DNA of 64,000 nt. It comes from a virus. The stretch lies in the IMG/VR virus record IMGVR_UViG_3300006871_000008, positions 26,845 through 90,844 of that record; one strand, 5' to 3'. Positions 1 to 64,000 of the stretch are shown here, piece by piece (within the stretch, counting starts at the first letter, position 1; the number at the start of each line of letters is the position of its first letter). Made by a program: the position numbers and the translations under genes. The notes beneath the pieces are model-generated. The model saw nothing but the letters and a program-made list of their open reading frames with translations. It was not told where the DNA came from and did not search any database.

Positions 1-1
1 G

Positions 2-1006
2 GCCACAATAGGTGAACGTGATTTGTTGTCCTAGTTTGAAATGCTTGCCAAGGAAATCGGCAGGCATGTCAACCCCAGGATGCTCAGAGGCGAACGCCGT
101 CATTGCGGGCGTGGCAAACTCTCGTTCGGCATCGTTCAGGCCGGAAAGTTCCAGCCGCTTCCCGCCGTAGTCTAGGATGAGCGCACCGATCTTGCCCAGG
201 TGCTTCGACCCCTTACCCGTCTTGCGGCCCGACGTGAAGCCGACCAGTACGCCTTCGGCGTCGTCGAGTGGCTTGTACTTTAGGACGTTGCGGCTCCGCT
301 TCGGCTCGTAGCAAGTGTGCGGGTGACGAACAACCAGCCCCTCGCCGCCAGCCGACGTGACTTTGCGGAACAGCCCATCGAGTTGCTTGCGTGCCCGTTC
401 TTCGTCAAGGTCCAGCTTCGTCTGATGGTGCAAATAGATGCGCCCCTCGGATTCAAGATTCTCGTTGAGAAACACCAGCGTTTCCTCGAACGTCGCTTCG
501 GGCGGCGTCGATACATACTCGGCCAGGATGGAGTCGTCAATCGAATTCTTCATCCAAGCCTCAATATCCGAGAAGCTGATATTCTTCTGGAAGTTGGGGT
601 CGTTGATTCGGCGTGTCTTGAACACCGAAGGCAACGGTGGCGAATCAAAGACGGCATAGCTTACCGCCTTCCACGCTTCCGGGTCAGCTTCGTGTTCGCC
701 GAGTACCGACCGGCCTTCCTCAAGAGAGTTGGCGTATAGTTCGCCGTCGAGAGGAAAGCAAGGAAGCTGGTTCAAGAACCAGTCCGGTGCTGCAATCACG
801 TTGCCGTAGCGGGACCACAGACCCGTCGCCACCGGCTTATATGACTTGTCAAGATTGGCCCACGGCACAGCGGGAGTCGCCCGGTCGCGGGTCAGTCCGC
901 CGTCCCAAAAGCAGCGTGTGCCATCCAGCTTCTCGCTGGCGTACCACCCCGCCACTTCGTATCGGTCGGCTTCGTATTTGTGTGCTAGTTGAAGGAACGC
1001 TGACAT
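2..1006 (-). CDS. ATP-dependent DNA ligase (3' end runs off the window; missing from the ORF track)
   Basis: Manual translation from ATG at 1006: MSAFLQLAHKY...WYASEKLDGTRCFWDG (motif I KxDG)...PLDGELY...KYKPLDDAEG...ITFTYCG (OB fold). Confidence 0.9.
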   Translation of the reverse strand, partial: MSAFLQLAHKYEADRYEVAGWYASEKLDGTRCFWDGGLTRDRATPAVPWANLDKSYKPVATGLWSRYGNVIAAPDWFLNQLPCFPLDGELYANSLEEGRSVLGEHEADPEAWKAVSYAVFDSPPLPSVFKTRRINDPNFQKNISFSDIEAWMKNSIDDSILAEYVSTPPEATFEETLVFLNENLESEGRIYLHHQTKLDLDEERARKQLDGLFRKVTSAGGEGLVVRHPHTCYEPKRSRNVLKYKPLDDAEGVLVGFTSGRKTGKGSKHLGKIGALILDYGGKRLELSGLNDAEREFATPAMTAFASEHPGVDMPADFLGKHFKLGQQITFTYCG

Positions 1007-1009
1007 TGA

Positions 1010-1978
1010 TTAGAACCTTGTGCTTTCTTCGTCGATGAAGGTCATTGCCACGTCACCACCACGGACTTGCAGGCGCTCGGACGGGACCACACCGCCCACC
1101 CTCAAACGGGCGGTACGATCTTCGGCTTGCCGTCGAGGGCCAGGAAATTCCGGGCGGCTGCGTCGTGGGCGGCGCTGCACGGCATTAGCCGCACGCTGTC
1201 CACGGTCGCTATCGGGTGCTGATGTTCCGCACTGAGGCACGGTGCGTCGGCGGGCATCACGCACGCCATCCATTCGAGCCGAAGCGGCTCTGGCTCGCAT
1301 TTCCGGCGTAGCCATTGCCCGCCTGAATTCCTTGCTGGTCATAGCCTGTCGCAACGTGTCATCGTCCGCGATAGCGAGCAGCAATTGGTATTGCTCCGCA
1401 CCGCCAGACAGCAACTTCGCCGACAGACGACGACGCCCATCAACTTGTGCAGCGTAAAAGTGTTCCGTGCTGCCTCTATGCCGCCGCAATTCGTGAGTGT
1501 ACTCTGCTTCGGTCAGCATCCGGTGAACCATCAACTCGCCCGACCGAACCCTAAACGTGAAAATTCTCCGCTGCCCATCTTGCACGCCATCCTCAAGGAA
1601 TACTTCAACCGCCCCGACAGTTGCGGCATCCGTGTACGGGCCAGGAATCTCGTAGAGAATCTGGCATTGGGTGTAGCCCTGATTATACAGCGCTTGTTCA
1701 GCTTTCTCAATAGAGAAGGTTCGCAGAACCGCCGCCGCCTGTTGCGTGCCGCGAACAGATCGGGCCGACGTAAAGGTAATTGTGTGAGCATTGGCTACCG
1801 GCTGTGGCATTTGTTCCTCGCGGTCTAAATCTGACCAATTGCCCCACGAATTCGAGAAGCCGCGATATGCGCGTGCTGCTTCGGCGAGGGTTTGGGCTTG
1901 AGCCTGAAACGCATTTCTGGCTTCCTCCCAAGCAGGGTTATGTTGGATTGTAAATTCGAGTGTTTGTTCGCTTGGCAT
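1010..1978 (-). CDS. Hypothetical protein
   Basis: Long ORF; start reassigned to the ATG at 1978, 6 nt after a TATAAT box. Confidence 0.6.
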   Translation of the reverse strand: MPSEQTLEFTIQHNPAWEEARNAFQAQAQTLAEAARAYRGFSNSWGNWSDLDREEQMPQPVANAHTITFTSARSVRGTQQAAAVLRTFSIEKAEQALYNQGYTQCQILYEIPGPYTDAATVGAVEVFLEDGVQDGQRRIFTFRVRSGELMVHRMLTEAEYTHELRRHRGSTEHFYAAQVDGRRRLSAKLLSGGAEQYQLLLAIADDDTLRQAMTSKEFRRAMATPEMRARAASARMDGVRDARRRTVPQCGTSAPDSDRGQRAANAVQRRPRRSRPEFPGPRRQAEDRTARLRVGGVVPSERLQVRGGDVAMTFIDEESTRF

Positions 1979-1984
1979 ATCTGA

Positions 1985-2012
1985 ATTATACACCATTACC
2001 CGCCGCTGTCAA
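1985..2012 (-). promoter_or_regulatory. Sigma70-type promoter, leaderless configuration
   Basis: TTGACA-16-TATAAT-6 nt-ATG. Confidence 0.85.
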
Positions 2013-2016
2013 GAGA

Positions 2017-2157
2017 TTATTTTCTCTTGACAACGGGGCGAAGCTGCTCGGCTTTGCGTCGAATTGGGTCAGACTTGGGGCGTTGGATTGGCACTAAGCC
2101 AAGCATAACGCTCACTCGCTGCGCCCGTTTGGACGGCCTGCGTCGTTTCGGTTTCAT
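2017..2157 (-). CDS. Small basic hypothetical protein (46 aa)
   Basis: MKPKRRRPSKRAQ...; ATGA overlap with the sigma gene stop. Confidence 0.5.
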   Translation of the reverse strand: MKPKRRRPSKRAQRVSVMLGLVPIQRPKSDPIRRKAEQLRPVVKRK

Positions 2158-2813
2158 TGTGGCTTCCTTTCCGGCAGAAGGACTTTCAGGCGTTCATGCA
2201 AATCCTGCCGTATCACTTGCACCGTCTGTCGGCTATAACCTAACTCCGCTCCAATCTCGTCGTCGGTATAGCCTTCGACTCGAAGCCTAACAATGTTAGC
2301 TTCAAGTTCTGATTGTACTACGCTGTCGATCATTTCTTCGACAGGGCTAATTTCTTCCAGCACGCCGGAGTCAATCAGCCTTTCGTTTTCGGCATCGTCA
2401 TACACGCGAGTTGGTATTGCCTTGCCTCGCCGTTCTGAGCGGCTTGGGACTTTAACAGTCGGCAATGACTCGATGTAATCCGTAATAGCCCGGTGTATGA
2501 AGGCTGCGATAATGGCCTGCGGATTGTCGTTTCCGTCTGGCGGTTCGCGTAGCTTCTCCACCCCATCGGCCAGCCCGACCATAGCGGCGCTCACAAAGTC
2601 GTCAACAAATCGCCGGCTCTTGAATAGCGCGACGTATTGCCCGACAATCGTGAGGGCGAGGGCCAAGTGGCCTTTCACTAATTGCTGTCCCGCCAACTTC
2701 CGGCCCTTACGATGCCGCTCGATTAACTCAACGGTATCTTCCTCGCTGAGTGAAATCGTCTCAGCCCACAAAGGGTGCTGGAAGGACACGGCTTGTATCT
2801 TAGTGAAACCCAT
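2154..2813 (-). CDS. Phage RNA polymerase sigma factor (sigma70/ECF-like)
   Basis: Region 2-like LVKGHLALALTIVGQY..DDFVSAAMVGL; region 4 HTH EGYTDDEIGAELGYSRQTV. Confidence 0.8.
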   Translation of the reverse strand: MGFTKIQAVSFQHPLWAETISLSEEDTVELIERHRKGRKLAGQQLVKGHLALALTIVGQYVALFKSRRFVDDFVSAAMVGLADGVEKLREPPDGNDNPQAIIAAFIHRAITDYIESLPTVKVPSRSERRGKAIPTRVYDDAENERLIDSGVLEEISPVEEMIDSVVQSELEANIVRLRVEGYTDDEIGAELGYSRQTVQVIRQDLHERLKVLLPERKPQ

Positions 2814-2819
2814 TGCTCA

Positions 2820-2847
2820 ATTATACCACCTTCTCGGAATCTGTCAA
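2820..2847 (-). promoter_or_regulatory. Sigma70-type promoter, leaderless, extended -10
   Basis: TTGACA-16-(TGg)TATAAT-6 nt-ATG(2813). Confidence 0.85.
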
Positions 2848-3342
2848 ATGGTGTAGAAGATATGCGTAGGAAGGTGTAAACGTACCATCCCAAAGTGGTA
2901 CAGGCTCGTTACAGGCGGAATCGAAGCGCAGCCATAGGTCGCCATCGAACGCGCAGGCATGACCAATTCCTACATTCGTTATACCCGCTATAACCGCTCG
3001 CTGGCCCCTCAGCATGTCCATAAACGCTGCCACGTTCCCGTCCTTGTAGATTATGGGGAACATATTGCGTCCATCCGTGGTCGTGATGGGGTTGATTTGC
3101 AATTCCGTGACCGAGATACCAAAGCCAAGCGCGGCCCGAATCAACTCTTGCGGGTGGAAGCCACGCCGACGTGTCGGGTCGGGCAGGTACTCGAATATGA
3201 TTTGGCTGCCATCGTGTCCAATGGCGGCAACCCATTCTTCATACGGGATGCCGGTCGCCATTGAGAACGAAGTCGGCAGGCAGCCCCAAGCTACCGGGGA
3301 CTTCCTAAGCGCGATATGGGGCCAGGGTTTAATCGTCGGCAC
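2821..3342 (-). CDS. C39-like cysteine peptidase-fold protein
   Basis: WGCLPTSFSM (Cys) and GHACAFDG (His/Asp) spacing. Confidence 0.55.
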   Translation of the reverse strand: MPTIKPWPHIALRKSPVAWGCLPTSFSMATGIPYEEWVAAIGHDGSQIIFEYLPDPTRRRGFHPQELIRAALGFGISVTELQINPITTTDGRNMFPIIYKDGNVAAFMDMLRGQRAVIAGITNVGIGHACAFDGDLWLRFDSACNEPVPLWDGTFTPSYAYLLHHLTDSEKVV

Positions 3343-3730
3343 TATTCAAATCCTCCACAAGATTCTTGGCCCGCTTAGCATCCTCGGTCCACTTGTCTTT
3401 CCAGTACGACTTCCAATTGGGCGGGCCGAATAGCTTGTCGTACTCGTCCTTGTTCGCGGCGGTCAAAATCCAAATCCCTACACCGAAGCTGTCCCACAGC
3501 GGCCACTTGATTCGTTGTGCGGGAGTGAACGTGTACCGCTCCGGGTTCTTAACGTCAACCCATCGAGTCCCATACTTGGCGTGCGCAAGATACAGGTCGG
3601 GGAACCCGACCTGATAGATATTACCGTTGGTGACTTCAACGCACCACTCCCGCACAGACAAATACTCAATGAGCATTTGCTGAATATGCCACTCTGGTCC
3701 GTGGCGATTACGGAAGCGAAATGGGTTCAT
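3329..3730 (-). CDS. VRR-NUC / PD-(D/E)xK nuclease (resolvase-like)
   Basis: E..GFPDL..WVDVK..TPAQ motif. Confidence 0.8.
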   Translation of the reverse strand: MNPFRFRNRHGPEWHIQQMLIEYLSVREWCVEVTNGNIYQVGFPDLYLAHAKYGTRWVDVKNPERYTFTPAQRIKWPLWDSFGVGIWILTAANKDEYDKLFGPPNWKSYWKDKWTEDAKRAKNLVEDLNSADD

Positions 3731-4132
3731 GCCCGCACTGGCTCCATGATGTTCTCGATTGTGAGCAGCCTACCCACAAGGGACACCACCGGGGCTGTCG
3801 CCCAATCCGTCATCTTCCTCTGGCTTGCGAGCGCTCGGATTTGCTTGTCCGTCAGAGCGCTCAGCCACTCTCCGCGAAGGCTGGTCGTCGCGGCGTTCGA
3901 GCGGGGGTTGTTCGCCATAAAGTTCCCTTTCAAGTCTGTTGATGGCAATGAGTGTATGCAACTCCATCATTCGCGCGTGCGAACGCATGAAGTCACAAAT
4001 GGATTTGTACGCTAATGCTTCTGCCGGGGCCAGTGGAATATCCTGGCCGATGCGCGTGCAGTAATTATCCGCCAGCATTATGAAGCGGATAATTTTCATC
4101 TGCACGGCAGCTTGTTCGTCCATGTACATCAG
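3727..4132 (-). CDS. Two small overlapping hypothetical ORFs (3727-3948 and about 3770-4132)
   Basis: Fill the operon between PolA and VRR-NUC. Confidence 0.45.
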
Positions 4133-6522
4133 TGAGTATCCGCCCAGGATGAAAGGTTCTTGCCCCACGATATACCGATCAACGGAACCTTGGGGCGATA
4201 GGATTCGACGGTGGACTTAACGATGCTGTCCACTTCGTCTGCATATTCCGGCTTCGTCACCGACAGGATTTCGTCATGCACGTTAAGCGGTGCAACAATC
4301 CACTCGCCGATACCAACGGGCTGCAAATCCCAAACATTGCGCTCGACGTGCTTCGTAATCTCTGCTCCACCTGACTGAATGACATGGTTGGCTGCGGCCC
4401 GCATCGCGGCAGCCTGAATCTGGAACGCTGCTCCATAGATTGCAGACGCCGTAGCGCCACTAGCAGTTTGTACGCGGTCACGTCGCATCACCTTTAAGGT
4501 ACATTTTCGGAAAGACTCTGGCGGGTTCTGCGCCAACTGGAACAGCACCGCGCAGATTTTGTTTTCGAGCGTGAAATAGCGGCGGAAGCCAAGCAGAGAC
4601 TCGACGTAATCAGCCGGGTCTTGCCAAGTAATCTCCGTTCCGATGCCCCCGTCCTGCCGCATCGAGCAAAACATATCAAAGATTTTCTTGCGGGCGACAG
4701 CAATCATCGGGTAGCGGTTGAGGAACGCGATGTACGCCTTCTCTGCCGTCACCCCATCGACGCCTAGCTTTCGACTAATCGTGCCGTAGTCGCCGCCGTA
4801 AATCAAGGCGAACACCGCTTGCTTACCGTTCGAGTAGTACGTCGTGAATGTCGAGGGCGTGGGCCTCATGTCCCGCCCCTCGGCTTTGGCCGCAGCTTCC
4901 TCGGCTGCCGCAGCGGCGGCTTCGGCCTTAACGCCATTGACAATTTCTTCGTATGTATGCCCGTACAGGAACGCTGCCATTTCAGCGTGAATCTTCCGGC
5001 CCGTTTCCAAGTCCTTGCGGAGTTGCGGGTCGTTGTAGCAGGCGTCAGCCAGCGTAACCTCGAAGCTGCTAAAGTCACCGCCGCACAGAATGTACCCCTC
5101 GCCCGCGAGCGGGAAGCGACCACGCACCCATGCCTCGCGTTTGATGCCTTGCGGGTTCAATCCGTCAGCACCAGACATACGGGACGAGAGCGTACCAATG
5201 ACGTTGAGACTCGCATGGAAGCGGCCCGCCGTCAGCAGCTTGTCGTATAGCTCGACTTCCTTTACAGCCTTACGACCATCCAGCACTTCGCTGGCCCGCT
5301 CGGCTGCCTTGTGCTTGCCAGTGCCACCGCATAACTCGCAGTCGGCTTGGGGCGGGCAAGTCTTGCCGGTGTTATCGTAGCAGCAGTCGCACGGCCAGTG
5401 AGCAATCTTTTCCAGCATGACCTTGCCGGTCGTGTCTCGAATGGTCGTCGTAAACTCGGACTCGTCCATGACTTCCCGCAGGTAGGCCCGCGCATCACCG
5501 GGCGAGAGCGGCTTGCCCACAGTCCGGCGAGAAGCGGAAGTCCGCAATTCCTTCAAGCCTTCAATGTCGATATTGAAGCCACGCCAACGGACGGCGGCGA
5601 CCATGCAGGCTAACACGCTGTCGTCGTCGCCAAGTTCGGGCGAACCCCAATGCCGGTCCAGTCCCTCGGTGTACACAACGTCCTTACGGGCGTACTCGCG
5701 GGCCTTCTCATGCGTGGCCCAATGTTCGATATGATATTTGATCTTGCCGGGCCAAGTGCGGCCCTTAAACACGCCGTCGTTGTCATACACGTTCCATGTA
5801 TCCGACCGCTCGCTAATGGCGGTGCAGTACGGGGCGTAGCCTAACTCAATCGGCAAGTGCTTGCGGTCAACTTCGATTTCCGAGAAGTGCGTGGTGTCTT
5901 TAATGCCCAAAGCGTGTTCCGCCAGAAACTTCAAACCGCCTGCCGGATGAAACTTGAGAACAATATCCTTGAAGTCGGGATTGATGCCCGTCCGGTCGAT
6001 GTTCGGAATGTCGTACACGTTCCAGCGAGGGGCAGACTTGTCGTGTCGGCGAGCGAAGTAGATGCCGTCGATTTCGACACGCTGCTCAAGTTCCTCGGCG
6101 AGTTGGTACGCCAGTACGGTTGGCACACGCCGGATGCGAATATCCTCGCGTGCCATGAGGGATTGGTACGGGCCTTTGCGAGAGTAAAGCAAAAGGTCCA
6201 AGGCGGACGCAGGCTTCACGCACGGCCCATCGCGGCCCGTCGCCTCAGCTTCGCCAATATCGTTGATGATGTTCTCTGGAATCAGGTGGCGTGGGAATTG
6301 CCGCAAGATGGTGTAAGTCTTGCAGATATGGAACCAGTCAAACACCAGATTGAATCCAACGACACCATGCTCGCAAATCCACTCGATAAGGTCAAGGGTT
6401 TCACCAACGGTGTGCTTCCAGATTTCATACAGCACAATCTCGCCGCCTTCTACCTTGTACTGTAGAATCACAGGCAGGCCGTACAAGCCGCACGTTTCGG
6501 AATCAAGCCAGATTCGTTTCAT
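4129..6522 (-). CDS. polA: Family A DNA polymerase with N-terminal 3'-5' exonuclease
   Basis: ExoI DSET, ExoII FNLVFD, motif A DFSSFE, motif B KQAVFALIYG, motif C VHDEI. Confidence 0.93.
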   Translation of the reverse strand: MKRIWLDSETCGLYGLPVILQYKVEGGEIVLYEIWKHTVGETLDLIEWICEHGVVGFNLVFDWFHICKTYTILRQFPRHLIPENIINDIGEAEATGRDGPCVKPASALDLLLYSRKGPYQSLMAREDIRIRRVPTVLAYQLAEELEQRVEIDGIYFARRHDKSAPRWNVYDIPNIDRTGINPDFKDIVLKFHPAGGLKFLAEHALGIKDTTHFSEIEVDRKHLPIELGYAPYCTAISERSDTWNVYDNDGVFKGRTWPGKIKYHIEHWATHEKAREYARKDVVYTEGLDRHWGSPELGDDDSVLACMVAAVRWRGFNIDIEGLKELRTSASRRTVGKPLSPGDARAYLREVMDESEFTTTIRDTTGKVMLEKIAHWPCDCCYDNTGKTCPPQADCELCGGTGKHKAAERASEVLDGRKAVKEVELYDKLLTAGRFHASLNVIGTLSSRMSGADGLNPQGIKREAWVRGRFPLAGEGYILCGGDFSSFEVTLADACYNDPQLRKDLETGRKIHAEMAAFLYGHTYEEIVNGVKAEAAAAAAEEAAAKAEGRDMRPTPSTFTTYYSNGKQAVFALIYGGDYGTISRKLGVDGVTAEKAYIAFLNRYPMIAVARKKIFDMFCSMRQDGGIGTEITWQDPADYVESLLGFRRYFTLENKICAVLFQLAQNPPESFRKCTLKVMRRDRVQTASGATASAIYGAAFQIQAAAMRAAANHVIQSGGAEITKHVERNVWDLQPVGIGEWIVAPLNVHDEILSVTKPEYADEVDSIVKSTVESYRPKVPLIGISWGKNLSSWADTH

Positions 6523-6704
6523 CGTGCAAACTCTCCCAATTCCCGCAGCACGTCTTTGGCCCGTTGCAGCCGGTCAAGCAGCCTCTCGGTCGGTCTGCGA
6601 TTCAGTCGGTAGCACACAAGCAGGTTGCTTTGTGCGTCGGCCAACTCTTTCCAGGCGTCCAACTTTCGATTGTCGGCTGGTTCGTGTTCAGTCATTAGTC
6701 CCAT
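6519..6704 (-). CDS. Small hypothetical protein
   Basis: ATG 7 nt after a promoter -10; stop overlaps the polA start. Confidence 0.6.
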   Translation of the reverse strand: MGLMTEHEPADNRKLDAWKELADAQSNLLVCYRLNRRPTERLLDRLQRAKDVLRELGEFAR

Positions 6705-7536
6705 CAGTTTTATTATACCACAGGTCGGCACAATTGTCAATAGCGGAATCCAAGTCCTTTTCGGAAAGTTTGCCAGCGGCCCAGGCTAACGCCCAAGTCC
6801 AGGGGCCTTCTCCAATCTGGTCAGTTATCTCAACCATCTTAGCCAGCATTTCCGCCCGGCTCTTTCGGCCCTTCCCATCCATCATATCCATCCGTGGCCG
6901 CAATCGCCTGTGGTGTGTCTTTGGCGAGACGTAGTTCTTGGCAAACTCCCGAAACTCCCGCAGCTTGCGTAGTTGTTCTTCGGGCGGCAGACGTGACAGC
7001 CGCATAATATCGCCAGCTTCCAATTCGCGGGATATAGCAGCATCCTGAATTTCTTTGGGCATCTGCACCAGCGCTAGCCGCAAATGTACCCATCCCTTCG
7101 ATTTCTTTAGGCGGCGGCAAATTTCGCTGGCGGACGTACCTGCCGGGAACATTTTGGATATGGCGGTGGCTTGTTGCATCACCGTCAAGTCAACCCGCTC
7201 GATATTCTCGATTAGATTCCGTTCGCGGGCTTCCTGCTCGCTTAATCCGGTGACGAGAAAGGCAGGAACAACTTTCCACCCAAGTACGCGGGTGACAGCG
7301 GCGAACCGTCGAAAGCCGACAATGAGCCGGTACTGAAACGGGGCTGGTAAACCGGCCAGCACGTCGCTTGCCGGTTGTACTTGTGGCGGCGTTTGTAGCT
7401 CGTCCGCTTCGATTTCTTGAGCCAACTCAAGAATCGACTGCTCCGTGAAATCTCCACGGCTGTTCCAGTCGGAATCGACATACACAAGTTCCGCAGGAAC
7501 GTCGATGATTTTGTATTCATTGCTTAGCTTAGGCAT
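6688..7536 (-). CDS. ParB/Srx-family protein with HTH
   Basis: LIVGFRRFAA, NLIENIERVDL, SEICRRLKKSKGWV. Confidence 0.85.
   Translation of the reverse strand: MPKLSNEYKIIDVPAELVYVDSDWNSRGDFTEQSILELAQEIEADELQTPPQVQPASDVLAGLPAPFQYRLIVGFRRFAAVTRVLGWKVVPAFLVTGLSEQEARERNLIENIERVDLTVMQQATAISKMFPAGTSASEICRRLKKSKGWVHLRLALVQMPKEIQDAAISRELEAGDIMRLSRLPPEEQLRKLREFREFAKNYVSPKTHHRRLRPRMDMMDGKGRKSRAEMLAKMVEITDQIGEGPWTWALAWAAGKLSEKDLDSAIDNCADLWYNKTDGTND
6712..6740 (-). promoter_or_regulatory. Sigma70-type promoter, leaderless
   Basis: TTGACA-17-TATAAT-7 nt-ATG, embedded in the 3' end of the upstream ParB gene. Confidence 0.85.
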
Positions 7537-7709
7537 CCGTAGTACAGCCCGTAATAGAAGCCGAACCCAATAGCCCCGGCCACAGTAAGCAGGGCGCACG
7601 CCAACCGAACGAAAGCACACTTCGACTGGCCCAAATAGAACAAGGCTGCCACCCATATCAGGGATAGCAGCCCGCAGTTAAGCCATGTCGGGAAAAGTTC
7701 AAAGACCAT
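7524..7709 (-). CDS. Small two-TM membrane protein
   Basis: Two hydrophobic segments; overlaps both neighbours. Confidence 0.55.
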   Translation of the reverse strand: MVFELFPTWLNCGLLSLIWVAALFYLGQSKCAFVRLACALLTVAGAIGFGFYYGLYYGCLS

Positions 7710-8151
7710 AATCAGGATTGACGTAGAGTGTTACATGAGGAATCAGGGAGTCGCCCGCCATGACCGCGAGTGGGCTATCAAAGCGTGAACGTGTGATTTC
7801 AAGGTACTGGTCCAGCCGGGCCTGATATGTTCCCTCACCGTCCACCCTTGGCCGAGTTTCGTACTGCGGCGGCAAGTAATCGTAGGCGTCTCGAACCGCC
7901 GTGACTTGCCCAACTATTCGCAAGGCTCGCGTTGCTGGCGATTTCGTGTAGATGCACAGCTTCGCCGGTTGGCCGGGCGTTCGGTCAATAACGATCAGCG
8001 GGTTCTTCGTCTGGTAAAGATTGCCTTCCGTGTCGATCAGCAGCGGCACGATATTGTACAAGTTGAACGGGTCAGCAAACAGCTTACGAGAAAACACCTT
8101 CAAGTCCAACTCGGACGCGAATTGATGCAGCGGCTTGTTGAAGCGATACAC
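7699..8151 (-). CDS. Hypothetical protein
   Basis: Tightly packed in the operon. Confidence 0.6.
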   Translation of the reverse strand: MYRFNKPLHQFASELDLKVFSRKLFADPFNLYNIVPLLIDTEGNLYQTKNPLIVIDRTPGQPAKLCIYTKSPATRALRIVGQVTAVRDAYDYLPPQYETRPRVDGEGTYQARLDQYLEITRSRFDSPLAVMAGDSLIPHVTLYVNPDYGL

Positions 8152-8152
8152 G

Positions 8153-8344
8153 TTACTTACCCCGGTTCACGTAGGCGTCTCGTCGATACTCACCTTCCGA
8201 TACGAAAAGTTGCTCATGCACAGGAGCAGGGACGAAGGTTGGTTTCAGCACGTCGAAGTGCAACTCGTCCCAGGCGTCGAGGCGGTCTTTCGCATCCAAC
8301 TGAAACTGCCGCTGACGCCACTTCTCGTAATCCAAGGTACTCAT
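8153..8344 (-). CDS. Hypothetical protein
   Basis: ATGA overlap with the upstream gene. Confidence 0.55.
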   Translation of the reverse strand: MSTLDYEKWRQRQFQLDAKDRLDAWDELHFDVLKPTFVPAPVHEQLFVSEGEYRRDAYVNRGK

Positions 8345-9801
8345 TCTGCACCGCTCATTTCCTGAACCAATCCTTCCTCTGAGGAAAGGTCGATCTTGTA
8401 CCGCTTCGGCCCGGCCAATTCGTCAGCCGACCGCAGCTTCACCGGCAGTCGCCAAGTCACGCCGTACTTCTCGTTGACGCCGTGGATTAGTTGTTGAGGC
8501 TCGGTGAAGCCAGAGAAGCGATTGAAACAGTAAGCATCGGTGGCGGGCCAAGGTCCGTTAACAATCAACTCGCCGTCCATGTCACCGATGTTACCCGGCT
8601 TGTGGAAGTGGCCGCACACGAAGTATCGGACGCGAGCGGACTGGCTCGCGGTATAATTGAGAGCCATCAGTCGGCCAGCACGCCGCTGTAGGCCGTACCA
8701 CGGAATGCCCATCGACGAGTTAATGTCGTCGCCGTGGGCAATCTGGAAGCCGATGCCTTCAATGACCACGTTCGCAGCGAAGGCGTCGGGAATGTTGAAG
8801 GACACGTTCTCAAGATCACGGCAGTACATGCGGGCTGTCTCGGCAACGAGATAGTCCCAATTGTTCCATGCACCGTGATAGTCTTTCTTCTGCGACCGAC
8901 GACCGTGGTTGCCGGGGACGTACACAATGTCCACGACCGGGATGAAGGCTGCAATGTCCCGAATCATCAGGGCGTGCAGTTGGCCGATGGCAAGCGAGTT
9001 GCGGAATTGATTGCGGAAGGTGGACCGCTCGACCGCTCCATGAATCTCGCCGCTGGTATGGTCGCCGTAGGCCAGGATGGTTGCTCGATGAAAGCGGAAG
9101 TTGCTGAGGGTCGTCTGCGTCCACCTTAGAATTGAATCGACGTAGTTCTCGGCTCGACGGCATGACACCCAAAAGTTGTAATTCTCAAGACCACCGCATT
9201 CGTGCGGGTGTACTACTTGATCGTGATGCCCGTCAGAAAGGTGAATGACAAGATGCTCGTCAATCAGGTCGCGGGTCGGGAGGCCGACCGGGCGCTGTGG
9301 CGGCAGGCCATTCATCGCCACGATGCGTGGCTCCAACTCCGACACGATGGCTTTGAACAAGCCGTGTTCCCGGCTCGCAGCGGACAGTGCCGCCTTTGTC
9401 TGCCGCAACTCCGACTTGTAGTGAACAATGTCCGACTCCAACTCCACGACTCGCGTATCGGTCGGGTCGAAGCCCTCGCTGCTCCCCTTCACGGCGGCTG
9501 GCGTCGGCTGGTCGGAAGCGACCGCGAAATCAGGGGCCTTGCTGCGATAGCCCTTTGCCTTCTCGACTGTGATGTATTTATTGTTGCCCTTAGCGACAAA
9601 GGTGATAACCACCTTGAGATTCGCCAAGACTTCGGCGTTCGCCCGCACGCGAGCGGCAAACTGACCAGCGGACGTGGGCGACATTGTGCCGTACCCTAAC
9701 GCACTGGATAGTTCGGTGGTCGTGCCCTTAAAGCCGGTGGCTGCAAGAGCGTAAAGGTGAGCGGCTAATGCCGGGTCGGGTACTTGAACGGGTTTGGGCA
9801 T
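8341..9801 (-). CDS. Calcineurin-like metallophosphoesterase with N-terminal HTH-like and coiled-coil region
   Basis: SDGH, GDH, GNHG, HGD, GHFH motifs. Confidence 0.85.
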   Translation of the reverse strand: MPKPVQVPDPALAAHLYALAATGFKGTTTELSSALGYGTMSPTSAGQFAARVRANAEVLANLKVVITFVAKGNNKYITVEKAKGYRSKAPDFAVASDQPTPAAVKGSSEGFDPTDTRVVELESDIVHYKSELRQTKAALSAASREHGLFKAIVSELEPRIVAMNGLPPQRPVGLPTRDLIDEHLVIHLSDGHHDQVVHPHECGGLENYNFWVSCRRAENYVDSILRWTQTTLSNFRFHRATILAYGDHTSGEIHGAVERSTFRNQFRNSLAIGQLHALMIRDIAAFIPVVDIVYVPGNHGRRSQKKDYHGAWNNWDYLVAETARMYCRDLENVSFNIPDAFAANVVIEGIGFQIAHGDDINSSMGIPWYGLQRRAGRLMALNYTASQSARVRYFVCGHFHKPGNIGDMDGELIVNGPWPATDAYCFNRFSGFTEPQQLIHGVNEKYGVTWRLPVKLRSADELAGPKRYKIDLSSEEGLVQEMSGAE

Positions 9802-9829
9802 CGTGGGTTCCTTTTGGGCCTATACCATT

Positions 9830-9858
9830 ATTATAACCGATACGCTCGGTTTTGTCAA
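9830..9858 (-). promoter_or_regulatory. Sigma70-type promoter with leader and SD
   Basis: TTGACA-17-TATAAT; AGGAA upstream of ATG 9801. Confidence 0.8.
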
Positions 9859-11801
9859 TAGTCGTAATCCGTGTTAACCACGTCGAGAACATTCCTAAAC
9901 TCGCCCATCGACATAAGTTCGAGGCGGCGATTGTCCTTGAGGATTTCGTACACCCGGTCATCAGACGGCAGGTGAAAAATATCCACAATGGTTGCTCCCT
10001 TCGCATAGTCCATGCCGGGCCGATGGATACGATCTTCGGCCTGCGCACGATACTCTGGATTGAAGTCGTTGGAGTAGAACACGACCATTGACGATTCGGT
10101 AAGCGTCAACCCGACGCCACCGCTGCCAGGGTGCGCTATAAACGCCACCCGGCGTGTTTCCTCGGTGTCTGATAAGTCCGCCCATAAGTCGAGGGCGTCC
10201 CGCTTGATCGGTGAACCGTCCGGTCCAATGACCGACCAGCCGCGCCCGTCAACTCGAATGACGGTCCAGTTTTCTTTCTGTGCCAACTCGCAGCACTGGT
10301 CGATAGCCCCGGTGAACCCGGCGAAGATTACGATGCGGCCCTGCTCATCACACTCGTCGAGCAAGTCCTTCAACACGTCGATCTTGGGGGACGGAACCCG
10401 CAAGGCAACGCGAACCATGTTGTCAATTTCACCGTTGCCGTTGCACGTCGGGCACAGAATAGTGCGCTCGATAAGCGCCTCTTGTAGTTCCGGGTCAAGG
10501 AAATCTATCTGCGAGAATACGCGATCTTCGTCAGCCGGATCAACCCATTGCTTGACTTCCTTGCGGCCCTCACAGTGCGGGCAAGTTTTCTTACCGTGCG
10601 GTTCCTCGCGGTATTGAAAGCCGTCACTCAACTCCCGCAGCAGCGTCATGCCGGTCACGGTATTGGGCGAAGTCTCGAATATCGTTTTCGCGGCTCGCAG
10701 AATGGATGGCTTGGGCTGGCAGCGAATCTGGCGATAGTGCTTATCCGGTAAGTCGAGGCAGTCTTTCTTGGACTTGATAACGACCAGCCCTCGCAGCCGC
10801 TCGTACAACAATTCGACTTCGTTGACAGACTCTTGGAACGGATGGTAGTCCTTGCCAATGACCATCGCCGCCACTTTGTCGTGTGCTTCGTATTCGGCGT
10901 AGTGCCCGCACAGATTGCATTTGCGGGTGTCGTCCCGCCAGCCGACTTGCTTCCAGAACTTCTGGCCTTCGAGCGTAGTGACTTGCTCCATGAACGCCAG
11001 CCGCCGTTGGAACGACGAAGGCGAGCCTTCCCGCAGGAAGCCGGGGCAGGCCACTTCCGCCTGATGCCACCAATCGACGGGCGACTTCGGCGAAGGCGTA
11101 CCGGACATTTCAATCACGAAGGAATCGTAGCCCCAATGACTACGCATGTTCGTAGCAAGATGGAACGCCGAGATTGACCGCTTTGTGCTGGCGGTCTTAA
11201 TTCGTTGTGACTCGTCAAGTACCACGCCATGCGGCGGGGCCGTGCCGGGCGTCCAGTTAGCAATTAGCTTGACCAAACCTTCGTAGGTCATAAGCGTAGG
11301 ACTGACACGGCTTTCCCACTTGCGTAGCTCGCGCTCGACCGCCTTCAATGCGGCACGCGGGGCGACCCACCACCAGTCGGGATGGCCCGACCGCTCGGCG
11401 ACTTCAATCGCAGAGAGAGTCTTACCCAGGCCCATTTCCGCCGCCCAAAGCTGGTAGTGGTACGTCAGACCGCAGTTGGTCATATCGCATTGGTGCAGCA
11501 TCAGCGGACGGTCGTAGGAGAATTCCTTAACCGGCTGCTCGAACCACTCATACGGATTCTCACCTTGCAACCATGCCAGTTGAAAGCGATTGCGTTCGCA
11601 GTCAAGGATGGACCAAATCTTTCGTGGGTGCGGGTCGCGGCCATGCCAGCGAGCGTCCGCCATCGACTTGATTTCATCCATGATGGCTTTGTTGTACCGG
11701 AATTGAAACTCAATCCGGTCCCCGTTCAAAGTCATTTGAACCGGGTAGCGATAGTTCCCAACTTGCAACTTGACTGTCTGTGTCAGTGGTTCATCGACCA
11801 T
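9855..11801 (-). CDS. SNF2-family helicase with Zn-finger inserts
   Basis: EMGLGKT, DESQ, SGTP, GVGLTL, QAEDRIHRPG. Confidence 0.92.
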   Translation of the reverse strand: MVDEPLTQTVKLQVGNYRYPVQMTLNGDRIEFQFRYNKAIMDEIKSMADARWHGRDPHPRKIWSILDCERNRFQLAWLQGENPYEWFEQPVKEFSYDRPLMLHQCDMTNCGLTYHYQLWAAEMGLGKTLSAIEVAERSGHPDWWWVAPRAALKAVERELRKWESRVSPTLMTYEGLVKLIANWTPGTAPPHGVVLDESQRIKTASTKRSISAFHLATNMRSHWGYDSFVIEMSGTPSPKSPVDWWHQAEVACPGFLREGSPSSFQRRLAFMEQVTTLEGQKFWKQVGWRDDTRKCNLCGHYAEYEAHDKVAAMVIGKDYHPFQESVNEVELLYERLRGLVVIKSKKDCLDLPDKHYRQIRCQPKPSILRAAKTIFETSPNTVTGMTLLRELSDGFQYREEPHGKKTCPHCEGRKEVKQWVDPADEDRVFSQIDFLDPELQEALIERTILCPTCNGNGEIDNMVRVALRVPSPKIDVLKDLLDECDEQGRIVIFAGFTGAIDQCCELAQKENWTVIRVDGRGWSVIGPDGSPIKRDALDLWADLSDTEETRRVAFIAHPGSGGVGLTLTESSMVVFYSNDFNPEYRAQAEDRIHRPGMDYAKGATIVDIFHLPSDDRVYEILKDNRRLELMSMGEFRNVLDVVNTDYDY

Positions 11802-12336
11802 TCTTCGGCCCCTCAAGTCTAAATGTTCCGTCCGGCATGGAGTAGCGATGGTACGCTGCCCACACTTCGCCAAGGCCCAACTTCTCGAACCAGAGGCTCA
11901 ACTTGTTGAACACGTAGCGCAGGTCGGTCGTTGCCGCTTCGCCGCAGCCGACCGCCACGGCATCCCGCCACTCGGCGAGTGTGCCAGAGATAATGTACAC
12001 AGGCCGGTCAAAGTCGTGATAAGCGAGCGTCAACGCGAGTCCTGTATTCAGCAACATGACTTCCTCGAACACCCCCGGCTGCGAGATAACAAGGAACGAA
12101 TAATGGAAGTGCCGCTGGACCGCATGAGAATTTTGCAACGCCTTGACAGCGTTGGGGTGTTGGCCTTCCGCCGCTGAGAGTTGAATGACTGCCTTCGCCG
12201 CTTCGGTAAACTGGCGGTTGGACGAATCCAAAACGGCGGACGGACTCACGCCATGAATCTTGGCGAGAAGCGTGAGTAGGGTTGAATGATCGGCCTGCGT
12301 TTGATGCAGGGGCATTACTTCGGCGATTGCTGCCAT
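11791..12336 (-). CDS. ThyX-like fold protein (degenerate)
   Basis: HFHYSF..., IISGTLAEWR..., DLRYVF resemble the ThyX scaffold; RHRxxS signature absent. Confidence 0.45.
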   Translation of the reverse strand: MAAIAEVMPLHQTQADHSTLLTLLAKIHGVSPSAVLDSSNRQFTEAAKAVIQLSAAEGQHPNAVKALQNSHAVQRHFHYSFLVISQPGVFEEVMLLNTGLALTLAYHDFDRPVYIISGTLAEWRDAVAVGCGEAATTDLRYVFNKLSLWFEKLGLGEVWAAYHRYSMPDGTFRLEGPKNGR

Positions 12337-12725
12337 TCTTGCGTCCGTACCAAAAGTGTCAGTTGCATTTTATCCGACCCGACGCCGTGTGTCAAGGCCA
12401 CGACGAAGATTCCCATGACCTGTGCCCGCGAAATGGCTTGTCCTGGGAAACGGTCTTGCAACTCCGGGTAGCTAAACTCAACGCATTCAAACCCGTCCGG
12501 GTAATCGGCCTTAATACCGGCTGCAATCTGGCCGACCGTCGCATTGACCCACGACTTGTATTCGCGGTCGCTGCTCAATGTCGTTGAGTGAAGATACTCT
12601 CGCGTTGGACGGGATGCGACCCTAGCTGCTCTGCGCGGGTATTGCTCCCGCATCAGCAAGTCGCTAAGTGTCGCCCCGGTATAAATCGAGGCATCGCGTG
12701 CTGTGTCTTTAGTCGATGCAGGCAT
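12315..12725 (-). CDS. Hypothetical protein
   Basis: ORF directly after the tRNA, GGAG SD. Confidence 0.55.
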   Translation of the reverse strand: MPASTKDTARDASIYTGATLSDLLMREQYPRRAARVASRPTREYLHSTTLSSDREYKSWVNATVGQIAAGIKADYPDGFECVEFSYPELQDRFPGQAISRAQVMGIFVVALTHGVGSDKMQLTLLVRTQEWQQSPK

Positions 12726-12737
12726 TTGTTTCTCCAA

Positions 12738-12811
12738 TCGGGGAAGTCGGACTCGAACCGACGACCTTCGCAGTATCAGTGCGATGCTCTAACCAACTGA
12801 GCTACTCCCCA
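12738..12811 (-). tRNA. tRNA-Ile(GAT), no encoded CCA
   Basis: Cloverleaf; TCGCA-CTGATAC-TGCGA anticodon arm; GGTTCGAGTCC T arm. Confidence 0.92.
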
Positions 12812-12898
12812 ATAAAGTGCCGCCCCGCAAATGCGTGGGCGGCTAAACTGGTTCTTAACGGTTGGCACTCGTAAACCAGACCTTCCAGCAGACCCGTA

Positions 12899-13579
12899 TT
12901 ACCGGGCACGCCGTCCTTTCGCTGCGGCAGGCTTGACTTCCTCTCGCCCACCTTCGTTGTCGCTCTTGAAGAACTTTTCGACTTGCGCCTTAAATTCCTC
13001 AAGTCCGGGAGCGTTCGTAAACGGCGTTGAACACTTCGTCGCCACCGGGGCGTGCCACGAATACCGCTTCTCAATGAAGCGAACACTCATGGTAATCGGG
13101 CGAATACCCGTTTCCTCGGTCGGCAGCATCTTGCCTGCCTCACGCCGGGCCGAAGCACCAGCCGCGAAGTAGGTATAGAACTTGCCGGTGGACCGCTCGA
13201 ACACCAGAAACTCCACGCCGTACATGCAGCCAGAATCCTCGACGGTATCCGCCTGCTCTTTAATCCGCTTGAATTCGGCGGATTCGGGGTCGTGGGCCGC
13301 AACCGGCGTCTCGCCGTTGGTATCAAGGGCCTTGGCGCGGGCCGCAGCAACGAGTACGTCGATGCGCTCGCCTAGTTCCTCAATATCCTCGCCGCTATTC
13401 CGGGGGATTCCATAGTGCCCGGCACGAATCTTGTTCTGTTTCGCGGCGCTCGACGTACCCTGAAACAACTGGATACGCTCAAGATAGTCCCCCGCTTTGG
13501 TCAACTCGGCCAGCACCTTTGCCGGCGCAGCGATGGAACCAATCTGGCTAAGGGACGGAAGGGTAGCAATTGCGCTCAT
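12899..13579 (-). CDS. Probable ssDNA-binding/replication accessory protein
   Basis: Replication-module context, strong SD, beta-rich core with charged tail; no diagnostic motif. Confidence 0.45.
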   Translation of the reverse strand: MSAIATLPSLSQIGSIAAPAKVLAELTKAGDYLERIQLFQGTSSAAKQNKIRAGHYGIPRNSGEDIEELGERIDVLVAAARAKALDTNGETPVAAHDPESAEFKRIKEQADTVEDSGCMYGVEFLVFERSTGKFYTYFAAGASARREAGKMLPTEETGIRPITMSVRFIEKRYSWHAPVATKCSTPFTNAPGLEEFKAQVEKFFKSDNEGGREEVKPAAAKGRRAR

Positions 13580-13588
13580 GTCTTTTCC

Positions 13589-14518
13589 TCACTGAATGAT
13601 TGAACTTGAAAAGGGAAATGTCGGCATGTCGCCTGCACGTTTTGACCTTGCCTTTCGTCGGCGGGCGTCGGCTTCCTCGATTTGTTGCTGCTTCCGCCCG
13701 GCCACAAGCCGCTGGTGCTGGACGGATTCAGGGTCAAGGCGTAATGCCCACGCTACTCCCAAACGGAAGGCGTCGGCTTTGGTCACGCATTGAGGGTCTA
13801 ATACTATTGTATCAGCTATGCTCGGTTTGTCAAGAGCCGCCTTTAATACTCTGATCGGGCGGACGCTGGCTACCGGCTGAAATACGGGCGGTTCCGGGTC
13901 GATCTTCCCGGATGCAAGTCGTTGGTGGTACGCCCTTAACAGTGGCATGACCTTGGCCCGTAACTCGCTAGTTGTAAGCATCGCGGCATCTTCGCGGAAT
14001 TGTGTCTGCCAGGACTTCGGACAACAGGAAAGGATGAAGGCCGATTGTAGATTTATGCGGCCTGAGTCAACGTCCCGCTGTATTACTTCAATCAGTTTGA
14101 GCAGCTTGAGTTGGTCTTTGACCCACCCGGTCGGCTTGCATAATACCCCTGCAAGGTAGCCCACAGTCCACTCAGGGTGGCGGGCGGCAAGGCGGCGAAT
14201 CGCGGCAGCGTACTCGGCTGGCTTGGGGTGGACGGATACGGCGTTGGCCTTAATCCCAACGATCATAGCCTCATCGTCACCAATGCCCTCAAAGATTTCG
14301 ACGGGAACGGTCGGCCATTCTAAGTCTTTGGCGATGCAGTAGCGATGCAGCCCGTCGAGAATTTCGTACTTGCCGTCTGCCCGTTTGCGTGTTAGAATAG
14401 GACGCATCCAGTTGCTTGTACGGATGGCGTCACGAAGCTGCTCGTATTCGAGGCAAGTCGTGTCGGCGAACCGCATAGCGATTTCGCTCTCCATGATTAG
14501 TTCAATTGGAACGTCCAT
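13589..14518 (-). CDS. Second ParB/Srx-family protein
   Basis: PILTRK..YEILDGLHRY; HTH YLAGVLCKPTGWVKDQLKLLKL. Confidence 0.85.
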   Translation of the reverse strand: MDVPIELIMESEIAMRFADTTCLEYEQLRDAIRTSNWMRPILTRKRADGKYEILDGLHRYCIAKDLEWPTVPVEIFEGIGDDEAMIVGIKANAVSVHPKPAEYAAAIRRLAARHPEWTVGYLAGVLCKPTGWVKDQLKLLKLIEVIQRDVDSGRINLQSAFILSCCPKSWQTQFREDAAMLTTSELRAKVMPLLRAYHQRLASGKIDPEPPVFQPVASVRPIRVLKAALDKPSIADTIVLDPQCVTKADAFRLGVAWALRLDPESVQHQRLVAGRKQQQIEEADARRRKARSKRAGDMPTFPFSSSIIQ

Positions 14519-14524
14519 AGTTCT

Positions 14525-14552
14525 ATTATACCACGGATAACGATTGTGTCAA
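14525..14552 (-). promoter_or_regulatory. Sigma70-type promoter, leaderless
   Basis: TTGACA-16-(TGg)TATAAT-6 nt-ATG(14518). Confidence 0.85.
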
Positions 14553-14633
14553 TAGTGTGGCGAAAAATCATCACGATAAGTTAGCGAGGCAACATGAATA
14601 CGCGGTGTACGGGTGCTATCGGCTAACCAGCGA

Positions 14634-14790
14634 AAGTCGCAACTACAAATCGAGTTGCGACTTGGAAAGTTAGGAGTTAGCCAGTTAGTCTTAAAATATT
14701 GCTCTGTAGGGAGAGTTGAATATAGGGTAGAATATTTTAAGCGCTATATAGGATGATATTGAAGGGGGTGACTAACTAACTGCTAACTTT
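14634..14790. other. Putative replication origin (copy A)
   Basis: Convergent GTTAG/CTAAC arrays around an AT-rich core; 11-bp inverted repeat 14634-14644/14653-14663; lies between divergent promoters next to the primase-helicase. Confidence 0.6.
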
Positions 14791-14851
14791 GCCCGCAACC
14801 CTCGACGACCAAAGAGTTTGTGGCGACTTTGCCCAAAATGCCGACTAACCA

Positions 14852-14880
14852 TTGACAAACGCCCCTACATCCCTTATACT
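14852..14880 (+). promoter_or_regulatory. Sigma70-type promoter for the primase block
   Basis: TTGACA-17-TATACT-6 nt-ATG(14887). Confidence 0.8.
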
Positions 14881-14929
14881 AAGAGTATGCCCGTAATCCG
14901 TAACTATCAATGCCCAAGGACCGCCCCCG

Positions 14930-17602
14930 ATGAATGTCACCGAAGTTATCCGTAACTTCCTGAACAACCACACCCATCCAGATTTAGCAGCACTTTACGA
15001 CCCCGGCATGGAAGTTCAAGTTATGGCCTCGCCCGAAGGCGGCGAGCAAGTTGAAGGCAAGAAAGCCTGGACCGATGGGGTCAACACTTGGTTCAATTTC
15101 CGAATCCCGAAAAACGCTAAGACCATTCCCGAATTCAAGGAATGGCAGCTACAGTGGCCGCTCGCAGTCCACGCCCTCGCTATTGGCATGACGGGCTGGA
15201 ACTTCGCCGAACGCAAGTCGATGCACGTTGCCTACGACTTCGACGCCATTTGCGGCTCGTCCCATCTTGGGACTGGCATCACACAAGAGGAACTTGATCG
15301 AGTACGAGAGGCTGCCCAAGCAATTCCTTGGGTGGAAACTCGCAAATCGACTGGCGGTGGGGGACTCCATTTACGGGTGCATTTGGGCAAGGGCATCCCC
15401 ACCGCCAATCATACAGAACATGCCGCACTAGGACGTGCTGTGCTTGGCATGATGAGCGCTGAGGCGGGATTCGACTTCTCCGCTGGCGTGGATATTTGCG
15501 GCGGCAACATGTGGGTGTGGCATCGCAAGATGAACGCCACGAATCAAGGACTCAAGCTGCTGACGCCCCGCAAGCACGACCTGCTTGAAGTGCCGGAAAA
15601 CTGGCGGGACCATATCGAAGTCGTGAGCCGGAAGCGGCGTAAGGTCCGCGTGCCCGGTCTGCCGGAGTCGGCGCAGGACAAGCTGATGGCTTTGTCCGAG
15701 TCCACGAAGTCGGCCCCACTTGACGACGGGCATCATCGCCTCATGGATTGGCTTGCTGAGAACGGCCATACGTGCGTGTGGGAAGCTGACCACGGCTTGC
15801 TGAGAACGCATACGGCGTCGTTGGCAGAAGCACACACGGCTCTTAATCTGCTTGGCACGTTCAACACGCTGGCGACTGGACGCGAGCAGGGCGACCACAA
15901 CTGCTACTGCTACCCCAAGCCCGAAGGTGCGTGGCGAGTCGTCCGGTATAGCGAAGGCGCACGCGAGTCCGATACGTGGATTCAGGAAGGTGGCTGGACC
16001 TACTGCTACTACAATCAGCCTAACGATTTCCGCACGACCGCCATCGCTAAGGGCGGTATCCGCGACGAAGATGGTGGCTTCGTGTTTCCCTCAATGACGG
16101 TTGCCGGTGAAGTAGCTAAGTTGCTTGGGGCGAAGCTGGACATGAACGGGGCGCTGGCAACTCGCCAGACTAAGCTACGTGTCAGCAAGGATGGTGTTGG
16201 CATAGTCGTCGAAGTCAAGTCGGAGAAGGGCGATACTGAGACTGACAAGGCGGGCTTCATTGAGAAGGGTCGGACGCTCCGCAAAGTGCTGCGTGCAGAC
16301 CTACCACAAATCCCGTCCGAGACAACCAACTTCGATAGTAAGTACCGCTATTTGATTACGCCAAACCGTTCACCGGCTGGTTGGGTGCTGCACAACTCCC
16401 AGGAAGGTTGGTGTGGCACGAACAAGGACAACGTAATCTCGGTGCTGATGAACAATGGACTATCGGCTTCCGACTCCAAGGCTGCAACCGGGCAGATTAT
16501 CGAGGATGGCTGGACCATTACGAATATGCCATTTGGGCCAGAGTATCCAGGCGGTCGTCGCTGGAACAAGGACGCCGCCACCTTTCGATTCAAGCCTGCC
16601 GATGAAGATGAATTGCCGCATCCGCATTGGGACAAGATTCTCGCCCACTGTGGTCGTGGCTTGAATGAGGCTGTGCGGAAAGACGCATGGTGCAGGCAAT
16701 ACTCCATTACGACCGGCTCTCAATATTTGCTGTATTGGGTTGCGTCGATGATGCAGCATCCTACTGAGCCGCTGCCATATTTGTTCTTCTATTCAGAGCC
16801 ATATCAAAACTGCGGCAAGTCCAGCTTCCACGAAGCAATCAACTTGCTAATGACAAAGGGCGTAATTCGTGCCGATCAAGCCTTGCAGTCGCAAGGGAAC
16901 TTCAACGGGGAATTGCTCGGAGCAATCCTATGCGTCGTCGAGGAAACCGATCTATCGAAGGCTGGCGGGCGTGTGTACGAGAAGATGAAGGATTGGGTTA
17001 CGGGCCGCGAATTGAATCTGCATACGAAGGGCGTTACGCCTTACATGATTCAAAACACGACGCATTGGATTCAATGCTCGAATATGCAACGGGCCTGCCC
17101 GGTGTTCGATGGTGACACGCGCGTTACTATGGTTCAATTCTACCCCTTTGCAAAAGATCAGGAAATACCTTGGCCGGAGTTGAAGGTCAAGTTAGAGGAA
17201 GAAGCGCCGGCATTTCTGCGAACGCTCCTTGACACGCATATCCCGCAGTCCAACGGTCGCTTGCGGATTCCCGCCATCGAGACTGAGGATAAGCAACGGG
17301 CAGTCGAGTTGACCCGCGACGAGTTGCAAACTTTCATCGCGGAGCATTGCTTCTACGTCCCTGGATACAAGACTGAGTTTAGCGTGTTCTACGAATCCTT
17401 CATGGAAACTCTCGGCATCGCTGAGCGTGTGAAATGGACGAAGAACAAAGTCTCGTCGGCTATGCCGCCGAAGTTCCCTCGCGGGACCGGAACGGCGAAT
17501 AAACTGTTCGTCGGCAATCTTAGCTTGACCGAAGTTGAGCCGGAACCCGGCGCTTCACCGCTTATGCGGAATGAAAAGAAACACCTTGTCCCAATCGTTT
17601 AG
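14930..17602 (+). CDS. Primase-helicase (Prim-Pol-like N-terminus plus D5/SF3 helicase)
   Basis: YDFD..STGGGGLH; Walker A NCGKSSF, Walker B VEE, motif C QCSN. Confidence 0.88.
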   Translation: MNVTEVIRNFLNNHTHPDLAALYDPGMEVQVMASPEGGEQVEGKKAWTDGVNTWFNFRIPKNAKTIPEFKEWQLQWPLAVHALAIGMTGWNFAERKSMHVAYDFDAICGSSHLGTGITQEELDRVREAAQAIPWVETRKSTGGGGLHLRVHLGKGIPTANHTEHAALGRAVLGMMSAEAGFDFSAGVDICGGNMWVWHRKMNATNQGLKLLTPRKHDLLEVPENWRDHIEVVSRKRRKVRVPGLPESAQDKLMALSESTKSAPLDDGHHRLMDWLAENGHTCVWEADHGLLRTHTASLAEAHTALNLLGTFNTLATGREQGDHNCYCYPKPEGAWRVVRYSEGARESDTWIQEGGWTYCYYNQPNDFRTTAIAKGGIRDEDGGFVFPSMTVAGEVAKLLGAKLDMNGALATRQTKLRVSKDGVGIVVEVKSEKGDTETDKAGFIEKGRTLRKVLRADLPQIPSETTNFDSKYRYLITPNRSPAGWVLHNSQEGWCGTNKDNVISVLMNNGLSASDSKAATGQIIEDGWTITNMPFGPEYPGGRRWNKDAATFRFKPADEDELPHPHWDKILAHCGRGLNEAVRKDAWCRQYSITTGSQYLLYWVASMMQHPTEPLPYLFFYSEPYQNCGKSSFHEAINLLMTKGVIRADQALQSQGNFNGELLGAILCVVEETDLSKAGGRVYEKMKDWVTGRELNLHTKGVTPYMIQNTTHWIQCSNMQRACPVFDGDTRVTMVQFYPFAKDQEIPWPELKVKLEEEAPAFLRTLLDTHIPQSNGRLRIPAIETEDKQRAVELTRDELQTFIAEHCFYVPGYKTEFSVFYESFMETLGIAERVKWTKNKVSSAMPPKFPRGTGTANKLFVGNLSLTEVEPEPGASPLMRNEKKHLVPIV

Positions 17603-17605
17603 GAC

Positions 17606-17633
17606 TTGACACCCAACCCTTTCGTGCTATAAT
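17606..17633 (+). promoter_or_regulatory. Sigma70-type promoter
   Basis: TTGACA-16-(TGc)TATAAT, 9 nt before ATG 17643. Confidence 0.8.
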
Positions 17634-17642
17634 GGAGGCAGT

Positions 17643-18233
17643 ATGAGTCTGATCGTAGCTTTTGGACACCGGAAACGGACTGGCAAAGACACGGCGGCAC
17701 AAATGCTAACGCAGCATTTGACCCGCCTTGCTCCCGAATTGAAAGTGGAGCAAGTCAGTTTTGCCACGAAGTTGAAGGAAGTGTCCTACGAGTTGTTCAA
17801 GTGGGGCGGCTTGCAGCCGGGGGCCTTCTACGAGATTGAGGCCAACGCCCACCTGCGCGAAGTCGTGCTGCCGTTGATTGGTAAGACGCCTCGCCAGATT
17901 TGGATTGAAGTGGGCAACTTCATGCGGCAGGTTCACCCCGAAGTGTGGATTAAGAACGCCCTATTTGTTGACGCCGACGTTATCATTGTCCGCGACATGC
18001 GGTACTTCAATGAGGCGGGCGAAGTTGAGGGTCGAGGCGGTCTGCGGTACAAGATGATTCGTAACTCAGCACCGATCAGCAATGACGTTGCCGACTGCAA
18101 TCTCGACACCTACGACCGTTGGACTGAATTGGTTTACAACAACGGCAGTCTGGACGATCTTGATTCCAAGGTCGAATCCCTTGCCAACCGTGTCATTGAG
18201 TTGAGCTATGCCAGCACTACGCGAGCCGGATAA
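17643..18233 (+). CDS. Deoxynucleoside monophosphate kinase
   Basis: GHRKRTGKDT, SFATKLK, TPRQIW..G, DMRYFNE. Confidence 0.88.
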   Translation: MSLIVAFGHRKRTGKDTAAQMLTQHLTRLAPELKVEQVSFATKLKEVSYELFKWGGLQPGAFYEIEANAHLREVVLPLIGKTPRQIWIEVGNFMRQVHPEVWIKNALFVDADVIIVRDMRYFNEAGEVEGRGGLRYKMIRNSAPISNDVADCNLDTYDRWTELVYNNGSLDDLDSKVESLANRVIELSYASTTRAG

Positions 18234-18924
18234 CGACCGTCAATTCTTCGCCCTTGCATCGAGTGATGCAGGGGCGTGGCTTGAGCGTGCAGTAGTTCCT
18301 ACGCAGTCGGAAGCCTGCGAGCAGGAACTTACGCGCATGACCGGGGAAGCACCGCAAACCTTTGCTCAGATAGCCTCGCGCTATAGTCGTCGCTTTGAGA
18401 CAAGAATCGCGGAACAAATATACCGGGAGCATGAAGCTGCTCGTTGGTGGCTGCCGGATATGGGCCGCAATTGGGGCTACACAGAAACGCTCACAATGGA
18501 TGGAGACTTCGGAAGGATAATCATTCCGAGCCGCCGTCGTAATTTGATCGTGCCCCACGCATCGTATGAAACTCGAATGACTGTGAACAGCGACGGACGT
18601 AATACGTTCGAGGCCAGATACCCGGACGGGGCCGAACTTAACCTTCGGATTTGGCCGGATACAATCTATGGCCTTTACGTCGGCGGGGTTCGCAATTCTC
18701 ATTACGTTTCACAGCCAGACTACCGCTTCATTCTCGGCGAATTACAAGCCGGGCGTGGCGAGCGTATTATGATGCGTGAGCCAGTGGACTTCCGACGAAT
18801 GATGACTCGCGGGGAGTTGACGGAGTATGAGCCGCCGCGAACAACCGCCTACGAACCAACAGCCTACGAACTTCCTTCGGCAGCCCGACAGGATTCACAC
18901 TTCCTAATCTTGAGGCAAATATGA
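18208..18924 (+). CDS. Hypothetical protein
   Basis: Overlaps both neighbours in the operon. Confidence 0.6.
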   Translation: MPALREPDNDRQFFALASSDAGAWLERAVVPTQSEACEQELTRMTGEAPQTFAQIASRYSRRFETRIAEQIYREHEAARWWLPDMGRNWGYTETLTMDGDFGRIIIPSRRRNLIVPHASYETRMTVNSDGRNTFEARYPDGAELNLRIWPDTIYGLYVGGVRNSHYVSQPDYRFILGELQAGRGERIMMREPVDFRRMMTRGELTEYEPPRTTAYEPTAYELPSAARQDSHFLILRQI

Positions 18925-19406
18925 TGCAGTACGTGTTGGTCTTTCCGCATTGTCCAGTTTTCAATGGGCCGGACGTGCATGACGTGATGCTGATTCGCAA
19001 GGCCAAACCGGAATGGCAGAAGGGCCGCTTGAATCTAGTCGGCGGGAAGGTCGAGCCGGGTGAGTCTTTCGATCAAGCCGCCGTGCGGGAGTTTATCGAG
19101 GAAACCGGCCTCGACTGCTACAACTTTCAGCGGGCCGGGACTATTCGCTCCGACCGCAGCGGCTTCGTCCTTGGAGTTTATACCTGCGACACGGTATGGG
19201 CGGAAATAAAGTCCGAGCCACTTGAGAAGGTGGACTGGTTTGTTTGGGAGGAAGTGCGAACCGACCGGGCGCTAATGGATAATTTGCGCGTAGTCATACC
19301 CCTGCTCCTCGCAGGCATGACTGGTTGGGAGTTAATTCACGGACGAGACGACGCCGGCCACGAAATCTGCAAGATTGAATGGGAGCCTGCGCATGTTGCC
19401 GTATGA
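18921..19406 (+). CDS. Nudix hydrolase
   Basis: GGKVEPGESFDQAAVREFIEETGL Nudix box. Confidence 0.92.
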   Translation: MMQYVLVFPHCPVFNGPDVHDVMLIRKAKPEWQKGRLNLVGGKVEPGESFDQAAVREFIEETGLDCYNFQRAGTIRSDRSGFVLGVYTCDTVWAEIKSEPLEKVDWFVWEEVRTDRALMDNLRVVIPLLLAGMTGWELIHGRDDAGHEICKIEWEPAHVAV

Positions 19407-20061
19407 ACAACAGCCAGCCAACATGAACGGCAACGTACTCGTTGCTATTGATGTTGAGACAACAGGGCGGCTCGCCGGGTTCCATGAGATTGTGCAGATT
19501 GGAATTCAGCCACTAGACAGTGATTATCGGCCACTCGCCGGAGCGAGGCCGTTCTACCATAGCATCCGGCCAGAACACCCGGAGCGGGCTGAGTCAGAAG
19601 CAATGAAAGTGAGCGGTCTTAGCCTAGATGATCTTCGACTTGCGCCAGACCAATTCCAAGTTTCGGATTGGCTGGCGAATTGGGTCAGCGACCTTCGGCT
19701 TCCGTTCCAAAGGTCGCTTGTGCCACTCGCCCACAATTGGGCTTACGAGAAAGGGTTTCTTACCGACTGGTTGGGGTTAGAGGATTTCGGTAAGTATTTC
19801 TTCTCGCACCCGCGCGACACACTGACTTCTGCTCTTTTCATTAACGACATTGCCGTGGCTCACGGTATGCGAGTCCCATTCCGGCTTGTCAATCTTCCGT
19901 TCCTGTGTGAGTTGTACGGAATCCCACACAAGCACGCTCACGATGCCTTGGCCGATTCAATCTCAACCGCCGAGCTATACCGACGTTTGATTCTGAGTTT
20001 CGCCGATGGTACTGTGTTTACTCTTGCCGAAGCGGGCAACTCTGGCAATCCTCAATCTTGA
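19393..20061 (+). CDS. DEDDh 3'-5' exonuclease (DnaQ-like)
   Basis: DVETTG, AHNWAYE, HDALAD. Confidence 0.9.
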   Translation: MLPYEQQPANMNGNVLVAIDVETTGRLAGFHEIVQIGIQPLDSDYRPLAGARPFYHSIRPEHPERAESEAMKVSGLSLDDLRLAPDQFQVSDWLANWVSDLRLPFQRSLVPLAHNWAYEKGFLTDWLGLEDFGKYFFSHPRDTLTSALFINDIAVAHGMRVPFRLVNLPFLCELYGIPHKHAHDALADSISTAELYRRLILSFADGTVFTLAEAGNSGNPQS

Positions 20062-20377
20062 GGATTTGTCCAAGCAGCGGGCAGTCGGCACAACCGCAAG
20101 TCATCTTGATATTGTAGGAACCACACCGCTTCAATTGGAGCGTGCGATTCAGGAACTTGCAAGCAGGCCACAATGGGATGAACCGCCACGCATTGCCAGG
20201 GTCACGGTTGTAGCCTTCGATTGGAGGCGGTGGCTCAAAGCCTTTCTTCGGGTAGATGATCGACCCGTCTGGCATGAGTCGCCCCTTGGCGAAGCTGGTC
20301 TGTCGAGGGGCATGGGTCACGGCTCGTCGCCTCCGTTTAAGTTCGTCGCACGGCACGCATTCAACTTCGTTCGGCAT
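20018..20377 (-). CDS. Cys-rich hypothetical protein
   Basis: Several CxxC motifs; follows ClpP. Confidence 0.55.
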   Translation of the reverse strand: MPNEVECVPCDELKRRRRAVTHAPRQTSFAKGRLMPDGSIIYPKKGFEPPPPIEGYNRDPGNAWRFIPLWPACKFLNRTLQLKRCGSYNIKMTCGCADCPLLGQILKIEDCQSCPLRQE

Positions 20378-20378
20378 G

Positions 20379-20945
20379 TCATGCTCCGTAGATAGTATCC
20401 ACCAGCCCAAGTTCCTTTGCTTCCTTGGCCGAGAGGATTAGGTCGGCTGCGCATTTCTTCCGCCAAAAGCTAATTGGCCTGCCCGACCGCTCAGCGTATA
20501 TCTCGTACATACGCTTTTGAGTTTTCTTGGAATACTCCGCCCAATTCTGGAAGGTTGTCGGAATGTCATTGACCCTGGACTCGTAACCATCGTGGACCAT
20601 GACGGTTGCGTTCGGGTAGATGATGCGCTGATCGGCAGCTTGCAAAATGATGCTGCCCATTGACATAGCTGAGCCAACCACGTAGATAGTGATTGGACAG
20701 GGACAGGCTTTGATAGAGTCATACACGGCCATGCCGTTAAACCAACACCCGCCGAAGCTATTGAGATATATCGTAATCTCTTTATCTTGAGCGGCGTTCG
20801 CCAGCATATGCAGGGCTTTTACAGCAAACTCCGATGTTCGCTGATTCACCCCATCTTCCTTATCGTCTCCTATGTAAACTGTGCGCGACTCAACATGAAT
20901 GTCGTAGTCGTAGAACCTATCAATACTCTCACGAACGAGTTTCAT
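20379..20945 (-). CDS. clpP: ClpP-like serine protease
   Basis: YLNSFGG, GSAMSMGS (Ser), MVHD (His), LSAKEAKELGLVD. Confidence 0.9.
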   Translation of the reverse strand: MKLVRESIDRFYDYDIHVESRTVYIGDDKEDGVNQRTSEFAVKALHMLANAAQDKEITIYLNSFGGCWFNGMAVYDSIKACPCPITIYVVGSAMSMGSIILQAADQRIIYPNATVMVHDGYESRVNDIPTTFQNWAEYSKKTQKRMYEIYAERSGRPISFWRKKCAADLILSAKEAKELGLVDTIYGA

Positions 20946-20956
20946 TTTATCCTCGA

Positions 20957-23923
20957 TTACGGGACGGGTTCGCTGTGGAAACCTTCGAGTGACCTATCTT
21001 CCTCTTTTGGCTCCGTGCAAGGTTGACCGAAGTTATCGCTGTCGGGGTCTTCGTCAATTCCAAGATCAGTACACCCACCGAGCAGCCACGTATCCTCTTT
21101 GCCAACAACCCATCCATGACCATCGCTGCGTGCGGTGATTTCTTGCTGCTTCGTGTTCAAGAATGTATCTGCCATCACCTTTGAGTTGAACGTGTACTGT
21201 TCAATCTTGGATGGATCGCCGTTCGCCAAGTCGCCAGTATCGCCAGCAGTCGTGCCAAAGGAATGGTCAGGTTGCTTGATAACTAGCGACGGGATGATGT
21301 AGCGGACTGTCACTACGCAGGTGCAATTTCCGCCGACCTTATCCGGCAACTTTTTCTTTGCTGCATCTTCTGTGGCATCATCATTGCCCGCAGCATCCTT
21401 GGCTTCCTCAGCCGTTTGCTGAGCATTGAACGCCGCCTGCTGTGCGTTATCAGCTTTCCGCTCCACACGCTGAACGTAGGAGTTGGTAATCATCCCGTTA
21501 GACACCGGGGAAGTCTTCGTGCTAACCGGGCCAGTCGCGTCCTGCGGGGCCTTTGGCGTCGGCTTGGTATCGCCCTTATCCGAAGGTTTCTTGTCACCAC
21601 GGTCATTATGCGGGCACAAGGTAGGCTGGACTAGCGACGTGTTCGAGCAATCAAACTCGACATTGAAGCTAGGCGCACCGGGATTGTTGGGTGACAGCGG
21701 GTGTCCAGGTGGCGCAATCGTATGGAAGTTGGGAGCCTTATTCCGGCTCTGCCAAGAGTTCTGTTCTTCCTCAAGAGTCGGGAAGATCGTCTGCTCGTCA
21801 ATGTCGGCAGGCCACGCAAAGTTGTAAGGTGTTCGCGTGCCAGCTTTGCAAGGTGTCCACAACTCAAAGTCAACCGTGTGGTCGTTAGAGTTGTAGTTAG
21901 CCTTCTCGACGATACACTTCACTGTGCCATCGGCAACATCGGGCAACGTAATGCTCATGCAGTCAAAGGACTCAAAATTCAACTTGTTCACAAGAGTCTT
22001 GAACTGCGCTCGCCGCCAAGTATTTGACTTGCGGATCATCCAGAAGGTAGCGGTCTTTTGGACTAGCTCAAAGATATTGAAGCAGTAGAAGTCATAGTCC
22101 AAAGGATGCGTGCCGTAGTCTGGGACATTGCGTGCCCGCAAGATCAGCAGGTTATCTTTGTTGACTGCGTAATCAGACTTCCAGTGTGCAATGAACTTTG
22201 TCACCAAATCTTCGGTGGAAGTATGGACGATTTTTAGCGAGTTAGGCATCACGTCCGATTCGGTCAGCATACCATCAGCATCCGGCTCAAGGGCCAGATA
22301 CCGAAGAAAGAATTTGTTGTCTTTCAACCACAACGCACAACGAGCCTGGAAGGCAATTTCCTCCAAGACGTTGATGAGACTCTTTCGCTCAAGTAGAGCG
22401 AAGTGCATTGGATAATTGTCAATCAGGTCACGCACGTCATCGAAGCTAACAGTGTCGGTGTCATAGTCAGTGTACGTGTCGATGAACCATTCGATAATGT
22501 CCACCGTGTTCGGACCAACTGACGACGTGAGGGTGACGTAAATATCATCCTCCCATCCACCACCCTCTTTTAGATTCTGTGTGCTGAGAGCCTGATTCAA
22601 AACGATTTCGGTGACGCCGGTGTAGCCGGTGTAGTCCGTTTCTCGAACAGTATAGTATTCAGGTGGCACGGTATAAAGGGACCGCAAGCCGTCGATTGTA
22701 CGGAAGGCTGCCACGCGAAGAACGGTCGATGGAAGCAAATTGGCGATGTACACGATTTTCTTGTCGGCATTCATCGTCACCCGCGAGCCACCATTCGCCC
22801 AAAAGAAACTGGTTGAGTCAGCAGCATTGTATTTAGCCCAACTTAGCTTCGAGCCAGCAGCATTAACAGTCTGTGGATTTCCAGCGGCATCGACCGAAGC
22901 ATTCTCTGTCGTAGAGCCTTGGGAGTAGGCGGGTGGTCCGCACTTGCTCTCAATCTCTTTCTGTGTGTCTGACTTCCTGACACGCCCATGCCCATCATTC
23001 TCAGGATGGACTCGCCCGGTGATGGTGAAGATTTCGCCATTCATCTTGCCAGTGAATAACCCATTCTTAATGTTGAGCGTGATAGTCGTGTTCTGCGGGA
23101 ATAAGCTGCCACCAAAGACACGGACGGGACTGTACTCAGCCGCCTTTTGTTCTTTCAACTCCAACTTCAACCGCTCTAACTCCGTGCATTTCTGCTGAGC
23201 GCAACTGGCATCTTCGCAATACTGCGGCGTATAGATTAGACCACCACCGGGGGAAGTGGCGATGGTTGTTGAGTAGCCGCAAATACTAGATGGGCAGGTT
23301 AGTTTCTTGGCAAGGTCAATACGGTGTTCCAGCGTAAAGTCATGGATGCCCGTGCCATCTGCCAGGATACCTTGCCGCACTGAATCGACACGTAGGGCCG
23401 GGACATTGGCAACCGTGCCAAAGCACAGAGGCCACGGCTTGCCGATTAGAGTTTCGGGCGGATTCGGAAATGCACCTTCCTCGATTGAGAAGCCAACTTC
23501 AATATCCTCAATCTTAGACACAACATCGAATCGCAACGTCCTGTCGCCCTCATCCCACTCGATAGGTGAGTTGAGTACGCCCTGAAATATCAGGAACTTA
23601 TCGTCAAGGCTCATGCCTTGGAACCACTGATACACCCAACACTTTTTCTTGTGCGGGTCAGTAGAGTCTAGGATTGTCTTGAGTTCGCCGCTAGGGTCAT
23701 TCAGGCTCACACTAATCTGCTGTGACTGCGAGCCACCCGACACCCCAATAACATCATCCAGTCCACTTACATCATGGATGACACCCTTCACACCGGGCGC
23801 TTCTTTATCACCATAGGCAATGCGAGGCCCACCCGTCACCCATTGAACCTCAATGATGACGACTGGCTCGGTCCCTAAGCGGGTTGCCAATTTGTCGAGG
23901 GCACTAGAACTTAGATTGCGCAT
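20957..23923 (-). CDS. Tail tip / baseplate hub protein
   Basis: 988 aa, downstream of the tape measure; GKPWPLCFG pattern. Confidence 0.7.
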   Translation of the reverse strand: MRNLSSSALDKLATRLGTEPVVIIEVQWVTGGPRIAYGDKEAPGVKGVIHDVSGLDDVIGVSGGSQSQQISVSLNDPSGELKTILDSTDPHKKKCWVYQWFQGMSLDDKFLIFQGVLNSPIEWDEGDRTLRFDVVSKIEDIEVGFSIEEGAFPNPPETLIGKPWPLCFGTVANVPALRVDSVRQGILADGTGIHDFTLEHRIDLAKKLTCPSSICGYSTTIATSPGGGLIYTPQYCEDASCAQQKCTELERLKLELKEQKAAEYSPVRVFGGSLFPQNTTITLNIKNGLFTGKMNGEIFTITGRVHPENDGHGRVRKSDTQKEIESKCGPPAYSQGSTTENASVDAAGNPQTVNAAGSKLSWAKYNAADSTSFFWANGGSRVTMNADKKIVYIANLLPSTVLRVAAFRTIDGLRSLYTVPPEYYTVRETDYTGYTGVTEIVLNQALSTQNLKEGGGWEDDIYVTLTSSVGPNTVDIIEWFIDTYTDYDTDTVSFDDVRDLIDNYPMHFALLERKSLINVLEEIAFQARCALWLKDNKFFLRYLALEPDADGMLTESDVMPNSLKIVHTSTEDLVTKFIAHWKSDYAVNKDNLLILRARNVPDYGTHPLDYDFYCFNIFELVQKTATFWMIRKSNTWRRAQFKTLVNKLNFESFDCMSITLPDVADGTVKCIVEKANYNSNDHTVDFELWTPCKAGTRTPYNFAWPADIDEQTIFPTLEEEQNSWQSRNKAPNFHTIAPPGHPLSPNNPGAPSFNVEFDCSNTSLVQPTLCPHNDRGDKKPSDKGDTKPTPKAPQDATGPVSTKTSPVSNGMITNSYVQRVERKADNAQQAAFNAQQTAEEAKDAAGNDDATEDAAKKKLPDKVGGNCTCVVTVRYIIPSLVIKQPDHSFGTTAGDTGDLANGDPSKIEQYTFNSKVMADTFLNTKQQEITARSDGHGWVVGKEDTWLLGGCTDLGIDEDPDSDNFGQPCTEPKEEDRSLEGFHSEPVP

Positions 23924-23932
23924 TGGACGCCT

Positions 23933-24346
23933 TTAGCAAGATTCAGGGGCCGGGGCAGATACCCGGACGCCTTCAAAGGTTAAGGTGATTGACTGGTCGG
24001 GGTCATAGCCACCGGGTAAACTGCGCAAACTGCCGGACTTGAATTCAAAGGGGTCGCCAGTTAGATACCCTTCCCACGTCTCGTTCTTGTGATTAACAAG
24101 TCGGATTTTGGCCCGGTAGTAGGAACGAATGAAAGCCCGTAGCTCTAACGCTTTCGGTCGTGCGAGGGTAAAAGTGTACGTCAACTCAGAGCGGTCATTG
24201 GACTTGACGTAGGAATAGAGTGTGCCGTCCATTGCTTGATAGAAGGTGGCCGAGTGCTTCGGTGTCTCACCATCCCCAAACTCCGGGTTCGGGAGAATGG
24301 TCATTGTGGTTGGCGTCGGCAACGGTGCTAATAGAATTACGCTCAT
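23933..24346 (-). CDS. Distal tail-like protein
   Basis: AMDGTLYSYVK..LTYTF; position in the tail operon. Confidence 0.6.
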   Translation of the reverse strand: MSVILLAPLPTPTTMTILPNPEFGDGETPKHSATFYQAMDGTLYSYVKSNDRSELTYTFTLARPKALELRAFIRSYYRAKIRLVNHKNETWEGYLTGDPFEFKSGSLRSLPGGYDPDQSITLTFEGVRVSAPAPESC

Positions 24347-25515
24347 ACAACCTCCCCTTGAAACTCAAAGGTGATGCTGCGATTGTGCCGACCTTGTTGT
24401 GTGATCTGTGCATCCGGCGTTTTGATTACGCCACGCCATTGACGGTTCTCCCAATCCAACAGACCAATCTCCCTGCCCAATGAGGCCATCATAAAGTTCT
24501 TCATGTCTGAAACTTGCTGCCCCGTTAGATTGTTGACGGTCAGATGCAAGGTTTGAGACTTCGGCCACTTTGGATCGGCAAAGATGATTAGTGAACCGCC
24601 ACGCGATTCGCGTTTGATGCGATTGAAAGAAAGCACGTCGGAATTGTCCGGCTCAGGATTTCGCAACACCAGAACAATGTCCGACGTGGCATACGGATAA
24701 GTAAGTGTGAGAGTGGCATGTCCAAGTACCGGCGGTGTCGTCGAGGGTGCTGTGTAAGAGGGGTCGCCACCCGTACCCACGAAGGGTGTATAGTTCTTCG
24801 GGGTACATCGACTTTCAACAACGCCTATTGCCGATTGGGAAAAGGAAATGGCCGAGTTTACTGACCTTTTAAGGACGGCTGTATATGTTGCTTGACTATC
24901 AAAAGCAATTACGTGTGATACCTCATCGCCCTTCCCAACCGTGACTGCTTGCGTCAATGCCAAGGTGCTGATGGCGATATTCTTTCGCTCAGCCGTACTG
25001 GTCAAAGACATAGTGGTGGTGGCAGAGGCCGGACGTGGCCGGCCTGCAACCGATGACAACACCATTATCGAGGAAGCTGCTACTGTGAAGTCATGCGCTA
25101 CACCCACAACTTGTACAAAGTTTAGTGGAGTAACTACTTCCTCGCTCTTGATATTCGAGATAATGTCCTGCTGGAAGTCTAGCGCGCTGCTTACGCTGCG
25201 AGCATAGTTCACTGTCTCAGTTGCGGTGGACGTGAATGCCAGGATACTGTTAATTGGGATCGTCGTATAGACCGCTGTATCCGTGAAGGCGAGTGTGGAT
25301 GATGCCACACCAAAAGCATCGCGCTGGTATGTAGCGGACTGCGAGAAGCTGATAGCACTGCTGACAAGGACTGGCTCATCTACCGCCGTGGCATCGCTAG
25401 TAAACGCCAGTACCGACTCTACGGACTGCTCCAAAGGATTGTCCGTAAGATCAATGCCAAGGGTTTCATTACCCCAAAGACTATCGGAAGTACCTAGCCG
25501 TCCTGTTAGCGACAT
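24343..25515 (-). CDS. Minor tail protein with S/T-rich beta repeats and a distal-tail-like C-terminus
   Basis: Recurring SSxLxFT units; C-terminus resembles the 23933-24346 product. Confidence 0.6.
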   Translation of the reverse strand: MSLTGRLGTSDSLWGNETLGIDLTDNPLEQSVESVLAFTSDATAVDEPVLVSSAISFSQSATYQRDAFGVASSTLAFTDTAVYTTIPINSILAFTSTATETVNYARSVSSALDFQQDIISNIKSEEVVTPLNFVQVVGVAHDFTVAASSIMVLSSVAGRPRPASATTTMSLTSTAERKNIAISTLALTQAVTVGKGDEVSHVIAFDSQATYTAVLKRSVNSAISFSQSAIGVVESRCTPKNYTPFVGTGGDPSYTAPSTTPPVLGHATLTLTYPYATSDIVLVLRNPEPDNSDVLSFNRIKRESRGGSLIIFADPKWPKSQTLHLTVNNLTGQQVSDMKNFMMASLGREIGLLDWENRQWRGVIKTPDAQITQQGRHNRSITFEFQGEVV

Positions 25516-26444
25516 TATTCCTTACTCCAATGCAAGAGCCTTCCAATGCCCTCATGGGTATTGTTGGAGTTGGCAGAGACAAAGAATCCAACTTGATCGG
25601 GACCACCACTCATGTAGGTAGTCTTACCGAATGACTTAATGAGAATCCAATTCTTTCCGTCAATGCCTGTGTAGAATTTCAAGTTAGTGCCGTCATTCTC
25701 GATCTTCAACCACACCACGTCTAGGGTGAACCAGCGATTAGACGACTTCTCGGTGGTGAAGAATGACGTGCTGGTATTCCAGATTGAAACCTCAAGATTC
25801 ATGTATGAGGAATCATTGGCAGGGATGCAATTGATGGCGTTTAGTTTGCCATCTGAATTCTTCCGAAAGCAAAGGCCAAACCTGTTGGCACTTCCACTTT
25901 GGATACTCGGCATACAACAACGCCAAGCCGCGATGTACGCATAGGGAGTTGAGGGTGCTGAGCGATATAGGACGTGGGCATTGGTCCCACTTTCAACTGG
26001 ATACCGCATTAAGATCGTGCCATTTTGATCTGTGGCTGAAGCGCTACCCTGATGGTCCCAGGTGAAATCACTGACAGCAAGAGCAGCCGTAGCTCCATCA
26101 TTCATAATCTTGCCGAAGGGTCGCTCGGCAATCGAGGCCCCAAATATGGGGTGATAGTCCATACCCCGCCGCTTCAAGCTACCTGCGGTAAGGACAAGGC
26201 TGATTGCTAAGGCGTCGGCATGGGAGGCTGCCGTAGTTCCCTCATGCCCGCGCGTGACCGTAAGCGTATTGCTGGAACGGGCCGTACAAAGCATTATCTC
26301 GCTCTGGCAGACGAGACGGAAATTTCCTGTTGAGGGAAACACTGAGCCATCCGTGACAGTGATACTTGTAACACTGTTATTGATCGACCCATTTAGGGTC
26401 GTCGTTGCCAGAGATTTGATTTGTTCTTTTAGGGGTGCGGTCAC
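25515..26444 (-). CDS. Tail fibre/receptor-binding paralogue 3
   Basis: TTLNGSINNS..FRL..SEIML.TARSSNTLTV.RG..GT.AASH N-domain plus lectin-like C-domain; GTG start in a GTGA overlap. Confidence 0.7.
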   Translation of the reverse strand: MTAPLKEQIKSLATTTLNGSINNSVTSITVTDGSVFPSTGNFRLVCQSEIMLCTARSSNTLTVTRGHEGTTAASHADALAISLVLTAGSLKRRGMDYHPIFGASIAERPFGKIMNDGATAALAVSDFTWDHQGSASATDQNGTILMRYPVESGTNAHVLYRSAPSTPYAYIAAWRCCMPSIQSGSANRFGLCFRKNSDGKLNAINCIPANDSSYMNLEVSIWNTSTSFFTTEKSSNRWFTLDVVWLKIENDGTNLKFYTGIDGKNWILIKSFGKTTYMSGGPDQVGFFVSANSNNTHEGIGRLLHWSKE

Positions 26445-27379
26445 GATGCACGACTCCAATGAACCAGCCGGATATGGTTCGTTTCGCTGCCATTATCAGA
26501 ATTGTTGCAGCCCCAGAATACTCGATTTGGCGCACCAGCCATGTGCGCGGTTCGGCTGGCCGAAGCAATTTGAATCCACTCCACACCATCCATGCTAATA
26601 TAGAAAATCAGGTTGGTGTTGTTATCTTCCACCTTTAGCCAAACAACCGAGCCGATAAACGTGATAGTAGTCTTTGCCAGCAAGTCAGTCGTGACTGTGG
26701 TGGCATTCGTCCACTGGTAAACTGCAACCTGTTTAGCACGGCCACCAGAGCGACTGTCAGCTTGAACAGCCAGCGTTGTCAACTTGCCTGTGCTGCTTTC
26801 CCGGAAGCCGAGGCAGAAGAACGCATAGTCAGGGCTACCTTCAACCGGCATGAGTGGTTGAAAGGCGGCGATGTAACTATACGGGGCCGAGGGTGCTGTG
26901 CGTTCGAGGATACGCACGTTGTCGCCAGAACTTGTTGTAGGGATAAGTAGGATCGTCCCATCTTCATCGGTCTTAGTGGACGACCCTTGATTCTGCCAAG
27001 TGAAATCTGTAGCCGCTAGTACGGTAACACCATCATCATCGACAAGCAGATTGAGCGGCAGCAGACTCGACCAACCCCACAGTGGAATGTTGTCGGCGGC
27101 AAGACGGTCATACCCATCGGCTGTAATGACTTGAAAGATTTTCTTGCCATCTGCGTGCGAGGCTGCGGTTGTTCCATCTTGCCCGCGAACAACAGTCAGG
27201 TTGTTGCTGGACCGGGCTGTGACCAGCATAATCTCGCTCTCGACCACAACGCGGAAGTTGCCCGTCGAGGGGTACACAGACCCATCCGTGACAGTCACGG
27301 TTGTAACGCTATTGTTGATCGCACCATTCAAGGTCGTCTCAGTAGCGTTCTTCGTTAGTTCTTTTGCAGGAGCGGTCAC
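26441..27379 (-). CDS. Tail fibre/receptor-binding paralogue 2
   Basis: Same architecture; ends RLVHWSRAS. Confidence 0.7.
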   Translation of the reverse strand: MTAPAKELTKNATETTLNGAINNSVTTVTVTDGSVYPSTGNFRVVVESEIMLVTARSSNNLTVVRGQDGTTAASHADGKKIFQVITADGYDRLAADNIPLWGWSSLLPLNLLVDDDGVTVLAATDFTWQNQGSSTKTDEDGTILLIPTTSSGDNVRILERTAPSAPYSYIAAFQPLMPVEGSPDYAFFCLGFRESSTGKLTTLAVQADSRSGGRAKQVAVYQWTNATTVTTDLLAKTTITFIGSVVWLKVEDNNTNLIFYISMDGVEWIQIASASRTAHMAGAPNRVFWGCNNSDNGSETNHIRLVHWSRAS

Positions 27380-28314
27380 GATGCACGACTCCAATGCACC
27401 AGCCGGGCCAGTTGCTCGTAGGTGCTATTGTTGTAATTGTTGATGCCCCAAATGATTCGATTAGGCCCACCAGCCATATGCCCTGTTCGGCTCTCCGTCT
27501 GGACCAATACCCACTCGATGCCATCGCCAACATAGAACTTTAAGTTGGTATTGTCATCCTCAATCTTGAACCAAAGCAGATGATCGCAGAGTCCGTGGAA
27601 TCGAACAGTCAAGCCTGTCCCGCTGAACGTGGTTGAATTGGTCCACTTGTAAGTTGACAGCACCATGCCGTCAACCCAGAAGCCACCATTGTTTTGATTG
27701 CTCAAACAGATTGCACTCACCTTACTGGTGCTGCTCTCACGGAAGCCAAAGAACACCAGTGGAATAGACCCGCTGCCAGGAATCAAGAGTGCGCGTAATG
27801 CTCCGATGTAGCTATATGGCGCTGATGGAGCGGTACGCTCTAAGATGCGAAGGTTCTCACCTGTCGCAGTCGGGGCACGCAGGAGAATGGTCCCGGCCTG
27901 ATCTGTCTTTGATGCACTTCCTTGGTTCTGCCAAGTAAAGTCACTAGCCGCAAGGATGGTGGAACCATCATCGGCGACCAGTTTGTTCAGAGCAGGTTGG
28001 CTCGAATATCCCCACAGCGGCACGTAGTCGGCATTGTACTGGTTAATGCTGGCATCGGTTAGGATCAGTGCAATCTTCGACAAGTCAGCGTGCGAGGCTC
28101 CCGACGTGCCCTCCTGACCGCGAACGACCGTGAGCGTGTTACTGGACCGTGCCGTGACCAGCATAATCTCGCTTTCGCACTTCACGCGAAAGTTGCCGAC
28201 CGAAGGAAACACGGAACCATCAGTCACCACGACGGACGTGGTGCTATTATTGATCGACCCATTGAGGGTCGTCTGAGTCGAGTTGGCGAATTGCTCTTTT
28301 AGTGGCGCAGACAT
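27376..28314 (-). CDS. Tail fibre/receptor-binding paralogue 1
   Basis: Same architecture; ends RLVHWSRAS. Confidence 0.7.
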   Translation of the reverse strand: MSAPLKEQFANSTQTTLNGSINNSTTSVVVTDGSVFPSVGNFRVKCESEIMLVTARSSNTLTVVRGQEGTSGASHADLSKIALILTDASINQYNADYVPLWGYSSQPALNKLVADDGSTILAASDFTWQNQGSASKTDQAGTILLRAPTATGENLRILERTAPSAPYSYIGALRALLIPGSGSIPLVFFGFRESSTSKVSAICLSNQNNGGFWVDGMVLSTYKWTNSTTFSGTGLTVRFHGLCDHLLWFKIEDDNTNLKFYVGDGIEWVLVQTESRTGHMAGGPNRIIWGINNYNNSTYEQLARLVHWSRAS

Positions 28315-28320
28315 GGCCGT

Positions 28321-28358
28321 AAGAAAACAGCGGGGTAGGGAGTATCCCTACCCCGCTG
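28321..28358 (-). terminator. Intrinsic terminator
   Basis: 14-bp stem followed by TTTTCTT. Confidence 0.8.
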
Positions 28359-28376
28359 GCTAAAGAGGAAAGCGAA

Positions 28377-28967
28377 TTAGCCGCTTACCGTGTAGGTGAT
28401 TTTGAGAGTATCACCGTTAGAAACTGCAACAGTCGAGGCGAACGCAGCCGTCGCCCAGAGCGTGCCAGACGTGCCACCCTTCGTGTTGTTGCTTGTCACA
28501 AAGATGCCCTTGATCGTGGCCGTGGCATTGATTGTGAAGTCAACAGTGGACGAGTTGGTGATCGACCGGCTCGCAGCCGTACCTGCCGTCCACGTAGGAC
28601 GATTGGCATTGCTGTAGGCTGTCGATTCAGTCCAACCGGCGTGGCTCGCCATTGTGTCCGCTGCGGCCAAAGCCGAGAAGCCGGAGTTGTCGATTAGGCC
28701 CAGATACCAAGTCGTAATCTGGGTTCCCGAATGGAAGTAGATTTCGAGGATGCTGTTAAGACCAACATCCACGATTCCATTGGGAATGGTAAACTGCGAC
28801 AAGACCTGTCCATCGCGGATATGCTCAACGATGAATCGGCCCTTCATGTTCATTCGGGCCAGGGGCGGCGGGGCTTCCGCAGCAAAAGCCGGGGCAGAAG
28901 CAATGGTCGCACCATCACCACGCACCAACTCAAAGGCAACCGAATCTTCAAACGCTACTTTGTTCAT
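28377..28967 (-). CDS. Minor tail protein
   Basis: GTLWATAAF...GDTLKITYT pattern typical of tail-associated proteins. Confidence 0.65.
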   Translation of the reverse strand: MNKVAFEDSVAFELVRGDGATIASAPAFAAEAPPPLARMNMKGRFIVEHIRDGQVLSQFTIPNGIVDVGLNSILEIYFHSGTQITTWYLGLIDNSGFSALAAADTMASHAGWTESTAYSNANRPTWTAGTAASRSITNSSTVDFTINATATIKGIFVTSNNTKGGTSGTLWATAAFASTVAVSNGDTLKITYTVSG

Positions 28968-28979
28968 GGTATCTCTCCG

Positions 28980-31900
28980 TTATGTTCTGAGACGAATGTT
29001 GCCTCGGCGGATTTCCCGGTTCAATGCCCGGCTAATATCGCGTCCGATGACTTCACCAGTTTGACGATTACCCTGCGTGTTTACATTAACATCGCCAATG
29101 TTAAAGTTGGTGACAGGTCCACCAGCGGCCCTAAATACAGGTTGACGACCTGAGTTTATCGCAACCAACTGAGAAAAGAATTTCCGAGTTGATCGAGCGT
29201 TTACTACGAACTCACCCGGCGTTAGCATAGCCGGTACTGTATCAGTCCCGCGAGGCTTGAAGGGGCTTGGCCCACCGCCTGCAAGATACGCCGGAATGAC
29301 ACCACCCAAAGCCCGATACACTAGACCGCCAGTGGAGAATTCTTCTGCTCCACTGCCGCCGCCTCCCGCACGGGCTGCATTCAATTCGCGCTGAGCCGCC
29401 GCAGCATTACGCGCGGCCGCAGCTTCACTATTCAATTGGCCTGAGAGCGATGACGAAGCACTGCTGGCTGCACTGGCCGAAGTGGCGGCAGCCGATGTTG
29501 CCGATGCAAGAGCGCCTTCCTCAGTGGCAGCTTGGGATGTTGTGTTCAGCAACTCTTTAGCTGTGTTGAGTTGTCCTTCAACATTCGCACCCTGCTGCAC
29601 TTGCTGATTTGCTTGCTGCAACTTGCTGGCATCTTGCACGTATTGTGCGATAGCTCCCGCCAGCGAACGATATGATTCCGACAACTTCGGATTCGAGGTT
29701 TCTGTTTCCTTACTCAATGCCAAAAATTGCTGAACAGCAGCCGTTGCAGCTTTTGTGTCACCGGACTCTGCGGCGGCAATTCCCTTTTGAGCAATCTCCA
29801 ATGCCTTCTGATTGCCGATGACGGCATTGATGAATTGGTCGCTCAAGCCCGCTGTGATGCCACTTGGATTGACAAGTTCACCAGCACCCGCTTTGAGTTT
29901 CTGTAAAACCTGTGTCACCGTTCCGGCATTGGTCTGCACACCTTGGGCTAGTTGCTTGAACTCAACTTCAATCTTAGCCAAGTCACGGACAACGGCATCC
30001 TTTGCAGTCGCCACGTTAGATTGCAACTCAGTCAGATTGGCCCCGGTCGAGATACCTTGCGTGGCCTGTTTCGCTCGTTGTACAATGGCCTTCTCAATTT
30101 TATCTAGGCCAGCACCTTGATTAAGCAGCTTCTCCGCATCCAATCCACTAGCCAAAGATAATTCGGTGAGTACCGGCTTGACCTTAATCTCAAACTCTTT
30201 GTTGTTCAAAGCAGCTTGCAGACTCGCCGCAGCACCCTCGAATGAAGTCTTAATAGAGACTTCCTTGCCCAACTGATCCGTCAGGGGCTTGCGAATATCT
30301 TTCAGCAAATCCCCGATGCCAAGTTTCTTAGCAAGGTCAGGATCGCCAGCTTTAGCCAACCGCTTCTGGATTTCCTCGGCAAGAGGAATGGCCTCGCGGA
30401 ACTTAGCGATGCGTTCATCGTTGCTGAGTTTCTGGTCTTTGAGAGCGTCGTTTTGTAGCTTCTCGATTTGGGATTCGAGGGCTTTGATTTCCGCCAGATT
30501 TTGCTTCTGGCTGGCAAGTTCCTTTTGTGCGGTGGCCGCAGCTTCCTTTGCGAGAGCGGTCTTTCGCAACTCAGCACCGATCTGGTCGCCAAGCACGGCA
30601 TTGATAGCATCTTCTGCCTGCTTCAAACGGGCACGGTCGCCAGCCTGCTTCGCCGTGTTGGCAGCAGATTCCGCAAGCGATGCAGCCTCTTGGCGAACGG
30701 CATCTGCCTGTTGCTTGGCCTGCACCGTGCCTTGGGCTTCAAGGTCATTGGCTTGCCGACGTAGGGCATTGATGCGGTTCAGGTCATTGAATACTTGCTG
30801 ACCTTCGGGCAGACCTTGATTAGCTCGGTTGAATCGGTTTTGACCAACTGTGCGGGTTAGCTCGGTGATATTGGTAAACTGGTCCTGCTCGGCCTTGGCA
30901 GCGCCCTTGATTGCATCTTCTAACTTCCCGACGTAATCCTCATACGCCTTGATTCGGTCTTTCAACTGTGATCGAAGATTCTCGGTCACAAGTTGCTGAG
31001 ACTTGATAGCATCCTGGGCGCTCTTGTTATAGAGAGCCTGGGCATCGGAGATAAACTTTTGCAGGGCAGTTACGGACTTGTCCAACTCTTGCTTGCGGCC
31101 TTCCGCAATCAGTTGGTTTGCCTTCGTGGTATTTTCAGCATCCTTGCGGCGGGCCTCAGCACGGCCAGCAAATACATCGTCGAGAGCGGCCTTGGCCTTG
31201 TCACCTGCGCTACCTAGATCGGCAATGGCTTTGCCGAGAGCGATGACGCCAACAGTGATGGCGATGATCGGCCCGGTGGTAGCGATGAATGCTACGATGC
31301 CACGGCCAGCAGCTACAGCACCCGCCGCAACTTTGGCGAAGGATAGCGTGAGCAGTCCATTACCTGCGGCAAGTAGCGCGGCATTGAAGTTGGCCGCGAA
31401 TAGATTGGCAGCATACACAGCAGCCGCAGCCGCCGCGATTTTGATTACGTTGGTCAACCCGCCGAATGGGGCAGACAGTGCCGAGATTGCGGCCAAGGCA
31501 TTACGGCCAATGTCCACAATAAACAGATTCTTGACCCGCTCTAAGTCTTGTTCTACTTGCTTGGCATTCGTGTTGATGATGATGTTATTTTTCTGCTCAA
31601 GCAGATCAGCACCAACCGCCTTGATCTTGGCGAGGTTCTCGGCAGCGCGCTCAGCTTGATCGCCAGTCAATCCGATAACGCCGCGAGCAACGCGAATGTT
31701 CTCGGTCAGTTGCGTGATTTCAGAGGCCGTGTCACCAGAGATAGCTGTGATCTTTTCCAAGAACGGCAGGAACCCACCCGCTGCCTGGATGCCAGCTTCC
31801 GCCGTGCTAACTCCTAGCTCAGCAAACACCGCCTTCATTTCAGTTGTTGGCTTCAACAGGCCACGGATCGTGTTGCCCAACAGGGTCATAGCCTCATCAG

Positions 31901-33023
31901 CCGGAACGCCCGTAACTGTGAGGGTAGCCAAGGCTGCCAGCACTTCGTCGATGCTAACACCAACCTGCGCGGCCACGACGGTAACACGACCGAGAGAATC
32001 AGCAACTTGGTCCAGAGTGAATCGGCCCAAGTCAACGGCCTTAAACAACTTGCCAGAGATATTCGCCGCCTCAGACGTGGCAAGGTTGTAGGAATTCAGT
32101 ACCGAGGAAATCGCATTAACGGCCTGTGGAGTTGTAGCCCCGGTCACGTTAGCCAACTTCAATGCAGTCGCCAGCACGTCTGCACTTTCAGCAGCATTAC
32201 CGATTTGATTCGACAGTAACTCATATTGTGCCGCTGCCACTTCTGTAACGGGCCGACCGAATTCATCAGCCAGGGCACGAACCTGTTTGTTCAGTTGCTC
32301 AATGCCGCCGACTTCCGACCCGGCAATTGTCTGGATGCGGGCCAGGGTCTTTTCGTAAGTTACCGCAGCCGTCACGCCTTCGATCAGACCATTTGTAATT
32401 TTGCTGATCGCATTTGACAGTAAGTTGGCGGACACGACTGCCGCGAGGAACCCGGTATTCAGGTTGCTCAGGAAGTTGCTGCCACCACCGCCAGCATTCT
32501 TAATACCATTCAGTTGCGTAATTAACTTCGCAATCTGAGCCTGTGGACCGACGAAGGCTGAACCCAAGTTGTTGCCGATGCTCTTAATCTGATTTGCAGT
32601 CAGACCGGCCCTTGCACCAACTTGGGAGATTTTCTGAATGAGGGCATTCGCCTGATTGAGCGAATCGCCTGAAAGCCCTGCGGTTTCTCCGCCAAGGGAC
32701 TTTTGAATTTTGATGGCGGAGGCTTGCTGAGTCCGCCGAGAAGCAGCCGCAGCCTCAGCAGCCGCAGCCTTCTGAGCGGAAGCCGCCGCCTGATCTTGGG
32801 CACGTTGCAAGCTGCCGAGAGTCTTAACAAGGTCCGTGACGGCCTTCGCATCCTGATTGATGGAGCCGAGTAGATTCTGACCGGACTTGCTAAAGGCAGT
32901 ATTGGCAGCCGCCGCAGCCTGCACGTTACGTGCATACTGGCTAAATAGGGAGCCGAGCGTTCGCAGCGTGCTAATCGCTTGCGAAGCATCTAACCCTAGC
33001 TTCTGTGTGATTTCATCTGCCAT
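28980..33023 (-). CDS. Tape measure protein
   Basis: 1347 aa, Ala-rich helical; TP901-like core; DTVPAMLTPGEFVVNA. Confidence 0.93.
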   Translation of the reverse strand: MADEITQKLGLDASQAISTLRTLGSLFSQYARNVQAAAAANTAFSKSGQNLLGSINQDAKAVTDLVKTLGSLQRAQDQAAASAQKAAAAEAAAASRRTQQASAIKIQKSLGGETAGLSGDSLNQANALIQKISQVGARAGLTANQIKSIGNNLGSAFVGPQAQIAKLITQLNGIKNAGGGGSNFLSNLNTGFLAAVVSANLLSNAISKITNGLIEGVTAAVTYEKTLARIQTIAGSEVGGIEQLNKQVRALADEFGRPVTEVAAAQYELLSNQIGNAAESADVLATALKLANVTGATTPQAVNAISSVLNSYNLATSEAANISGKLFKAVDLGRFTLDQVADSLGRVTVVAAQVGVSIDEVLAALATLTVTGVPADEAMTLLGNTIRGLLKPTTEMKAVFAELGVSTAEAGIQAAGGFLPFLEKITAISGDTASEITQLTENIRVARGVIGLTGDQAERAAENLAKIKAVGADLLEQKNNIIINTNAKQVEQDLERVKNLFIVDIGRNALAAISALSAPFGGLTNVIKIAAAAAAVYAANLFAANFNAALLAAGNGLLTLSFAKVAAGAVAAGRGIVAFIATTGPIIAITVGVIALGKAIADLGSAGDKAKAALDDVFAGRAEARRKDAENTTKANQLIAEGRKQELDKSVTALQKFISDAQALYNKSAQDAIKSQQLVTENLRSQLKDRIKAYEDYVGKLEDAIKGAAKAEQDQFTNITELTRTVGQNRFNRANQGLPEGQQVFNDLNRINALRRQANDLEAQGTVQAKQQADAVRQEAASLAESAANTAKQAGDRARLKQAEDAINAVLGDQIGAELRKTALAKEAAATAQKELASQKQNLAEIKALESQIEKLQNDALKDQKLSNDERIAKFREAIPLAEEIQKRLAKAGDPDLAKKLGIGDLLKDIRKPLTDQLGKEVSIKTSFEGAAASLQAALNNKEFEIKVKPVLTELSLASGLDAEKLLNQGAGLDKIEKAIVQRAKQATQGISTGANLTELQSNVATAKDAVVRDLAKIEVEFKQLAQGVQTNAGTVTQVLQKLKAGAGELVNPSGITAGLSDQFINAVIGNQKALEIAQKGIAAAESGDTKAATAAVQQFLALSKETETSNPKLSESYRSLAGAIAQYVQDASKLQQANQQVQQGANVEGQLNTAKELLNTTSQAATEEGALASATSAAATSASAASSASSSLSGQLNSEAAAARNAAAAQRELNAARAGGGGSGAEEFSTGGLVYRALGGVIPAYLAGGGPSPFKPRGTDTVPAMLTPGEFVVNARSTRKFFSQLVAINSGRQPVFRAAGGPVTNFNIGDVNVNTQGNRQTGEVIGRDISRALNREIRRGNIRLRT

Positions 33024-33514
33024 CAGAAGGACCGCTTATCAAAATCGAAGAATTGTGTAAGGTCAGGAAGTTCGGCCTGTGCCGCAACTTGCAGAAATGC
33101 CTTTTTAGCCTGAGCCTCAAAGTTGTAGGGGCCGGGTGTTTTCAGGTGAATGCCCCAGATGCGGGCGTCAAAGAATTCGTTGATTATCAAATGCTTCAAC
33201 GCTGTTTGGTATTCGATGGTCCACTTGCCATTGCCGCCTTCTAGGGTGGCTGAACTTTGTGATGCCCCTCTTGAGGATTGGTCGCTTTTGGCTTTACCGC
33301 GAGGCGCACCGATGGAGATTGGATGCTGTAGCAAGTGGGCCAGTGGCAAGACTGTACCCACAGATTGACCGGCCCAAACTGGAACGATTCTGATGAACTC
33401 TGTTAGCCAAGCATCCCATGCCCGGAACAGTTGTCTTTGCATTTCATCGTCGATAGCCTTGATAGCTCCCGACGTGCTGAAATTCAACTCAGCAAAGAAT
33501 CCTTCTAGTTTCAT
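33023..33514 (-). CDS. Neck/tail-completion-like protein
   Basis: Size and pattern (VPVWAG) similar to HK97 gp10-type proteins; weak. Confidence 0.4.
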   Translation of the reverse strand: MKLEGFFAELNFSTSGAIKAIDDEMQRQLFRAWDAWLTEFIRIVPVWAGQSVGTVLPLAHLLQHPISIGAPRGKAKSDQSSRGASQSSATLEGGNGKWTIEYQTALKHLIINEFFDARIWGIHLKTPGPYNFEAQAKKAFLQVAAQAELPDLTQFFDFDKRSF

Positions 33515-33744
33515 AAGCCTGCTGCCTGACCCGTGGCCTCGATAATCTCAATATCTTCGTGGTCACGAACTTGAGAGTATGCTAGAAGTTGAGCCTGAAC
33601 CCAGGGGTCATTATCATCCCACCGCCGCTTCACGTTGGGCGGTAGGATGCCAAGTCTTTCGCACGTGCGCCATATCGCATAGTGCATCGTCCGAAACTTC
33701 GGCCAGAGGACCGACTTTACACCTTCCCCTGACCAGCTAAGAAA
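33511..33744 (-). CDS. Tail assembly chaperone -1 frame extension (gpT-like)
   Basis: Open -1 frame FLSWSGEGVKSVLWPKFRTMHYAIWRTCERLGILPP...AAGL*; stop overlaps the next ATG. Confidence 0.65.
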   Translation of the reverse strand, partial: FLSWSGEGVKSVLWPKFRTMHYAIWRTCERLGILPPNVKRRWDDNDPWVQAQLLAYSQVRDHEDIEIIEATGQAAGL

Positions 33745-34178
33745 GCCTGTCGAGCAGCCTCCAACTTTGCTTCATCGAGAGCATTGGCTTGCAGAGCAAG
33801 ACCAACGATCTTGTTGATTTCGATGATGGAGAACTTCGACTCTTGCAACTCGGTCACATAGTTCGGCCACGTATCCGGCTTGAGCATGTCCACTGTTTCC
33901 CATTCCAACCCATCCGTAGCTTGCAGGGACTTGAGGATAATCCAGGCCATACGCCGCTCATTGTGCATATTGACAGCGGCCACGTAAGTCGGATCATCGG
34001 CAACGACTTCACGCCGATTGCGAACCACTCGAACAGGGGCCTTGGGTTCCAGACACAACTTGTCAAACTCGTCATAGTCCAGAACAGCTTGAGCCTTGAA
34101 CACAACCTCCCCATCACCGCGAGGAAGCACTAACACCGCAATGTTAGGGCATTCCAGCTTTTCACCATGAAACTTCAT
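33717..34178 (-). CDS. Tail assembly chaperone (gpG-like)
   Basis: Directly after the tail tube genes. Confidence 0.7.
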   Translation of the reverse strand: MKFHGEKLECPNIAVLVLPRGDGEVVFKAQAVLDYDEFDKLCLEPKAPVRVVRNRREVVADDPTYVAAVNMHNERRMAWIILKSLQATDGLEWETVDMLKPDTWPNYVTELQESKFSIIEINKIVGLALQANALDEAKLEAARQAFLAGQGKV

Positions 34179-34195
34179 TTTACGACTCCTGAGTT

Positions 34196-34228
34196 AGTAA
34201 AGGCCCCGCCCGCAATGGGCGGGGCTTT
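34196..34228 (-). terminator. Intrinsic terminator
   Basis: GCCCCGCCC stem plus T tract. Confidence 0.75.
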
Positions 34229-34240
34229 GTTGCTGAGAAC

Positions 34241-35284
34241 TTACACGCGAGACACGCCCGGCTCAACGGAATTACACTTTCCCGTCACGCTGATCGTGGC
34301 ATCACGCAAGTTGAATTCGAGGCTCTCGTACCGGAAGTCCGGGAACGTGTAATCCTCATTCAACTCTGACCCGCAGGGCGGATCGTACACAACTTCAATG
34401 TCAATGGCGAACGGCTCGCACGGGTCGCTAGACGAACTAGCAATCGTGGAGGCTTCACCTTGCTGCTTGAGGAAGTCGATAGGTGACGGAAGCCAAGCCC
34501 CGCCCGACCCATTCGTGTAGAACTCATACAGCAAATCCAGCTTCACTTCGACCGGCTGCTCATCGCCACGTCGAACCGTGTCTAGGTCGCCACGGTCACG
34601 GACGTAATCGAATTCGCGCTTCTCAGACCAAGTGAGATTGCCGTTACCAACCTTAATCTCGATGCGAGCAGGCAGGAAGGTAATGTCGGCATTGTCAGCC
34701 GGGATTCCATCAGCCGTGGCAAAGGCCGGGCTGAACGTGATGATGCCGGTCGTGCCGCCCTGATTGAGCGTGCTGACCGTCACCGTATCGCCGCCACCCG
34801 ACAAGTCCACGTCCGTAGCCGTCATTTGGGCGACGTTCGTGTTCAGGTAGGCTTGGGTAAACTTCACGATCCACTTGCCGGTCGCGGGCTTCGTCACAAT
34901 CACGTCGCCAGGGGCGATGTTGGACAGAGCCTCAAGAGCCGTCTGCACGTCGCTCGCGCTCGCGTTATAGGCGATATTCGCGGTCGTTTGTGCGCTGAAA
35001 GTGAGGGTGAAGTTACCAGACGTGGCATCCACGGTAACAAGTTGGTTTTCGTTCTTGTCCGTGGCAGTCACGGTATAGAACGCTTGGGTCGAGCCGACCA
35101 CCGAAAACCGTGCGCCAATTGGCACGACGGTTCCAGCATCCGGGAGGCTCGCCAAGTTGTCAATGTAAATCGACGTGTTACCATTGGCCGGTGCAGCCGG
35201 AGCGCCAGGTCCATTGACTTTGGCCGTGCCGGCAAAACCGTCCTTAAAGTAAATCGTCGTGTTACGAAGTTCAATTTGAGCCAT
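34241..35284 (-). CDS. Major tail (tube) protein paralogue with inserted domain
   Basis: Near-identical C-terminal 140 aa to 35310-36047; about 100-aa insert NENQLVTV...ALEALSNI. Confidence 0.75.
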   Translation of the reverse strand: MAQIELRNTTIYFKDGFAGTAKVNGPGAPAAPANGNTSIYIDNLASLPDAGTVVPIGARFSVVGSTQAFYTVTATDKNENQLVTVDATSGNFTLTFSAQTTANIAYNASASDVQTALEALSNIAPGDVIVTKPATGKWIVKFTQAYLNTNVAQMTATDVDLSGGGDTVTVSTLNQGGTTGIITFSPAFATADGIPADNADITFLPARIEIKVGNGNLTWSEKREFDYVRDRGDLDTVRRGDEQPVEVKLDLLYEFYTNGSGGAWLPSPIDFLKQQGEASTIASSSSDPCEPFAIDIEVVYDPPCGSELNEDYTFPDFRYESLEFNLRDATISVTGKCNSVEPGVSRV

Positions 35285-35309
35285 TGGCTTTTGTTCCTTT
35301 CAATCAGAA

Positions 35310-36047
35310 TTACGGGTCGCGGGACACGCTCGGCTCGACGGCATTACACTTGCCCGTCACGCTGATCGTGGCGTCCCGAAGATTGAACTCAAGGCTCTCG
35401 TAACGAAAATCCGGGAACGTGTAATTTTCGTTCGTTTCCGACCCGCACGGCGGATCGTAAATTACTTTCACGTCGATGGCAAACGGTTCGCAGGGGTCGC
35501 CAGACGAACTTGCCAGATTCGCAGCCTCATTGGCCCGTTTCAGGAAGTCAATGGGCGAGGGCAGCCAAGCACCGCCAGAGCCGTTCGTGTAGAACTCATA
35601 CAGCAAGTCGATTTTTACTTCGACTGGCTGCTCATCCCCACGTCGAACAGTATCAAGATCGCCACGATCCCGAACGTAGTCAAATTCCCGCTTCTCCGAC
35701 CACGTAAGATTCCCGTTACCAATCTTGATTTCGATTTGGGCCGGAAGGAACGTGATCGCAGCATCATTGGCAACAGAACTTGCCAAGGCCGGGGTGAAAG
35801 TCAAACTGGTAGTCGGGGGACCGCCAGAGTGAGCAGTTACCGTGTGTACGGGCGTGCCAGTCTCACCAGCGATGGTGAACCGAACACCCTCAAACACTTC
35901 ATTGCCGCTATCGGGCAGATTGGCAAGAGTGTCAATCGTGATGGTTGTGACACCACTCATGTACCCTCCGCCATTGTTTACGGCTGCCGTGCCCGTAAAA
36001 CCATCTTGCAGAAAGATGGTTGTATTACGAAGTTCAATTTGCGCCAT
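35310..36047 (-). CDS. Major tail (tube) protein
   Basis: MAQIELRNTT start shared with the paralogue; position after the tail terminator. Confidence 0.75.
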   Translation of the reverse strand: MAQIELRNTTIFLQDGFTGTAAVNNGGGYMSGVTTITIDTLANLPDSGNEVFEGVRFTIAGETGTPVHTVTAHSGGPPTTSLTFTPALASSVANDAAITFLPAQIEIKIGNGNLTWSEKREFDYVRDRGDLDTVRRGDEQPVEVKIDLLYEFYTNGSGGAWLPSPIDFLKRANEAANLASSSGDPCEPFAIDVKVIYDPPCGSETNENYTFPDFRYESLEFNLRDATISVTGKCNAVEPSVSRDP

Positions 36048-36059
36048 AGAAAGGCTCCC

Positions 36060-36542
36060 TTAGTTTTGGAGACAGATTTGGAACTTTCCGCCAACCATAG
36101 ATTCGCGGAGTCGAACATCCTCTTTGAGTTGACCGAAGTGCGAGATAAATCGCGGTTCGGACAAATCTTCTCTTAAAGAAAGACAGCCGAGGAAACTGCC
36201 GTCATCGTCCGGCCCATTGCCATGCTTGTAAACCTCAATTGGCCCCATCGCCGCGAAGAACACACCTGCGTTCTGGATGATGGTGTAAGCATTTTCCTCA
36301 GTCATATAGGACTGCAAGATGATGTTTACATTAAGGTCTAACTCAAAATAACCTTTGCTGACTTCTCGCGTCGTCGGGCCGTTGATGCGCAATTCAGCAT
36401 GGTCAACTTGTCTAATCTTTTCCGAGGTTCGATCCTCGATCCCCTCGATTAGTAAGGGTATTTTGTTGTCGGTCGCCGTCGTCTTGAAGCGGTCAGCGAT
36501 GCTAGCGAAAAGCCAGCGGGGCCAGTTTTTATCGGCGGGCAT
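36060..36542 (-). CDS. Tail terminator-like protein
   Basis: Position and size. Confidence 0.5.
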   Translation of the reverse strand: MPADKNWPRWLFASIADRFKTTATDNKIPLLIEGIEDRTSEKIRQVDHAELRINGPTTREVSKGYFELDLNVNIILQSYMTEENAYTIIQNAGVFFAAMGPIEVYKHGNGPDDDGSFLGCLSLREDLSEPRFISHFGQLKEDVRLRESMVGGKFQICLQN

Positions 36543-37177
36543 TAGTTCACCTGTACCCCGACAGTTTGTTGTAAGTTCAACCCAGAGCTATTGACAGGCA
36601 AACCCCCAACGGTCTTAACAACCGTGTGGCTGCCAGAAAGGCCAAGGGAGTCTAAGAGTGTTTGCGGAAATTCACCTGCGGAGTTTGTGCTGACCGCAGC
36701 CGCCAACGGGAGGCTCTGAGTAACAAGAATGTCTTTGATTTCGTAGGCGGGCATCCCTGGCAGGTTCTTGACTGACACGATCCAACCGGCATCGGATTCA
36801 ATCTTCTGCGCTGTCACCACGTCCCATCGTGAGCCTTGAAACACCAGATAATCTTCTGGCCGAATCTCGAATCCGCGAGGCAAATCGCGGGCGTCAATAA
36901 GCACGTCACGTTTAGCAGCGTCAAAGCCTGCCCCATAGACGAACTCTTTGTCGGCAGAGATAATGGAGATAGTCTTGACCTGATCGCGCGTGATATTGTA
37001 TGGAAGGATTGGCGCTCGATGCACCGGATGCACTTCCTTCACAACAGTCTTATCACCTGTTAGATGGTCAGTCTCACTGGACACCACTCGGTAAACGTCG
37101 ATCCGGTCGCCGTACTGGCGCTTCAAGGCGTAGATATTGCGCCGGACGAATCGTTTGAGTGAAGCATTGCCAGCCAT
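36542..37177 (-). CDS. Head closure/stopper-like protein
   Basis: Position; beta-barrel-like pattern EDYLVFQGSRWDV. Confidence 0.55.
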   Translation of the reverse strand: MAGNASLKRFVRRNIYALKRQYGDRIDVYRVVSSETDHLTGDKTVVKEVHPVHRAPILPYNITRDQVKTISIISADKEFVYGAGFDAAKRDVLIDARDLPRGFEIRPEDYLVFQGSRWDVVTAQKIESDAGWIVSVKNLPGMPAYEIKDILVTQSLPLAAAVSTNSAGEFPQTLLDSLGLSGSHTVVKTVGGLPVNSSGLNLQQTVGVQVN

Positions 37178-37178
37178 G

Positions 37179-37442
37179 TTAATCCTCGCAACCGCTTCCA
37201 GGGCTTTCACGGCAAATGCGGCTTACCAACTTCTCGATACGCTCGATGACTTTTGTGCTGTTGGTAAGAGCCACGGTTGTTTGCGCAAGTTGCGTCTGCA
37301 AGGAATCACTGTACTTGTTCGTTAGTTCGTCGATTCGGGCGGCGTAACGCTTTTCACGCTGCCAACCTTGCCACACGAAATAAACAGTGAAGGCCACAAA
37401 GGGACCAAACTGTTTAGCCAATTCGAGGAAATCGAAACTCAT
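37179..37442 (-). CDS. Holin-like single-TM plus coiled-coil protein
   Basis: QFGPFVAFTVYFVW then REKRY...; BhlA/UviB-like architecture. Confidence 0.55.
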   Translation of the reverse strand: MSFDFLELAKQFGPFVAFTVYFVWQGWQREKRYAARIDELTNKYSDSLQTQLAQTTVALTNSTKVIERIEKLVSRICRESPGSGCED

Positions 37443-37463
37443 CCTTGCATTCCAATCTGTTTG

Positions 37464-37500
37464 TAAGAGAAAGCGGCGGGCGAGCGAACCCGCCCGCCGC
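37464..37500 (-). terminator. Intrinsic terminator after the capsid gene
   Basis: GCGGCGGGCG stem plus TTTCTCTT. Confidence 0.8.
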
Positions 37501-37527
37501 GAACCGGCTCAATGCCGGGGAGTCGTC

Positions 37528-38940
37528 TTAGGCGAGCAGAACAGCACCCAAAGCGGTGTCAAGTTCCTTCACGCCGCACAACAGATCAAGCGTGACCATG
37601 AGGCCCTGCTTGGTCGCGTTGTACTGCATCGTCGCGCGAATCGCCATGCCTTCGTCAGCCACAACGCCCGATTGAGCGCCGAATTGCTGCGGGGGCGTGA
37701 CCAGCGGACGGGTGACGAGAGCCAGGGCGTTCCGATGGAAGGCCCAATTGAGGCTGCCGGACGGGCCAGGGAAGGCGGCGTCGTTGTTCGCCAGCGAGGC
37801 GGCAAGCGGACGATCCAGCCAAACCTGAACCTCGGTGTTCGGAGTCACAACATCGACCGCGATGATCGTGTACGTGTGGCTCGAACCACCTGTTCCGAAC
37901 GTAATCAACTGACCAACCTGCGGGGGCTTGGCTGACGTGAACGTATCAATGTTGATACCCTTCACGTAACCAGCCGCGAACGCACCGTTGACCGCAGCGG
38001 CCTTGTAAATCTTGAACGCAGCACCCGCCAGGGTCGCATTGACGTTCGCATTCACAAGGGTAATCGCCGTGGTGTCAGCCATGCTGACAGTGCGGGCCGA
38101 CACGCGATTCGGCTGGCCGTCGCCAACCACAACCACGTACTCACCCACGACAGCATTGTAGCCGGTCAGGGTGACGGCCTGCGAACCCGAACCACCAGCC
38201 GCCAGGGCATTCGTGACCGTGCCGGAGGCATAGTCAGTCGAAGCATCGCTGATGTAGTTCATGTTCTGGCACTCGAAAATATCGAAGCCAAGTTTCCGAC
38301 CGAGCGAGGCTTCACGCAGAGCCGAGCCATCATCGCCAACCTTCTGCGCTTCGAGGAAGCGGCTGTCCGACAACATGGTTGTCGAAGTGGTCGGGGTGAT
38401 GATGAGCCGACGCCCATCGGTGTAAGCCTTGTTGACGTTCAGCCGTTCGCGGAGGGCCAGAATATCCTCGACTGCCGTGCTGGAAGTCATGCCATTCAGC
38501 TTGCCAGCCTTGTTGGCTAGGAACTTGTGGACCTGACCGAGAACAACCTTGTCCACAGCCGTCGCAATGCTCTGCATGGCGGGCTTCACGTACTCCACAA
38601 CCAAGTCCTTGAACGACTTGCTCCATTCTTCATCGCGGATGATGAAGTTGGTGTGGAAGTGCTGATCCAACGGCACGGCCACGTTCGTCGCGGTCGCGTC
38701 TTGGGTGGTCACGTCATCCGTGGAAGTCTTGCGCTTTGCCACGAAGGTTCCCGGCTTCCGGGTGTTGACAATATCGCCGTAGCTGGCGACCTGATTCTCG
38801 AAGTCACGATGGACCAGATTCGAGACGACCATGTTTTCCAACAGGATCGACAGCGACTCATTGGCCCACAATTCCGGGATGTACGCATCCAGGCTGTTCG
38901 AGTAAAGGGCCAGAACCGGCTTGCAAAACAGAGGATTCAT
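37528..38940 (-). CDS. Major capsid protein (P22 coat-like) with large insertion domain
   Basis: PELWA, NLVHRDFE, GDIVN, AFHRNALALVTRPL, DLLCGVK. Confidence 0.9.
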   Translation of the reverse strand: MNPLFCKPVLALYSNSLDAYIPELWANESLSILLENMVVSNLVHRDFENQVASYGDIVNTRKPGTFVAKRKTSTDDVTTQDATATNVAVPLDQHFHTNFIIRDEEWSKSFKDLVVEYVKPAMQSIATAVDKVVLGQVHKFLANKAGKLNGMTSSTAVEDILALRERLNVNKAYTDGRRLIITPTTSTTMLSDSRFLEAQKVGDDGSALREASLGRKLGFDIFECQNMNYISDASTDYASGTVTNALAAGGSGSQAVTLTGYNAVVGEYVVVVGDGQPNRVSARTVSMADTTAITLVNANVNATLAGAAFKIYKAAAVNGAFAAGYVKGINIDTFTSAKPPQVGQLITFGTGGSSHTYTIIAVDVVTPNTEVQVWLDRPLAASLANNDAAFPGPSGSLNWAFHRNALALVTRPLVTPPQQFGAQSGVVADEGMAIRATMQYNATKQGLMVTLDLLCGVKELDTALGAVLLA

Positions 38941-38995
38941 GTGTGATTCCTTATTTGTTTGTGAAACAGACATTTGAAGAACAATCACCCCGGCA

Positions 38996-39868
38996 TTACT
39001 TCAATCCGAGAGCCTCCGGGTTCTCTTTTCGGATTTTGCGGTACTCGGCTGGCGTGAGTTGAGTCACGTCCACCTTTCCTTTACCCGGCTGGCGTGCGCC
39101 GGTCCCACTACTGCCACCCAGGCCACCCTGAGCATTTGACTTAAACAGGTAGCCGTATTCTTCCGGCTTCTGTTTCATCAGGCCCACCGCTTCGTCCGCA
39201 GTAATTACGGCGGTGAGTGGTTCATTCGTCTTGGAATCGACGGTCGGATAATGCACGCGAGGGGCCAACTCTCCCGTGGGTTTTCCTGTCGAGTCAAGAA
39301 CCGGAACCATCTTTGTCATTGGCTGCAAAATCGCAAGAATATGATCCGCGCGATATGCCTCCCCCTTGTTCGCAGCGTCCTGAATGGCTCGCCGGACTTC
39401 GGTAGATTCGTAACGATTTTTCCAAGAGTCCCGTTCCTCGGCCAACTGCTTCGAGGTTTTCGTGGACTCCACCTTGAATTTTTCAAATTCGTGTTTGGCC
39501 TGTTCTTCCTTGGTCCGGTATTGGGCCTGGAAGGATTCGAGGGCCGATTGCAACTCTTGTCGCTGCGACTCCGAGAGATTTTGATTCTCAAGTGCCGCCT
39601 TGTATTGTGTTTCCAGATTGGCAACCTGGGCTTGATGCTTTCGACGATCCTCCGCCAAAAACTTGTTTACATCATCTTGAGTGAACACGCGAGGTTTACC
39701 AGCAGCACCCGCCGCACCACCACCAGCAGCACCAGCAGCACCAGCAGCACCAGCCGCAGCCGCAGCCGCAGCCGCTCCACTACCATCACCTTCCCCGGCC
39801 CCGCCGCCGTCACCTTCACCATCGTACAGAGCCAGAACGGGAACAACCTTCCAAAGCAGATTAGACAT
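38996..39868 (-). CDS. Capsid scaffolding protein
   Basis: FTQDDVN, coiled coil, YLFKS..GGxG, LTPAEY; upstream of the capsid gene. Confidence 0.85.
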   Translation of the reverse strand: MSNLLWKVVPVLALYDGEGDGGGAGEGDGSGAAAAAAAAGAAGAAGAAGGGAAGAAGKPRVFTQDDVNKFLAEDRRKHQAQVANLETQYKAALENQNLSESQRQELQSALESFQAQYRTKEEQAKHEFEKFKVESTKTSKQLAEERDSWKNRYESTEVRRAIQDAANKGEAYRADHILAILQPMTKMVPVLDSTGKPTGELAPRVHYPTVDSKTNEPLTAVITADEAVGLMKQKPEEYGYLFKSNAQGGLGGSSGTGARQPGKGKVDVTQLTPAEYRKIRKENPEALGLK

Positions 39869-39954
39869 TTGCAGATTCCTAAGCCCTACTGAAACTTAAC
39901 TCAACAGACCCGTAGGTAAGGTCGTTGATCCCTTCCACAGACGGTGTGGTAAGG

Positions 39955-40476
39955 TTAAACGCGACTGAGTTTGATTCCACCCGGTTCGCGTAGAAAAGGT
40001 CGGAGATAACGCCAAGCCGTTGCGCTTGGCACGCCAGCATTCAAATGCTCTGGCGGATTGTGTGATCGGGAGTAAGTGGTTCGGACGCTCGAATAACCAT
40101 GCGAGATAATCGCCAGATTCTCCAACTCAATATCTGGATCGACTTCATCCAGCAAAGCATGGGCAATTTCGTAGCAGGCAATCTTGATTTCTTCGGGAAT
40201 GTTGGTGTCAGTGTCTCGCGGGAATTGCAACTCCTGCGTCAGACTTGCAGCATTGATAGCAGCTTGGTCCGGGACTTGTGTGGTCGTGAGGGTTTGGAGA
40301 TAGTCATAGACTGGTTTCTTGTAGCCCTTGAAGTTCAATCGGTCGATGATCTTCGTGGCCGCAATAAGCGACTTCTCTCGGTCGCCAGGACTGGCATCCG
40401 TCCAGGCCGCTTCATGCAGCCGAACATCGAAGTATGCCTGTGCTTCGTCGATTGTGACGTATGCTGTCATGTTCAA
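39955..40476 (-). CDS. Head-tail connector (DnaT-like) protein
   Basis: YVTIDEAQAYF..ATKIID..LQFPR..IPEEIKIACYEIA. Confidence 0.75.
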   Translation of the reverse strand: MNMTAYVTIDEAQAYFDVRLHEAAWTDASPGDREKSLIAATKIIDRLNFKGYKKPVYDYLQTLTTTQVPDQAAINAASLTQELQFPRDTDTNIPEEIKIACYEIAHALLDEVDPDIELENLAIISHGYSSVRTTYSRSHNPPEHLNAGVPSATAWRYLRPFLREPGGIKLSRV

Positions 40477-40479
40477 TCC

Positions 40480-42624
40480 TTAATTGACATAGGTAATTAC
40501 GATAGCGATTCCATCTGCACCAGCGCCACCAGTACCGGCGGTTGTGGGGTTGTTTGCACAACTCCCGCCGCCACCACCTGCACCAATCGCACCGCCGCTA
40601 CCGCCAGTCCGGGGCGTCGTAGTAATGAAACCACCGCCGCCACCCGCACCGCCCCAATAGTAGCCACTTGAGGCTCCACCATTTCCAGGTACACCGGCAT
40701 TTCCAACATTGCCGCCGACGCCGCCCGTAAATGTGGCGCTGGCAGAATTGCCACCAGCAGAACCTACCACGTTTGTATTAGTAGAACTGAATCCGCCACC
40801 GCCTCCACCGCCAGCCGCAGCACTTGTGTTGCTGCTAAGTGTCGTGGAACCGCCAGCGGTTGAGACATTGTTGCTATTGCCATTGCCGCCTGCACCGCCC
40901 GCTAACGCACCGGCACCGCCACCGCTACCAACTCCACCAGCACCACCTGCCGCTCCCGTAGTCGTGTTATTAGTTCCGCCACCGCCTCCACCGCCACCGC
41001 CAGCACTAAGAGTAATGCCAGCGCCGCCCGTACCGACAAAGGAACTTGCTGTTCCAGCTACTCCACCGCTACCATTGGTGTCATTGGTTGAGGCACCGGC
41101 ACCGCCAGTACCGCCAGTACCGCAAGTGATTGTGTCACCATCATTGAACAGTGCAGCGTTAAACAGTCCAGTAGTAAAGGCACCACCGCCTCCACCGCCT
41201 CCACCGCCGCGAGTTGAGCTAACAGCACCGCGACGACCGCCGCCTCCACCGCCACCGGCACCAATCAAAATAACTTCGACAGCCGTGGCCCCGGAGGGCT
41301 TTGAGTACGCTGCTGTGCCGCCAGTAGATACTACTTGAATGGCTACGCCATTCTGTCCGGGCGCACCTGTGTTACCTGTGTTACCCTTATCTCCCGCTCG
41401 CGCGAAAAACACCTTGACCGTATCGCCATTCGAGATAGTGCCAGTGCTAACTAAGTTGGTCACAGAAATCTTGTCGTAACTGCCCGCATCGGTGTTTGCA
41501 GCAACAATCGTAAAGACAATAAGATTCTGTGGCGCACCATCTTTCACAATTAGGATTTGACCACGATCAGTGAAGTTGGTGCTGTCGTCCCAACTCGCAA
41601 TCCAGTTAGCTAAACCGTTGCCATCCCCGTCAGTTTCATTGATGTAGATTTTTGTGACTGAGCCAATTGTGGCGTTATCAAATCGCAATTTGCCGGAACC
41701 GGGATCAGCGTCAGTTGTGCCGTTATCGAAGGTGTACTTGATTCCAGCATCGCGTCCCGCAGCACCCGTTGAGCCAGTCGAACCCGTTGAGCCAATATCA
41801 CCTGTGCGAATAAACTCAAGTTTGACGGGATCGTTGTTTGAGAACGTGCCATTAGAAACTACGTTGGCAACCGTCAAAGTGTCCCACGTCCCATTATCCG
41901 TCAAGGTTCCAGTTACGTTAAACAGTGCGAACTTGGCAGGGTTCGTATTATGCCGCATTAGGATTTGGCCCTTCACTGTGGAAGTGCTATCATCCCAAGC
42001 ATTGACATAGGCTCCTATTCCGTTTGCGTCCCCATCTGTTTCGGAAATATACAGAGCCGTGGCAGAAGCAAGAGTTGTGTTATTGAAACGCAAAGTTCCA
42101 GAGCCAGGATCGGCAGCGGTAGTTGTGGTGCTATAAGTGTATAGTAAACCAGCATTCCTACCATCGGCTCCATTAGACCCGTTGCTTCCATTGGAACCAT
42201 CATTGCCTGTATAAGAGGCCCAGATGCGAACGTAATCGCCGTTCGAGATTGATCCAGCCAGGATTTCGCCAACATTGAGTGTGTCCCAAGTACCGTTGTC
42301 AGTGTTGGTTCCGGTCACGTTGTAGATGAACAACGAGCCAGTTGATTCCACCATTATGTAAAGCCTAGCATGAACGGCATTGGTTGAATCATCCAAGGCA
42401 GCGAGCAGGCTTGCTACATTGTTTCCATCGGCATCTGTCTCGCTGATTGCGATTTGCGTGGCCGGTGGAATATTGAATCGAAACTTGCCGGAACCTGGGT
42501 CGGCAATTGTCGTGTTGGAATCATATTGAAACCGAATACCACCCGCTGCACCGACTACTGAATCGGCGGCGGCAACTTGCTGGACCTGACCAGCGCTGAT
42601 GATAAGGGGTTTCTTGATAGCCAT
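40480..42624 (-). CDS. Head fibre with three tandem domains and a glycine-rich tip
   Basis: Three DPGSGxxRF..ETDxDGN..DDST repeats with GxxGxx linkers; Gly-rich C-terminus. Confidence 0.75.
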   Translation of the reverse strand: MAIKKPLIISAGQVQQVAAADSVVGAAGGIRFQYDSNTTIADPGSGKFRFNIPPATQIAISETDADGNNVASLLAALDDSTNAVHARLYIMVESTGSLFIYNVTGTNTDNGTWDTLNVGEILAGSISNGDYVRIWASYTGNDGSNGSNGSNGADGRNAGLLYTYSTTTTAADPGSGTLRFNNTTLASATALYISETDGDANGIGAYVNAWDDSTSTVKGQILMRHNTNPAKFALFNVTGTLTDNGTWDTLTVANVVSNGTFSNNDPVKLEFIRTGDIGSTGSTGSTGAAGRDAGIKYTFDNGTTDADPGSGKLRFDNATIGSVTKIYINETDGDGNGLANWIASWDDSTNFTDRGQILIVKDGAPQNLIVFTIVAANTDAGSYDKISVTNLVSTGTISNGDTVKVFFARAGDKGNTGNTGAPGQNGVAIQVVSTGGTAAYSKPSGATAVEVILIGAGGGGGGGRRGAVSSTRGGGGGGGGGAFTTGLFNAALFNDGDTITCGTGGTGGAGASTNDTNGSGGVAGTASSFVGTGGAGITLSAGGGGGGGGGTNNTTTGAAGGAGGVGSGGGAGALAGGAGGNGNSNNVSTAGGSTTLSSNTSAAAGGGGGGGFSSTNTNVVGSAGGNSASATFTGGVGGNVGNAGVPGNGGASSGYYWGGAGGGGGFITTTPRTGGSGGAIGAGGGGGSCANNPTTAGTGGAGADGIAIVITYVN

Positions 42625-43106
42625 TACAGCTTAATCGGAGCAGTTGTGTCAATGTCCATTTCGGTGGCGCTGATCGCAAGGCCACACTTCACAACAAATT
42701 GTCCTGTGGTCGTTGGGGCTGTTTGAGTCAGCTTGCCTGCCGTACCAGCATCCAAGTAATAGACCGCACCCGGCGTCAAACCACCTGTTTCGCCAGTGAC
42801 AGCATCCCACTGTCCAGTCGTAGCAGCCAGCACGCCGTCTGTTTGGATGTTTCCAGAGGCCGCTGCCGCAATGGATGTATCGGCGACTAGGCCGAGAATC
42901 TGCACCGTACCTTGAGCATTAGCACGCCCCTTGTCCACGTTGCCATTTGACTTGACATAAACTGGCGCACCAATGACAATCGAACCAGCATTGTCATTTG
43001 TTTTGGCAATCACGTCAACTTCGGTGACGGACGCATTGAGCGTATCGCCAGCCTGTAGTTGCTCGATTTGGCCGTTCGTAATTACTAGCGGTTTCTTAGC
43101 TGACAT
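42624..43106 (-). CDS. Head decoration/cement-like protein (KKPL family)
   Basis: Paralogue of 50738-51220. Confidence 0.65.
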   Translation of the reverse strand: MSAKKPLVITNGQIEQLQAGDTLNASVTEVDVIAKTNDNAGSIVIGAPVYVKSNGNVDKGRANAQGTVQILGLVADTSIAAAASGNIQTDGVLAATTGQWDAVTGETGGLTPGAVYYLDAGTAGKLTQTAPTTTGQFVVKCGLAISATEMDIDTTAPIKL

Positions 43107-43110
43107 GGTT

Positions 43111-43650
43111 TTACAGTCGTATGACTGGTCCTATTTCAATGTCGAATTTCTTGGTATTTTGTGCCCGCCCGATTTTGACAACATAGTAGCCATCGGCTGT
43201 CGGTGCGGTAGTGGTCATCTTGCCCGGCGTGCTATCCAGAAAATAGATTGCTCCGGGAACCAAATCAGTGCTGCCAGTAATGCCTGACCAATCGGCAAGT
43301 TCTAGCGTGTAGTCAGTGTAGTAGTCCCCACCGACACCGACCAACGTATCGTTAATCATCAGCCCGGCAACTTGTGCAGTAGCAATCGAGTTGTTGGCGG
43401 CTTTCTGCAATCGACCAGTATTGTCGATGTAGATAATCTCACCTTCACTCAAATTCTCCGCAGCCTCGGCATTGTATGGGCTGGTTGTCCCGCCAATCAA
43501 ACCTTGTGCATATCGTTGTGTGGCAATGACTTCTGCAACGATTTGGTCGTAGGACGGATAAGCAGGGCCAGAGTCAATTTGTCGTGAGTCTCGATCAGCA
43601 GCAGTCCCGTCCCAGACTTGTGCTGGAAACTGTGCTTTGCGCTCAGACAT
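43111..43650 (-). CDS. Head decoration protein (WDG family plus cement-like domain)
   Basis: Paralogue of 51220-51732. Confidence 0.65.
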   Translation of the reverse strand: MSERKAQFPAQVWDGTAADRDSRQIDSGPAYPSYDQIVAEVIATQRYAQGLIGGTTSPYNAEAAENLSEGEIIYIDNTGRLQKAANNSIATAQVAGLMINDTLVGVGGDYYTDYTLELADWSGITGSTDLVPGAIYFLDSTPGKMTTTAPTADGYYVVKIGRAQNTKKFDIEIGPVIRL

Positions 43651-44498
43651 TAGTACCCTTTCTTGAAATCCAGAATATGCCACTTACCATTCTGGCCTTC
43701 ATAGATTACATCGAGGTAGCTGATTGACAGTGGACGATCCGAGGGTGTGACACTTTCATTCCCGTAATGGAAGCCGCTGCCCAGACTCAGGAATCGGCCA
43801 CCAGTTGCATCTTGCTGAATGCGAATCAAAATTCGCTTGCCATCTACGCCGTTGATCGGGGCCTTGAGGATTGAGTTTTCGAGCAGTAGGATATGGAACA
43901 GGTTGCCTTGCGAAGCGTCCACTTCGAGAACCTTGCAGCTATCGACTTTGATAAGTTCGACCGCATCGCCTCTTGGACCTTGTGGGCCGGGCGGTCCTTC
44001 TGGACCTTGCGGGCCTTGCACACCTTGCGGGCCGATTGGACCTTCAACGCCTCTTGGACCGAGGGGGCCGGGCGGTCCACCTGGATCGCCGGTATCTCCC
44101 TTCGGGCCTCTCGGACCTTGCGGGCCGGGTGGACCATGCGGGCCTTGGAATCCTTGTGCGCCTTGCAAGCCGACTCGACCCTCTGCTCCGGGTTCACCTT
44201 GCGGGCCAATTGGGCCGGGCGGGCCGGGCAAGCCTTGATCGCCTCGCTCGCCTTTGGGGCCAGCGGGACCGATTGGACCTTGCGGGCCGGGCGGACCACC
44301 GGGCGTGCCGGGGTCGCCTTTTGGACCTTGCGGGCCGGGCAAGCCGAGCGGAATGCGACCTTCGAGAATGGCCGACTCAATAGCCTGAATCTCGGTGGTG
44401 AGTACGCGCATGTCCCGATAGTCGGGGTTAATGGTGTCAGACGAATGCTGACGGTTGGGCGTTAGCCCGTCCCAGACTTGTTCGGGGAACTTACTCAT
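43650..44498 (-). CDS. Collagen-like fibre protein
   Basis: Long GPxGPx run; WDG N-terminus; [10 protein letters not shown]-domain. Confidence 0.85.
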
Positions 44499-46267
44499 TG
44501 TGCCGCTCCTGTGTTCTGTCCGGGGCCGCGAACAGGCTTACCTTGTTTCTCTGCTACACCTTGATTCGGTGTGACTGCCGCATCCGGGACGCCTCGCGCC
44601 CCTGCGGTCGCTGGATTAACGCCACCGGGCGGTGTCTGCGACTTTGCAATCAGTGCCAGCCGATCTGCTTGATCCTTGCGAGCCTGTTCAACTTCGTTGG
44701 GATCATAGCCGCGAGCCTCCGAGGCTGTGGCTTGACTAACAAGACCATTGGTTAGGTCTTGTGTGATAATCAGCGAGTCACACGATTGATACTTGGCCTT
44801 ATCAACTTCGGCCTGCATCGCGGTCAATTCATCGGGAGAGAGTTTGCCACGAAGCAAAATGTCAATAATGTCTTTGTTGATTTGCTTCTGGAAAGACTTG
44901 CTTGGGACAGCAAACTTGAGTTCATTGTGATCTTTGGCTTCCTTCCGGCGTTCTTCATCCGTTTTGATACTGTACTGTTCGGGGTATTGAATGGTGGCAG
45001 CTTCACCACCTTCATACATCGACCAGAAGCGGGCAATTCGCCGTTCGCCATTTTCGAGTACCAATCCGATGTAGGACAGGCCAGATTCCAGGCCCGTTTG
45101 GTCGAGTTGCTTGGACTCAGCCGACGCCATCTTGGGATTGATATTTGTTACGGCAAGATTCACAAGCAGCCGAATATCCTCTTTCAACTTCTCTTGCAGC
45201 TTCATCGACGCATCCAGCGGTTCGCTGGAAGGGTGAATGAAGCCAGGACGTTCGGTGTTAATATCGTACTGACGGCCTTGCACCGGGCCAACCATTACTT
45301 CCTCATCCCGTGCTTGCTGGCTGCCGGTTACGGCTGCCGCATCAGGATTCAGATTCTCCATCAGATGCAGGCTGCCACCGCGCAAGTCCCGCTGCTCTGT
45401 ATAGAATGGGAAGTTGGCTTTAAGGGCGTAGGCTACGTCGCTGGAACCAAGATTCAACAGCGCGATTTGGTGATTCGCAACATCCTCGATAATCGACTGT
45501 CGAATATCCATGCAGACGAAGGGGATAGTTGTGATCGCCAATTCGATTGGTCCACCACCAACCAAACCATCTTGATCGGTCGGGGTAAAACTCTTGTCGT
45601 AGAATTGAACATTCACTTTGCCAGTGACCGGATCAATCCACAAGTGTCGGTAACGCTCGACTTCACCAAAGGCTAACTGCGTCAACGGATCATAGTCCAC
45701 GCAACGGTCACGCAGTAGGATGGAGCGATAGTGGTCAGGCTCTTGAATCGAGACGCTCGACCATGACAAAATATCTTCAACGCGATACAGGTACAAGTAC
45801 GGGCGAACCGACGTTGCATCCAGAATCGAGGGGTTTTCCGGCAGCGGAGGATTGTCAACATAAATGCCGACACGCCCCATCACCAGTAGCTCCGGTAGCA
45901 CTTCCTGTCCAAGAAATGCGTTCATCGTCGAGCCACGCATGTCCACGCCGTTGTCAAGTCCCTGTACCGCAATCTGGTATGACTGAGAACCACCCTTCCG
46001 CGTAATGTCGGTCATTCGCTGGAAGATGCTGTTCTTAATGTCATTGACAGCCGCTTTGGCAAAGGCAGGGACCGGGGTGATAGACCTTCGGTCACGGAAA
46101 TCTTGCAGACGTTCGCGCGAGCTAAATTTCTTGAGGTATCGAGCAACGAATTCGTCGCCGCCCTCATAGGCTCGCCGCCACTTGTCCCAATCCTTGAGGC
46201 GTGCCAGATACTCTGGATGCCGGGTTTTGGGTACTTTGATTTGGTCTGTCTTTGGCTGCGCCATCAT
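44495..46267 (-). CDS. Portal protein
   Basis: Directly downstream of TerL; HPEY..W..AYEGG..YL, IPFV, AESKQLD. Confidence 0.85.
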
Positions 46268-46272
46268 CCACC

Positions 46273-47988
46273 TTAGAGGAAAGCTGTAATACTGCGAGCG
46301 GAGGCAACCGCAGCCGCGAGAGGCAAAGCAATCTCGGCATAGGTCTGGGCGTGGGCGTAGTGGTCCGGCCCTGTCTCGACGTAACGGGCAACTACGTTCC
46401 CATCATCGTCCGTTTCATAGCGTCTCGCAGGCGCTTTAATTTGCTCTTTGTACTCGATTGGGGTGTCTTGGGGTAGATCAATTGACCCGTTGTAATACCG
46501 GCCAAGCGTTGCATCCAGCCAACTCGTCCGGTCAACCGTAGCCATTGGCGCTCCGGTTTCTTGCTCGGAGAGGGCAATTTCCTTACCCACAACGCCACGA
46601 CGGTAACGGCAAAGTGTCACGTATCCTGGGAAGCGTCGAGCAAAGCGGCGGGCATCGTTAATGTTGGGGTCGGCATCCAGCACGCAATGCCGCACCTGCC
46701 ATTCCCGCATCAGCCGGTCGAATTGAGGGAAGTCACCCTCAGCAACCTTACCCATCCATAGAACCTTACACTTCGCATTGGCATTCAAATCGTAGCCGAG
46801 CCGGTCATAGGTCCACTCATTTACCACGACATAATGCCATTTACCTTGGTCGATGCCCATTGTTATGAGTCGCTTGCCGCCAACAGCCGGGCGTGCATCA
46901 CTCAATCTATGCGAACTTTTCGCAATAGCCGCCTCAATATGCTCGTCTCGAACCTGGGCATCTGAGGCTAAGTAGGCTTCACCTAGTTTTGAGTTCTTGA
47001 ATTCCTGCATTGCGACTTCTGATCGGAGGCCAAGCAAGTATCGTTCTGCGATTTCTGCCGGGCTGATCGTCGCGCTGTAAAGCTGATTGATATGAAAGCC
47101 ACGATGGTCTGGACTATTGCCACTGGTAGCTTCCCATTGGCCGGGTTGTAAGTAGGCAGCTTTGCCCTCATCAATCCATCCATCCTCGCCAGGAATACGG
47201 CCAGTCTCATGCGTGCTAAGAGTCGTCTTGCACTCATAGCAAAGTAGTCGAGAACGAAACCGATCAGGGTCATTAGGTGTTTCACCGCAAACCTCAAAAC
47301 TCTCCGGCCATTTGAGTTCGATTTTCTTGCCACAGTGCGGGCACGGAAAGAAAAAGTGTTCCTGCGTGCTTCGCTGGTACTGCAAGTCGATTCCAAAGCC
47401 AGGAATCGTTGGGGTCGAGAGCATGAATACATGCTTGTGAATCTGGCCCGATAATCGTTCAAGGGCCAACCCAACTGACTTCTCCCGCATTTCGTCAAAT
47501 TCGTCCAGAATCAACTCTGAGACGGGGATCGACTTCAAGCCTGATTCGCTGTTAGCGCCACGGATGTAAAGAGCCGCCCCGGCAGCCTGCTTCAAGTCGA
47601 TTTTGTTGGTGTCAGAGAACATCCCCGCAAGGTACGGGCTAAGTTCTAATGCACCACCAAAGCGAACCGCTGAGAAGTCGGCGGCATCGGGCACTTTCGT
47701 TGGAAGAACGTACAGCACCGAACGGCGATGTACGTCAAGGGTGAACAATGCTCGATTGATTGCTACTTCTGTGAAGCCTGCCTGTGCCGATTTCTTTGCC
47801 GTCATGTACGGGCAATCGGCGTCGTGAATCTCTCTGCACCACGGATGATACTTGAACGTGTACGGGCCGGGAACAGGCGCACCCATGATTCGCCGTGCTT
47901 GTGCCCATTTGCTGCAACTGGTCAGCGTCTTATTTCGTAAACCAGTAGCGATTGCAAGCCTTATCTCATCAAACAGCTTGGTCGCCAT
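46273..47988 (-). CDS. terL: Terminase large subunit (lambda GpA-like)
   Basis: KSAQAGFTE, LDEFD, STPT, CPHC/CYEC, GFHINQLYS, GIDQG, DHYAHA. Confidence 0.93.
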   Translation of the reverse strand: MATKLFDEIRLAIATGLRNKTLTSCSKWAQARRIMGAPVPGPYTFKYHPWCREIHDADCPYMTAKKSAQAGFTEVAINRALFTLDVHRRSVLYVLPTKVPDAADFSAVRFGGALELSPYLAGMFSDTNKIDLKQAAGAALYIRGANSESGLKSIPVSELILDEFDEMREKSVGLALERLSGQIHKHVFMLSTPTIPGFGIDLQYQRSTQEHFFFPCPHCGKKIELKWPESFEVCGETPNDPDRFRSRLLCYECKTTLSTHETGRIPGEDGWIDEGKAAYLQPGQWEATSGNSPDHRGFHINQLYSATISPAEIAERYLLGLRSEVAMQEFKNSKLGEAYLASDAQVRDEHIEAAIAKSSHRLSDARPAVGGKRLITMGIDQGKWHYVVVNEWTYDRLGYDLNANAKCKVLWMGKVAEGDFPQFDRLMREWQVRHCVLDADPNINDARRFARRFPGYVTLCRYRRGVVGKEIALSEQETGAPMATVDRTSWLDATLGRYYNGSIDLPQDTPIEYKEQIKAPARRYETDDDGNVVARYVETGPDHYAHAQTYAEIALPLAAAVASARSITAFL

Positions 47989-48148
47989 CGGTTGTTCCTG
48001 TCAATTGGGCTGGTGGGCCGCTTCTCTTGCAAATTTGGCGTGAGTGTGTTGCGGTTGTTCCCTACCAGCCCTTGATTTCCTAATCCCCACCCGGTCCTTC
48101 CAACAACGACGCACTCAAACCCTTTGTGCGTTAGAAAGGTCCAACCAT

Positions 48149-48565
48149 TTATCGGCGGGTACGCGATTTCTTGTCGCTCGCGGGTATTAGAGACTCCGCC
48201 GCCTCTACGACCTCCGGTTGGGCGTCATCCTGACCATCAGATTCCAACCCATCTACCGGGTGGGGATCAGTGATTTTCGTTTCCGGGGCCAAATCGGGCA
48301 GCCCCAAATTCTTCGCCGTAATATCGTAGGCGTGCCAGATGCCATCAGCACGGGCAATCGCACGATATTCTGGTGCTTCCTTATTGCCTCGCTCGTCGGC
48401 GGGCGAATGCTCAAACCGCGCATCTTTCAGTCCGGCGTATCCTTCAATGTCAATGTCATCGCCGAAATACTCGCGCTCGATCAAATGTTCTTCGATGTAT
48501 CGTTCGCCTGAATAGACGGTCAGGCTGTGGCATTTGTTGCTGTGGGGTGGTAATGTCAGAATCAT
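48149..48565 (-). CDS. Hypothetical protein
   Basis: ORF in the operon. Confidence 0.55.
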   Translation of the reverse strand: MILTLPPHSNKCHSLTVYSGERYIEEHLIEREYFGDDIDIEGYAGLKDARFEHSPADERGNKEAPEYRAIARADGIWHAYDITAKNLGLPDLAPETKITDPHPVDGLESDGQDDAQPEVVEAAESLIPASDKKSRTRR

Positions 48566-48801
48566 TGTGGCCTCTGTTCGAGTTTGCGAATTAGGTCGCC
48601 AAGGTCAGTATGGATCAGTCGGAGTTGTGTGAGCGGATCGCCCGGCAACTCGGCATCAGCATAGTCCTTTGCAACCCGATAAATTCCTTCCATGCCCTTT
48701 GTCAATTGATTCCAAAGCCTTTGGCCTTCGGCTTGAGAACTCAGGATTCGTGTCGTTTCGCGTGGCCCCGTCGAGGGCACAAAACCGCCATGCGCTCCCA
48801 T
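48562..48801 (-). CDS. Hypothetical protein
   Basis: Probable start MGAHGG just after the upstream stop. Confidence 0.5.
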   Translation of the reverse strand: MGAHGGFVPSTGPRETTRILSSQAEGQRLWNQLTKGMEGIYRVAKDYADAELPGDPLTQLRLIHTDLGDLIRKLEQRPQ

Positions 48802-48802
48802 T

Positions 48803-49183
48803 TTAATCTCCGAAGAATAGCGGTGAGACTTTCGACGACTCGGACGGTTCATCGGCTGGCGGCTTGTCATATTGAAGGAACAGCAGGGCAATCTTGATAA
48901 TGATTGGCAGCCAAGTCACAATCAGGTCAATCCAGTGCGACCAGTCAATGTCGCCCGTCGTGGCGGATTCGGGGTCGTAGGCAAGCAATTCTTCTCGGCA
49001 ACGATCTTCAATCCGGGACATGATTGGATTCATGTAGTACCGGCCACCCCGCTGCGACCCCTGCACAATGTCATAGAGCAGGTAGGCATCGGAACCGTTT
49101 ATATGCCCGTTACGCCATCCGCGCCAAATGGCACGGCGTAATGCTCGCCGGAAAATAAGAGCCGGGCGTCGAATAATCGCCAT
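48803..49183 (-). CDS. Small protein with basic N-terminus and an amphipathic/TM helix
   Basis: IDWSHWIDLIVTWLPIIIKIALLFL. Confidence 0.65.
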   Translation of the reverse strand: MAIIRRPALIFRRALRRAIWRGWRNGHINGSDAYLLYDIVQGSQRGGRYYMNPIMSRIEDRCREELLAYDPESATTGDIDWSHWIDLIVTWLPIIIKIALLFLQYDKPPADEPSESSKVSPLFFGD

Positions 49184-49186
49184 CGC

Positions 49187-49774
49187 TTACTTTCCTTCAA
49201 GTTTGGATTCGAGGAACTCGCGGCTGTGACCAGCACCATTTCCGCGATACACAACCTTACCGTCTCGCACAACTGCGACAACCGGCACAGAACTAATGCC
49301 CCACGCATTTGCACTTGCCCTATCTTGGTCAATGTCCACTATGAAAACTTTGTGCTTACCGGCGTCTTTGATAGACTCGATGACCGGCTTTTGCGAGCGG
49401 CAAGGCCCGCACCACGTCGCTGTGAAATAGATCAGGTAGTCTTTGGGTTGAGCAGCGTTCTCACTCTTAGCCACTCCCGCTCCGTTTGTCGCCTTTGGCG
49501 CATCGTTAGAAACGGGCGTAGCCGGTTCTTTCTCAGCAACCTTCGCAGATTCCGTTCCTGGCGTTCCACTCTCCGCCGACGCAGTTTGTTCGGCCTCTCC
49601 GAGTCCAAGACCGTAATCAATCGCTGTAGCTGTTCGATCAGCCTCGACCACTTGAACGTGCCCCTCGACAGGTCCAGTAGAGTTGAACGAATGAGCCGCT
49701 TTAGGACAAGCCACGCACGCAGCATAAGCCACCGCCATCAGCATACAAGCGCTGTGTAAAAGCCAAAATTTCAT
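49187..49774 (-). CDS. Exported or membrane-anchored thioredoxin
   Basis: Hydrophobic N-terminus MKFWLLHSACMLMAVAYAA, low-complexity linker, FTATWCGPC, cis-Pro SVP. Confidence 0.88.
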   Translation of the reverse strand: MKFWLLHSACMLMAVAYAACVACPKAAHSFNSTGPVEGHVQVVEADRTATAIDYGLGLGEAEQTASAESGTPGTESAKVAEKEPATPVSNDAPKATNGAGVAKSENAAQPKDYLIYFTATWCGPCRSQKPVIESIKDAGKHKVFIVDIDQDRASANAWGISSVPVVAVVRDGKVVYRGNGAGHSREFLESKLEGK

Positions 49775-49796
49775 GGAATGACCCCCTAGCTGCCGA

Positions 49797-50738
49797 TTAG
49801 AATAATCGGTAATCAAGGTCTTGGGATTCAAAACCTGTGTAGCCTGACATTGCATAGCTATCATCCTGTCGGAGCATTGCATCGGCCACTTCGGCATCAA
49901 CCCAGAACGAACCGGAGGGTTGGTTGTGTCGGGTCGGGCCAGAAATCCAATCCTCGCCCCAACTATTCCAGCACAGCAAGCCGGGCCGACTATACTCGTC
50001 GTCCACGGAAACGAACAACATACAGTGACTCCAAGAGCCACTTGGACGGGCAAAGCCGTCCTTGTCCCGCACGCTGCGGAACCCATAATTTGAGCAGACG
50101 GGCACAGGATAGCCGTTCGCAATTGCATCACGCGCTTCCTCATATGACCGCACAGGAGAGACTGTCTTGACCGGATGCTCTTTGCCGATTGGCTCAAGTT
50201 CATCGGGCGCTCCCGCGCGAGGCGCACCCCACCGACGAGAAATCTCACCACTGTAGTTGGTCAAATCATACTTGCCGTCCAGATACTTCATCCGATGGAG
50301 TGTGCCGTATTTCACGACACCTTCGGCAGCCCATGCACCGTTGGAGCCATCGCCCCAACCGCAACCACCGCGCCCAATTTCAACGCGCGAAATGGCATAA
50401 ATGTACTCAGTCGAAGCCTTAGCGGCGAACTTTTCTCGCTTGCCAGCCTTGATTTCGGAGGCTTGCAGCACGTCCACGCCCATGCCCCAACCCTGGCTAA
50501 CGCATGTACCGTAGTTACCCTGATTGTGCGAGCGGCATTGAGGATCAACGACTTCACGGTAAAATTCGTGCAGAAGGACGATTTTGCCCTTCCCGCTATC
50601 CTGAATCGCCGGCGCTGCCGTCTTGAATTGCCCCATCGGGCCAAGACTGGCATGATATGCGGCAATATCTTCCCGCTTCGGCTGCCAACCAGCCAGAGAG
50701 CCAGCGGCGTGCAGATCAAGAATGTTGTAGTCGGCCAT
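49797..50738 (-). CDS. Papain-like (C1) cysteine protease
   Basis: NQGNYGTCV (Gln/Cys), SHCM (His), WNSWG (Asn). Confidence 0.9.
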   Translation of the reverse strand: MADYNILDLHAAGSLAGWQPKREDIAAYHASLGPMGQFKTAAPAIQDSGKGKIVLLHEFYREVVDPQCRSHNQGNYGTCVSQGWGMGVDVLQASEIKAGKREKFAAKASTEYIYAISRVEIGRGGCGWGDGSNGAWAAEGVVKYGTLHRMKYLDGKYDLTNYSGEISRRWGAPRAGAPDELEPIGKEHPVKTVSPVRSYEEARDAIANGYPVPVCSNYGFRSVRDKDGFARPSGSWSHCMLFVSVDDEYSRPGLLCWNSWGEDWISGPTRHNQPSGSFWVDAEVADAMLRQDDSYAMSGYTGFESQDLDYRLF

Positions 50739-51220
50739 TATAGCTCCACAGGCTGTTCGATGGTGATTTCAAGTTCTGTCGGACTCAGGGCCTTGCCGAC
50801 GCGAGCAACAAGCTGGCCGGTGGCGCTCGGTGCAGTCGAAGTCAGGTGTCCAGCGGTCGTCGGGCTGAGGAAGTAGATCGCGCCCGTCGTAAGACCGCCA
50901 ACTTGACCTGTGATGGCATCCCATTGGCCGGTTGTGGCCGTTAGAACACCGTCTGTTTGAATCATGCCGGGCTGGCCCGCTGCCACAGAGGCATCCTTGA
51001 CCAGACCCAAGACTTCCGAAGTGGCGTAGGCATCAGCCTTCGCCTTGTCAACGGTGTCAGCAACGGTCGTATAGACCGGCGTACCGATGACGATTGCGCC
51101 CGCATTGCCGTTGGTTTGCGAGATTACATCAACCTCCGACACGACTGCATCCAGGGTATCACTGGATTGAAGTTGCCGGATACGGCCATTGACCATTACT
51201 AGGGGTTTTCGTGCAGCCAT
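50738..51220 (-). CDS. Head decoration/cement-like protein (KPL family)
   Basis: Highly similar to 42624-43106. Confidence 0.65.
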   Translation of the reverse strand: MAARKPLVMVNGRIRQLQSSDTLDAVVSEVDVISQTNGNAGAIVIGTPVYTTVADTVDKAKADAYATSEVLGLVKDASVAAGQPGMIQTDGVLTATTGQWDAITGQVGGLTTGAIYFLSPTTAGHLTSTAPSATGQLVARVGKALSPTELEITIEQPVEL

Positions 51221-51732
51221 TAGAGTCCTATCGGTGACTCGATGCGAATATCGAGTGTTTCAGGCGTTAGTGCTTTACCCAACTGCACGACAAATTCGCC
51301 GGGCAGACTTGGTGGTTCCGTGGTTATGAGTCCTGCGATTGTTGGGTGTAGGAAATAAGTCGCACCGAGCGATAGTTTTTCAGTCAGTGCGACAGCAGAC
51401 CAATCTTCTCTTGTGACTTGACCTGATGACCCGCAAACGGCTTCTGAGCCTGTTGGAGCATCGACAAACACAAATCCACAGGCGTCTGCATGGGTTTCAT
51501 CGTTAGCTTGGGCAGGCCAAATTCGGTTGTTGAACACGTAAAATGGCTGGCCCGCGAGCATGTTTTGGCCGGTCATTAGGGTGAATGCCCCTGCCGACTC
51601 TGCCACGGCTCTCTGTGTGGCCTGCACCTGCGACGTGATCTTCTGCCAGTCGGCCCCATCCGGGGCTGCGTAGGTGTGCGGATCGTTGCGAGTCGCGGAT
51701 TGGCCGTCCCAAATCAGTTGTTCGAGCGGCAT
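51220..51732 (-). CDS. Head decoration protein (WDG family)
   Basis: Similar to 43111-43650. Confidence 0.65.
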   Translation of the reverse strand: MPLEQLIWDGQSATRNDPHTYAAPDGADWQKITSQVQATQRAVAESAGAFTLMTGQNMLAGQPFYVFNNRIWPAQANDETHADACGFVFVDAPTGSEAVCGSSGQVTREDWSAVALTEKLSLGATYFLHPTIAGLITTEPPSLPGEFVVQLGKALTPETLDIRIESPIGL

Positions 51733-52061
51733 AGTTCAACCCACAGGCCATTGTCGTACAGCAATGTTATCGTGTCCCGGATGCTGTCTAGGTTACAATT
51801 ACCTGCTAAGGCAAGGTTTCCTGTTACATCTTTTAAGGTAATAGTCCTGGCATCATCAAATGCCATCAGAACTAACACGTCGCTTTGCTGGCCTCCATTG
51901 ATCGTTATTAAGTTCGTTGTTCCGGTGGTCGGTGAAGTGACTTTGTGGAACGATTTTGTAACTGTGATTGCCCCACCGATAACTGTCAGCGTTGTCGGGA
52001 CATTTAGTGAAACCTTATCAAGTTGCTTGATTCGGCCACTTATCATCCCCAAGGGGCGCAT
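51714..52061 (-). CDS. Small fibre-tip-like protein with RPL..GRIKQL N-terminus
   Basis: N-terminal motif shared with the KPL family. Confidence 0.6.
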   Translation of the reverse strand: MRPLGMISGRIKQLDKVSLNVPTTLTVIGGAITVTKSFHKVTSPTTGTTNLITINGGQQSDVLVLMAFDDARTITLKDVTGNLALAGNCNLDSIRDTITLLYDNGLWVELCRSNN

Positions 52062-52241
52062 CTAGTTAAAACTTCGCAACGTCTTGTACAAAGCAATCTG
52101 CCGTTTCGTCTGGGCCGAAGCATTGGCCGGTGGGTGGGCCGCATACTGTGCCACAGTTTCGCCAGCCGCCTTTGCCTTACGAGTCAGTGAGCCTTTGTGT
52201 TTGATCGCGCCTTGAATCCAGTTTTTCTTCTGCTTTGCCAT
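52062..52241 (-). CDS. Small Lys/Ala-rich protein (59 aa, not in the ORF track)
   Basis: MAKQKKNWIQGAIKHKGSLTRKAKAAG...LYKTLRSFN. Confidence 0.75.
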   Translation of the reverse strand: MAKQKKNWIQGAIKHKGSLTRKAKAAGETVAQYAAHPPANASAQTKRQIALYKTLRSFN

Positions 52242-52243
52242 GA

Positions 52244-52384
52244 CTACTTCCCCTTGCCGGCTTTCTTTGGCTTAACATGCTCTGGTAACTTGGCTCCCTT
52301 CGGAGTGTGAGCCGCAAACTCTTTGGCGAGGGCTGGCTTGTTAGCATACAAGAAAGCCCGTTGTGCTTTGCTTTTGAATGGCAT
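52244..52384 (-). CDS. Small basic protein
   Basis: MPFKSKAQRAFLYANKP... Confidence 0.75.
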   Translation of the reverse strand: MPFKSKAQRAFLYANKPALAKEFAAHTPKGAKLPEHVKPKKAGKGK

Positions 52385-52385
52385 T

Positions 52386-52580
52386 CTAGTAGCCCATTTC
52401 TTGTGCAGCAGGTTGTCCTGTTGGGCCATTACTGTTGTGAGCAGGGGCCACGTCACCACCCGGACCATCGGCTGTATCACCCGGTTCTGGATGGTCAATC
52501 AACTCTACGTTGTCGGCACAATCAGGACAGCCAACCTTTGCCATCGGGCTGTACGAGCCGAAGCTATTTGCTTGTGCCAT
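52386..52580 (-). CDS. Small hypothetical protein
   Basis: Tightly packed ORF. Confidence 0.55.
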   Translation of the reverse strand: MAQANSFGSYSPMAKVGCPDCADNVELIDHPEPGDTADGPGGDVAPAHNSNGPTGQPAAQEMGY

Positions 52581-52582
52581 GA

Positions 52583-52708
52583 TTATTGCTCCGACTTCGG
52601 TGTGGCTTTGACGCCTTTCACGGCGGGTGTGGCCTCTTTCGCCACTTGCGAACCCGACTTGCCGGGGACTGTTGACTTGGAAATGTCGATTTTACCAGTT
52701 GCTTTCAT
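52583..52708 (-). CDS. Small basic protein (41 aa)
   Basis: MKATGKIDISKS...; GAGGT SD. Confidence 0.6.
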   Translation of the reverse strand: MKATGKIDISKSTVPGKSGSQVAKEATPAVKGVKATPKSEQ

Positions 52709-52710
52709 GC

Positions 52711-53439
52711 TTACCTCTTTCCCTCTTTGGCGATTTTCTCCAAAGCAATGCCGATGTTAGCCCAGAGAGAAGCGTGTGACGGCATATCGGCGAGCCGTCC
52801 AGCCTTACTTTCAGCGTTCAGGTACTTCCTGAGTTCCTCACCAAAGCCCTGCCATGCCGGACCAGCACTACCAAGAGACGCCTTGTTGCTGATTGCGGTT
52901 GCCTTGATTACATCTTCGGGGGTTTTGAGCAGGTTGGCGGAGATTTGCTGCGAGACACTGTGAAAAGAACTAGCGATGGCGTTGGCTTCATTCACCCACG
53001 TATCACTTTTGACCAGCTTCAACCAGTCCCGAATCTTGGCTTCAACGCCGGATGGTCCGGGTTCCGGTGGGACAACGCCCTCGACCACAATGGTCACAGA
53101 GACTAGATCAACAGTGTTGTCTTTCGCACCAGCAATCCAGAAAGTGTATGCACCGGGCTTGTCGCCGCTGAAAAATGCCCGTTTTCCATCCTCAATGACC
53201 GCGAAATTGTCAGTTTTGGGCGTGACTTGCCACTTGAACTTGCTTACTTGGCTCTCGGAGGCGTCCAAAATGACCAGTTGGCCGATCTTGGCAGTCTCAA
53301 CTGCCTTCACGACAACCTTGGCGTCCGTATCACCATCAGTGATTCGGATTCCACCATAAATTCCGGCCCCTGCCGCGCCACCGCTCAGGATCAACGCCAG
53401 CCACAGAACCCACTTCATCCAGGGAGATTGCGTATTCAT
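52711..53439 (-). CDS. Exported protein with PKD/Ig-like domain, Pro linker and helical domain
   Basis: N-terminal TM; LVILDASES..FKW..PGAYTF; PPEPGP. Confidence 0.7.
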   Translation of the reverse strand: MNTQSPWMKWVLWLALILSGGAAGAGIYGGIRITDGDTDAKVVVKAVETAKIGQLVILDASESQVSKFKWQVTPKTDNFAVIEDGKRAFFSGDKPGAYTFWIAGAKDNTVDLVSVTIVVEGVVPPEPGPSGVEAKIRDWLKLVKSDTWVNEANAIASSFHSVSQQISANLLKTPEDVIKATAISNKASLGSAGPAWQGFGEELRKYLNAESKAGRLADMPSHASLWANIGIALEKIAKEGKR

Positions 53440-53573
53440 GTTACCTTACTGTGTGAAAGAGTCGGATGTTTCGTGATTTGCCGTCGAATCGTTCTTGATC
53501 TATGGCAAAGCAATCTTCGCAGCGACCTTCCAGATGGTATGCTGGCAGCACGGAACGCCCGCACCGGCACTGA

Positions 53574-53970
53574 TTAACTGACTTCCCAACCGTCGAGTGG
53601 CTCGTCCGAGGGTTCCTCGCCGCGCCGTAGTGCTTCCTTCGCCGACCGCCTGTTCGCTTTATTGTGCTTTCGTCGTAGCCAGCGCTTATGCCGTGGACGC
53701 CCTGAATAATGGTCAGGTTGCCCTTCGCCGTTCTCACCGTTGAGCATTGTCCATGCCTTTTGCCACTCAGTCCGTCTGGTCTTTGACACTTTTCAGCGTC
53801 TCCTGCCGAGTTGGGCCTTCGTACTTTCGTCGATTTCCGCAACAGTATCGGCTGCATGAGGCTAAGTGGTTGGCGAGTTTAATCGCAAAGGTGGGCGGTG
53901 CGAACCAGTAAATCTGCTTTGCCTTGTTTTTCTTTCGGGCGAGGGCGGCTCGCCGCTCTGCTCGTTTCAT
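53574..53970 (-). CDS. Two small basic ORFs (about 53574-53789 and 53767-53970)
   Basis: Arg/Lys-rich; CSRYCCGNRRK motif. Confidence 0.55.
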
Positions 53971-53976
53971 TGCAAG

Positions 53977-54048
53977 TGACCCCGAAGGGAATCGAACCCT
54001 CATTCTTCGGTTGAAAGCCGCTAGTCCTAGCCATTAGACGACGGGGCC
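53977..54048 (-). tRNA. tRNA-Glu(TTC), weak anticodon stem
   Basis: GGCCCCG acceptor, CTTTCAA loop, GGTTCGATTCC. Confidence 0.8.
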
Positions 54049-54117
54049 ATTTTAGGCCCGACGTTCCAAGTGAATTCCAATTTTGTCAGCGAATTTCATA
54101 CGTCACCGTCTTTCAAT

Positions 54118-54190
54118 AGCCGCCCGTAGGACTCGAACCTACAACCTGGGGATTACAAATCTCCGGCTCTGCCAATTGAGCTAGGGAGGC
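54118..54190 (-). tRNA. tRNA-Thr(TGT)
   Basis: TAGCTCAATTGGCAGAGC, TTTGTAA loop, GGTTCGAGTCC. Confidence 0.85.
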
Positions 54191-54196
54191 TAAAGG

Positions 54197-54366
54197 AAAC
54201 CCTCTCACCGATTCGCTAGGCGGGTTCGGCACACCTTTGTACGGTTGCATCACTTCCGAGAGGGTTGATCGGCGGGTACTAGCCGCCGAGGGGTCTGATG
54301 CTGCGCATTTTGACCGGGCCTAGATACGGGTCACTGTGCCTTGCAGCCAGGAGAGCCGAACCCGGT
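54197..54366 (-). ncRNA. Unassigned structured RNA with pseudoknots
   Basis: Crossing 10-bp and 9-bp helices plus two hairpins; strand inferred from the neighbouring genes. Confidence 0.6.
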
Positions 54367-54375
54367 ATGTTACGC

Positions 54376-54585
54376 TTACTCGGCGTGGGCGTGGAACAGG
54401 CCAGCCATCGCGGTCTTTGTCAGATAGCGAAGGATGAGGTTCACACCCGAAAGGCCAAGTCCAATCGCGGCCACAAGGTCGGGATTGTTGGTAATCAGGT
54501 TGTGGTCGATGACATACGTGCCAAATCCCGCAATCAGGACAAGGGCGTTGACAATGACCGTCTTAGAAAGCACTAACTTCGGCAT
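54376..54585 (-). CDS. Holin-like two-TM protein
   Basis: SKTVIVNALVLI...GVNLILRYLT. Confidence 0.6.
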   Translation of the reverse strand: MPKLVLSKTVIVNALVLIAGFGTYVIDHNLITNNPDLVAAIGLGLSGVNLILRYLTKTAMAGLFHAHAE

Positions 54586-55114
54586 CTTCGGTTTCTCCCG
54601 CCGTCTTAACGGCATCAATTAGGCGAGTGGCAATGCGTTCCAGCACGTCCTCGCTACCGGGTAATTCTGCGGTTTCCTCAGAGCAGATTTGGACTGCTTC
54701 GGCGGCAAACTGCAACAGAGCAGCCCGATCCACCGTCAAGCCAGCCGACTTTTCAACCTTCACACACTCCGAGACAAGTGACTTTGCCGTGAGCAAAAGG
54801 TTGTTGAATGTATTGATTTTGGACTCAAAACTGCCTTCGCTGGCGTTCATTAAGTCTGCGAATCGTTGGATTGCAGTCCGAATCAACGCAACTTCGGCTC
54901 GAAGGGACAGAATATCCTCGCGGTCGGACATTTGACCGTATAGACCGCGAAGTTCGGCTTGGGCCAAGTCGTACATTCGACGCTCGGCCTTCTGCGCCTT
55001 TGCTCGTCCGCCGTGCCGATTGCACAAATCCGTGCCGGGTACGACGGGATGCGGGCATTGCCCGAATTCGCCGGTACGTTGGCAACGATTGTCGTGGTCA
55101 GCAGGTCGTGGCAT
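54563..55114 (-). CDS. Probable terminase small subunit
   Basis: RC..C..C.RHGG Zn motif followed by LRAEVALIR helices; first gene of the late block. Confidence 0.6.
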   Translation of the reverse strand: MPRPADHDNRCQRTGEFGQCPHPVVPGTDLCNRHGGRAKAQKAERRMYDLAQAELRGLYGQMSDREDILSLRAEVALIRTAIQRFADLMNASEGSFESKINTFNNLLLTAKSLVSECVKVEKSAGLTVDRAALLQFAAEAVQICSEETAELPGSEDVLERIATRLIDAVKTAGETEDAEVSAF

Positions 55115-55248
55115 CGGAAATCCCTTCATAGAGATATATCGGGCAAAACGACCCATTTTGCCAGTAGAAAATGGAAATTTTCGCCAGATTTTTGCAAATC
55201 CAGGCCCAGAAAGGACTTACAATGCCAAAAATTTGTCGATTTTTGGCC

Positions 55249-55584
55249 TCAACTAACGTAAACGCGGCCATCTGGCATGAAAAGTGCCATTTCAGCGGCG
55301 TCCACTCGGTCCCCGGCCTCGGTTACGAAGGATTCGTCGCGGTAGGGGTTGTACCGCACGCGGGTCAGACACTCGCGGTCCAGGCGTGCCTTGCGGTAGC
55401 CCGCGACCTTCGCATGGACGTTCTTGCGGCCCTCCCGGATGACCCGCTGCCGCCCGGCCTGGGACACCTTGAAGGTGGGCGAGGCCAGGACAAGCCTCTT
55501 GGCGTGGTCCACAACGAGATTCGTGCTGGCATCTTGAACGGACCAGCACTTTCGGTTGAAGTTCCAGTAGATTTTGACTTTCAT
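55249..55584 (-). CDS. Conserved phage protein of unknown function
   Basis: YWNFNRKCWSV..FKVSQAGRQRVIREGRKNVHA. Confidence 0.7.
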   Translation of the reverse strand: MKVKIYWNFNRKCWSVQDASTNLVVDHAKRLVLASPTFKVSQAGRQRVIREGRKNVHAKVAGYRKARLDRECLTRVRYNPYRDESFVTEAGDRVDAAEMALFMPDGRVYVS

Positions 55585-57532
55585 GCGCCCCTCGCTCGGC
55601 TCGCGTCCTTCCAGCCACGATTCCAGGCTGCGTGACTCTGATTCAGCCGTCGCCCGTTGTTGGCCGGGTAATCGTTCGTCTCGAAAGGCTTGCCCTCGAT
55701 AAAGGCTTGTCGTCCTTCCTCATACTCGAAGTGGAAATCTTCGGAGGGCGGTCGCAGCGGGCCGTAACCTTCGGGGTCAAGGAACACAGGGGTCATGGTT
55801 GTTTCTCGGATTCTACTTGTCGCCCGTCTCGCAGGATGCCCCAAACGCGCCGTGACGGGTTGTACGGCTCATAGGGACCGTCACCGAACGTCTCGATGAA
55901 CGGACCAACTGCGAATTGTCTCTCGCGGGCGAGGCGGTTAAATTCCTCAATCGTGATTGGTTCGTATTGGCTCATGGGTTCCATGATACAGGTTTTCCGC
56001 CCTGTGTCAAGCTGAAATTGAACACGTCACCTACAGAAAGGTCGAAAATTATTTCCTCGCTGCCCTGCGTAAAATGCAGCGTCCTGTACACAGTCCGGTC
56101 GTAGCGGGTGAGGAATTGGACGCGCACCGGCCCCTTCCAGGCCGTTGTAATCGGGATTTGGTACACGCCGTTGGGTGGGTCGTCGTCTAATTGGATTTCG
56201 TTAGTCGTGCTTACGATTCTTAGATACACGGCGTTTCTCCCGTACACGACGGACGAATGAAGGCCGACGATCTTCGTTGGCCTCGGCTTTGGTGTCGTAT
56301 GGTCCCCACAGCGGGCAGTCCGGCGTTAGCTCGCTGGCGTCGATATGCCAGCCTTCATCGTTCTGGACGAGCGGGAGTATCGGCGGCTGTGTTACTGCCT
56401 TAGCCATCCGGCGACTCCTGCCGCGATGACGATGCCGGCGATGATGGCGAGGGCCAGGGCCACGTCGCCCCAGGTCAAGGGTTTGTATTCAGGATACATA
56501 GCGGTCCTTTGATTCAATGATGAAGGCGGCTTGGCGTGGAGAAATCGGGGCCGCACCCTCCCAACCGACGAGCGGACGACTCTGCCGCTCAAGGTCTGCT
56601 TGGGTGTCGGCCCCGATATAGAAACGGGCAGCAAGGGCGCGCACTTGAGGCGGTGCTTCCGGCCAGTCTTTCACAAGGCGAACGATCATGTCAAGGTACA
56701 TTTCAGTTTCCCACAGCAAAGCGTTGGCAATTGCAGTATTTGCAGCCGACAGGTCGCATATCTTCGTAGGTATCGAAGTGGCGTTCGTAGGAATGGCCGC
56801 AGTCGGCACACTCTTTGTCATCGCCGAAGTTCGGGTCGTACTTATCCTCTGCCGATTGTGGCAGGCAGGACAGCACGAACGCCAGTCCCTTCGGGTACGA
56901 AATAAACTGCTTCAAACGGGCGGTTACTTCGTAGCAATGATGACACAGCTTCGTGCCAGTCATATCAGTCGGCTCGTTGCAGTACGTGCAGGGCACGGTG
57001 TCCGGTCGCCGATTGCAATTACAGTTTGGGTCTTGACACGCGGGCATTGGGTTTCTTGTAAACGGGTTTGGCGTACAACTCGTTGGAGTCGCACGTCGAG
57101 CAGTTGCCGAATCGGGTTTCAATAACGCAGACTTCCGTGCCGCTCCGGGTGCGGCCCGCGCCCTGAATCTCGATTACCTTCACGAATTGGTCAAGGTAAA
57201 CGTATTCCTCGCCGACCGTGATTGTGAGTCCATCGACCACGATGGACTCGCCTTTGTTGTTCAGTGTTGCCATTTTACTCGTCGCTGAAATAGGTTGGGA
57301 GATAATCGCCGTCGTTGGCCTGCTCAATCATTTGGCGTAGCCGGTATTCGGGCCGCTTCGTGAATGGGACGTAGCCCCATCGAAGCACCCAACCAAACCA
57401 TAACGCTCGCACGACAAAGCCATACTTCCAGGCGGTGTGCCGCCCGGCCCAAGCCGTAAACCAGCCCCGGTCGCTAATCGGGGCGATGTACGCCGTGGTG
57501 ATTAAGTTGCTGGTCTTGAAGCGGATTTCCAT
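55581..57532 (-). CDS. Cluster of about nine small overlapping hypothetical ORFs
   Basis: Contiguous ORFs; includes a Cys-rich protein starting MPACQDPNC. Confidence 0.5.
55983..56010 (-). promoter_or_regulatory. Sigma70-type promoter, leaderless
   Basis: TTGACA-16-TATCAT-7 nt-ATG(55975). Confidence 0.75.
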
Positions 57533-57984
57533 TACGGCCTCAAGATTGCTTTGACGATGGTAAGTCCTTCGTCGAGTGTCTTGGCTCGGAATCCGATAGC
57601 TTCGTCGATCATCGGGTGGGAGTGGACGTTGCCCTCCGGCTCGATGATGGCAACTAGCGGGATATGGCGGTCATAGGTCCAGGCGATTTCCATGACCGTG
57701 CCCGCACTGACTCGCGGCGCTCCGACCAGATATGCCAGCACAACGTCCGCCGAAGTGCAGTCGAAGAAATCGCGGGTCATAATGTTCCGCGACGACGAGA
57801 ACAGGCCAGCATCCGGGTACGACCCGGACAGTACGCCCTTCTCTTTGAGATAGTCCTTGGCTCGCATCGGCGAGTAGGCGTCAATGCCGAACTTCGCTAA
57901 TTCAGCCTTGGCAACATCGCGCCATTCGGTGCAACCGTCAAACGTGCAGCCGGTGATTGGCCCGGCCAAATAAACCTTCGGCAT
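57532..57984 (-). CDS. Nucleoside 2-deoxyribosyltransferase-like protein
   Basis: KVYLAGPI..RD..ADVVL..GTVMEIAW. Confidence 0.85.
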   Translation of the reverse strand: MPKVYLAGPITGCTFDGCTEWRDVAKAELAKFGIDAYSPMRAKDYLKEKGVLSGSYPDAGLFSSSRNIMTRDFFDCTSADVVLAYLVGAPRVSAGTVMEIAWTYDRHIPLVAIIEPEGNVHSHPMIDEAIGFRAKTLDEGLTIVKAILRP

Positions 57985-57985
57985 C

Positions 57986-58162
57986 TTACGCTCCCAACAG
58001 TTTCAGCAGGTAGTACCCGGCCCCGACCCCGCAAAGCAAGGACGTAATGTAGGCCAAGAGTATTTCAGTTTGGTCTTTGCGGTAATGGGCGGTCAGCGGG
58101 AAGATGCCCACGGACAGGCCGAAGAACACAAAGAATCCGAGAAGATAAAGGTGGTCCATCAT
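57986..58162 (-). CDS. Small two-TM protein (58 aa, not in the ORF track)
   Basis: MMDHLYLLGFFVFFGLSVGIFPL...; starts 6 nt after a -10 box. Confidence 0.7.
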   Translation of the reverse strand: MMDHLYLLGFFVFFGLSVGIFPLTAHYRKDQTEILLAYITSLLCGVGAGYYLLKLLGA

Positions 58163-58655
58163 CCCCTCATTATAGTCATTGGGTCGGGCTGTGTCAATAG
58201 GTCCGACAGGATTTTCTCAAGGTACAGGGCTTCCTCTGCCGTGAAGTAAACTTCCGTGTGGTGGTTCGTGCCGGGCGGGCTGTTCAGCCGCTTCTGGTCG
58301 GCGATGACGCTTTGCACCACTTCCAGCAGACGCGCCAAGGCGATTTGGGTAATCGCGTCCTGCATTATCTTCTGCCGCCGCTCGTCGGGGCCAATCCGCA
58401 TGGAGTATTGGGGCCGAGGCTCGTCGTGTGTTGGGCAGGACGCGCCGTGGCAGCAGTTGCAAGTGTCGCTCATGTATAGCTCCCATTCAGGATGCCGTGG
58501 ACGGTCTGCGATAGGTGGGTCGCACCGTACTTGGCGTCCAGCAGCACCACGTCCTGAATCGCCGCCAGCTTGCGGTCCCGAATCAGGAGTTTGGCCTTGA
58601 GGATTGCGACCCAAGAGCCGAAGAACAAGGTTGCAAGGAAAAGCAGGACGGTCAT
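58159..58655 (-). CDS. Two small hypothetical ORFs (about 58159-58473 and 58470-58655)
   Basis: ATGA overlaps. Confidence 0.55.
58169..58197 (-). promoter_or_regulatory. Sigma70-type promoter, leaderless
   Basis: TTGACA-17-TATAAT-6 nt-ATG. Confidence 0.85.
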
Positions 58656-58658
58656 GGC

Positions 58659-58865
58659 TCACCAATTCATAATGTTGCCCGGATTCGACGGGCTGAGTGG
58701 AGAAACGGGGTTGCCTGGGTTCAAGTACCAGTCCATTGCGTCGTCGGTGGCTGGCTGCGGTCGCCGGTCAGTCTCAGGACTGTTGATGGCGATGCCGACT
58801 GCCGTGCCAAGGATTAGAAGCATGACGGTAAAGAACACGAAGTCGAAAAGTTGGGTTCTGTTCAT
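58659..58865 (-). CDS. Small membrane-anchored protein with WYxxPxNPxSPL motif
   Basis: TM segment; motif shared with 61921-62109. Confidence 0.7.
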   Translation of the reverse strand: MNRTQLFDFVFFTVMLLILGTAVGIAINSPETDRRPQPATDDAMDWYLNPGNPVSPLSPSNPGNIMNW

Positions 58866-58871
58866 AACTCT

Positions 58872-58900
58872 ATCCTACAGCGCATAGTCCAGTCTGTCAA
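58872..58900 (-). promoter_or_regulatory. Sigma70-type promoter, leaderless
   Basis: TTGACA-17-TAGGAT-6 nt-ATG(58865). Confidence 0.75.
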
Positions 58901-60339
58901 GGTCTGCTCGGAATTTTGCCGCCTCTTTCAGCCAGTTGGACATGATGCCGCTACACACGTCGAGCGAGATTTCCCTGGCTTCGCGTATGCCGCCCGTCTT
59001 GGATAGCTCGATTGAGCGGATTGGCATGGCCCCGCCCAGGAAAATGTACAGCGTCGGGTAGCCGAGCGGCCAGCCGAGCCAACTGTAGGTTTCTTCGTCG
59101 AAGCGGCAGGAGAACGGGCCGATTTTCCATTCTTTGTTCATTGGTAGGTTTCCAGATAGAAGTCGCCTTGCAGAACGGTGCTGACCCATCGGGCTGTCGG
59201 GGCGTTGGCCCGTAGCCAGTTGCCGATAGCCATGCCCGCGAATTGGGTGTCTCGGTGGTACAGGAATGTCATGTTAGTCTCCGAAGGGCCGGGCAATCCC
59301 GCCAGCCGCGAACCACCTTCCGGTCGGGCTGCAAGTAAAGTGCCCCGTTCCAAATCATAAGCCAGAGTGTGTCGCGGAACAGGGTTTCATTGACTTGCCG
59401 CACCTTGGGCCGCAACTCGTCCGGCGAGTGTGGCGTCTCGGCGGCGTTGAAGATTTCTTGTTCCAGGCTCATACTTGCCTCAGCAATTCGTCGGGCACGC
59501 GGCCCTTCTCGATTGGTCGCCAGCGGTAGCTCGGCGTCCCGTTGCTGTCCGGCCACCAGCCAAACATCAGCACGGACCAGTTGCCTTTGGAATCGACCCG
59601 CCAGTGCTGCGGGCCGAGTTGGAATGTTCTCTCGACTAGGACCGGGGCCATATCGAAGTCTCCGGTTTCTTTAGGGTATTGAGGCGGAAGTCCGACAGCT
59701 TGGGATTAGTCTTGACCAGCGTGACCCGCAGGTGTTCTCGCTTGTAGCGGCCTATCGCCGCGAGGCCGTCCGCAAATTGGTTTGCCAGAATTTCGTCGGT
59801 GAACACGCCGCCCTCGATTTGGTAGTGGCAGCATTCACCGTCATTGATGATTACAAACTGAGGCAGTGACGACTCGAAGTGTGAGGGGTTCAAGTCTTTG
59901 ATGGCGACTTGCACGGTGTCGCCGCTGCCAAGGTAACGGCAGGGCACGGTGGCGTCGGGGTTCCGGCGTCGGGCGGCTACGAAGTTCTCGTAGTCGTCTC
60001 GTTCCTCGATTCGGTTATGACAGCTTATCAGTATCGGTTTCATAGACTGCCCCGGCAACGCGGTAATCATATCGTGGTTGTTGGAAATTTCCGATTTCAG
60101 GATTGAGCCTTTAGCCGCCGCATTTGGCTGCGGGATTTCGGTTTTGACCCCACCGGGGCCACCCGCTCGACGGCCACGACTTCGAGTTGGACCACGACCA
60201 TATTCGGCTCCGCGAATTGGTGTGCTTCAATCTCGGCGTCAATCTCCGCTTGGTGCAAGCGACCAAGACGTAGGCGTGTGGGGTCGCCTTGTTCGTAGTA
60301 GCCGCCAGCGTACATCGTGTTGTTGTCTTGAATGTTCAT
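58875..60339 (-). CDS. Cluster of about six small hypothetical early ORFs
   Basis: Contiguous overlapping ORFs starting at ATG 60339. Confidence 0.55.
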
Positions 60340-60345
60340 ACCCTC

Positions 60346-60374
60346 AGCATACCACACCCCAACACTCTTGTCAA
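60346..60374 (-). promoter_or_regulatory. Sigma70-type promoter, leaderless
   Basis: TTGACA-17-(TGg)TATGCT-6 nt-ATG(60339). Confidence 0.8.
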
Positions 60375-60639
60375 CAAACAAAATGCGTAGAAGGCACAAG
60401 AAAGACTCAGAATCACCCACTCCCGCGTCGAGGGATGTAGGAGTGTTGGAGTCAGATACGAAAGAGCAGCAGGGTTTCCTACAACCCCCACAGACCTTGT
60501 TGCTGAATTTAGACCCACCACCCTCTTACCTACTTCATTCGGCAAATTCGGAATCAACAAATCAACTAACATAGAACATATGAATGTACGTACTCATTCA
60601 ATCATCACTCATCATTCATTCGTTACAACATGCACTACC

Positions 60640-61070
60640 TATTGTGCTAGTGGTATCGAATGTCGTGGTCATGGCATGGGCTAGTAGTACCAGCACAATC
60701 ACTACAACCACACTCCCACACCCCTACCTACAGTCACTACCACTGCTACTATCATGGTAATCAGGAGTGTAGGGGTGTACGCTATGACCACGACAGTCCA
60801 TACCCCCATTACAGGTGGTCATAACGATGGTATCGAGTGTCGTGGTCATAGCGTACAAGCCCCTTATACCCTCTATGCCGATAGTCGGGGTTGTAAGTAT
60901 TGTAGTATCTAGGAGTTATGGCATGAATATAGCGATTTTGCTGGATTTTTGGGCGTTTTCGATTTTCTCGTTTTTGGAGAGTAGCGGGCGAGGGGCGAGG
61001 TGCTACAGCCCCTACACTCAGGACGCAAGGTATTGGTAGTACAATACTTACAACATGGTTATACCTAGAA
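60640..61070. repeat. Non-coding region rich in inverted and direct repeats
   Basis: Perfect 20-bp IR 60776-60795/60838-60857; 15-bp IR 60890-60904/61040-61054; repeated TGTCGTGGTCAT. Confidence 0.85.
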
Positions 61071-61276
61071 AGAGGGGTGTCGGGATTGTGAGTTAGTCTC
61101 CGAAATGGCAATCACTAACTATTTTACCACCTATCCGGGTGGTATCGAGAATCGGATATTTTCTACGGATTTCGCTTAACACTCTTTCAGGGGGTATGCA
61201 GTTAGTGATTGTGAAACCGACTAATTCGGCGTAAAGGATTGTAGGGGCAGAACATACGGCAAAAATCGGACAATCG

Positions 61277-61390
61277 AGTTAGTTAGTCACCCCCTCAAAA
61301 ATCATCTCTATATTAGAGAGAAAATATCCCTAAAATTCAATACTCTCTATAAGGCTGATTTTTTGAGACTAACTAACTAACTCGCTAACT
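61277..61390. other. Second origin-like element (copy B)
   Basis: Aligns to the reverse complement of 14683-14781; first 18 nt identical. Confidence 0.65.
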
Positions 61391-61631
61391 CCGTCGCGTT
61401 GACGACAAATCCTACAATCCCTACCCTTCGCCAGCATCCCGCCACGCTACAATTGGAACATGCCCATAAACGCAATAGCCGGGCCGCTACAGCGTTCGAG
61501 CGGCAAATTGGTATTCTGACACCCCTAGACTCTTGGCCCGCTGTAGCGGCCCTCTGCGGCCCCTACGATTGAAACGATTATCGTGGTCGTAGAGGCGGGA
61601 GTGTCGAGCCGGCATAACCGGCTCGACCACG

Positions 61632-61910
61632 CTAGTCGCTCAGGGCCGCAAAAATCTTCGCACCGGCAAGAGCCGCATCCCTGATAGACTTGGCAGCCAG
61701 TGCGCAGAACGTGCGGTCGATACTCGCGCCAATGTAGGCAACACCGATACAACCGGCACAATAGGCGTCCGCGCTGGCCCGCTCGGTATAACCGTTAGCA
61801 ACGGCCCAAGCTGCAAACGCCGCAGGCCCGTCATTGCCGACAAACTCGACAATCTCAGCACCAGCGATAGAACGCCCATAGTTGGAAAACTTGGCATAAA
61901 CGAAGTGCAT
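61632..61910 (-). CDS. Hypothetical protein
   Basis: ORF with AGGGGT upstream. Confidence 0.55.
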   Translation of the reverse strand: MHFVYAKFSNYGRSIAGAEIVEFVGNDGPAAFAAWAVANGYTERASADAYCAGCIGVAYIGASIDRTFCALAAKSIRDAALAGAKIFAALSD

Positions 61911-61920
61911 GGTATAACCC

Positions 61921-62109
61921 CTACGAACCGGAGAAGTTGAGATTTAACGGTGAAATCGGATTTGCGGGCGACATATACCACGCCGCAGCACCGTTGTCAT
62001 CGTTAGAATCGGAAGGCTTGGAATGTTCGATCATGCCGGTCATAACCCCTACGACCAACACAATCACCAGAATTATCGGCAACGCCACAATTAGAAAGTC
62101 CCATTTCAT
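61921..62109 (-). CDS. Small membrane-anchored protein with WYxxPxNPxSPL motif
   Basis: TM plus motif shared with 58659-58865. Confidence 0.7.
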   Translation of the reverse strand: MKWDFLIVALPIILVIVLVVGVMTGMIEHSKPSDSNDDNGAAAWYMSPANPISPLNLNFSGS

Positions 62110-62111
62110 CG

Positions 62112-62306
62112 TTATTTCCCCTTTGACCCGCACGCCCGGAGGAATCGGTCACGGTCGAATTGACCGTTAAGACCGGCAAAAACGTCAGCCAGTGCGGCAG
62201 CCGTTGCATCGAGAATATCCCGCTGCGCCATCCCTTCCGCACCATGCGTCGTTTTCATTTGATCCGCGATTACCGCTGCAATCGCAATAAAGTGTTTCTT
62301 CGTCAC
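62112..62306 (-). CDS. Conserved small phage protein
   Basis: MTKKHFIAIA...NGQFDRDRFLRAC; AGGAG SD. Confidence 0.75.
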   Translation of the reverse strand: MTKKHFIAIAAVIADQMKTTHGAEGMAQRDILDATAAALADVFAGLNGQFDRDRFLRACGSKGK

Positions 62307-62317
62307 AGTCGATTCTC

Positions 62318-62557
62318 CTATTTGTGTTGCTCAGCAAGCCAAGCGGCGTAGGCAATTCGATACTGTCGATTCGACCACCATTCCCCGATTAAGCCGGATA
62401 TTAGCCACCCGAACGCAACGGGAATCAGAATTGGCAGCAAAATCGCCAGAATCGCCAACGCCGCGAACATCCCTACAGTCAAAATGATCCCGATAAACAG
62501 GCATTTCAACCATTCCGGCAATTCAAGATTCTTAAACATAATCGTTACTTTCCGCAC
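62318..62557 (-). CDS. Small membrane protein
   Basis: Long hydrophobic hairpin. Confidence 0.6.
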   Translation of the reverse strand: MRKVTIMFKNLELPEWLKCLFIGIILTVGMFAALAILAILLPILIPVAFGWLISGLIGEWWSNRQYRIAYAAWLAEQHK

Positions 62558-62928
62558 AACCCGGCATTATCGCCACGGGCGGCATAAGTGGAATCGGCCA
62601 AACCAGCCGCACGCGCGGCCTCAATCATTTCAACCGTTACAGCCCCTACAAAATAACTCAGCGCGCCCCATAGGGCGACGTGCGCGACTTTGTAGGCATA
62701 ACCGGCATCTTCGGCAGTCTCGAACGAACCGAGCGTAACCCGTACAAACCCACCAGACAGCGCATCGCAATAGGCTATGCGTGCGCGGTATTTTCGGCCC
62801 GGACGGTCAACGCCCTCAAATCCGGTCGTATTCGGATTTGGCGGCACAACCGGATGCGTCCCATCTTTCGCGCGAGCCGCACCCATCCGCTTAACCACGT
62901 CAACCGCTATATTCGTTAGAGTCGTCAT
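62545..62928 (-). CDS. Stand-alone AP2-domain DNA-binding protein
   Basis: NTTGFEGV..KYRARI..LGSFETAEDAGYAY..LWG; no HNH domain. Confidence 0.85.
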   Translation of the reverse strand: MTTLTNIAVDVVKRMGAARAKDGTHPVVPPNPNTTGFEGVDRPGRKYRARIAYCDALSGGFVRVTLGSFETAEDAGYAYKVAHVALWGALSYFVGAVTVEMIEAARAAGLADSTYAARGDNAGLCGK

Positions 62929-63080
62929 TGTTTCGTCCTTTGCGGGTTGTACCGTTTGTCGTGGTTATGCCGGGCAATTCGGGTTCAACGCGAGAATCCC
63001 TAGAATCGGCCCAACCACCACGAATCCGATAATCAGTAAAGTCGCCATTTTGTTTTCTCCGCCATTCCCGCCAACAATCA

Positions 63081-63108
63081 ATACTAACACGCAAGCGGCG
63101 GGAGTCAA
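63081..63108 (-). promoter_or_regulatory. Sigma70-type promoter
   Basis: TTGACT-16-(TGt)TAGTAT. Confidence 0.65.
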
Positions 63109-63140
63109 GCGGCGGGAAATTTTGCGGGTTCCCGCAATTT

Positions 63141-63302
63141 GCATCGACTCGCATCGACTCGCATCGACTCGCATCGACTCGCGCGGCCGCTGGCCGCTGG
63201 CCGCTGGCCGCTGGCCGCTGGCCGCTGGCCGCTGGCCGCTGGCCGCTGGCCGCTGGCCGCTGGCCGCTGGCCGCTGGCCGCTGGCCGCTGGCCGCTGGCC
63301 GC
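63141..63302. repeat. Compound tandem repeat (GCATCGACTC)x4 plus (GGCCGCT)x16.9
   Basis: Directly visible perfect repeats. Confidence 0.97.
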
Positions 63303-63441
63303 GCGGCCAAAATCCCCGACCACGTTGGTCGATATAACCCCTACAACCATATAGACTTAGAATATCGACTGTCGTGGTCATGCCGGTTGGCGCGGAAGGG
63401 GCCGCACAATCCGTGCGGCCCCTAGAACCACGACAGTCGGA

Positions 63442-63747
63442 CTATTCGGCCTTGGGCTTGCAGAACGGATTTTCGATGTATTGCGGATTGCTGAACTGAA
63501 TGTCACCACCGATACCACCGGCAGAACCGCCAAATCCGCCAGCACCGGGAATCGGCCCGTACAATCGTTGCGACCGTAACGCCGCCTGCGCGGCGTAATA
63601 ATCGTACCAACCGTAAGGGCGGGATTGTTGCTGAAAACCGGAATTGTTGGTACGACCGACACGAATCCTATAACTGGCCGTAGGCCCGGCAGCCGACGCA
63701 ACCGACGCAACCGACACAAGCAGCAGACTCAGAACAAAGCGTTTCAT
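63442..63747 (-). CDS. Small secreted Gly/Tyr-rich protein
   Basis: Signal peptide MKRFVLSLLLVSVASVASA. Confidence 0.7.
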   Translation of the reverse strand: MKRFVLSLLLVSVASVASAAGPTASYRIRVGRTNNSGFQQQSRPYGWYDYYAAQAALRSQRLYGPIPGAGGFGGSAGGIGGDIQFSNPQYIENPFCKPKAE

Positions 63748-64000
63748 CGAACGAACCCTCACAAAAGGAAGAAGTGGACTAATCCCATAAAATCGCACAA
63801 CCGGCAGAGGCGGCAAAAGCCGCAAGTGTTCCCGTATCGACAAGACCCATGCCCGCCATAAAGACGGCAAAGGTGGCAAGACCGGCACAGACGTAATGAA
63901 AGTCACGCATGACATAACCCCTATTCAGATTGAAACCCGCACGCCACGCAAATACTGCTCAATCAGGGCAGCTATCGTGCGCGGCAATTGTTGCATTTTG

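Follow-up and report, generated by a model that had tools for sequence, protein, structure and literature searches.

A co-varying N-terminal leader on the coat and scaffolding proteins of uncultured phages is most likely an assembly leader

Why should the coat and the scaffolding protein of a phage begin with the same short peptide? The question is raised by PVLALY, which stands near both N-termini in a window of 64,000 nucleotides (the whole stretch of DNA analysed, positions 26,845 to 90,844 of the virus record IMGVR_UViG_3300006871_000008). An earlier note had read the peptide as a likely new maturation signal, cut after Tyr by a system analogous to that of Staphylococcus phage 80alpha. The window comes from an uncultured phage, likely of Planctomycetes; because all relatives are uncultured, the host was read from prophage copies of relatives in Planctomycetota MAGs. 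The features of the two genes are listed here, with the leader junction marked by ^.

37528..38940, minus strand: major capsid (coat) protein gene, 470 aa, P22-coat family
38902..38940, minus strand: coat leader (MNPLFCKPVLALY), 13 aa, ending at the junction Y^S
38863..38901, minus strand: mature-type coat start and first part of the N-arm (SNSLDAYIPELWA), conserved
38996..39868, minus strand: scaffolding protein gene, 290 aa, phrog_206 head scaffolding protein (E 3.7e-09)
39824..39868, minus strand: scaffold leader (MSNLLWKVVPVLALY), 15 aa, ending at the junction Y^D
39692..39823, minus strand: acidic Gly/Ala low-complexity linker, immediately after the scaffold leader
38999..39073, minus strand: basic C-terminal scaffold motif (..TPAEYRKIRKENPEALGLK), conserved in the aligned C-termini of relatives

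The coat protein has more than 1000 homologues. It matched PF11651 (P22_CoatProtein) at E 9.5e-29 with 100.9 bits against a cut-off of 24, which places it in the family, and phrog_283 at E 4.5e-51. Its reading frame opens with ATG at 38940, behind an AAGGA ribosome-binding site, and its N-terminus is MNPLFCKPVLALY^SNSLDAYIPELW, beginning MNPLFCK-PVLALY^SNSLD with the PVLALY codons at 38902-38919. Both family profiles start downstream of the leader, and the aligned N-termini of 120 homologues gave ANDNDAxIPELWA as the consensus coat start. In the AF2 model (mean pLDDT 81) residues 1-17 fell below pLDDT 50 and had no secondary structure, and the N-arm helix ran from residue 22 onward; in the solved homologues 8zdh and 8e16 the first residue lies at about the junction. 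The coat leader is thus an add-on outside the predicted coat fold, and its proposed position, directly before the start of leaderless P22-type coats, was borne out. The scaffold opens with ATG at 39868 and reads MSNLLWKVVPVLALY^DGEGDGGG, beginning MSNLLWKVV-PVLALY^DGEG with the PVLALY codons at 39824-39841. The two leaders were aligned from the right, in the window phage and in relatives. In all relatives the scaffold gene is directly upstream of the coat gene. In the window the gene that precedes the scaffold encodes an Ad1-type adaptor. The basic C-terminal motif of the scaffold is presumed, by analogy with P22, to be its coat-binding end.

Related loci were retrieved with alignment queries; the single coat of the window, or that of relative L097, gave no match on its own. 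The resulting set held 143 non-identical coat/scaffold pairs, in which both proteins share a short hydrophobic leader that stops at one sharp junction, followed by a conserved ANDNDA start in the coat and by an acidic Gly/Ala linker in the scaffold. The leaders are 6-24 residues long, beta-prone and of near-zero charge, and the net charge over the first five residues past the junction averages -2.6 for the scaffolds of relatives and -1.8 for their coats. Leaders vary from phage to phage (PTLAL[FY] and ..LACY are among the types in relatives) yet agree within each phage, and this includes the junction residue. Most relatives have Y or F there, about 85% of coats being aromatic at this position, and the others have G, C, H, T or R, the same in both proteins. 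Cleavage after Tyr, as the earlier note had it, therefore fails as a general rule. In the near set (66 unique pairs) the coat consensus was S-x-P-phi-phi-A-C-[YF]^A-N-D-N-D, and the scaffold had [DE]-G-[DE]-G after the same S-x-P-phi-phi-A-C-[YF].

The agreement within each phage was tested by shuffling. Leaders paired with their own partner scored 22.7 and shuffled pairings 12.5 +/- 0.6, with none of 5000 shuffles scoring as high. Rare variants matched between coat and scaffold at single positions; at P2 the coat/scaffold pairs were C/C 55, L/L 3, F/F 2, V/V 2 and A/A 1, and at P3 A/A 25, V/V 7, T/T 6 and L/L 6. The matching also held in a further set, of 80 more distant loci, with junctions G/G, C/C, H/H and T/T. 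On a tree of 152 coats there were about 10 independent contrasts in junction class, and the scaffold shifted with the coat in 7-8 of these and against it in 0-1 (sign test, median p 0.016). Alignment of the homologous N-termini, proposed in the earlier note as a check, thus found the leader both co-conserved and co-varying. The tag was confined to coat and scaffold in 7 whole genomes and about 65 loci, with none on cargo or on other head proteins. Literature searches returned no description of the motif. A signal peptide of bacterial lipoproteins (lipobox L-[AS]-[GA]-C), which would need a basic n-region, an h-region of membrane length and an invariant Cys, was considered and rejected: leaders can be as short as 6 residues, their charge is near zero, and matched pairs, that of the window included, can have L, V, F or A in place of Cys.

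One relative is an exception, with no leader in the coat and apparently none in the scaffold. Inside the family, the coat of L211 starts M-ANDLDAF with a stop codon two codons upstream, and its scaffold apparently starts M-ADENVD in a reading frame that stays open to the contig end. The distant pair L104 is leaderless too. Coat P0078 also appears to be leaderless.

Three known systems bear comparison. As in Salmonella phage P22, the coat belongs to the P22_CoatProtein family, the scaffold is a separate protein whose C-terminal motif is basic, its gene precedes that of the coat and the head block holds no protease. To our knowledge P22 coat (gp5) and scaffold (gp8) undergo no proteolytic processing in assembly and share no N-terminal tag, whereas here both proteins bear an extra matched leader ahead of the equivalent start. 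The capsid-targeting sequences and propeptides of T4 are likewise short N-terminal tags with a defined end on several head proteins. In T4, however, the tag marks internal cargo and is read and removed by gp21, the prohead protease of the prohead core; here it is on coat and scaffold only, and the ORFs compared with Pfam and PHROGs yielded no match to a prohead protease family of T4, HK97 or lambda type.

As far as we know, a leader common to coat and scaffold has been characterised only in 80alpha, where it is cleaved. That leader copies a ribosomal protein, and the enzyme that cuts it occurs mainly in Firmicutes and a few other phyla. The likeness is one of form: two otherwise unrelated head proteins share a leader of 13-15 residues whose last residue is aromatic and precedes a small one, and the stretch from portal to coat holds no dedicated prohead protease. 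Both the capsid (CP) and the scaffold (SP) of 80alpha lose their leader to Prp, a host protease that serves in the maturation of ribosomal protein L27 as well (PMC5744158, PMC9405229). The 80alpha scaffold leader is needed for assembly even when it cannot be cut, and cleavage itself is dispensable (PMC5744158). Cleavage is established in 80alpha and putative in the present family, whose motif is a different one and does not resemble L27; its tag, unlike that of 80alpha, is highly variable between phages and co-varies within each, junction included.

We take the shared tag to be, most likely, an assembly leader. In its full form, with the coat/scaffold module as a co-evolving assembly leader that has a phage-specific reader and is possibly then removed at the junction, this reading seems to us about as probable as all others together. 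Both N-termini form one portable module, an uncharged, beta-prone hydrophobic peptide (PVLALY in the window phage) fused before the normal P22-type coat start and before the scaffold start, with acidic residues following at once. The leader would give coat and scaffold a common handle for the reader during procapsid assembly; the part of reader could fall to a phage-encoded peptidase, to one site on a phage protein at which both dock, or to the matching leader. The 80alpha scaffold leader, essential to assembly whether cut or uncut, would be a parallel. After removal at or near the junction, the coat would start as in leaderless relatives, with ANDNDA.. in relatives and SNSLDA.. in the window phage. 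Since leaderless coats begin exactly at the junction, it looks like a propeptide boundary, and we judge putative cleavage at or beside it to be about evenly balanced, with a slight lean in its favour.

The strongest alternative, which we regard as possible but clearly short of even, is that the leader stays on as a docking or self-recognition tag and acts by binding. In one form the coat and scaffold leaders would pair, for example as in-register beta strands in the procapsid or between nascent chains of the adjacent genes. In another form a single groove on a phage protein, for instance in the basic C-terminal domain of the scaffold or in the portal, would receive both, and the scaffold N-terminus (leader and acidic tract) would mimic the N-arm of the coat. 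Co-variation of the identity type at nearly every position, the junction residue included, is more readily expected of a reader that is phage-specific or self-complementary than of a fixed enzyme. No protease was common to all leader-bearing relatives (ClpP in 2 of 20, a C1-like peptidase in 10 of 20), and neither a DNA pattern search nor a leader profile found a look-alike host substrate. Acidic residues follow both leaders while the scaffold C-terminus is basic and conserved, and the dispensable cleavage but essential scaffold leader of 80alpha (PMC5744158) would fit as well. Several points speak against a retained tag: disorder is predicted for the leader in the coat monomer, a DNA-filled head would have to house hundreds of peptides that are hydrophobic and mostly contain Cys, leaderless coats begin right at what resembles a propeptide boundary, and the sole characterised precedent is cleaved. 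A stricter proposition, that the matched leaders are a phage-specific pairing code without any protease, by which coat and scaffold recognise each other or one phage-encoded site by means of nearly identical, beta-prone leaders, we consider rather unlikely. A complex prediction with full coat and scaffold residues 1-45 scored 0.00, was run without controls and favours no reading.

If the assembly leader is cut, a phage enzyme might do it, and the earlier note had named C39-like, C1 and ClpP proteases. Pfam profiles for C39 and C1 gave no match on the whole 90.8-kb contig, which leaves the C39-like candidate without a gene there. ClpP, encoded at 20379-20945 in the window, was sporadic (2 of 20 relatives, none of the 4 complete genomes). 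One gene, described below, was retained.

49797-50738, minus strand: papain-like cysteine peptidase (C1 fold), from catalytic set, AF2 model and Foldseek

This is the only candidate in the window phage that is common to every complete relative (4 of 4). That it is the leader peptidase, with a C92-like protein replacing it where it is absent, strikes us as improbable. The papain fold that had been proposed did stand: Gln73, Cys79, His238 and Asn258-Ser-Trp were invariant in 38 homologues, the AF2 model had a pLDDT of 92.9, and the top Foldseek matches were xylellain, cathepsins S and B and papain, with E down to 2.7e-10. Papain-family enzymes typically favour a bulky hydrophobic residue at P2, so the S2 pocket would hold the aromatic residue and the cut would fall one residue later, [YF]-[ADE]^[NG]. 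The candidacy itself fared less well. The gene is absent from three well-covered leader-bearing relatives (G008, G009 and G011) in which the region is present; its place is taken by a 200-aa protein with SHVG...FEST...FCSEW motifs, and of the named Atlas clusters the one closest to this protein is Peptidase_C92 (a label on 23% of members, score 0.96). Because this protein fills the same place, a cysteine-peptidase slot can be counted in 9 of the 9 fully read genomes with the region on the contig (G012, whose contig ends at TerL, was left out), which speaks for the candidate. The C92 assignment is only a lead, with no Pfam or PDB sequence match for the 200-aa protein; the C1-like gene had no match in Pfam (C1 profile included) or PHROGs, and PDB sequence-profile searches with both peptidases gave nothing useful. 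The cassette is swappable and lies outside the portal-to-coat block, beside thioredoxin and upstream of TerL, where lysis genes are often sited. NlpC/P60-type and C92-type peptidases are typical cell-wall hydrolases. As the Pfam scan of about 50 ORFs brought up no further endolysin candidate, the C1-like peptidase is probably the lysis enzyme and its cassette probably lytic.

A strict counterpart of 80alpha, in which a host protease with its own leader-bearing substrate cuts both phage proteins after an aromatic residue, is very improbable. Its formal likeness to the 80alpha/Prp/L27 system (PMC5744158, PMC9405229) and the large share of coats with an aromatic junction speak for it. Prp (PF04327) was, however, not found in the window phage, in the 5 genomes that harbour related prophages or in a sample of 121 genomes from the same phylum, and control genomes responded in both genome searches. 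In the 5 genomes L27 starts MAHKKGQGSS, without an extension. There a 15-column leader profile, limited in reach by the short motif and the first-pass filter, matched only prophage coat and scaffold, all other hits having E >2. A degenerate DNA pattern search gave chance-level numbers, and of its 53 sites the 30 that were read included no N-terminus of a host protein. Mimicry of a host substrate is unsupported because no look-alike host N-terminus and no Prp were found, and the varied junction residues, with G, C, H, T and R matched in both proteins, speak against a single conserved host enzyme whose P1 preference is fixed. Of the 80alpha analogy, the shared coat/scaffold leader stands; Prp, the copy of L27 and the host substrate do not, and the logic by which Prp acts there does not apply to the likely hosts. 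Any enzyme that cuts the leader is not Prp and is not, in general, the phage ClpP.

That the similarity has no function in the protein, and reflects chance, a recent duplication or gene conversion of the 5' ends or an RNA or translation-initiation element, has almost nothing left to commend it: the two genes are neighbours, each behind a ribosome-binding site of AGGA type, but a shared hexamer is expected about 1.4e-5 times by chance in two 20-residue N-termini, the match is kept across the 143 unique pairs of many different sequences, and 4 of the 6 PVLALY codons of the window differ synonymously. Codon identity at identical residues was 44% within phages and 38% between phages, so DNA homogenisation is not what keeps the match, and gene conversion between the two genes was rejected on this figure, which is barely above background. 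The common PVLALY leader, read from both ORFs, is confirmed, with co-conservation in relatives decisive; as the earlier note had argued from the codons, the sequences indicate that it is under selection at the protein level.

An architecture like that of 80alpha is now seen across a very large uncultured phage family, the coat family being encoded by more than 500 viral contigs, and in a different host phylum, where the 80alpha explanation cannot apply. Two genes and a tag of 13-15 residues make a clean, testable system in which natural leaderless and variant pairs serve as controls. The likely propeptide boundary is relevant to the annotation and expression of such capsids. A pairing code, if true, would mean that each phage lineage keeps its own matching pair and that co-infecting relatives could not cross-assemble, and it would be a new principle of coat-scaffold coupling in the head assembly of tailed phages. 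That so fast-evolving a tag is still matched in both proteins points to a general way of coupling coat and scaffold.

The window covers the final 64 kb of an IMG/VR viral contig that is 90.8 kb long. Its coat and scaffold genes, and the codons of the leader shared by their products, lie as follows.

37528-38940, minus strand: P22-type coat gene (PF11651, E 9.5e-29; phrog_283)
38996-39868, minus strand: scaffold gene (phrog_206), preceding the coat gene
38902-38919, minus strand: PVLALY codons of the coat gene
39824-39841, minus strand: PVLALY codons of the scaffold gene

The coat reads MNPLFCKPVLALY up to the leader's end (the junction) and continues with SNSLDAYIPELW; the scaffold reads MSNLLWKVVPVLALY up to its junction and continues with DGEGDGGG. 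Sequences, coordinates and differing codons were re-read, and the earlier note's observation of PVLALY on both proteins was correct. The two copies show four synonymous codon differences, an AGGA-type ribosome-binding site stands ahead of each ATG, and the expectation for sharing the hexamer by chance is ~1e-5.

Several neighbouring genes were recorded. Directly after the coat gene, 37179-37442 (minus strand) encodes a protein of 87 aa, kept in five of six compared genomes, whose N-terminal segment is hydrophobic and whose tail is a coiled coil. Tandem paralogues (34241-35284 and 35310-36047, both minus strand) occupy the major-tail-protein position; their N-termini (MAQIELRNTTI..) are near-identical, as are C-terminal stretches of ~150 residues, and their middles differ. 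One matches major tail protein PHROGs and the other has no tail-family match; an insert in the longer paralogue matches tail-tube and sheath-like PHROGs. Four genes at 40480-44498 (minus strand), a block variable or absent in relatives, may encode head or neck fibres.

44495-46267: portal
43650-44498, minus strand: collagen-repeat protein
43111-43683 and 42624-43106, minus strand: two small paralogues whose C-termini resemble each other
40480-42624, minus strand: protein of 714 aa that contains three internal repeats and has a Gly-rich tail
39955-40476: Ad1-type adaptor

More than 1000 coat homologues were found, and nearly all of the best 120 start with a short hydrophobic stretch leading to C-[YF] immediately before ANDNDAxIPELW. 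Coat alignments were used to gather 160 viral loci (two scans) and 24 loci from genomes (third scan); the latter come mostly from Planctomycetota MAGs (Thermoguttaceae, Pirellulales, Planctomycetaceae), and the family was therefore assigned to phages and prophages of Planctomycetes. Every locus with a complete upstream scaffold gene has a scaffold leader, which aligns right-anchored to the coat leader and stops at the same residue; an acidic linker rich in Gly/Ala comes next. The consensus of 66 unique coat/scaffold pairs (near set) is S-x-P-phi-phi-A-C-[YF] for the leader, followed by A-N-D-N-D in the coat and [DE]-G-[DE]-G in the scaffold. With a more distant set added, alignment of homologue N-termini placed the leader on both proteins across 143 unique pairs, as expected of a co-conserved motif. 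No third tagged protein was found in seven complete or near-complete genomes and ~65 loci. Two more DNA-pattern matches on the chromosome of the Thermoguttaceae genome G002, which holds locus L086 (sites 2200773 and 2692005), encode V-C-Y-A-N-D, the usual coat junction; several prophages of the leader-bearing family may reside in this genome.

Leaders vary considerably among phages and are matched inside one phage. In the near set, similarity between a phage's own two leaders was 22.7, against 12.5 +/- 0.6 for shuffled pairings (0/5000 shuffles reached 22.7); over the combined 143 pairs the values were 20.6 and 9.4. Rare variants are paired at leader positions P2 (non-Cys: L/L, F/F, V/V, A/A) and P3 (V/V, T/T, L/L, S/S). 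The window's clade has Leu in place of the usual Cys on both proteins, and its nearest relative, L001, carries PTLAL[FY] on coat and scaffold alike. Junction residues differ in the more distant set and are still matched (YQIKWVG/YQIKWVG; IQLTYC/IQLTYC; ..VH/..VH). When 152 coats were placed on a tree using just their mature part, the coat junction class changed in ~10 independent contrasts; the scaffold changed in the same direction in 7-8 and in the opposite direction in 0-1 (median p 0.016). Codon identity at identical leader residues was 44% within a phage versus 38% between phages, which rules out gene conversion and indicates that the match is kept by protein-level selection.

The leader is a detachable addition. 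In the AF2 coat model, residues 1-17 have pLDDT <50 and lack secondary structure, and the N-arm helix begins at residue 22; the closest solved capsids, 8zdh and 8e16, start at about the junction. One family member, L211, has a leaderless coat (L211:770-2128) beginning M-ANDLDAF, and a stop lies two codons ahead of this start; the scaffold (L211:2-760) has an apparent start at M-ADENVD, but its frame stays open as far as the end of the contig. This natural leaderless case inside a leader-bearing family is a useful natural control. Both proteins of a distant Bifidobacteriaceae pair are leaderless.

The system resembles that of Staphylococcus phage 80alpha in form, one leader standing on both coat and scaffold, but lacks two defining features of the 80alpha system, L27 mimicry and Prp. 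With positive controls, Prp (PF04327) was found neither in the phage, nor in five Planctomycetota genomes with related prophages, nor in 121 sampled genomes of the phylum. L27 in the prophage-carrying genomes starts MAHKKG. Host proteins with PVxxxY/F-type leaders, suggested in the earlier note, did not appear: in the five genomes, a leader profile and, among the 30 of 53 pattern sites examined, a DNA pattern returned prophage coats and scaffolds only. Mimicry of a host substrate, the 80alpha/Prp/L27 logic (PMC5744158, PMC9405229), is therefore without support here. Nor is the leader a T4-type targeting sequence, because only two proteins are marked and Pfam and PHROG profiles matched no prohead protease among the scanned ORFs. 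A lipoprotein signal was also rejected.

We propose that the leader would be an assembly handle common to coat and scaffold, read by something that would evolve along with each phage. It may subsequently be removed at the junction, for which the chances seem roughly even. That it is purely an uncleaved pairing or docking tag appears rather doubtful. Several points favour removal: the leader of the sole known precedent, 80alpha, undergoes cleavage, an exact boundary falls just where leaderless relatives start, conservation extends to both sides of the junction, and the peptide is predicted to be disordered and, being hydrophobic, would sit awkwardly in a packaged head. Against removal, the junction residue varies, no universal protease or host substrate was found, and in 80alpha the cut is dispensable and the scaffold leader essential (PMC5744158).

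Phage peptidases were considered for a possible cleavage step.

20379-20945, minus strand: ClpP (PF00574, E 1.7e-34)
49797-50738, minus strand: papain-like (C1-fold) cysteine peptidase, 313 aa (catalytic set and structure matches)
49187-49774, minus strand: thioredoxin-domain gene (PF00085), adjoining the peptidase gene, upstream of TerL

The proteases named in the earlier note fared differently. No C39 peptidase was found in the phage, and ClpP is sporadic (2/20 relatives; 0/4 complete genomes); it is encoded where the tail module ends on its far side, shares 78% identity with the copy that G009 has in that position, and is missing from most relatives. The C1 protease is real: Gln73, Cys79, His238 and Asn258-Ser-Trp are invariant among homologues, the model is confident (pLDDT 92.9), and xylellain, cathepsins S and B, and papain are the best structural matches, with no Pfam or PHROG profile match. 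It occurs in 4/4 complete relatives and 10/20 overall, and is absent from G008, G009 and G011, although their contigs cover the stretch upstream of TerL. There, the small thioredoxin is the same, but the slot beside it is taken by a different protein of 200 aa, which has SHVG...FEST...FCSEW motifs and is accompanied by three other unknown genes. Among named Atlas clusters, Peptidase_C92 (permuted papain) lies closest to this protein, which is a lead at most, since neither Pfam nor PDB sequence searches gave a match. Counting this C92-like lead, the cysteine-peptidase slot is therefore filled in all nine fully read genomes with the region on the contig; G012, whose contig ends at TerL, was left out. 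Slot position, thioredoxin neighbour, swappability and the lack of another endolysin candidate among ~50 ORFs scanned favour a lysis role, and the pair is probably a swappable lysis cassette; that the slot enzyme is the leader peptidase is improbable.

The leader system is widespread among uncultured Planctomycetes phages. Taken whole, the reading of it as a co-evolving assembly leader may equally prove right or wrong.

Follow-up and report, generated by a model that had tools for sequence, protein, structure and literature searches.

Results and discussion

We lean towards reading a block of genes between the terminase genes of an uncultured phage as a protease-based cassette that serves host lysis or exit. 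Hundreds of uncultured phages share its core, a papain-type protease gene followed by a gene for an exported thioredoxin, and this gene pair probably represents an undescribed way to open the host envelope. The source record is a 90.8-kb uncultured phage (89% complete, with about a tenth of the genome unseen); coordinates refer to the window, i.e., the whole stretch of 64,000 nucleotides that was analysed. An earlier note on this DNA had located the block between TerS and TerL, and all genes it named were found in place on the minus strand. The downstream edge is formed by a gpA-type large terminase subunit (46273..47988, minus strand), recognised by Pfam scan (GpA_ATPase, 1.1e-29; GpA_nuclease, 2.9e-8) and matching our own TerL cluster HMM at 1.3e-256. 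At the upstream edge, the product of 54563..55156 (minus strand) matched our own 'z183' cluster HMM (1.3e-34). Its sole database match was phrog_3678, a family of unknown function, and PDB sequence searches returned no match for it or for the 138-aa protein preceding TerL. In cassette-free relatives (L135, L137–L141), z183 homologues directly precede the TerL and portal genes. This synteny agrees with the placement given in the note, and by its position the protein is probably the small terminase subunit. Judged by gene order, the block is an insertion between this probable TerS and TerL in the clade of the studied phage. A scan of the block for promoters and terminators yielded signals no better than those of shuffles.

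The protease (49797..50738, minus strand; P0001) had no match in Pfam, including PF00112, in PHROG or among PDB sequences, even at E ≤ 10. PF00112 did match one homologue, P0094 (1.4e-5, 25.7 bits), and is carried by 20% of the members of one Atlas cluster. The protein has the two-domain fold of papain, and sequence comparison places it in a divergent sister group within the C1-like fold rather than in the Pfam-defined papain family. An alignment of 62 homologues bore out the intact Gln/Cys/His/Asn set that had been read from the single sequence: Cys79 and His238 were invariant, Gln73 was kept in 61 and Asn258 in 51 proteins, with Gln at position 258 in another eight. The oxyanion-hole Gln stands six residues before the catalytic Cys, a spacing identical to that of papain, and the Asn is part of an N-S-W motif (S259 in 59/62, W260 in 60/62). 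A hidden signal peptide can be dismissed, in line with the earlier note, because only 10 in-frame codons precede the ATG (open frame of 323 aa). The protein is thus predicted to be a cytoplasmic papain-family peptidase with a pro-segment-like region at its N-terminus. About 28 of 150 family representatives (~19%) carry an N-terminal anchor, signal or Tat motif of their own, implying that the enzyme acts outside the cytoplasm. Moreover, inteins were found exactly at Cys79 and after His238 in ~23% of the representatives. Since inteins typically occupy genes that a phage cannot afford to lose, we count their insertion at catalytic residues in favour of an indispensable protease.

Only 22 nt separate the protease stop codon from the start of the thioredoxin gene (49187..49774, minus strand). 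Its product matched PF00085 (1.4e-14; 54.3 bits against a cut-off of 23.5) as well as phrog_22, and its nearest PDB sequences are classical thioredoxins. A hydrophobic segment (residues 3–24) with a positive n-region is followed by a low-complexity linker of ~80 aa and a domain with a WCGPC active site, confirming the export-type N-terminus and redox motif noted previously. Among 50 distinct thioredoxins, 48 showed an N-terminal hydrophobic, signal-like segment, and in 48 the charge was positive before and neutral or negative after the hydrophobic core. Hydropathy and charge pattern hence fit export via a Sec-type signal. The CxxC motif was kept in 49 of the 50 proteins, with widely varying inner dipeptides. 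The suspected linkage of the two genes was evident in relatives: of 100 protease loci, 68 had a thioredoxin gene directly downstream, with a spacing that usually lay between –9 and +22 nt, and about a third had no thioredoxin. The same order was present in 13 of the 22 lineages into which the proteases fall at 60% identity. From this gene order, we regard the protease and the signal-bearing thioredoxin as a real, tightly coupled functional pair.

The pair is accompanied by small membrane proteins. Next to the probable TerS gene, 54376..54618 (minus strand) encodes a holin-like protein of 69–80 aa with two TM segments by hydropathy (approximately residues 12–39 and 48–66); a small TM protein likewise follows z183 in L050, L072, L082 and L115. 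Searches of Pfam and PHROG gave no family match for it. The protein encoded at 48803..49183 (minus strand) has an Arg-rich N-terminus and, as an addition to its earlier description, a C-terminal TM helix (residues 82–106), suggesting a tail-anchored membrane protein. It matched our own 'v120tm' cluster HMM at 4.8e-5, and homologues lie directly after the thioredoxin gene in L125, L126, L130, L132 and L134. The cassette thus contains the small membrane proteins typical of holin–endolysin cassettes, one with two TM segments and one with a single TM segment, and flanking proteins with one to three TM segments are conserved in relatives; no holin family matched any of them. A conserved upstream partner of the protease (52711..53439, minus strand; cluster 'A266tm') is predicted to be exported or anchored and combines a PKD/Ig-like β-sandwich with a C-terminal four-helix bundle. 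Neither a chagasin-like nor a staphostatin-like inhibitor fold was among the fold matches listed for it, and profile–profile comparison found no relationship between A266tm and another upstream partner, B151tm. Finally, a basic 59-aa protein (52062..52241, minus strand) is kept beside the protease gene in the closest relative, L004, with 74% identity and a position between the PKD and protease genes.

The protease family comprises 1,604 clusters and is essentially viral. At least 486 loci were retrieved from IMG/VR with a 21-sequence alignment as query (A6); the single-protein queries P0009 and P0098 retrieved one locus each. No match was found in 50,697 GenBank phages and hence no cultured carrier among them. 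Neighbourhoods read from IMG/VR and GTDB loci showed the pair in three contexts, namely with a gpA-type TerL, with a T4-type Terminase_6N (in a Planctomycetota prophage), and beside ribonucleotide reductase (RNR) genes, which it adjoins instead of packaging genes in one large lineage. By its recurrence in such varied surroundings, the cassette is a mobile, conserved phage module.

Search for endolysins

Neither the cassette nor the rest of the genome (89% complete) revealed a muralytic enzyme of the kind that acts in holin–endolysin cassettes: Pfam scans of ~134 ORFs of the whole 90.8-kb record and six-frame searches with 10 endolysin families were both negative. The same 10 families gave no match in 11 records of at least 84% completeness, nor did three further families in five complete genomes. 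An endolysin was likewise missing from G604, a carrier of 97% completeness, and the carrier searches revealed neither CHAP or NlpC/P60 domains nor a virion-associated peptidoglycan hydrolase. The earlier observation that no endolysin is recognisable therefore extends from the studied genome to ten other near-complete carriers. G648, a complete sister phage that lacks the cassette, also gave no match to four endolysin families, and comparison of three of its candidate genes with the PDB pointed to radical SAM and glycosyltransferase proteins, not to a lysin. The anticipated anti-correlation between cassette and endolysins is thus without a positive control, and lysins may be hard to detect in these lineages in general.

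Proposed function and alternatives

In the scheme that we put forward tentatively, a latent, zymogen-like peptidase would build up in the cytoplasm and, as infection ends, the holin-like membrane proteins would admit it to the periplasm; where the peptidase has a signal or anchor of its own, as in about a fifth of the family members, this would deliver it. In the oxidising periplasm, the exported thioredoxin would keep or restore the free thiol of Cys79 and might also reduce disulfides in the target. The PKD protein would position the peptidase on its envelope substrate, and cleavage of a load-bearing component would free the progeny. Candidate substrates are proteins that hold or tether the envelope, or the peptide bridges of peptidoglycan. 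In a bolder version, which we consider less likely than not, the protease would cut envelope proteins only, and lysis would proceed by proteolysis instead of murein hydrolysis.

Several known systems share parts of this arrangement. In phage lambda, the S-R-Rz/Rz1 lysis cassette lies just upstream of the terminase genes, and in holin–endolysin(–spanin) cassettes, as here, small membrane proteins flank a signal-less enzyme beside packaging genes. In our case, however, the effector is a two-domain papain-family peptidase and not a muramidase, amidase or known peptidoglycan endopeptidase, an exported thioredoxin that looks obligate and a PKD-domain partner are added, no spanin was recognised, and the lytic function is putative. 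The catalytic cysteine of P1 Lyz, a SAR endolysin, is controlled by thiol–disulfide chemistry, and cytoplasmic and signal-anchored forms alternate among phage endolysins as they do in the protease family. From known members of MEROPS family C1 (xylellain, PDB 3OIS; procathepsins B, K and L; Legionella Lpg2622), the phage family differs in being too divergent for PF00112, which only some relatives match, in its viral distribution, in its frequent splitting by inteins at the active site and in being encoded with a thioredoxin. A viral C1 protease is also known from baculoviruses: V-CATH is made as a latent proenzyme and, together with chitinase, breaks host barriers at the end of infection. Unlike the phage enzyme, it belongs to a eukaryotic virus, acts on tissue rather than a cell envelope and lacks a thioredoxin partner. 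In the periplasm of E. coli, the thioredoxin-fold reductases DsbG and DsbC shield lone catalytic cysteines, with L,D-transpeptidases among their partners, and resemble our pair in joining an exported thioredoxin-fold protein to an envelope enzyme that needs its cysteine as a free thiol. Here, by contrast, a classical Trx1-type WCGPC domain stands behind a signal peptide, is encoded by a phage and is translationally coupled to its presumed client. Papain-like (clan CA) cysteine peptidases already serve as lysins in PeiW/PeiP of methanogen viruses and in CHAP and NlpC/P60 enzymes, which are listed in PMC10318531 and have been described as thiol-dependent; those belong to families C71, C51 and C40, have smaller folds and cut wall peptides.

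The earlier note had proposed another target, a disulfide-cross-linked protein wall of the Planctomycetota/Chlamydiota type, whose cross-links the thioredoxin would reduce before the protease digested the wall in place of an endolysin. Strong protease homologues do occur in five of 301 Planctomycetota genomes, two of these copies, at L040 and L041, have an adjacent thioredoxin whereas the Bacteroidota copy at L039 has none, and the lack of peptidoglycan hydrolases of any kind in the searched carriers would suit such a wall. Yet Planctomycetes do possess peptidoglycan (PMC4432640, PMC4432595), and the family is also present in Bacteroidota (Flexithrix dorotheae, G470). The phage ClpP was about equally close (~30% identity) to five bacterial genomes and gave no pointer to the host of the studied phage, and the variable CxxC dipeptide speaks against one tuned redox task. 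A protein wall in place of peptidoglycan is thus not supported, and we consider this reading unlikely; the thioredoxin as keeper of a reduced catalytic Cys fits the data at least as well as reduction of wall cross-links. It is similarly improbable that the three proteins alter or degrade proteins of the cell surface or periplasm for a non-lytic purpose (for example, receptor destruction, superinfection exclusion or freeing progeny from debris). The extracytoplasmic partners, the movability of the insert and the sister phage G648, which manages without it, would agree with such a role; ~80% of the proteases, however, lack an export signal and could get to the envelope only through a permeabilised membrane, the cassette is part of the late operon in this clade, and none of the carriers searched yielded another lysin.

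Virion maturation would require the protease to remove the N-terminal 'PVLALY' leader that capsid and scaffold proteins share. The leader itself, the proximity of the protease gene to head genes and the preference of papain-type enzymes for hydrophobic P2 residues count for this role, which we nevertheless judge highly unlikely. The conserved partners are exported, ~19% of the family members are themselves exported or anchored, and the gene stands outside the head module, upstream of TerL and in the company of genes for exported proteins. The studied phage also has a ClpP-like protease (20379-20945), while G648 has homologous capsid and scaffold proteins and no C1 protease. The earlier proposal depended on the protease not being a maturation enzyme, and this held in at least one carrier: besides the C1 enzyme, G604 has a prohead protease of the S78 family and a capsid of the HK97 type. 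The slightest chance is left to unrelated cytoplasmic jobs, with the thioredoxin as RNR reductant and the protease as a host-takeover enzyme. In phage T4, RNR is served by a phage-encoded thioredoxin, and RNR large-subunit genes follow 2–5 genes downstream in 22 loci, which both favour this idea; against it stand the Sec-type signals on 48 of 50 thioredoxins, the negative result for RNR in Pfam scans of the ORFs of the studied genome, and the adjacency of the pair in lineages without RNR.

For lysis by the protease cassette, we thus count the C1 fold, the linkage of the pair, the thioredoxin signals, the three contexts, the exported family members, the flanking TM proteins, the missing endolysins and the S78 protease of G604. 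Against it, we count the G648 result, the third of loci without thioredoxin, the RNR-adjacent lineage, the lack of family support for the holin candidates, the 89% completeness of the record and the lack of a cultured carrier. The characterised C1 enzymes known to us cut proteins and not peptidoglycan, and this substrate preference weighs against lysis as well.

Conclusions

To our knowledge, every tailed phage of walled bacteria that has been studied well uses a muralytic endolysin to break peptidoglycan. If our reading is correct, phage lysis would gain a new type of effector, a papain-type protease that brings along a redox helper for the periplasm; as a class, it would serve hundreds of uncultured phages, those of Planctomycetota among them, and would explain why many uncultured phages show no recognisable lysin. 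The pair would also be a natural case of a cysteine enzyme delivered together with its protector into an oxidising compartment. The very high frequency of inteins at the catalytic residues of the protease is of independent interest for intein biology. Moreover, the cassette would open a way to study the envelopes of hosts that are hard to culture, Planctomycetota among them.

A papain-type protease encoded among the late genes

The window spans positions 26845 to 90844 of a linear IMG/VR phage sequence of 90,844 bp, estimated by CheckV to be 89% complete, with late genes located almost exclusively on the minus strand. All of the genes that the earlier note had listed were found in the window. 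Pfam scans of 31 late-region proteins revealed a large terminase of the gpA type (TerL, 46273-47988), a P22-type coat protein, a tape measure protein, a collagen-repeat protein and a ClpP-family protease (20379-20945; PF00574, 1.7e-34), while none of the 31 corresponded to a cell-wall hydrolase. The ClpP-family gene lies at the far end of the tail-fibre block, outside the head module. Genes of the early region, outside the window (1-26844 of the genome; L002, L003), include those for a Trypsin_2 peptidase, a DNA ligase, an amidoligase and proteins resembling NifU and GmrSD.

The product of 49797-50738, a protein of 313 aa, yielded no match in Pfam, PHROG or PDB sequences, even with the cutoff relaxed to E ≤ 10. 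An AlphaFold2 model based on an alignment of 62 homologues was confident (pLDDT 94, pTM 0.92), and its Foldseek search was headed by xylellain, cathepsins S and B, and Legionella Lpg2622. Among the 62 homologues, Cys79 and His238 were conserved throughout (62/62 each), Gln73 in 61 and Asn258 of the Asn258-Ser-Trp motif in 51. Since proenzymes aligned to the model from residue 1 and mature enzymes only from about residue 29-49, residues 1 to 30-50 look like the active-site-covering part of a propeptide, as judged from alignment ranges and not from coordinates. With only 10 in-frame codons upstream of its start, the protein lacks a signal peptide; about 28 of 150 family representatives possess an N-terminal anchor, signal peptide or Tat-like motif of their own.

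The family comprises 1,604 clusters (50% identity) at E ≤ 1e-3, 522 of them at E ≤ 1e-30, with a viral share of 84-100% according to Atlas labels, and no member was found in any of 50,697 GenBank phages. About 35 of the 150 representatives (23%; P0004-P0153) are interrupted by one, two or three inteins that have LAGLIDADG or Hint domains and are inserted either exactly before the catalytic Cys79, which forms the +1 residue, or just past the catalytic His238 (Cys79 and His238/Cys239 in the numbering of the 49797-50738 product). The Atlas also includes a cluster with 71 intein-bearing members. Such an intein load is unusually high for a phage gene outside replication and packaging. Strong homologues were also detected in 5 of 301 sampled Planctomycetota genomes and 2 of 301 sampled Bacteroidota genomes, including Flexithrix dorotheae, where the two halves of a homologue reside at the ends of separate contigs (C50:283-765 and C84:92-514 of G002); the assembly has split this gene, perhaps at an intein or a repeat.

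Conserved pairing with a thioredoxin predicted to be exported

The thioredoxin gene (49187-49774) starts 22 nt past the protease gene. Its product combines a signal-like N-terminus, a low-complexity linker of 80 residues and a WCGPC thioredoxin domain (PF00085, 1.4e-14), for which the closest solved structures are classical thioredoxins. A conserved-block search of IMG/VR returned at least 486 loci encoding protease relatives, 80 of which were fetched. Together with other loci, there were 100 in which the sequence downstream of the protease extended for 900 nt or more, and these were searched with an iterated HMM built from four seeds. In 68 of these 100 loci, representing 13 of 22 lineages (clustered at 60% protease identity), a thioredoxin-like gene followed directly on the same strand, mostly at a distance of -9 to +22 nt. 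Export of the thioredoxins is predicted from a hydrophobic N-terminal segment with a positive n-region in 48 of 50 distinct sequences; CxxC was retained in 49 of the 50, and a lipobox occurred in only 2 of 54 members of the cluster.

The pair is also present on Planctomycetota chromosomes. At one such locus (L040), genes for a protease and a WCPYC thioredoxin, both TM-anchored, and for a TM protein lie immediately ahead of those for a T4-type terminase and a lambda-type portal, indicating that the pair moves between different packaging modules. In 12 loci (L056:3408-3737, L057:3225-3545, L058:2104-2421 and nine others), the gene directly after the exported thioredoxin encodes a protein of roughly 105 aa that has two to three TM segments and a seemingly invariant HCPYCLSHW motif (cluster t103tm2). 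This protein, which is absent from the window, could be a membrane redox partner of the thioredoxin by analogy with DsbB, VKOR or CcdA. In a lineage linked to ribonucleotide reductase (type II loci L068-L119), the signal peptide and the thioredoxin fold of the exported thioredoxins are separated by an extra conserved domain with an AEGYVAF motif.

Architecture of the cassette

Clustering of the genes flanking the protease revealed two main architectures. That of the window follows the order probable small terminase (TerS), small TM protein, PKD protein, protease, thioredoxin, one or two small TM proteins, TerL and portal. In the other, a 70-aa and a 119-aa protein with two TM segments each and a 150-aa anchored helical protein precede the protease, and the thioredoxin, a 95-aa protein and ribonucleotide reductase follow it. 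In the window, the small membrane proteins are the holin-like product of 54376-54618, which has two TM segments, and, after the thioredoxin, a 126-aa protein (48803-49183) that is rich in Arg at the N-terminus and has a C-terminal TM helix. In distant TerL relatives (43-45% identity), a homologue of 54563-55156 immediately precedes TerL and portal with no cassette in between. This order supports the identification of 54563-55156 as the small terminase and identifies the cassette as an insertion between TerS and TerL.

Three head-fibre-like genes (50738-52061) that separate the PKD protein (52711-53439) from the protease in the window are missing at this position in its closest relative (L004), where only a 59-aa protein lies between the two. 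The three paralogues resemble 42624-43683. Between the holin-like and PKD-protein genes, the cassette further contains 53976-54048 and 54117-54191, which correspond to tRNA-Glu(UUC) and tRNA-Thr(UGU), in that order. A mechanically called ORF (53879-54034) overlaps tRNA-Glu and was rejected as a gene.

Search for endolysins

Pfam scans identified no muralytic family among the roughly 134 ORFs of the 89%-complete window phage, nor among all 57 ORFs of G604, a carrier phage. In 11 carrier records with a completeness of 84% or more (96% or more in seven of them; up to 226 kb), a six-frame search found no match to Phage_lysozyme, Amidase_2, SLT, Peptidase_M15_4, M23, NlpC/P60, CHAP, GH19, GH25 or GH108, and Amidase_3, M15_3 and Muramidase were without match in five complete carriers; control genomes matched most of the families searched, but not GH19, GH108 and Muramidase. 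The complete sister phage G648 (DTR, 84 kb) is syntenic with the window phage but has no genes for the protease, the thioredoxin or the PKD protein; four endolysin families searched there likewise gave no match, and no lysin was identified. The anti-correlation between cassette and endolysin is therefore suggestive but uncontrolled. Beyond the tail-fibre gene, two products of G648 (L142:10504-13545) resemble radical SAM proteins (SkfB and PqqE, E 1e-6) and family-2 glycosyltransferases, respectively.

Site of action and proposed role

The anchors, signals or Tat-like motifs in the representatives mentioned, together with the predicted export of both conserved partners, indicate the envelope, rather than the capsid, as the site where the protease works. 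A role in processing of the virion head is contradicted in G604, a temperate phage (38.5 kb, 97% complete) that carries the protease and also encodes its own S78 prohead protease beside TerS, TerL, portal and HK97 capsid, so that the C1 protease is not the head-maturation enzyme there. A PVLALY motif occurs in the N-termini of both capsid and scaffold (37528-38988 and 38996-39868). This leader is probably not cut by the C1 protease, because the capsid and scaffold proteins have homologues in G648, which lacks that enzyme. Another account, advanced in the earlier note, lets protease and thioredoxin dismantle a disulfide-linked protein wall. Cystine-rich envelope proteins have been described for Planctomycetes, and the thioredoxin was present in both Planctomycetota loci examined closely and missing from the single Bacteroidota locus, numbers far too small to build on. 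Planctomycetes do possess peptidoglycan (PMC4432640, PMC4432595), so that the notion of a wholly proteinaceous wall is outdated. This version of lysis is an improbable, minority possibility.

The earlier note's observation was confirmed, and its interpretation in part. The cassette itself is genuine and widespread, and the literature searched does not describe it: full-text searches found no description of a lysis module composed of a papain-type protease and a thioredoxin, and the phage lysins in a 2023 survey of papain-like enzymes are only of the CHAP, NlpC/P60 and Pei types (PMC10318531). Lysis in a broader sense, stripped of the disulfide wall, is the best reading of the cassette and one that we lean towards by a little. 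A latent papain-type peptidase would pass from the cytoplasm to the periplasm via the holin-like proteins, where the exported thioredoxin would maintain its catalytic thiol in the reduced state and the PKD protein would help it to engage an envelope substrate, either a protein or a peptidoglycan peptide. Thiol control of this kind has precedents in DsbG, which shields the catalytic cysteine of L,D-transpeptidases, and in P1 Lyz, whose catalytic cysteine is caged by a disulfide. Some phage proteins in BFVD have C1-like domains annotated alongside peptidoglycan-binding or muramidase modules, so a wall-associated target of the protease, be it protein or peptidoglycan peptide, is plausible.

Follow-up and report, generated by a model that had tools for sequence, protein, structure and literature searches.

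The window analysed here, a stretch of 64,000 nt numbered from its first letter, is part of a 90.8-kb IMG/VR virus record. On its minus strand, which is the strand of all neighbouring genes, of both tRNAs and of the element described below, a gap of 184 nt (54192–54375) lies between the stop codon of a gene for a hydrophobic protein and the gene for tRNA-Thr(UGU), which is followed, after a 68-nt spacer, by the gene for tRNA-Glu(UUC). TerL (46273–47988) and the portal protein are encoded ~6 kb downstream of the gap along the direction of transcription, in the packaging and late region. The genes that border the gap are the following.

54376–54585, minus strand: upstream gene, defined by its open reading frame and translation, for a small hydrophobic protein of 69 aa, probably a membrane protein; its stop codon TAA (54376–54378) lies just before the element
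54117–54191, minus strand: tRNA-Thr (UGU), found by ARAGORN and Rfam (55.3 bits)
53976–54048, minus strand: tRNA-Glu (UUC), second gene of the pair, found by ARAGORN and Rfam

Homologues of the 69-aa protein are encoded at the same position in two short metagenome contigs (L025 and L026), in the phage locus L014 and in 16 IMG/VR loci. Upstream of it (54563–55156, minus strand) is encoded a protein of 197 aa that combines an N-terminal Cys-rich, zinc-ribbon-like segment with a helical body. The spacer before tRNA-Glu is unstructured, with a folding z of +0.74.

Four partial relatives of the element, L025, L026 and contigs in the sequencing runs X6 and X7, were recovered from soil metagenomes. 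The 197-aa protein has 14 relatives (P0001–P0014) in a large protein collection, all of them metagenomic, 64–75% identical and encoded on contigs of up to 55 kb; a profile of this family led to L025 and L026, both from JGI metagenomes and both ending inside the element, and had no match in IMG/VR or in 185,579 genomes. The Logan contig from the soil run X6 is 575 nt long and covers 54118–54652 with 70 substitutions and 14 gapped positions, none of the listed differences falling in the body of tRNA-Thr, and the X7 contig starts at 54352. The X6 variant was reconstructed from difference tables in which single-run substitutions are listed up to 54345, a few more being possible in 54346–54375; the table of indels shows no such limit. 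Beyond these close relatives, a blastn search of 50,697 phage records returned tRNA matches only, 17 TerL-related IMG/VR loci contained no homologue of the element by blastn or nhmmer, and the 16 loci with a homologue of the membrane protein had other hairpins and no homologue of the element. The family is narrow, confined to close relatives among a few soil and rhizosphere phages.

Two side observations concern the tRNA end of the locus. In all four sequencing runs compared with the window many unrelated short contigs match the body of tRNA-Thr alone (window 54120–54190, 80–90% identity, summed depth up to 131), presumably representing tRNA-Thr genes of hosts or of other origin; such matches could mislead habitat or host assignments based on word sharing. 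Between tRNA-Thr and tRNA-Glu (54052–54099, minus strand) there is a micro-ORF of 15 codons (MKFADKIGIHLERRA), which in the loose end of the X6 contig reads MKFTDKIGI, where two of the changes are synonymous and at third positions and one alters an amino acid, a pattern that hints at real translation; the 19 nt from tRNA-Thr to its ATG are replaced in X6.

The original prediction, made from the letters of the window, had described in this gap a pseudoknotted RNA, in which a helix A (54355–54364 with 54221–54230) crosses a helix B (54258–54266 with 54198–54206) in the order A-B-A′-B′. On the sequence evidence assembled here the structure is real but has to be drawn differently. The order shown by the comparison is D1 (optional), P0, P1, P2 enclosing P3, a U-rich tail of 6–7 nt and tRNA-Thr, with the elements listed here from 5′ to 3′.

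54313–54366, minus strand: D1, an optional hairpin, long and irregular, whose 19 pairs fall into 5 blocks, with a GCAA (GNRA) tetraloop at 54341–54344; present in the minimum free energy (MFE) fold of the window and of X6
54296–54301, minus strand: 5′ strand of P0 (GCAUCA), pairing with 54247–54252 over 6 bp
54269–54289, minus strand: P1, a 7-bp hairpin with an invariant 7-nt loop, CUAGUAC
54258–54266, minus strand: 5′ strand of P2 (identical with helix B), forming nine perfect pairs with 54198–54206
54247–54252, minus strand: 3′ strand of P0 (UGAUGC), inside a conserved AGUGAUGCA tract and between the two strands of P2
54207–54230, minus strand: P3, a hairpin GCCGA...UCGGU (54226–54230 with 54207–54211) of the MFE fold, stacked directly on P2
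54198–54206, minus strand: 3′ strand of P2 (identical with B′), pairing with 54258–54266
54192–54197, minus strand: U-rich single-stranded tail UCCUUU, followed by A at 54191, between P2 and the 5′ end of the tRNA; identical in X6

The evidence for selection on this fold comes from changes that preserve pairing. The MFE structure of the window was chosen independently of X6; when the substitutions of X6 are placed on it, four pairs are altered on both sides with no loss of pairing, a number reached in 15 of 20,000 random relocations of the same substitutions (P = 0.00075). In a tool-made alignment of the window with L025 and L026, six further pairs change on both sides with all cells paired, as against 0–1 pairs in controls in which the partner was slid by 1–3 columns. 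The resulting ten pairs are spread over the five helices P0, P1, P2, P3 and D1, in a sample of four partial relatives that is too small for R-scape. Eight MFE pairs are broken in X6; they cluster in three helices (GCGUA/UGCGC, GCA.CC/GG.UGU and the inner stem of P3), and these helices were for that reason dropped from the model. At least seven G.U pairs of the minus strand would turn into C.A mismatches if the plus strand were the RNA, and one shows the opposite relation, a bias which indicates that the RNA is read from the minus strand; the indels of 1, 2 and 3 nt in X6 indicate that the element is not coding.

The individual helices differ in the way they vary. The 7-bp hairpin P1, already recognised in the original prediction, has, in L025 and L026, both partners replaced at four of seven pairs with pairing preserved, and its loop is identical in all four sequences. 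P2 was likewise correctly identified as helix B: in X6 it is kept by two compensatory changes (54263/54201, C-G to A-U; 54261/54203, U-A to C-G), with a C.A mismatch at 54259/54205. P3 reads GUCAA/UUGAU in X6, where 54229/54208 changes from C-G to U-A and a second pair becomes A-U through a 1-nt deletion; in its inner stem, 54220/54216 changes from C-G to U-A in L025 and is disrupted in X6. In P0, the pair 54298/54250 changes from U-A to C-G in L026, the A to G replacement being the sole change in the AGUGAUGCA tract and matched by the partner, and 54296/54252 changes from A-U to G.U in L026 and X6, with all cells paired; the MFE fold of L025 picks P0. D1 changes in X6 at 54356/54329 (G-C to C-G), 54345/54340 (U.G to C-G) and 54348/54336 (G-C to G.U). 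It is present in X6, and its 5′ part is reached by the X7 contig; it is absent from L025 and L026, in which ~66 nt after the stop codon (roughly 54309–54374) are missing and the 3′ part from ~54310 is kept. The element is thus a modular RNA of ~110–175 nt, with a core common to all four relatives and an optional domain. Because the 3′ strand of P0 lies between the strands of P2, which enclose 51 nt including P3, the two helices cross, and from their sequences they would form either an H-type pseudoknot or two alternative folds. Taken together, these comparisons make it very probable that the spacer is a selected, conserved RNA structure.

Helix A, by contrast with helix B, is a feature of the window that relatives do not keep. 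Its ten perfect pairs are present and can be extended to 14 of 16 (54349–54364 with 54221–54236). Among 1000 dinucleotide shuffles of the 184 nt, 13 contain a perfect stem of at least 10 bp and 49 one of at least 9 bp; none contains a 10-bp stem together with a second stem of 9 bp. However, the 5′ strand of helix A is held by D1 and is absent from L025 and L026, and its 3′ strand is used by P3. In X6 the pair 54356/54229 has changed on both sides to C.U, the change at 54356 being compensated by 54329 rather than by 54229, and the two 1-nt insertions and one deletion of the 3′ strand have no listed counterpart in the 5′ strand, so that helix A cannot persist there whatever substitutions occur in 54346–54375. 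With it falls the A-B-A′-B′ pseudoknot as originally drawn. Helix A may be a trace of the origin of D1 or a lineage-specific alternative pairing.

The smaller features proposed along with helix A have fared unevenly. In the nested arm, GCTGC and GCAGC are complementary, with one compensatory change in X6 (U-A to C-G), but the same change, at 54345, is equally explained by the competing pair in D1; TGACC and GGTCA are complementary as described, but two of their five pairs are lost in X6. The contact between the loop CTAGGC and GCCTAG is complementary in the window but is not kept letter for letter in relatives. A different 6-bp complement, GCAUCA with UGAUGC, connects the same two regions (the internal loop of D1 and the loop of P3) in X6; in a control for this contact, with target segments set generously long, 6 bp was reached by 9% and 5% of shuffles. 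The proposed distance of 7 nt to tRNA-Thr agrees with the end of B′, 6–7 nt upstream of the tRNA.

The junction that the element occupies can be compared with that of more distant phages and with the genome's other tRNA gene. Most of the 16 distant relatives have a GC-rich hairpin right after the same membrane-protein gene, and in L033 the gap ends in a canonical terminator with a 15-bp stem and a T-tract, ~15 nt before the next gene. The genome's other tRNA gene, tRNA-Ile (12737–12812), is also preceded by a strong hairpin (12819–12843, minus strand, 7 + 3 pairs), which ends 6–7 nt before the tRNA and is followed by a ACUUUAUU tail (stem and tail together, 12811–12843). The site just downstream of the membrane-protein gene looks like a hot spot for modules of folded RNA.

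Several further observations were made at these junctions. The L033 segment (L033:3170–3390) has a hairpin with an AGC loop as well as the canonical terminator after the membrane-protein gene, and the same junction in L037 (L037:3170–3400) holds a two-hairpin module of ~100 nt that is duplicated in tandem. Around tRNA-Ile, the layout of stem, CUUUA tail and tRNA is the same as at tRNA-Thr, and the 93-nt gap before this tRNA has a folding z of -2.56. L014 (L014:1077–1283, identical with L045), a relative with 52% TerL identity, has in the syntenic gap an ORF of ~68 codons, followed by tRNA-Pro and tRNA-Tyr; it is the only one of the 17 TerL-related loci with tRNAs at the syntenic place, and what precedes them is this small ORF and not the element. 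The presence of tRNA-Pro and tRNA-Tyr in the place of tRNA-Thr and tRNA-Glu indicates that the tRNA cargo at the junction turns over between relatives.

In bacteria, RNase P cleaves at the 5′ ends of tRNAs, and 3′ exonucleases stall at stable stems with short tails. Our leading, though still tentative, proposal for the role of the element is a joint model in which it acts as an operon-junction 3′-end former or protector upstream of tRNA-Thr. Lying at a presumed operon junction within a same-strand block, the element would be co-transcribed with the late genes, and the upstream message would end in the P2/P3 stack with its U-rich tail, through leaky termination and/or because RNase P leaves this end behind. 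Cleavage by RNase P at the 5′ end of tRNA-Thr would free the tRNA and leave an upstream mRNA that ends in P2/P3; the stack would shield this end from 3′-to-5′ exonucleases and would also prevent mispairing between leader and tRNA. Beyond this, the conserved P0/P1 core probably makes some specific contact, either to a protein or through tertiary folding. The RNA may have the role in tRNA processing that the original prediction had suggested. The GC-rich hairpins in relatives, the L033 terminator, the hairpin at tRNA-Ile and the unstructured spacer before tRNA-Glu count in favour of a junction role, whereas the 51 nt enclosed by P2, unlike a canonical terminator, and a simple intrinsic-terminator scan, which calls none at the element, count against it. 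End protection would need no more than a plain hairpin. The invariant P1 loop, the conserved P0 tract and the optional D1 domain, for which this model does not account, point towards some more specific function, and the candidates for it are a stable RNA that acts in trans, an element that regulates read-through and an anticodon-arm mimic.

The first of these candidates, a separate stable small RNA acting in trans, with its 3′ side freed by RNase P, its 5′ side by another cut and the P1 loop as its recognition site, is unlikely, although it fares best among the alternatives. It would account for a 7-nt P1 loop that is invariant on a stem changing at four of seven pairs, for the conserved AGUGAUGCA tract and for the GNRA-capped accessory domain, and its tRNA-adjacent position would be that of other phage non-coding RNAs such as those of T4. 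Against it, no promoter-like or 5′-processing signal was found at the element, none of the sequencing runs listed as matching the element is an RNA run, and the family is confined to close relatives. CUAGUAC and its complement show no enrichment across the genome that would single out a target site, and AGTGATGCA and TACAAAGGT are likewise not enriched; a pattern combining the P1 loop with AGTGRTGC occurs nowhere in IMG/VR and gives two matches in genomes, both by chance.

A regulated read-through element of riboswitch or attenuator type, in which P0 and P2 as exclusive or cooperative folds would tune the continuation of transcription into the tRNAs, strikes us as rather improbable. The two helices cross, each has covariation support, and P2 is followed by a U-rich tract; an alternative partner for the 5′ strand of D1, confined to the window, is the P3 region, through the 14 of 16 pairs of extended helix A. 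Yet relatives do not conserve this pairing, which is the most obvious alternative, no riboswitch family gives a match at E up to 10, no ligand candidate has emerged, and we know of no tRNA genes that are riboswitch targets.

A more speculative version of a specific function, to which we assign a low probability, takes the P0/P1/P2 core as a pseudoknotted ligand- or protein-binding RNA in which the P1 loop would mimic an anticodon arm and D1 would be docked on the P3 loop. The P1 loop (xUxGUAx) resembles an anticodon loop, and its letters C-U-A-G-U-A-C match the anticodon-loop signature of tRNA-Thr (U33, G35, U36, A37), the anticodon loop of the downstream tRNA-Thr gene being U-U-U-G-U-A-A. If this were true, the mimic could be a decoy or operator for threonyl-tRNA synthetase, for a t6A-modifying enzyme or for a host anticodon nuclease, coupled to the delivery of the phage's own tRNA-Thr, and D1 would be an add-on that docks the P3 loop by a 6-bp kissing contact, re-invented with other letters in X6. 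An actual tRNA or tRNA pseudogene within the element was considered separately and rejected: ARAGORN and Rfam at E up to 10 find just the two known tRNAs, and there is no D or T arm.

Two readings deny that an RNA structure is what selection has kept. In the first, which we regard as very unlikely, the gap would be a DNA-level site (pac/cos, promoter/operator or recombination) whose inverted repeats are bound by proteins; the repeats are dense and the element lies ~6 kb upstream of TerL in the packaging/late region, but the stems change sequence and stay complementary, the G.U pairs work only in minus-strand RNA, the 197-aa neighbour gives no TerS signal against Pfam, PHROGs or PDB profiles, no sigma-70-like promoter was found, and the conserved motifs do not recur in the genome. 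The second, an ordinary spacer in which complementarity is due to chance and no structure is under selection, is already disfavoured and carries even less weight: the folding energy of the whole element is unremarkable (z = -1.47), relatives are very few and eight MFE pairs in three helices are broken in X6, but compensatory changes in five helices, an invariant loop on a variable stem and a combination of a 10-bp and a 9-bp stem that no shuffle reproduced all speak against it. The least credible reading is that the transcript is cut next to the tRNA by a ribozyme within it, either HDV-like or of a new class: its pseudoknotted topology and phage-tRNA neighbour recall theta ribozymes (PMC10879173) and an HDV-like layout can be drawn in the window alone (A as P1, B as P2, ACC/GGU as P3, with GCGAAU), but no ribozyme model gives a match at E up to 10, relatives have lost helix A, the P3-like stem and GCGAAU alike, and an HDV-like ribozyme placed here would cut its own 5′ end, far from the tRNA.

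The element therefore matters less than the original prediction had hoped: there is no sign of catalysis, the family comprises a few relatives among soil and rhizosphere phages, and the function is one that we infer from sequence comparison. Unexplained folded RNAs are common next to the tRNA genes of phages, and to our knowledge almost none of these has a known function. Being small and modular, and having a secondary-structure model with a crossing helix and an invariant loop, the present element offers a tractable case, one that may bear on the ways in which phages divide up, and stabilise, their long late transcripts where tRNAs are embedded in them.

Comparison with known families begins with Rfam 15, which at the gathering score matches the two tRNAs only and in a scan at E up to 10 gives nothing credible beyond them (CbSR4 at 13 bits, for instance, is noise); the loci of the relatives have no Rfam match either. 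Of the original suggestion of a novel ribozyme or structural RNA, the second half stands, as a structured RNA with covariation and no match in Rfam 15, and the ribozyme half does not. Two further scans were made on individual motifs. A search of IMG/VR with the helix-A pattern gave six matches, all by chance and within G+C-rich coding DNA, and a K-turn or C/D-box built from GUGAUGC with CUGA was rejected by eye, the GA dinucleotides not being conserved across the four sequences.

HDV-like ribozymes form a nested double pseudoknot in which P1 crosses P2 and a 3-bp P3 with L3 lies between the 5′ strand of P2 and the 3′ strand of P1; they have G1 at the cleavage site and a G.U wobble at the base of P1. 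The likeness to them that had been noted does not hold up in detail. Helix A begins with C-G and not G.U, so there is no G1.U; the P3-like ACC/GGU is deleted in X6 (54243–54245), the GCGAAU tract is kept neither in X6 nor in L025, and models of HDV, CPEB3, drz and related ribozymes in Rfam 15 have no match at E up to 10. The conserved fold leaves only 5 nt between the 5′ strand of P2 and the 3′ strand of P0, too few for P3/L3, and since P3 abuts the 3′ strand of P2 there is no nucleotide at the place of the J4/2 cytosine, the catalytic C at the first position of J4/2 being a criterion for HDV-like ribozymes (PMC10879173). Theta ribozymes are found at the 3′ end of phage tRNAs, with the cleavage site within 5 nt of it (PMC10879173). 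Our element shares with those of gut phages the format of a small pseudoknotted RNA of a tailed phage that adjoins a phage tRNA gene, and with HDV-like ribozymes in general the presence of two crossing helices with hairpins between them; unlike theta ribozymes, it lies upstream of its tRNA, and it is not a member of the HDV-like/theta class.

A second resemblance, to CR-V of RNase P RNA, amounts to a match of 7–8 nt in the GAACCCGCCUA tract that is kept neither in L025, which has CACACCCGUCUGA, nor in X6. Bacterial RNase P RNA is ~330–400 nt long, with conserved regions CR-I to CR-V; the element measures 184 nt, and RNase P RNA models of Rfam 15 do not match it at E up to 10. With intrinsic terminators and intercistronic stabiliser hairpins the element shares a G+C-rich stem, a U-rich tail and a position at a gene junction. 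A canonical intrinsic terminator would be a G+C-rich hairpin with a short loop and a T-tract immediately after it. The element departs from both kinds in the 51-nt interior that P2 closes before UUUCCUUUA (the tail, also given as UUUCCUUU), which has a hairpin of its own and a crossing helix, and in its conserved loops and optional domain.

Other structured RNAs offer a common theme or a working analogy. Phage T4 encodes small stable RNAs beside its tRNA cluster, and GOLLD (RF01998) and ROOL (RF03087) are large ornate phage RNAs of 580–800 nt that often lie near tRNAs. Like these, the element is a structured phage non-coding RNA by tRNA genes and probably co-transcribed with them; GOLLD and ROOL share with it only this theme of phage RNAs beside tRNAs, the element being far smaller (about 110–175 nt against 580–800 nt) and having no match to their models at E up to 10. 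In the eukaryotic nuclear RNA MALAT1, RNase P cuts at the tRNA-like mascRNA and the upstream 3′ end is protected by a triple-helix ENE. The arrangement proposed here, in which a stable fold precedes an RNase P site by a few nucleotides and yields a protected 3′ end, makes this a working analogy only: MALAT1 has no homology to the element, and a weak mascRNA match (22 bits, E 0.098) falls on tRNA-Glu. Viewed against all of these systems, the element is best placed among the structured non-coding RNAs of phage gene or tRNA junctions, as a new one of narrow distribution.
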